Origin: Eledone cirrhosa
Lineage: Eukaryota
Reading direction: 5' to 3'
Length of the DNA: 64,000 bases
Assembly (NCBI GenBank): GCA_964016885.1
Contig: OZ024760.1
Location: 29,016,001-29,080,000, forward strand
Positions 1 to 64,000 of the stretch are shown one piece after another. The notes under the pieces are model-generated. The model made no database searches. It had not been told where the DNA came from and saw nothing but the letters and a program-made list of their open reading frames with translations. Position numbers and translations under genes: made by a program. Numbering within the stretch: position 1 is the first letter of the stretch; each line of letters opens with the position of its first letter.

Positions 1-12954: not shown

Positions 12955-13574
12955 GATGCATTAGTATCCTAGATACATCTATGTATGCTATATCATTTCA
13001 TCATCATCATTTCATTTTACGTCCGCTTTTCCCTGCTTGCAAGGGTGGGACGGGAACTGATTCTGGCTTGATTTCTACAGCTGGATGCCCTTCCTAACAC
13101 CAACCTCATTTACAGTGAGTGCTGGGTGCTTTTTTGCCGTAGCACCTCCACGACCACTTTGCAGTGGAATGATATGGACCCCAGTCCCTATCATCTCATT
13201 TCTACAGCTGAGTAAACTGGAGCAATGTGAAATAAAGTGTCTTGCTCAAGGAAACAACACATCACCCGGTCTGAGAATTGAACTCACAACCTTTCAATTG
13301 CAAGGCCAATGCTCTAACCACTAAGCCATGTGCCTCCTTATATAAAATATAAAACAGCGCACATGGCATCTTAGCGAGTCTCACAAATCCACACCACTAA
13401 AAATAGCACCCAGGTTTACTCGACATTTGAAATAGCTCAATAAATTAACGGAGCCGAATATATTAAAGGTATATATTGAGTTAGGAACTCAAAATAGTCT
13501 CTTTCACCTTAGTGAAGCAGGTCCCTTACGATTTGAACACATATATCTATATATCTGTGTTTGTTTTTTCTTTT

Positions 13575-13645
<71 letters not shown>

Positions 13646-13671
13646 TATCTATATATATATATACATATATA

Positions 13672-13721
<50 letters not shown>

Positions 13722-13771
13722 TATCTATATATATATATACATATATATCTATATATATATATACATATATA

Positions 13772-13821
<50 letters not shown>

Positions 13822-13883
13822 TATCTATATATATATACATATATATATATATGTATATATACATATATATATACATATATATA

Positions 13884-13941
<58 letters not shown>

Positions 13942-13949
13942 AATATATA

Positions 13950-14330
13950 TCAAAAGTTTACCCTAAAATGGGAGAAATTAGCTAAAACCCAAAGCTTTTC
14001 CAGGAGCCAAAATTTCTGCAAATTGTGTAATCTTGAGATTTATTACATAATCACACACAAGAAGAAACTGCTGAATAACAGAATTGAACGAACATTATTC
14101 TGCCGTCACAGAACTAAAACCCTTTTTTCCCACTACAAGCCGAATATTACATAAAAGAGGGACATCCCCCAACTATATAAACCTTAATCTAGTTAGAAAA
14201 ATATAAAAACAATCTCTTCTCAACATATATTAATAACCTTAAATTACCACACTAATAATGGAAAGATATGCTGATGAGAATAGGTGTAAATATGCGATAA
14301 TGAATGTGTCTAAAAACGTCCATAAGTATG
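13950..14330 (+). mobile_element. Penelope-like element 3' remnant (endonuclease C-terminus + degenerate HHR)
   Basis: LKWEKL...[12 protein letters not shown]...LLNNRIE...CRH resembles the CxLCLxEK...LLNKRxE...CRH end of PLE GIY-YIG domains. Followed at 14267-14324 by tatg-CTGATGA...aaaacGTC-cata. Confidence 0.7.
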
Positions 14331-14421
14331 TATATATATGTGAACATGTATATAAATAAGTAAATATATATATATGTTTGATGTGTATAGTTAGATGTAA
14401 GTGTATTCATGTATTAAAGTG

Positions 14422-14470
<49 letters not shown>

Positions 14471-15028
14471 ATATGTGTATATAGATGTGTATGTATGTGT
14501 ATGTGTGTACACATGGACTAGAGTATGTATGTATATATGTGTGTGTCTATACGTGTGTATATAAAGATAAGTTGAGTATGAAAATGTATACACATGAGCG
14601 CGTATGTATGTACATGAATACATGTGTGTATATATATGAGTATGCATGTGTATATATATATGTAAGTATGAATATGTGAATTGTGAGTATATGTATTTTG
14701 TAGAGGTGTGCAAATATATTTGTGTGTGAATGCGTGGGTGAAAGGATACGTACACTTGAAAGAAAAATTTAAGTCTGAATGTTAATTAAGTGCAAACACA
14801 AAACCAACCACGCATATCTTTACTATCTCTAATCCTTCTATAGATTTAGAAAAATAACCAATAATATATTCTATAAAAAATGTCAAAACAACAGATGGGA
14901 ATCTAATTACTCACTGCCACCAAGAATTCTCACTGCTATCGAAAAACCACTCCTTCAACTATTCTTCTAACAACTTCACCCCTCCCTCCTAATATTCTCT
15001 ATAAAAACTAAATAGGTCCTCAGTAATA

Positions 15029-15148
15029 TTATTCTGATGAAATGACAGTAAATAATAACATTGAAATATTGAATGTCTGCATAACTAAAAGTTTGTAGAT
15101 AGCAGCTGTTTTAGGTTATGTAACTGTTATAGAAACACGTGTCAATAA
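15029..15148 (+). ncRNA. Type I hammerhead with long helix II domain
   Basis: ttatt-CTGATGA-aatgacagt...actgttata-GAAA-cacgtg-TC-aataa, with loopless palindromic helix III ACACGTGT. Confidence 0.8.
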
Positions 15149-15182
15149 ATTCCTTTCAACTAAACTGTATCCATTCAAATCT

Positions 15183-15249
<67 letters not shown>

Positions 15250-15543
15250 TGTATATATACATGTATATATACATGTATATATATATGTATATATACATGT
15301 ATATATATATGTATATATACATGTATATATACATGTATATATATATGTATATATATATGTATATATACATGTATATATATATGTATATATACATGTATAT
15401 ATATATGTATATATACATGTATATATATATATGTATATATACATGTATATATACATGTATATATATATGTACATATACATATATATATATAGTTTTGCGA
15501 GGTTTTTGATATGAAATCGTGGGTTGAAACAAATATTGTTATA

Positions 15544-16680
15544 CTTGGGGAGGGTCATATTTGTGTAATATTGCCAGAATTAATAACAGAACACACTCAC
15601 TGTTTGGTTGGTTTTCGCTTCTGTATCTTTTATATCAGTTAATTTAATTTATTTGGTCCTCAATGTTACCATTGACTGACCAACAGTCAAAAATACAGAT
15701 ACAATATAGACACAAACACATATATATATATAGTCTAACAAAGTTCTTTCGTTGCACATCTGCAACATCGTCAGTGGTGCTATTATGTTTCCTCCTCTTG
15801 TATTGTATGCCTACGCCATCTTTATTCAGTCTGTTTATTTATTTATTTATTTATTTTTGTCTTCTTCTCTTAGAAGTATTGTTTGTTTGGGTGTTGTTGT
15901 TATTCCATTCATTTTTTCTGTTTAGCCTTGGTCTTCTAAGTTCTATTTCGCTGGCCTCTCTGATTTGCCTATCCGGTGGGTCATTTCTATGTTTAGATAT
16001 TATTTTAATTTCTATGTTGTCTATGTTACCGTCGTGTTGTTGTCTGGCATGTTCGTATAGTACTGAACCGTTTTTTCGTCCTTTTAGTTCCCCCAGTGTT
16101 GGTCTATCCTTTCACCTATGCTACGAGCTGTCTCACCTATCTATGTTGTTGTCATGTTTCTGCAAGTACCCTCTGTACATCTTATGCTATAGACTACGTT
16201 TCTAGTTTTACAGGGTAGGCGATAGTTACAGTTATACTCTGGTGTATGGAATTAGCTATCTGCTGGATGCTTGCCATTGTGCTACGTTCTAAATCAAACT
16301 TATTAGTACTCTCTTGTGGGTATGTCCTTATTATTATATTGATGTCGTTTACGTAACGAGAGTACATGATGAGGTCTATGGAGCTCTCATTAAGGAGATC
16401 TTTGAGACTCTTTTCCCACCATTCCATAAAAAGGTTGGCAACGTCACCAGCTATGCTGACGCCAATGGCTGCTCCCTCATTTTGGGTGTAGATCTTCTTG
16501 TTGAATTTGAATATGTGGCCCTTTAGGGTAGTTTTGATACTAGCCCCTATTGCATGTGCGACCATTTTTCTTACCTGATCATTGTTTTGGGGGGTCTGTA
16601 TAGCTTTGGTCCACCCAATCCGCCTTCCCATGGGAGTCTTTTTTGCCATTGAGGTTATGGTGGGGGGTCTACCTCTAACC
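15544..16680 (-). mobile_element. Penelope-like retroelement, internally deleted (RT core + GIY-YIG endonuclease + pLTR)
   Basis: RT motifs HIFKFNKKIYTQNEGAAIG and RYVND. Then NVVYSIRC...*IGETARSIGERI.QH and SVLYEH...RQIREASEIE...LNRKNEW (16200-15910). HHR core CTGACGA-t-gttgca gatg tgcaac-GAAA at 15747-15774. Confidence 0.88.
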
Positions 16681-16768
16681 AGCCTTCGTCAGGACGGTCC
16701 CTCCCACTGCTAGCGACTGCTGGACTAGAAGACAGCTGAGAATATATACTTTTCTTGTCTGTGTAAAT

Positions 16769-17006
16769 AAAAAAAACAACAAAAAGGATCGATCGACTTT
16801 CGTCAAATCGGACCAAGGAAACAATGTTTTCCATTGGTCTTTCCAGTTGCTAGTACTATCTATCGGTCGCAACTCCAGGTAGAAGGAGCAACGTGAAATA
16901 AAGTGTCTTGCTGAAGGACATAACGCATCGCCCGGTCCAGGAATTGAACTCACAACCTCAAGATTGTGAATCCAATTCTCTAACCACTCAGCCACATGCC
17001 TTCACG
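16769..17006 (-). mobile_element. tRNA-derived SINE with 10-bp TSD
   Basis: A/B boxes tggctgagtgg and gagttcaattcc. TSD ctgtgtaaat at 16759-16768 and 17007-17016. Second copy at ~50383-50600(+). Confidence 0.8.
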
Positions 17007-17175
17007 CTGTGTAAATGAGGTGATTAATCTCATTTGCATATGAAGCTGCATAAGTTGGCTCAACTTACGGCTTCCTAAAACTGTATTTCTTTGGAGATAC
17101 AAAATATTTATACATATTGTATAAAGCTATGCTTGAAGGGAAATCCTATTTCTTTTTTATATATATATATGTATG

Positions 17176-17206
<31 letters not shown>

Positions 17207-17225
17207 ATATATATATATATATATA

Positions 17226-18298
17226 TATTCCCAATCTTTGCTCCCAAATACAGGAAGTCCTCAACCAATTCCAGCGGCTTCCTGCCTACATTAGTGATCC
17301 CCTCTGGCTTCTCAACATTCTCTACCAGATATTTTGTTTTAGTCTCATTCATTCTCAGCCCCACACTCATCGACACAATCTGAACCTCCTGCATCAAACC
17401 CTCTGCCTCCTTCACTGTATTTGTCACCAAAACTATGTCGTCGGCAAATTCAGCATCCGATATCTTTTTTGCTTTAACTCTCCTGCTCTGAGCCGGTGCT
17501 ACAGTAAAGCCAGAGTCCTGGTGTTTCTCCAGTGCAAGGCACATACAATAGTCCACTATGATGATAAAAAGGTAGGGAGCCAATGATCTCCCTGGAGCAC
17601 TCCAGCCAGTATCTCAAAGAACTCTGTCATCACATCAGGTGTAATGACTTGGGCTTTGGTGTAGAGCAGTGATATCAGGTTCACTATCTTCTTGGGGATT
17701 CCATAAGCCTGTAAGATCTTCATCAGGCAGTCACGGTCCATAGAATCAAAGATTGGGAATACGGAAGATGATGTGGTTGAGAGGAAAAGCAAAGCCTGGG
17801 CGGCGTGCCACAGTTTGAGATCGGTGTGGAAGTCGGACCTTCGTGAAGACCTGAAGATCCGCCTCTTCATTGCTGTAGTGGAGTCTGTGCTGCTGTACGG
17901 GTCTGAGACTTGGACACTGACCAAGAAACTCACTCAGATGGTGGAGGGGTGCTACATGAGAATGCTGAGGATGGCTCTGAACATTAATCAGTATATACTG
18001 AGGATGAAAAACTCAGAGCTGTATGGGAGCCTCCCAAAAGTCAGCTCAAAAGTGACACAGAGGAGACTGAGGTTAGTTGGACATGCTCACCGACATCCAG
18101 AGTTGACATTGCACTCAGTGCTCCTGTGGGAGCTCCTGCATGGACACACTAGATGAGGAAGACCAAGGTTAACGTAAGTTGATGCCCTAAGGACAGACAC
18201 TTGTCTGTTGGAGACGCAGGACATGGCAGCGATAGTAAGGGACAGAGACCGCTGGAGAGAACTCATCAGGAATTTTACCCGCCCTAGATAGATAGACA
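17226..18298 (+). mobile_element. RTE-like LINE 3' part with inverted 5' segment
   Basis: 17226-17750(-) encodes FDSMDR...GVLQGD...FADD...FLYLGAKIGN. 17747-18285(+) continues KIGNTEDDV...ESVLLYGSETW...RRLRLVGH and ends in a (TAGA)n tail. Confidence 0.88.
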
Positions 18299-18773
18299 TA
18301 TATATATAAATGTATATATACATATATATATATGTAGGTGAAGACACATGGCTTAGTGGTTAAAGCATTGGCCTTGCAATCCAAAGGTTGTGAGTTCAAT
18401 TCTCGGACTGGGTGATGTGCTGTTTCCTTGAGCAAGACACTTTATTTCACATTGCTCCAATTTACTCAGCTGTAGAAATGAGATGATAGGGACTGGGGTC
18501 CCTATCATTCCACTGTAAAGTGGTCGTGGAGGTGCCACGGCAAAAAAGCACCCAGCACTAACTGTAAATGAGGTGTTAGGAAGGGCATCCAGCTGTAGAA
18601 AACAAGCCAGAATCAGTTCCTGTATGAGCAAGACAAGATCAGCTGACTGGACACTGCCCACAACAGGACAACCCGTCTAACCCATGTTAGCGTGGAAGAA
18701 CGGACGTAAAACGGTGATGATTATGATATGTATATATATATATATATACACACACACACATATATACACACAC

Positions 18774-18845
<72 letters not shown>

Positions 18846-18850
<5 letters not shown>

Positions 18851-19067
18851 AACCAGTAAGACCCCGACGGCTGAGCTCAAGCCGTTTCGACGGCTAATTC
18901 TGCAGAATTCGCCATCAAAACGGCAGAATTCGGCAGAATTAGCTGTCGAAACGGCTTGAGCTCAGCCGTCGGGGTCTTACTGGTTCCTATTACCCACTCT
19001 ACTACCCTAAGTATTGAGTACTTTGGTGCGTTATAGTCCACCTGGTTCCTTACCACATTTCCTTCGT

Positions 19068-19068
<1 letters not shown>
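18846..19068 (+). mobile_element. Fold-back element carrying the 3' half of a hammerhead (family also at 51838-52020 and 59545-59730)
   Basis: Inverted repeat 18846-18990 containing GAAA-cggc tgagctca-type loop gccg-TC-ggggtc, then a shared ~80-nt tail. Confidence 0.75.
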
Positions 19069-19122
<54 letters not shown>

Positions 19123-19179
19123 TATACACAATGCTTCAAGCAAACTTTTATTTTATTATACATATGTATCTATATATAT

Positions 19180-20210
19180 CATCATCATCATCACCGTTTT
19201 ACGTCCGTTCTTCCACGCTAGCATGGGTTAGACGGGTTGTCCTGTTGTGGGCAGTGTCTGGTCGGCTGACCATGCCTTGCTTATACAGGAACTGATCTGG
19301 CTTGATTTCTACAGCTGGATGCCCTTCCTAACACCAACCTCATTTACAGTGAGTGCTGGGTGCTTTTTCGTGGCGCCTACACGTCCACTTTACAGTGTGG
19401 GCTGGGTGCTTTTTTGCCGTGGCACCTCCACGACCACCTTGCGGTGGGGGGGGGGGGCATATTGTTTATATGCTTCAGCATGTACCCATGGGAGGTCGGG
19501 TACCCTGTATTACTGCGTGACGCCAGAAGTCACGGTCGTGTGTCATTGACTTTGAGAGGTGTAGTTGGGTAAGGTCGGCTTTTATCACCTCATCCCAAGT
19601 CATCTTGGGTCTCCCCACTCCGCGGTTTCCATCAACTTCTAGTGCTCTGCACCTTTTTATGCAGCTGTCATCCTTCATACGCATCACATGTCCATACCAG
19701 CGTAACCGCCTCTCCTGCACGCAGCATTTGATTCCTCTTATGCTCAGTCTCTCTCTCAATTCATTTATGCTTTGTCGTTCACGTATATTACTGTTACACA
19801 TCCATCGGAGCATGCAGGCTTCGTTTCTCTCTAATCTACGTAAGTCTTCCACCTTCAGCGCCCAGGTCTCACTACCATGCAACATCGCTGTTCGGATACA
19901 CGCATCATACAGTCTGCCTTTCATTCTGAGGGAGAAGCCTTTTGCAGCTAGCAGTGGTAGTAGTTCCCTAAACTTCTTCCATCCCGTTCTTACCCTAGTT
20001 ATTGTACTTTCTGAGCACCCACCTCCGTTGCTAATTCGGTCACCTAGGTAGCAGAAGCTGTCTACTGTTTCTACAGGGCCCTCCCAGAGATTGGTGGTAC
20101 TTGTTTCCTGTGGCTGTTTGCTTGCTGTTTCAGCACAGCTGCTGCATGTGAATCCTACATTCTTAATTAAGCTTCCTGAGATCCCGCTACATCTCTTGTG
20201 TACCCATTGT
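19180..20210 (-). mobile_element. RTE LINE 3' fragment (same family as 4241-7320)
   Basis: QWVHKRCSG...FCYLGD...MLHGSETW...LRWYGHVMR...GRPKMTW, then 3' UTR and (GAT)n tail. Confidence 0.92.
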
Positions 20211-20221
20211 GTACCCATATA

Positions 20222-20311
<90 letters not shown>

Positions 20312-20576
20312 GTTTAGGAAACGTAAAAGAAACTCAACTATAAGGATAATTCCTGTTCTTTGGCTGTCTGCTGTTGGTCGCTGATGTTTCGATGCAATAA
20401 AGACAGTATACCTCACCATAGGACGTTAATAACTAAGAAGAATAGTTATTAGGGAAGAAAACAACAAAACACCCCCTCAAAAAACAGACGATAGGGAAGA
20501 GAACAACAGAAAAAGAAGAGAAAAAAACAGAAGAAAAACATACTGCTAGAGGGGGAGGGGACACACCAAACAGTAG

Positions 20577-20616
<40 letters not shown>

Positions 20617-21225
20617 GATGTGTGTCTATATGTGTGTATAACAGGCTCTGTGGCACAGAGTTACATCACTTTGTTTTGAGTTCAATTCCCGCCGAGGTTA
20701 GCTTGCCATTTCATCCTTACGGGGATGATAAAATAAAGTTCCAGTAACGTACTGGGGTTGATTTCATCGACTTTAACTTCTCCCTAAATGACTGGCCTTG
20801 TGTTTTAAGTAGAAGTCATTATTATTGTTATAAGAAGGGCGGTGGATTGGCAGTATCGGTAGAGGGTCGGACGCCATGCTTTGACGCATAGAGTTACGGC
20901 CCTTGCCATTCATCATTTCATTTTACGTCCGCTTTTCCCTGCTTGCTAGGGTGGGACGGGAACAGATTCTGGCTTGATTTCTACAGCTGGATGCCCTTCC
21001 TAACACCAACCTTGTTTTACAGTGAGTGCTGGGTGCTTTTTTGCCGTGGCACCTCCATGTCCACTTTGCAGTGGAATGATAGGGACCCCAGTCCCTATCA
21101 TCTCATTTCTACAGCTGAGTAAACTGGAGCAATGTGAAATAAAGTGTCTTGCTCACCCGGTCTGAGAATTGAACTCACAACCTTTCGATTGCAAGACCAA
21201 TGCTCTAACCACTAAGCTATGTGCC

Positions 21226-21256
<31 letters not shown>

Positions 21257-22014
21257 CCTCTCCACTGCTGCCAGCAAGCCACAACTCTATGGCAGTTGGT
21301 TTATCTACAATAATGGTTGATTTCTCCACAAAAGATATTTTGTGGGGAATTTTATAATATTTTTGTTTGATTTTCTTTTGTCTCTCTCCATATATATACA
21401 TACCTTTGAAAAGCAGTGTTCTGTCTGTCTGTCTGTCACTCTGTTTGTCTTCCTATGCCTCCATTCTGAGTTCAAATCCCGGGGTCGATAAAATAAAGTA
21501 CCAGTAATACACTGGGTAATTGCTGGCCTTGTGCCTAAAGTAGAAACAATTATTGTTATAAGTGGAGTATTGGCAGTATCGGTAGAGCATCGGACGCCAT
21601 GCTTTGCAGCATAGATTCGAACTCAGAACGTATTCAGCATACGTTGAGTTCAAATCCTGCCGAGGTTAACTTTGCCTTTCATCCTTACAGGGTTGATAAA
21701 ATAAAGTACCAGTAATACACTGGCGTTGATTTAATCAACTCTCCCTTCTCCCTTGTGCCCTAGTAGAGGGTCGGACGCCATGCTTTGACGCAGAGTTACG
21801 GCCCTTTCCATTCTGAGTTCAAATCCCGCCGAGGTTGACTTTGCCTTTCATCCTTACGGGGTCGATAAAAATAAAGTACCAGTAATGTACTGGGGTCGAT
21901 TTAATCAACTCCCCTGCCCCCAAAATTGCTGGCCTTGTGCCTTTATAAGAAACCATTATTTCTACCTCGAGTCATTAATTAAATTTTGACTGAAATTCCA
22001 AAAACTAAAACTCT

Positions 22015-25000
22015 TTGTGTGTATATAAATGTATGTATATATATATATTTATGTGGCTGTGTGTATATAAATGTATGTATATGTATATTTATGTGGTTGT
22101 GTGTATATGAATGTATGTATATATATATTTATGTGGTTGTGTGTATATGAATGTATGTATATATATATTTATGTGGTTGTGTGTATATGAATGTATGTAT
22201 ATGTATATTTATGTGGTTGTGTGTATATGAATGTATGTATATATATATTTATGTGGTTGTGTATATATAAATGTATGTATATATATATATTTATGTGGTT
22301 GTGTGTATATGAATGTATGTATATATATTTATGTGGTTGTGTGTATATGAATGTATGTATATATATTTATGTGGTTGTGTGTATATGAATGTATGTATAT
22401 GAATGTATGTATATATATTTATGTGGTTGTGTGTATATAAATGTATGTATATATATATTTATGTGGTTGTGTATATGAATGTATGTATATATATATTTAT
22501 GTGGTTGTGTGTATATGAATGTATGTATATATATATTTATGTGGTTGTGTATATATAAATGTATGTATATGTATATTTATGTGGTTGTGTGTATATCAAT
22601 GTATGTATATATATATTTATGTGGTTGTGTGTATATGAATGTATGTATATATATATTTATGTGGTTGTGTGTATATGAATGTATGTATATATATATTTAT
22701 GTGGTTGTGTGTATATGAATGTATGTATATATATATTTATGTGGTTGTGTATATATAAATGTATGTATATATATATTTATGTGGTTGTGTGTATATGAAT
22801 GTATGTATATATATATTTATGTGGTTGTGTGTATATAAATGTATGTATATGAATGTATGTATATATATTTATGTGGTTGTGTGTATATGAATGTATGTAT
22901 ATATATATTTATGTGGTTGTGTGTATATAAATGTATGTATATGAATGTATGTATATATATTTATGTGGTGTGTATATAAATGTATGTATATGAATGTATG
23001 TATATATATTTATGTGTTGTGTGTATATAAATGTATGTATATGAATGTATGTATATATATTTATGTGGTGTGTATATAAATGTATGTATATGAATGTATG
23101 TATATATATTTATGTGGTTGTGTGTATATGAATGTATGTATATATATATTTATGTGGTTGTGTGTATATGAATGTATGTATAAGAATGTATGTATATATA
23201 TTTATGTGGTTGAGTGTATATAAATGTATGTATATGAATGTATGTATATATATTTATGTGGTTGTGTGTATATAAATGTATGTATATGAATGTATGTATA
23301 TATATTTATGTGGTTGTGTGTATATAAATGTATGTGTATGAATGTATGTATATATATATTTATGTGGTTGTGTGTATATAAATGTATGTATATGAATGTA
23401 TGTATATATATTTATGTGGTTGAGTGTATATGAATGTATGTATATATATATTTATGTGGTTGTGTGTATATGAATGTATGTATCATCATCATCATCATCA
23501 TCAGGTTTAGCGTCCGTGTTCCACGCTTGCATGGGTTTGGACGGGGGTTTTCCCACTTGAGGCAAGAGTGGTTGTCTTGCTCGCATAGGACTGTCTGGCG
23601 GGTTTTCTACAGCTGGATGCCCTTCCTAACACCAACCACATTTACAGTGTGGGGCTGGGAGGTTTTTACCGTGTTGCCTACACGGCCACATTTACAGCGT
23701 GGACTGTGTGTTTTTTTGTCGTGACACCTACACGATCTCATTTGTTTCGGCCTGGATGTTGTGGGACCAACATAACTTTACATTGAAAGGGGCGGTGTGG
23801 ATGGGGTGGTGGGATGGGGGTGTGTTTTGATAGAGATGCCTACTGACTGTAGTAGGTTTTTACTTTGTATTTAGGTAAGGCGGGTCTTCTGTATTACTGA
23901 GTACCGCCAAAGGTCTCGGTCCAGTGACATTGTCTTGGAGAGGTGTAAGCGTGTGAGGTCGGAATTTATCAGCTCGTCCCATGTTTTTCTGGGTCTGCCT
24001 ACTCCGTGGCTACCGTCTATCTTTATTGCCCTGCACTTTGTTATACAGCTGTCGTCTTTCATGCGCATCACGTGACCATACCAACGTAGCCTTCTCTCGA
24101 GTAAACAACATCTGATATATATATTTATGTGGTTGTGTGTATATGAATGTATGTATATATATATTTATGTGGTTGTGTGTATATAAATGTATGTATATGA
24201 ATGTATGTATATATATTTATGTGGTTGTGTGTATATGAATGTATGTATATATATATTTATGTGGTTGTGTGTATATGAATATATGTATATATATATTTAT
24301 GTGGTTGTGTGTATATGAATGTATGTATATATATATTTATGTGGTTGTGTGTATATGAATGTATGTATATATATATTTATGTGGTTGTGTGTATATAAAT
24401 GTATGTATATGAATGTATGTATATATATTTATGTGGTTGTGTGTATATGAATGTATGTATATATATATTTATGTGGTTGTGTGTATATGAATATATGTAT
24501 ATATATATTTATGTGGTTGTGTGTATATGAATGTATGTATATATATATTTATGTGGTTGTGTGTATATGAATGTATGTATATATATATTTATGTGGTTGT
24601 GTGTATATGAATGCATGTATATATATATTTATGTGGTTGTGTGTATATAAATGAATGTATATGAATGTATGTATATATATATTTATGTGGTTGTGTGTAT
24701 ATGAATGTATGTATATATATATTTATGTGGTTGTGTGTATATGAATGCATGTATATATATATTTATGTGGTTGTGTGTATATAAATGAATGTATATGAAT
24801 GTATGTATATATATATTTATGTGGTTGTGTGTATATAAATGTATGTATATAAATGTATGTATATATATATTTATGTGGTTGTGTGTATATGAATGTATGT
24901 ATATATATATTTATGTGGTTGTCTGTATATAAATGTATGTATATATATAGTTATGTGGCTGTGTGTATATAAATGTATGTGTATATATATTTATGTGGTT

Positions 25001-25320
25001 GTGTGTATATAAATGTATGTATACATATATTTATGTGGTTGTGTGTATACAAATGAATGTATATATATATTTATGTGGTTGTGTGTATATAAATGAATGT
25101 ATATATATTTATGTGGCTGTGTGTATATAAATGAATGTATACATATCTATGTGGTTGTGTGTATATAAATGTATGTATATATATATGTTATGTGGCTGTG
25201 TGTATATAAATGTATGTGTATATATATTTTTATGTGGTTGTGTGTATATACATGTATGTATACATATCTATGTGGTTGAGTGTATATAAATGTATGTATA
25301 TATATTTATGTGGTTGTGTG
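22015..25320. repeat. ~40-bp satellite array interrupted by an RTE fragment
   Basis: (ttatgtggttgtgtgtatatgaatgtatgtatatatatat)n with 38/40/50-bp variants. Confidence 0.95.
23483..24115 (-). mobile_element. RTE LINE 3' end inserted in satellite
   Basis: RRLRWYGHVMRMKDD...GRPRKTW, 3' UTR, (GAT)n tail. Confidence 0.9.
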
Positions 25321-25702
25321 TAGGGATATGTGTGGAGGTGGGGAGAGTATGTGTGTGAGAAGGAGTGTATGTATGTGTGTGTGTGGTGTATGTGTGAGGT
25401 GTATATGTGGGTATGTATGGGTGGGAAGGAGTGTAGTGTGGGGTGTGAGGTGTGTGTGTGTGGGGGGGGGCATGTATGTTTGTGGGGATGGGAGGGTTTG
25501 TGGGTGGATAGGAGTGTATGTGTATATGTGAGGATATGTGTGGGAAGGAGTGTGTGTGTTTTGGAGGTGTGTGTGTGTGTGTGTGTGTGTGTGGTTAACT
25601 ATAGATTTTATTGCCAGTTCCAGTAAAATTTATATTTTTGGAACTAGCAGTTGAAATTTTCTCCTTGTATAGTGTGTATAATATATATATATACATACAT
25701 AC

Positions 25703-25774
<72 letters not shown>

Positions 25775-25819
25775 TTTGCTTAAACTTTAATCTGTTATTT
25801 TAATAAATATATATATATG

Positions 25820-25894
<75 letters not shown>

Positions 25895-25995
25895 CATGCA
25901 TATATATATTTATGTATATATATTTATATATATGTATGCATATATATATATATATGCTTATATATATGCATGCAATATGCTTATATATATGCATG

Positions 25996-26037
<42 letters not shown>

Positions 26038-26439
26038 CATGCATATATATTTATGTATATATGTTTATATATATGTATGCATATATATATATATATATAT
26101 ATAGACATGCATATTTAACAACTGCTCGGCTCATTTAACAACAAAGAATGAAAAAATAAAATGAAAGCTAGAAAAGAAAAGGAAAAGTGTAAAATTCATT
26201 TCCTCACGAATTGTTTGATAAATGGCATTAGTACTCTTCTGTTTCTCACTTTCTGCCATATATGATACAATATATATATAATACAATGTATATATATATA
26301 TATATTGTATATATACACAGTAAATATACACAACGAATATATATATGTAGAGGTTATATTTAATTTGTTGGGATACAACAAGCAAAATATTTTTATAACT
26401 GATATAAAGCATTCAACAAATTATTGGAGTAAATATAGA

Positions 26440-26772
26440 ATATATTAACAAATGGAAACTATATTTATAAAACCATATTTATTTCATTATAATTATTTCA
26501 AGGGCCATCAAGGTAAACTATGGTGCGCTTTCATCAGATAAAATATAATATAGGTTAGTTTTATAAATAAATATTGACATACCCTTAAAATCCAGGAGAT
26601 TCCAACCAGAAAGGTTGCATTTTTTAAGGGTATGTCAATATTTATTTATAAAACTAACCTATATTATATTTTATCTGATGAAAGCGCACCATAGTTTACC
26701 TTGGTGGCCCTTGAATTATGTATAATGAAATAAATATGGTTTTATAAATATAGTTTCCATTTGTTAATATAT
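26440..26772. mobile_element. Fold-back element with divergent hammerheads (26481-26544 -, 26668-26731 +)
   Basis: Minus arm attttat-CTGATGA-aagcgcacca...tgatggccctt-GAAA-taatta-TA-atgaaat. The plus arm has GAAT in place of GAAA. The central hairpin recurs at ~27068-27165. Confidence 0.75.
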
Positions 26773-52864: not shown

Positions 52865-55800
52865 AGTAGACGTCTTGCACATCGGCTCTTCGATTTGGAA
52901 TTTTTACTTGGATTATTTGTGAGTGTATTATTTAAATTGTTTTTTATTATTGACTCTAACCCCTAGTCTGGGACTGTAGACGTAGGGTAAAAATATTTAA
53001 TTCAAAAATGTTTATCGATATCGTTGAAAACGAGGAAGCCATATTGGAAGCTAACGCCATGCCTACCAAAAAAAACGAGAAAGAGGGAACAACAATTCAA
53101 ACTGTTGAACAGCCCCTCCTCTCGAATGAAAAAAAGAATATTAATTCGAATGAAAACGTAAATTTTGAAAAAGATAACAAGAAAATTAACACCGCAAAAG
53201 ATGAAACCAACAACATTACAACAACAAGCAACAAAGACAACAAAATTTCTTTTGCCCAAACGGTCAGGAAAGCTATAGAGTACAAGCCAATAGACATCAC
53301 AAACGCTAAGCAGAACTTGCTAAATGCCAGAAAATACATATCTTTTGGGGAGGATGGTTCTTTTACGATCAACTCTCCAGAAGAAGTTCGCCAACAGGTA
53401 TATAGGAATACCATAACCTTCAGAACGATATCCAACACAACAAGAAAGCCAGCTCAATTGACAGAAAGTCAAATTGAGCTGGTATTGAAAGACATTAAAT
53501 ACTTTTTATTGAAAGAGGAAAGCTGTATGCCAGCATTATGGTCCGAATGAAGGACGAAATGCTGGCTCAAAAATGCTCGGTGGCACCTATAGTGTCACCA
53601 CAATACACCTTCTTCCCCACGTATAAAGGAAGAAGAACTCAGAGACTAAGAATGTGGAGCCCAACGCCAGAAGTTAACATCTGGTCCGTCCTGACAGGAT
53701 TTACGGACCTAGAAAAGGACATCCTTATTTCAGCAGGGGAGTCCACCAGTGGACTGTTCGGGGGGAAAAGTCTGGAGGTTCTCTTACAGATGACACCTGA
53801 GAGAATCGCCGGAATACCCGACCGAGTCCTACTGGATGGGCGAACCTTCATAAATATTACGGGGGAAGGCAGGAGACCCTCATGTTACCACTGCGCTGGC
53901 AGAGGTAACCTGAGGACGGCCTGCCCTCTACTAACAACAAAAAAAACCACTGCTACAAACACAACAACAACAAAAACAACCAGCACCACCACCACAAAAA
54001 CAACAAAATACACTACCATCACCACCACAACGACAACAAAAACCAACAACATCACCTCCACCACCACCACCACCACAACATCAACAACAGCTCAAGAAAA
54101 CAACCCAAAACACGGTCCCACCCAGCCCCTCCCCACAGAACACAAATACAAAAACACACCCAGTTCATACACAACCCGGAGATATACCCCTCCCCTCCAA
54201 TACGGAAGAGGAGCTCATATCGTCGGAAGACGAGGGGGCTCCCTTCCAAAAAGTGAAAAGAAAAAAACGTACACACACCACACAAACAAAAATAACCCCA
54301 CCTGACAACACAACACAGACAACAAAACGCAAACTCACTCAAGAACAACAAGCAAAAACAAACACAACAACACAAAAACTCTACACATACATAAACAAAA
54401 ACAATAAAAACCTAACAGAAAAAATAGAAAACAACCCTTCGGTACAAACCGAAGGGCCGAATTTTGTAACGGCAATGGGACTCCCTAACCTGAAAATGGT
54501 GAAAGTCCCACTTGACATTTTCAAAACTTTGAAAAACATTTACCCTGAGGACGTGGGGCCACCCTGCACCAGGCCACTCAACCGCGTCCTCCTGAAAGGT
54601 TTTCCCCTCCTCAAACACCCACACAACTCCAAACACCCCAACCCCTCCACACACTAATACCCCCACACCACCACAAACCACCACCCCACCCATCAACCCC
54701 TCCACCAGCCCCATGGAAACTGAGCGGCCTGAACCCCAGGACGCAGAGAGGTAAGTGCCTCTTTCTTTGCCACCAACATGGCTGTGTTAAGAGTAGGTTG
54801 TCTAAATGCGCGTGGCCTGGGCTCACCTTGGAAGCAAGCTAAACTTCTAAGTGACCTCAGGTCACAATGTATAAATGTGATGGTTATTTGCGAGGCCCGG
54901 ATCAGCAGCATGCGACAGCTAGCCCCCACCTTTGATGACTTTGAGATGCACGCATCTCTCTGTCAGCCCGGAGGTGGGGGTGGGGTTGTCGTTCTGCTGC
55001 AAAAACATCTGGGTCTCGCTACACAGACGGTACACTTGGACCCGGAGGGTCGACTCGTAGTTCTGGACCTTGGCAATGGTGAAGGCAAAGCTTTTAGGCT
55101 TGTCGCCGTATACGCCCCTTTTGGGGCAATGCGGTTGGACTTCTTCCATCGTCTGGAGACTTTTCTAGGCACGTCCCGCTCCTTGCTTTTAGTGGGGGAC
55201 TGGAATGGTATCCTAGATGCACGTTGGGACTATGTAGGGGCATGTCCCGATAGAGGGGGGGTGTAACAGCCTTAAGGGGTTAATCGGCCGATTTGACCTG
55301 GCCGATAGATACCGACTAGATTTTCCGACTGTGCCAACCTGGACTTGGTCAAATAACAGTGGTCAATCTAGATCGTACCTAGATAGGTTCTTAGTTAGAA
55401 TTAAGGATCGGGACTTTTTAAGTTGTCCAGAAATGCTCATGGTGGGCTATTCAGACCACAAGTTAGGGACCTGCGTAGTCCACCTTGATAGAACGCATAG
55501 GCAGGGACCCGGTTACTGGAAGCTCAACTTGTCCTTACCGGCAAGTAGAGCTTACAGGGACCGGATTAGAACCTTAGTTAAGGAGCGGTTGACGGGCGCC
55601 ATCGTCAACAGCAGGTGGTGGGGCTCTCTAAAAAGAGAGATTAGAGTAGTTTCAATAGGAGTTAGTAAGGAGTTAGCCTCTGATAGAAATAGGAAGGAAA
55701 GGGAGTTGGTAGTTAATGTTGAAGAGGTAATGAGAAGCGGCAACGTGGCCAGAGTGCAAGCGTCGAGAACGGCCTTGAACCAGTTCTTCGACGCGAAACA

Positions 55801-58445
55801 CGAAGGCTGCGTTGTTCGAAGCAAAATACATGCTCTGGGAAACGAGGGGACCAAAGCTGTTAGCTGGGCCCACGTGACAGAAGCGAAAAGTGGGATTAAA
55901 TCCACTATCCGGTCTTTGCGAGACCAGGATGGACGGGTGATCCTTGAACCTAAGCAAATGTGCGAGGCCTTTCAAAGGCACTTTGCCCAATTGTTCGGGA
56001 GGTGCAGGGGGCCGGTTGGAGATGTGGATTTCGGTCCATACCTCGACGGCCTGCCGCGTCTTTCGGACAAGGAGGCGAGGTCCTGCGACAGGCCGATCTC
56101 AGCTGCTGAAATAGGGGACGTGCTGAGCCTATGCGGCAAACGCAAATCTCCAGGGTTCGATGGTCTGCTCTACGAACTATATATTAATATGCCAGACTTG
56201 TTCCCCGATCTCCTCGAGGCGGTCTACTGCAACTGGCAACAGAACGGGAGAATTCCCTGTTCTGTGACCAAGGGCGTAGTCTCGCTAGTGAGGAAGGACG
56301 AGGACAAGGGGGATGACATTAGTAATTTTAGGCCCATAACTCTGCTAAATGCAGAGTTAAAGATTTTGGCCAAGGTGTTAGCGAAGAGGTTGGCGCTTGT
56401 CGTGGGGCCTGGTGGGAGATGCGCAGACATGCGCTATCCCGTCCAGGTCCATCCACGACAACCTCCACCTCATGCGATACATCATAGAGAGGGTTGGGAA
56501 CGAACCCGGCTTTGGTGGGGCCCTGATAAATTTAGATCAGTCGAAAGCGTTCGATAGGGTGGACCATGGTTACCTGGATGCGGTGCTAGCGGCGGCTGGG
56601 TTCGAACCCGTTTTCAGGGGCTGGATCACTGCCATGCACAGCAGCCGCATCTGCTCTAGAGTTAAGGTGAACGGCTACCTATCGGAGCCGTTCGAAATCA
56701 CCCGCTCCATCCGACAGGGATGCCCTCTCTCCTCCCTTCTGTATGTATTGGCTCTCGAGCCACTACTGCGGAAGTTGGAGTTGTTGCAGGGCATCCCTTT
56801 AGAACCGGGATTGCGCAAAGCGGTGTCGGCCTATGCCGATGACGTAACAGTAATGGTGTCGACCACCTCGGAAATCGAGGCAATCGGCACCTTACTGGAG
56901 GAGTACGAAAGGTTGACAGGGGCTAAGCTGAACCGGGACAAGTCAGTCGCTTTGCAACTCGGCGAGTGGAGGGGCAAAGCGATGTCGTGCGACGGTATCG
57001 TCAGACAGTGGACGGAGGGCCCGGTGAAGTTGCTTGGGGTCTGGTTCGGACCGGACCTCCAGGTGGAGAAAAACTGGGGTGAGGTGACGAATAGGGTGTT
57101 TGCACTGACCCAGAAGTGGGCCTGGGTGCAAACTATCCCTGAAAGGTTGGGCGGAGGTGGCGAACGCTTACATAGCGTCCGTCATCTATTACCGCTTGAC
57201 TGTCGTGCCTTGCCCGGGTGAGATCCTCGCCAAAATGGAATGGGCCCTCTTTTATTTCCTTTGGAAGAAGAGGTCTCCTCTGGTGAGGAGATCCATCTGC
57301 TGTCAACACCCTTTGAAAGGAGGGCTGGGGATGCCGTGGCTAAAAATGCGTTAACACGCATTGAGGCTAAGGCACATCCAGGTATTCCTCACCGGTCAAC
57401 CGGTGTGGGCCCCGTTTGTGAGGCGAGCCTTGCCGAGGCTCGTCTCGCTCACCGAGCTGCAGTCCTGGGTGAAGCAAAGACCGAGAAAACTGGGCGCCTG
57501 GCACACCGAGTGTGCCCAGGCGCTCACGGCTCTCTGGCAGGCGGACCCGGCTATCGACGGAGACTCCACCTCATCATTCTATAGAGGGCTGGTGGTTAGC
57601 AGGTGCGACGACGCCCTCGGAGAAACCCTAGGCATGGAGGAGGACGAACTGGCCAGTCTATTCGGTAGGACTTTTGGCCCGGGACCTATGGACAACTTCC
57701 AGAAGTCCTTGGCCTGGCAGTGCTACCGAGGGGCTCTGCCCGTTCGGGATAAGCTCTACAGACACGGGCGCCCGGGTAGGGACCCCTCGAAAAAGATCTG
57801 TCCCAGATGCATGCGCGACGAGGAAACGTCGCACATGCATTGGTGCACTGCCCGGGCGTTGCCGATCTGTGGGGCTATGTCGAACAACTACTGTCACGAG
57901 TGGGACCAATCAGGTTGACCACCAAGTCCATTGTAACGATCAAACCGCCTCCGCCCTTCAAAAATGAAGGAGAGGCAGTCTTCCTCTGTGTAATAGCCAT
58001 GGTAAAAGAGGCTATATGGTGGACGCGTCTGAAAGGGCTGAGTTTGGACACCTTTCTTTCTGGCCAACAACTGGTCCTTTTCTTCCGATACCATTTCGGA
58101 AGAAGGATCAGGATGGAGAGAGGTACTCCACCCCAGCCAGTTTTATGAAAGGTGGGTGAAAGTTGCGAGAATGGCCCGTGTGAATGGGCCTTCTCTTTAT
58201 ATCAGCCTGTAGGTGGAAAAGGATGAAGGAAGAAGGAAGCACCCTCTCTTTGTGCTCCCGTGGAGAAGGGTCGCACATTTTTTCGGGGGTGTGTGTGACC
58301 CCAAAACGATCCCTCCCTATTGAGGACCTTCTTGTTACTATTTTGTTTGTTATATTTTTCTTACTCGATTTTTATGTAAACTCCCCCCACCCATGTACAT
58401 GTCCCTTTCTTTTGTGCCCTAGTGGCAAATAAACAGAAATTTGTC
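52865..58445 (+). mobile_element. Near full-length Tx1/L1-clade LINE, frameshifted
   Basis: ORF1 53008-54657 (zinc-knuckle remnant CYHC...GNLRTAC, Thr-rich linker). ORF2 54778-58212: CLNARGL, AVYAP, GDWN, SYLDRF, SDH, GYWKLN, KSPGFDGL, FRPITLLN, LDQSKAFDRV, RQGCPLS, YADD, KLLGVWF, CPRC..EET..H..C. Several stops and frameshifts. Confidence 0.96.
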
Positions 58446-59168
58446 TGTCTGTATGTCAGGCTGTCTGTCTGTATGTCTGTCAGTCTGTCTGTATGTCAGC
58501 TTGTCTTCAGATTATCAGTTTGTCTGTCTGTAACATCTTCACTGACATAGGATGGTGATCAGTGATCGGTAGTGATCGGTAATGATTGGTGATCAATAAT
58601 GCTACTTAGAACAGTGAAAGAGAAGAGGATGGATCCCTATTATTTGGAAGTTAGTTCAGAGGTGAGGATGTGTGGGGTAGAGGTTGGGGTGGTGGTGGGG
58701 CGGCGTGGTGGTGGTGGTGTGTATGTATGTGTGTGTGTGTGTGTGTGTGTGAGGGGGGGGTAGTGAAGGTGGTGGTAGTGTAGCAGTAGGAATTACTGAA
58801 TGTTGCTAGTAGCACGGCAGATATAATATAATATGATATATAATATAATATATATTATAGAACATAGAATATAAGTCCCACCTCCAACTGTCTTAATTTG
58901 CCTCTACTGTTTCGTGTTAACCTACCACCACCACCACTACTACTACCACCTCTACCACCACCACCACCACCGCCACCGCAACCACTTCACTACCACCACT
59001 ACTACCACCACCACTACACTACCACCACTACCACCACCACTACCATCACTACTAACACCACTACACTACCACCACCACCACCACTACTACCACAACCAAT
59101 ACCATCACCACCACCGCCGCCACCACCACCACCATGTACACATGCTCTGAATCAACTTCATCATTATA

Positions 59169-59199
<31 letters not shown>

Positions 59200-59363
59200 C
59201 ATATATGTGTGTATACATATATATATAGATATATGTGTGTGTGTATATACATATATATATCTGTATGTATTTGACAGCCAAGAGAAAAGAGTACTCAATA
59301 CTGAAGCATATTTTAAATATTTATTAAGGCTAAATAAGTCTTATTACTCTAGAGTTTCCCTTG

Positions 59364-59405
<42 letters not shown>

Positions 59406-59992
59406 AGGAGGTGAGTTTTTGAAATGCGCATAATAAAACACATGGAACTCTTTTAACCATATTTTGATCTTATATTATATATATATATATATATATATCT
59501 ATGTATATATATATATATATATATCTATGTATATATATATATATATAGGAAAATATTTGACCCCGACGGCAGAGCTCAAGCCGTTTTGACGGCTATTTCA
59601 GAAATAGCCGTCGAAACGGCTTGAGCTCTGCCGTCGGGGTCAAACATTTTCCTATTACCCACTCTACTACCCTAAGTATTGAGTACTCTGGTGCGTTATG
59701 GTCAATCTGGTTCCTTACCACACCACCTTCATTATATATATATATATGAAAAGTGTAATTTACTACACAAAATGAAGGTTATAGAGAAAATTGAGGTTGG
59801 TAATGGCACATGGAATATATAAGAGACAGAATACTTTTTTGTGAAAAAACATATAATTTTATAAGGTAAGGAAATAATAAAGTGTATATATATATATAAC
59901 TGTTGTGTTACCACTTCTATCAAACTCGTCCCATGGACTGAGTGCTCTACCACTACGGATATTACCTTCCAGTGTTCTACCACTATATATAT

Positions 59993-60445
59993 CATCATCA
60001 TCATCGTTTAACGTCTTTCTTCCACGCTAGCAAGGGTTAGACGGGAGTTGTCCCACTTGAAGCAAGATTGGTCGGGTGACCTTGTCTCGCTCATATAGGA
60101 CTATCTGGCAGGTTTTCTACGGCTGGATGCCCTTCCTAACACCAACTACATTTACAGTGTGGACTGGGAGGTTTTTACCATGTTACCTACACGCCACATT
60201 ACAGCGTGGACTGTGTGTTTTTTTTTCTTGTGACACCTACACGATCTCGATCGTAATTATATATATATATGTCCAACACCGTAAATGTGGTTGGTGTTAG
60301 GAAGAGCATCCAGCCGTAGAAAACCTGCCAGATAGTCGTATATGAGCGAGACAAGGTCACCCGACCAATCTTGCCTCAAGTGGGACAAAACTGTCTAACC
60401 CATGCTAGCGTGGGAGATGGACGTTAAACGATGATGATGATGATA
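59993..60445. mobile_element. Two RTE-tail elements in inverted (divergent) arrangement
   Basis: 59993-60255(-) and 60270-60445(+) share ~165 bp as reverse complements, with (GAT)n tails pointing outward. Confidence 0.8.
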
Positions 60446-60478
60446 TATTTATATATATACATGTACATATATATGTGT

Positions 60479-60525
<47 letters not shown>

Positions 60526-60541
60526 GATATATATGTGTGTG

Positions 60542-60583
<42 letters not shown>

Positions 60584-60629
60584 TATATATGTGTATATGT
60601 GTATATATATATGCACACACACACATATA

Positions 60630-60662
<33 letters not shown>

Positions 60663-62200
60663 GCACACACACACACATATATATATATGTGTGTGTGTGT
60701 GTATATATATGCACACACACACATATATATATGAGTGTGTGTGTATATATATATATATATATGAACACACACACACACACACACACACACATGCTGCTTG
60801 CTATCTGCTGGTGTTAATATCTCCGTTGCTCTGCCGTACATTTGTTTAATGAGAAGTTGTGAATCTCTCTCCTCTGCTTTGTACTGCTGCTGCTGCTATT
60901 GCTGCTGCTGCTGTTGCTGTTGTTACTGTTGTTGCTGTTGCTGTTGTTGCTGTTGTTGTTGTTTCTGCTGCTGTTGTTGTTGTTGTTGTTACTGTATATA
61001 CTTGTATATGTGTGTGCATATGATTCTGTATGTGTGTGTGTATATTTATGTGTCAGTGTGTGCAAATGATGATTTATGTGTGTGTATATCTATGTGTATT
61101 TATGTGTCAGTGTGTTTGAAGGATGATGTATGTGTGTATCTATGTGTATTTATGTGTTAATGCAAGTGTGTGTCAGTCAGTGTGTGAGTGTGACTGTTTT
61201 TATGCACTAGTGTGTGAGTGTGAGTGTGACTATGCATTAGTGTGAGCGTGACTGTGTGTATTTATGCATTAGTGTGTGTGTGTGAGTGTGACTATTTGTA
61301 TTTATGCACTAGTGTGTGAGTGTGACTGTGTATTTATGCATTAGTGTGTGTGTGTGAGTGTGACTATTTGTATTTATGCACTAGTGTGTGAGTGTGACTG
61401 TGTATTTATGCATTAGTGTGTGTGTGTGAGTGTGACTATTTGTATTTATGCACTAGTGTGTGAGTGTGACTGTGTATTTATGCATTAATGTATGAGTCTG
61501 TGTGTGTGTTTGACTATTTATGCAATAAAGTGTGTCAGTGTGTGTGTGACTGTATTTATGCATTAATGTGTGTGTGTCAGTGTCAGTGTATGTGTCAGTG
61601 TATGTGTCAGTGTATATGTCAGTGTGTGTGTCAGTCTGTCAGTGTGTGTGTGTGTGATGTATTAATTCACACGTGCTAGCTGTAGCAGTACAGTGAACAG
61701 TTGTCGCTCTATAGACATCATGGCCTTGTTACTTTTTACCTGAAATAAGCTTTGGATTTATTTTTACCTGGCTCGTACTTGTTGTTGTTGTCGTCATTGC
61801 TTCTGTCAGCAAAACAAAACAACTACAGCAACATTTATAACACTTGTAACAAACACTAACAACATAAAAATGTTTTCAGTGATTTTGGAGATAAATTTAA
61901 ACCTTTGATTAATTATTTTGTTTTTAAAATTCTTCCTGTCTCTCTGAAATACCTTTCATTTCACCTGCTACCACCACCACCGCTACCACCACCACCACCA
62001 CCACCACCACCACCACTAATGTTTACATTAGTGTTTATTCTTACCTCCTTCGATGCTTGAAATCTGTGATCTTCTGAAAACTTCTCACCATCCGACACCA
62101 ATATAACCCCATCTTCATCACTACCACCCACTTTATACCCATTACATCTACCCTCAAATTGTGTCCCCTTTACATAACATCAACAGCAAAGAAAAGAAAC

Positions 62201-62246
<46 letters not shown>

Positions 62247-62372
62247 CGTTTCTGAATTTGTTTAACAATATATATATATATAGTAATTACAAAGACCAAA
62301 ATCCGAAGGGGGCTCGATAAGGATTATATATATATATACATATATATAAAAACCTGTAGAGCGAATATTTAT

Positions 62373-62440
62373 TATTAGTACTGAAGATCCCGTAGTAGGA
62401 TGAAAGCAGAAATTCTTTGCTTAAACTTTAATCTGTACAA
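62373..62440 (+). ncRNA. Hammerhead-like motif, helix III/I register uncertain
   Basis: tattagta-CTGAAGA-tcccgtagtaggat-GAAA-gcaga...tctgtac. Related pieces at 25771-25806 and 63945-64000(-). Confidence 0.45.
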
Positions 62441-62461
62441 AAAATAGATATATACACATAT

Positions 62462-62536
<75 letters not shown>

Positions 62537-62639
62537 TTAGCTTTAAACTATCTCTGTTTTTGTATTAATAATTATATATATATATATATATATCTACGTA
62601 TATATATATACATACATACATATATATATACATATATAT

Positions 62640-62672
<33 letters not shown>

Positions 62673-62749
62673 TATACTCACTCACGATACTTTACAGCTG
62701 TGATTTTCTTAAAACTTCTCACCACCTCCCAAAATATCCATTATTTCTA

Positions 62750-63195
62750 CCACCATCACCACCCACTCTATACTCCACCATCTATCCCGTCCCCCTGCTG
62801 TCACCACCACCCACTCTATACTCCACCATCTATCCCGTCCCCCTGCTGTCACCCCCACCCACTCTATACTCCACCATCTATCCCGTCCCCCTGCTGTCAC
62901 CCCCACCCACTCTATACTCCACCATCTCTCCTGTCCTCCTACTGTCACCCCCACACACTCTATACTCCACCATCTCTCCCGTCCCCCTACTGTCACCCCC
63001 ACCCTCTCTATACTCCACCATCTCTCCCGTCCCCCCTACTGTCACCCCCACCCACTCTATACTCCACCATCTATCCCGTCCCTCTACTGTCACCCCCACC
63101 CTCTCTATACTCCACCATCTCTCCCGTCCCCCCTACTGTCACCCCCACCCACTCTATACTCCACCATCTTTCCTGTCCCCCTACTGTCACCCCCA
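62750..63195. repeat. 48-bp minisatellite, ~9 copies
   Basis: (ccacccactctatactccaccatctatcccgtccccctgctgtcaccc)n. Confidence 0.92.
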
Positions 63196-63262
63196 ACTAT
63201 CCAACCACACCAACGATAAGTAATGTCCATTGATGTTTAGCAGATCGGAAGATAGTTTTTAG

Positions 63263-63356
63263 GCCTCGGATTTTCTTAAAAGTCCTCCTGTCCCTCCACA
63301 AATACCCGTCTCTTGTCATCACAAACACCCTCTTCATACCCTTGACACCTGCCCCT
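63263..63356 (+). CDS. Possible host exon (94 bp)
   Basis: gtttttag acceptor, gtaagt donor, open frame ASDFLKSPPVPPQIPVSCHHKHPLHTLDTCP. The minus strand is also open, so the strand is ambiguous. Confidence 0.3.
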
Positions 63357-63489
63357 GTAAGTTCTGTCCCCCCCCCCCCACACGATAACAACAACAACAA
63401 TATCAACAACAACCACAACAACAGTGAAAATATGTTCACTATTTCTTACATTGGTGCTACTTTAAGATTGTGATGTGATTTGGGTTGAA

Positions 63490-63530
<41 letters not shown>

Positions 63531-63848
63531 TTTACTTTACACACACACACGTATATATATATATACACCCACCTACATATATACACACCTCTGGCTAAGT
63601 CAATGAAACATAAATTGCCACAAAAACTCATCCGGACTTACCACGATGTTGATTGGAGTAAGTTATTACCTTTTTTTTGTTTTGAATTTTTAAATTGATA
63701 ACAATATATATATATAAATGGTTGAATCTATATATAAATATATATATATATATAGTAATAATAATGAAATTATTGTGTACAGTGCTCAGGTGCACTACAA
63801 CTCATCAAAAGTGCATGTATAGTACATAGAATAATGTACAAATGTCAG

Positions 63849-63917
<69 letters not shown>

Positions 63918-64000
63918 TATATGAACCTAGAGAGAAAATATCTATTATTAGTACAGATTAAAGTTTAAGCAAAGAATCGTTGTTTTTACCCTATTACAGG

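What the first reader, a model, noticed from the sequence alone, without database searches (positions are those of the whole stretch)
18846..19068. Three copies fold back exactly at hammerhead helix II, replacing the 5' half of the ribozyme
Seen: at 18846-18990, 51950-51999 and 59545-59655 the palindrome centre lies just 5' of gctgtc/gccgtc-GAAA-helix III-GTC-ggggtc. The CTGANGA strand is absent and replaced by the mirror of the 3' half. Loops and arm lengths differ among the copies and all share an ~80-nt tail on one side only. Inference: nascent cDNA snaps back on the helix II hairpin and self-primes, so the ribozyme structure itself sets the inversion point. This would be a concrete mechanism for inverted pLTR ends.
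Basis: partly seen in the sequence, partly recalled or inferred. Interest (0 to 1): 0.8.

Follow-up and report, generated by a model that had tools for sequence, protein, structure and literature searches.

The report
Penelope stubs mark an RNA start
These three DNA hairpins are short, two-armed insertions of a very common Penelope-like jumping gene; the arms end at one spot inside the loop of its ribozyme, likely because that is where the element's RNA begins and not because the copy folds back on the ribozyme, which would let the genome be read as a record of how this poorly understood class of element copies itself.

Summary
The palindromes are real. They are ends of a 3,531-bp Penelope-like element whose 717-aa ORF carries the Hydra-clade motifs; 30,254 exact tail matches lie in this genome. 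Its hammerhead 5' half exists (6,843 matches) but reads TTGANAA (U3-A8), not CTGANGA.

Snap-back on helix II fails: 0 of 102 short palindromes keep the loop, and the tail-less arm reaches further about as often as the tail arm (17 vs 15 short; 14 vs 17 long). Arms start at two fixed sites 79 nt apart. Of 70 tail arms that reach loop II, 58 stop in 16 nt around an initiator-like YYAGT. Where they stop on its A, the extra base is G in 15 of 18, as expected from a cap.

Best reading (0.6): two cDNAs, one from each strand of a cut (TA)n, run off a capped RNA 5' end and are end-joined. Only 1 of 26 multi-unit arms stops there, so long copies likely use another template, perhaps circular RNA.

The layout is known, and the scan saw it before on other DNA; the start-site reading was not found in print or in the scan's notes. 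No RNA data were available.

The parts
18846..18902 (-). Copy 1, tail-less inverted arm (unit positions 3452 to 3396); outer end runs into (TA)n
   Evidence: blastn to a natural full unit, 98% over 57 nt
18903..18933 (.). Copy 1, 31-nt junction insert with repeats of the arm end; not loop II of the element
18934..18990 (+). Copy 1, sense arm: end of loop II, helix II 3' strand (18940-18947), GAAA, helix III with palindromic loop, predicted cleavage after C18970, helix I 3' strand
18991..19069 (+). Copy 1, 79-nt tail between the two fixed arm starts (unit 3453-3531), followed by (TA)n
51835..51972 (-). Copy 2 (older subfamily), tail-bearing arm; limits approximate
51973..52000 (+). Copy 2, remnant of the tail-less arm, beginning at the A of AGT (inferred start-site equivalent); downstream part replaced by unrelated sequence
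59545..59599 (-). Copy 3, tail-less inverted arm (unit 3452 to 3398)
59599..59734 (+). Copy 3, sense arm plus tail (unit 3396-3531); one-base overlap at the centre

Best explanation
These are short insertions of a Hydra-type Penelope-like element whose two arms start at two fixed sites 79 nt apart and mostly end in hammerhead loop II; the arms are likely two separate cDNAs, primed from the two cut strands of a (TA)n target, that likely ran off the capped 5' end of an RNA starting in that loop and were likely joined head to head by end-joining. Shown: the element, its ribozyme anatomy, the two fixed outer ends, the pile-up of inner ends, the extra G, and that both arms come from one source element. 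Inferred: two-strand priming (by analogy with the in vitro Poseidon result), that the pile-up is a transcription start (A3392 of YYAGT, perhaps also A3388 of TCATTT), that the G is copied from the cap, and that one RNA, or two RNAs of one locus, serves both cDNAs. On this reading the 5' half of the ribozyme is missing because the template RNA never contained it.
For: Full unit and ORF. Outer ends: all 32 long two-armed insertions mapped have one arm ending at 3531 and one at 3452; the tail-less arm is longer in 14, the tail arm in 17, equal in 1 (tallied by hand). In 6 of these (L191, L192, L198, L210, L221, L240) neither arm contains the other. Short copies: tail-less further 17, tail arm further 15, equal 12, overlapping 38, of 82. 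Pile-up: of the first 100 tail matches on C1, 58 tail arms end at 3385-3400, 12 pass 3381 and 30 end earlier (with three reassigned by eye). Extra base at 3392: G in 15 of 18 unambiguous arms, p = 0.004 against A. Genome-wide, [ACG]G-AGTCC 2,883 vs [ACG][AC]-AGTCC 1,675. At control position 3395, G is 15 of the first 100 of 2,080 (by eye). The older subfamily, with a different loop, also piles up at AGT/GT in most of 30 loci (read by eye). Central spacer is 2 nt or less in 42 of 102, too short for a priming hairpin. Some copies carry the G on both arms (L083, L105, L125). Literature: both target strands are extended and the tail lies between two RT start sites (PMC11167929); an extra 5' G marks capped templates in L1 (PMC11702581); TATA/Inr motifs are noted in pLTRs (PMC3846280) and a start site was mapped in the pLTR region (PMC2377424).
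Against: No RNA 5'-end data, so the start site is unobserved. Ends spread over 16 nt, and only 8 of 74 anchored tail arms in the unbiased set end exactly at 3392. Half of the first 100 G hits are GG, where the G may come from the other arm. In my own small sample G was also common at 3395-3397 (8 of 14). G is not prominent in the older subfamily. Both arms share one haplotype in 52 of 54 short copies (26% expected if independent) and come from one source in the 32 long ones; long arms pair only with long arms (0 of 32 partners end at 3385-3400). A fold-back explains all of this with no extra assumption. Three long insertions are symmetric to within 20 nt (L208, L209, L222; chosen for paired hits). 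L104 has the tail on both arms. The extra T in 21 of 21 arms ending at TTT 3389 is unexplained. The predicted fold puts a small stem in loop II at the stop zone.
Confidence: 0.6

Rival explanations
1. One cDNA runs to the RNA 5' end or a break, self-primes on a chance microhomology, copies itself back, and is cut by the endonuclease at the tail-less site; later lopsided deletions at the palindrome centre scramble which arm is longer.
For: Arms share one source; long pairs with long and short with short; many centres sit on self-complementary words such as GTAC, AATT, TCGA; three near-symmetric long palindromes. Self-priming was proposed in PMC3846280 and endonuclease resolution of the tail in PMC8557442.
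Against: It needs deletions of hundreds to thousands of bases in 14 of 32 long, mostly young insertions. Spacers are 0-2 nt in 42 of 102. In L069, L082 and L121 the tail-less arm reaches the stop site while the tail arm is little more than the tail. Both strands are extended from two start sites in vitro (PMC11167929).
Confidence: 0.17
2. Two cDNAs as in the best reading, but they stop in loop II because of RNA structure or bound protein, not because the RNA begins there.
For: The predicted fold shows an apical stem in loop II whose 3' strand covers the stop zone; ends are spread over 16 nt; no RNA evidence for a start.
Against: G is enriched at one base. The stop position holds in a subfamily with a different loop. 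The same structure is passed in 25 of 26 second-unit encounters. Helix III and the helix II 3' strand are passed first.
Confidence: 0.13
3. One reading: the cDNA snaps back on the helix II hairpin itself and self-primes, so the ribozyme fold sets the inversion point.
For: Centres cluster within about 17 nt of helix II; the complete ribozyme exists in long copies.
Against: 0 of 102 palindromes keep the middle of loop II. The mirror arm continues as the complement of loop II's 3' end, not as helix II's 5' strand. Arm asymmetry runs both ways, and long insertions invert anywhere in the unit.
Confidence: 0.04
4. The palindrome is a non-autonomous unit (MITE- or SINE-like) copied whole.
For: Very high copy number and fixed outer ends.
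Against: Centres mostly differ from copy to copy, the ends are asymmetric, and the same ends bound ORF-bearing insertions up to 16 kb.
Confidence: 0.03

Closest known systems
Hydra clade of C-terminal EN+ Penelope-like elements (Craig et al. 2021, PMC8557442)
   Same: Single ORF with RT then GIY-YIG; DKT, CxCx5C linker, CxxC and CxH around the last conserved residues; (TA)n target; partial tandems with an inverted 5'-truncated copy and a one-sided tail; hammerhead in the pLTR.
   Different: Unit 3.5 kb (paper: generally under 3 kb); RWR for RWK; tail 79 nt (paper: 30-40); core U3-A8 with a ~35-nt loop II; most copies are ~200-bp stubs ending at one site.
Poseidon element of Anolis, PAc (Frangieh et al. 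2024, PMC11167929)
   Same: Two fixed RT start sites bracket the tail; both target strands are cut and extended in vitro; the uncleaved ribozyme region is copied; AT-rich targets.
   Different: Other clade. In the parts I read, that study does not connect two-strand extension to inverted insertions or map where cDNAs end.
PLE hammerheads, including the U3-A8 Cercyon variant (Cervera and de la Pena 2014, PMC4209133)
   Same: Type I fold, U3-A8 core, long helix II, palindromic loop III, paired motifs on opposite strands, circular RNA proposed as template.
   Different: Here helix III is a full 5-6 bp stem, and most copies break inside loop II at an initiator-like word.
Adineta Penelope inverted pLTRs (Arkhipova et al. 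2013, PMC3846280)
   Same: Head-to-head palindromes at the inversion, optional tail, TATA/Inr-like motifs in the pLTR.
   Different: Interpreted there as self-priming on an antisense template; arm asymmetry and the extra G here point to two cDNAs from a sense, capped RNA.
L1 twin priming and cap-derived 5' G (passages of PMC11702581)
   Same: Second target strand primes a second cDNA; extra G at full-length 5' ends.
   Different: L1 inversions carry non-overlapping parts of the RNA and have TSDs; here both arms copy the same stretch from fixed sites.

Membership tests
EN+ Penelope-like element | One ORF with RT and C-terminal GIY-YIG endonuclease | tested here: met
   717-aa ORF with DIESY, YRDD and YIG motifs in that order. 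Motif reading only: Pfam and PDB searches gave no hit.
EN+ Penelope-like element | Tandem or partial-tandem units (pLTR), inverted 5'-truncated copy, tail on one side | tested here: met
   Four full tandem 3,531-bp units plus an inverted arm; 32 of 32 mapped two-armed insertions have one tail
Hydra clade | DKT, CxCx5C linker, CxxC and CxH flanking E and N | tested here: met
   DKT 117, CNCPDRSIC 572, CNLCSEE 670, CKH 698 (criteria)
Hydra clade | RWK motif; no CCHH in the endonuclease | tested here: inconclusive
   RWR at 37 rather than RWK; CCHH absence judged only by eye, no alignment to Hydra proteins
Hydra clade | Insertion into (TA)n | tested here: met
   98 of 100 tails followed by a TA run
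Hydra clade | Placement in the Hydra branch of an RT tree | not tested
   No reference Hydra proteins fetched
Type I hammerhead ribozyme | Three helices around the conserved core with a 3-8 pair | tested here: met
   Fold gives the three-helix form (though z = -0.3); 91% of cells paired and 3 helix II pairs with two-sided changes in 13 related sequences; N7 takes all four bases. Rfam gave no hit. 25 of 100 listed copies have C3 with A8.
Type I hammerhead ribozyme | Self-cleavage after GUC | not testable with these tools
   Needs an in vitro assay
MITE | Fixed symmetric terminal inverted repeats, fixed interior, TSD | tested here: not met
   Asymmetric ends, variable centres; TSDs cannot be read in (TA)n

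The most novel reading that the evidence does not exclude
The element starts its transcript inside its own hammerhead, so the capped linear RNA cannot cut its 5' end in cis and carries the priming signal only 60-140 nt from the cap. Reverse transcription of that RNA gives tens of thousands of dead twin 'strong-stop' stubs, while full-length and multi-unit insertions come from a second template with no end at that site: a unit-length circle, possibly made by a split ribozyme whose 5' half comes from the far end of the same RNA. The 58 of 70 against 1 of 26 contrast would be genomic evidence for two template types and a job for the PLE hammerhead. Against: read-through transcripts of long arrays could also serve; a C3-A8 variant spread too; PAc inserted without ribozyme activity in vitro.
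Probability: 0.3. Interest if true: 0.75.

Novelty: new variant of a known kind. Interest (0 to 1): 0.5.

Why it matters
How Penelope-like elements make their inverted and tandem ends, what RNA they copy, and what their hammerhead is for are stated as open in the papers read (PMC8557442, PMC11167929, PMC3846280). This family offers tens of thousands of insertion records, young copies over 99% alike with open ORFs, and base-level predictions: a capped start at unit position 3388-3392, two primers per insertion, and a different template for long copies. The layout itself is ordinary.

Tried and rejected
Rfam: only low-complexity miRNA-type hits and a tRNA-like hit among the 150 of 415 rows shown for the window; no hammerhead hit on the full motif. 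Pfam and PDB sequence searches of the ORF were blank.

Sequencing runs: no RNA holder listed. Laying four contig sets showed the end region far deeper than the ORF but cannot show starts.

A DNA search with copy 2's tail returned nothing, which is uninformative. A genome-wide count of short palindromes was not obtained.

Splice acceptor at TTTAG as the stop: rejected, because arms keep the AG and no constant upstream exon appears. A second pile-up at the cleavage site 3433: a few arms end at 3432-3434, but overlaps make them unclear; not claimed. The C/T arm difference at 3406 (13 cases) mostly comes from my T-bearing query; rejected as evidence. L132 and L115 as two-RNA products: L132's sense arm is itself a mosaic; not claimed. 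A TATA box at about -28: present in the young subfamily only; not claimed.

One row of alignment A1 had wrong coordinates and was redone. over-extended some arms and was superseded. Five duplicate loci were dropped before counts; 17 of 102 pairs with indels or over 8 differences were dropped.

Full report
Observation. The window is AT-rich animal DNA full of microsatellites, from a 3.0-Gb assembly. The palindromes at 18846-18990 and 59545-59655 are real and far beyond chance. The third copy (51835-52000, minus strand) has only a short mirror arm. All three share a tail on one side and sit in (TA)n. That the host is an octopus is recalled and appears in earlier scan notes; I did not test it.

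What it belongs to. A 25-nt tail pattern has 30,254 exact matches and 0 for the reversed control. Some copies run on upstream without inverting. Following them gave an endonuclease frame, and through it a tandem array of 3,531-bp units, each with a 717-aa ORF. The protein has DKT, CxCx5C, CxxC and CxH and an RWR motif, the marks given for the Hydra clade of Penelope-like elements. Pfam and PDB gave no hit and no tree was built, so clade membership rests on motifs and target choice. Coordinates below are positions in that unit, with the tail end at 3531.

The ribozyme. Long copies carry the missing half: helix I 5' strand, TTGANAA, G10.1 and helix II 5' strand (6,843 matches; N takes all four bases). 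This is the U3-A8 variant reported for Schistosoma Cercyon elements. The fold gives the three-helix form. In 13 related sequences 91% of cells pair and three helix II pairs change on both sides; relatedness inflates such counts. Rfam missed it. 25 of the first 100 listed have C3 with A8, which by recalled hammerhead chemistry should impair cleavage. Landmarks: core 3349, helix II 3356-3364 and 3402-3409, cleavage after 3432, arm starts 3452 and 3531.

Outer ends. I mapped long insertions picked from 150 protein hits by frame length or pairing, plus two extended earlier loci; this is not a random sample. All 32 with two complete arms have one arm ending at 3531 and the other at 3452. The tail-less arm is the longer in 14, the tail arm in 17, and they are equal in 1. 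In six, neither arm contains the other. A few loci showed one arm only or complex joins (L212, L223, L225, L228, L235, L237, L242), and L104 has a tail on both arms. This matches the in vitro finding that a Poseidon protein cuts and extends both target strands and starts at two RNA sites that bracket the tail.

Inner ends. Among the first 100 tail matches on contig C1, 58 tail arms end at 3385-3400, 12 pass 3381, and 30 end earlier. These come, with L091 and L113 added and L161 moved. So the clustering is real, but it lies in the 3' part of loop II. Of 102 distinct short palindromes from all samples, none keeps the middle of the loop and 42 have a centre of 2 nt or less. In 82 from tail-based samples the tail-less arm reaches further in 17, the tail arm in 15, 12 are equal and 38 overlap. 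Junctions show blunt joins, 1-4 nt overlaps, or inserts repeating nearby sequence, as in copy 1. The helix II snap-back is therefore not supported.

Why there. The commonest single end among tail arms in the pooled sets is the A at 3392 of TTAGT or TCAGT, an initiator-like word (consensus recalled). Where the next base can be assigned to neither arm it is G in 15 of 18 (p = 0.004), while long copies have T or C there. Genome-wide, G before that A occurs 2,883 times against 1,675 for A and C together, with a preceding T excluded. Half of the first 100 G rows are GG and ambiguous; dropping them leaves about 1,440 against about 640 for A. At control position 3395, G is 15 of the first 100. These splits were counted by eye from the listings. 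An extra G marks capped templates in L1. The older subfamily of copy 2 has a different loop yet piles up at the same AGT, with little sign of G. Arms ending at the TTT just upstream carry an extra T in 21 of 21; a second start at A3388 with slippage is one guess.

Against my reading. Arms share a haplotype in 52 of 54 short copies and a source in the 32 long ones, and long arms never pair with an arm stopped at 3385-3400. Two primers then need one RNA copied twice, or two RNAs of one locus. A fold-back at the RNA end followed by deletions explains these points directly and was proposed in print for an antisense template. G was also frequent at 3395-3397 in my small sample (8 of 14). No RNA run was listed, so the start site is inferred.

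Two templates. Of 28 arms that cross a unit boundary, 26 reach position 3400 of the next unit upstream and 1 stops at 3385-3400 (L232, at 3393), against 58 of 70 at first encounter (Fisher p about 5e-13; the long set is selected). A structural block should act at every unit, and so should linear RNA starting at each pLTR. Long copies thus likely come from RNA without an end there: a circle, as proposed in PMC4209133, or read-through transcripts. The C3-A8 copies and the PAc mutants weigh against a need for cleavage.

What is known. The layout of inverted truncated copy, one-sided tail and (TA)n is described. Earlier agents of this scan reached the Penelope reading on other DNA, and two noted that the arms may be copied separately (seen after my reading was recorded). 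Searches showed no paper tying PLE inversion points to a capped start inside the hammerhead, and one search showed no such note. The library lacks most subscription journals.

Papers as seen: PMC11167929, parts 1-2 of 4; PMC4209133, parts 1-2 of 4; PMC8557442, passages and section 11; PMC3846280, passages and Discussion; PMC2377424, PMC11702581 and PMC13282606, passages; bioRxiv 10.64898/2026.07.22.740005, part 1 of 5. No supplements were opened; those of PMC8557442 and PMC11167929 may bear on family identity and on 5' ends.

Verdict.

Noticed in passing
G000, listing (e.g. L101, L150, L187): A subfamily with C3 opposite A8 in the hammerhead core makes up 25 of the first 100 listed copies, so it spread despite a mismatched 3-8 pair.
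   Followed up: partly
unit position 3389 (e.g. L031, L041, L045, L167): Short arms ending at the TTT before AGT carry at least one extra T in 21 of 21 cases; long copies seen have three T. Unexplained.
   Followed up: partly
L203/L204 (G000:C1:437198000-437214500): 16-kb insertion of four full units at 99.9-100% identity with open 717-aa ORFs; the tail is on the short inverted arm.
   Followed up: yes
L017, L033, L038, L047, L218, L228, L229: Copies of different subfamilies sit side by side in one TA tract, as if each insertion leaves a target for the next.
   Followed up: no
unit 3419-3426, loop III: Self-complementary GAGCTC loop kept in young and old subfamilies; could pair two RNAs of one locus.
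   Followed up: no
window 55238-57218 (+): Two overlapping long frames with endonuclease-like and RT-like motifs (recalled as L1/Tx1 type), in a GC-rich stretch.
   Followed up: no
window 13957-14142: Weak tblastn match (27%, E 1e-4) to the endonuclease end of this element; probably a relic of a distant Penelope family.
   Followed up: no
window 18347-18410 (+): tRNA-like Rfam hit (37.7 bits) just upstream of a repeat that recurs several times in the window; likely a tRNA-derived SINE head.
   Followed up: no
window 28741-29073: Head-to-head (ACC)n/(GGT)n microsatellite hairpin around a short unique spacer.
   Followed up: no
window 243-568 with 13012-13337; 38180-38502 with 52054-52376: Pairs of ~325-nt dispersed repeats in opposite orientation, 96-98% alike.
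   Followed up: no
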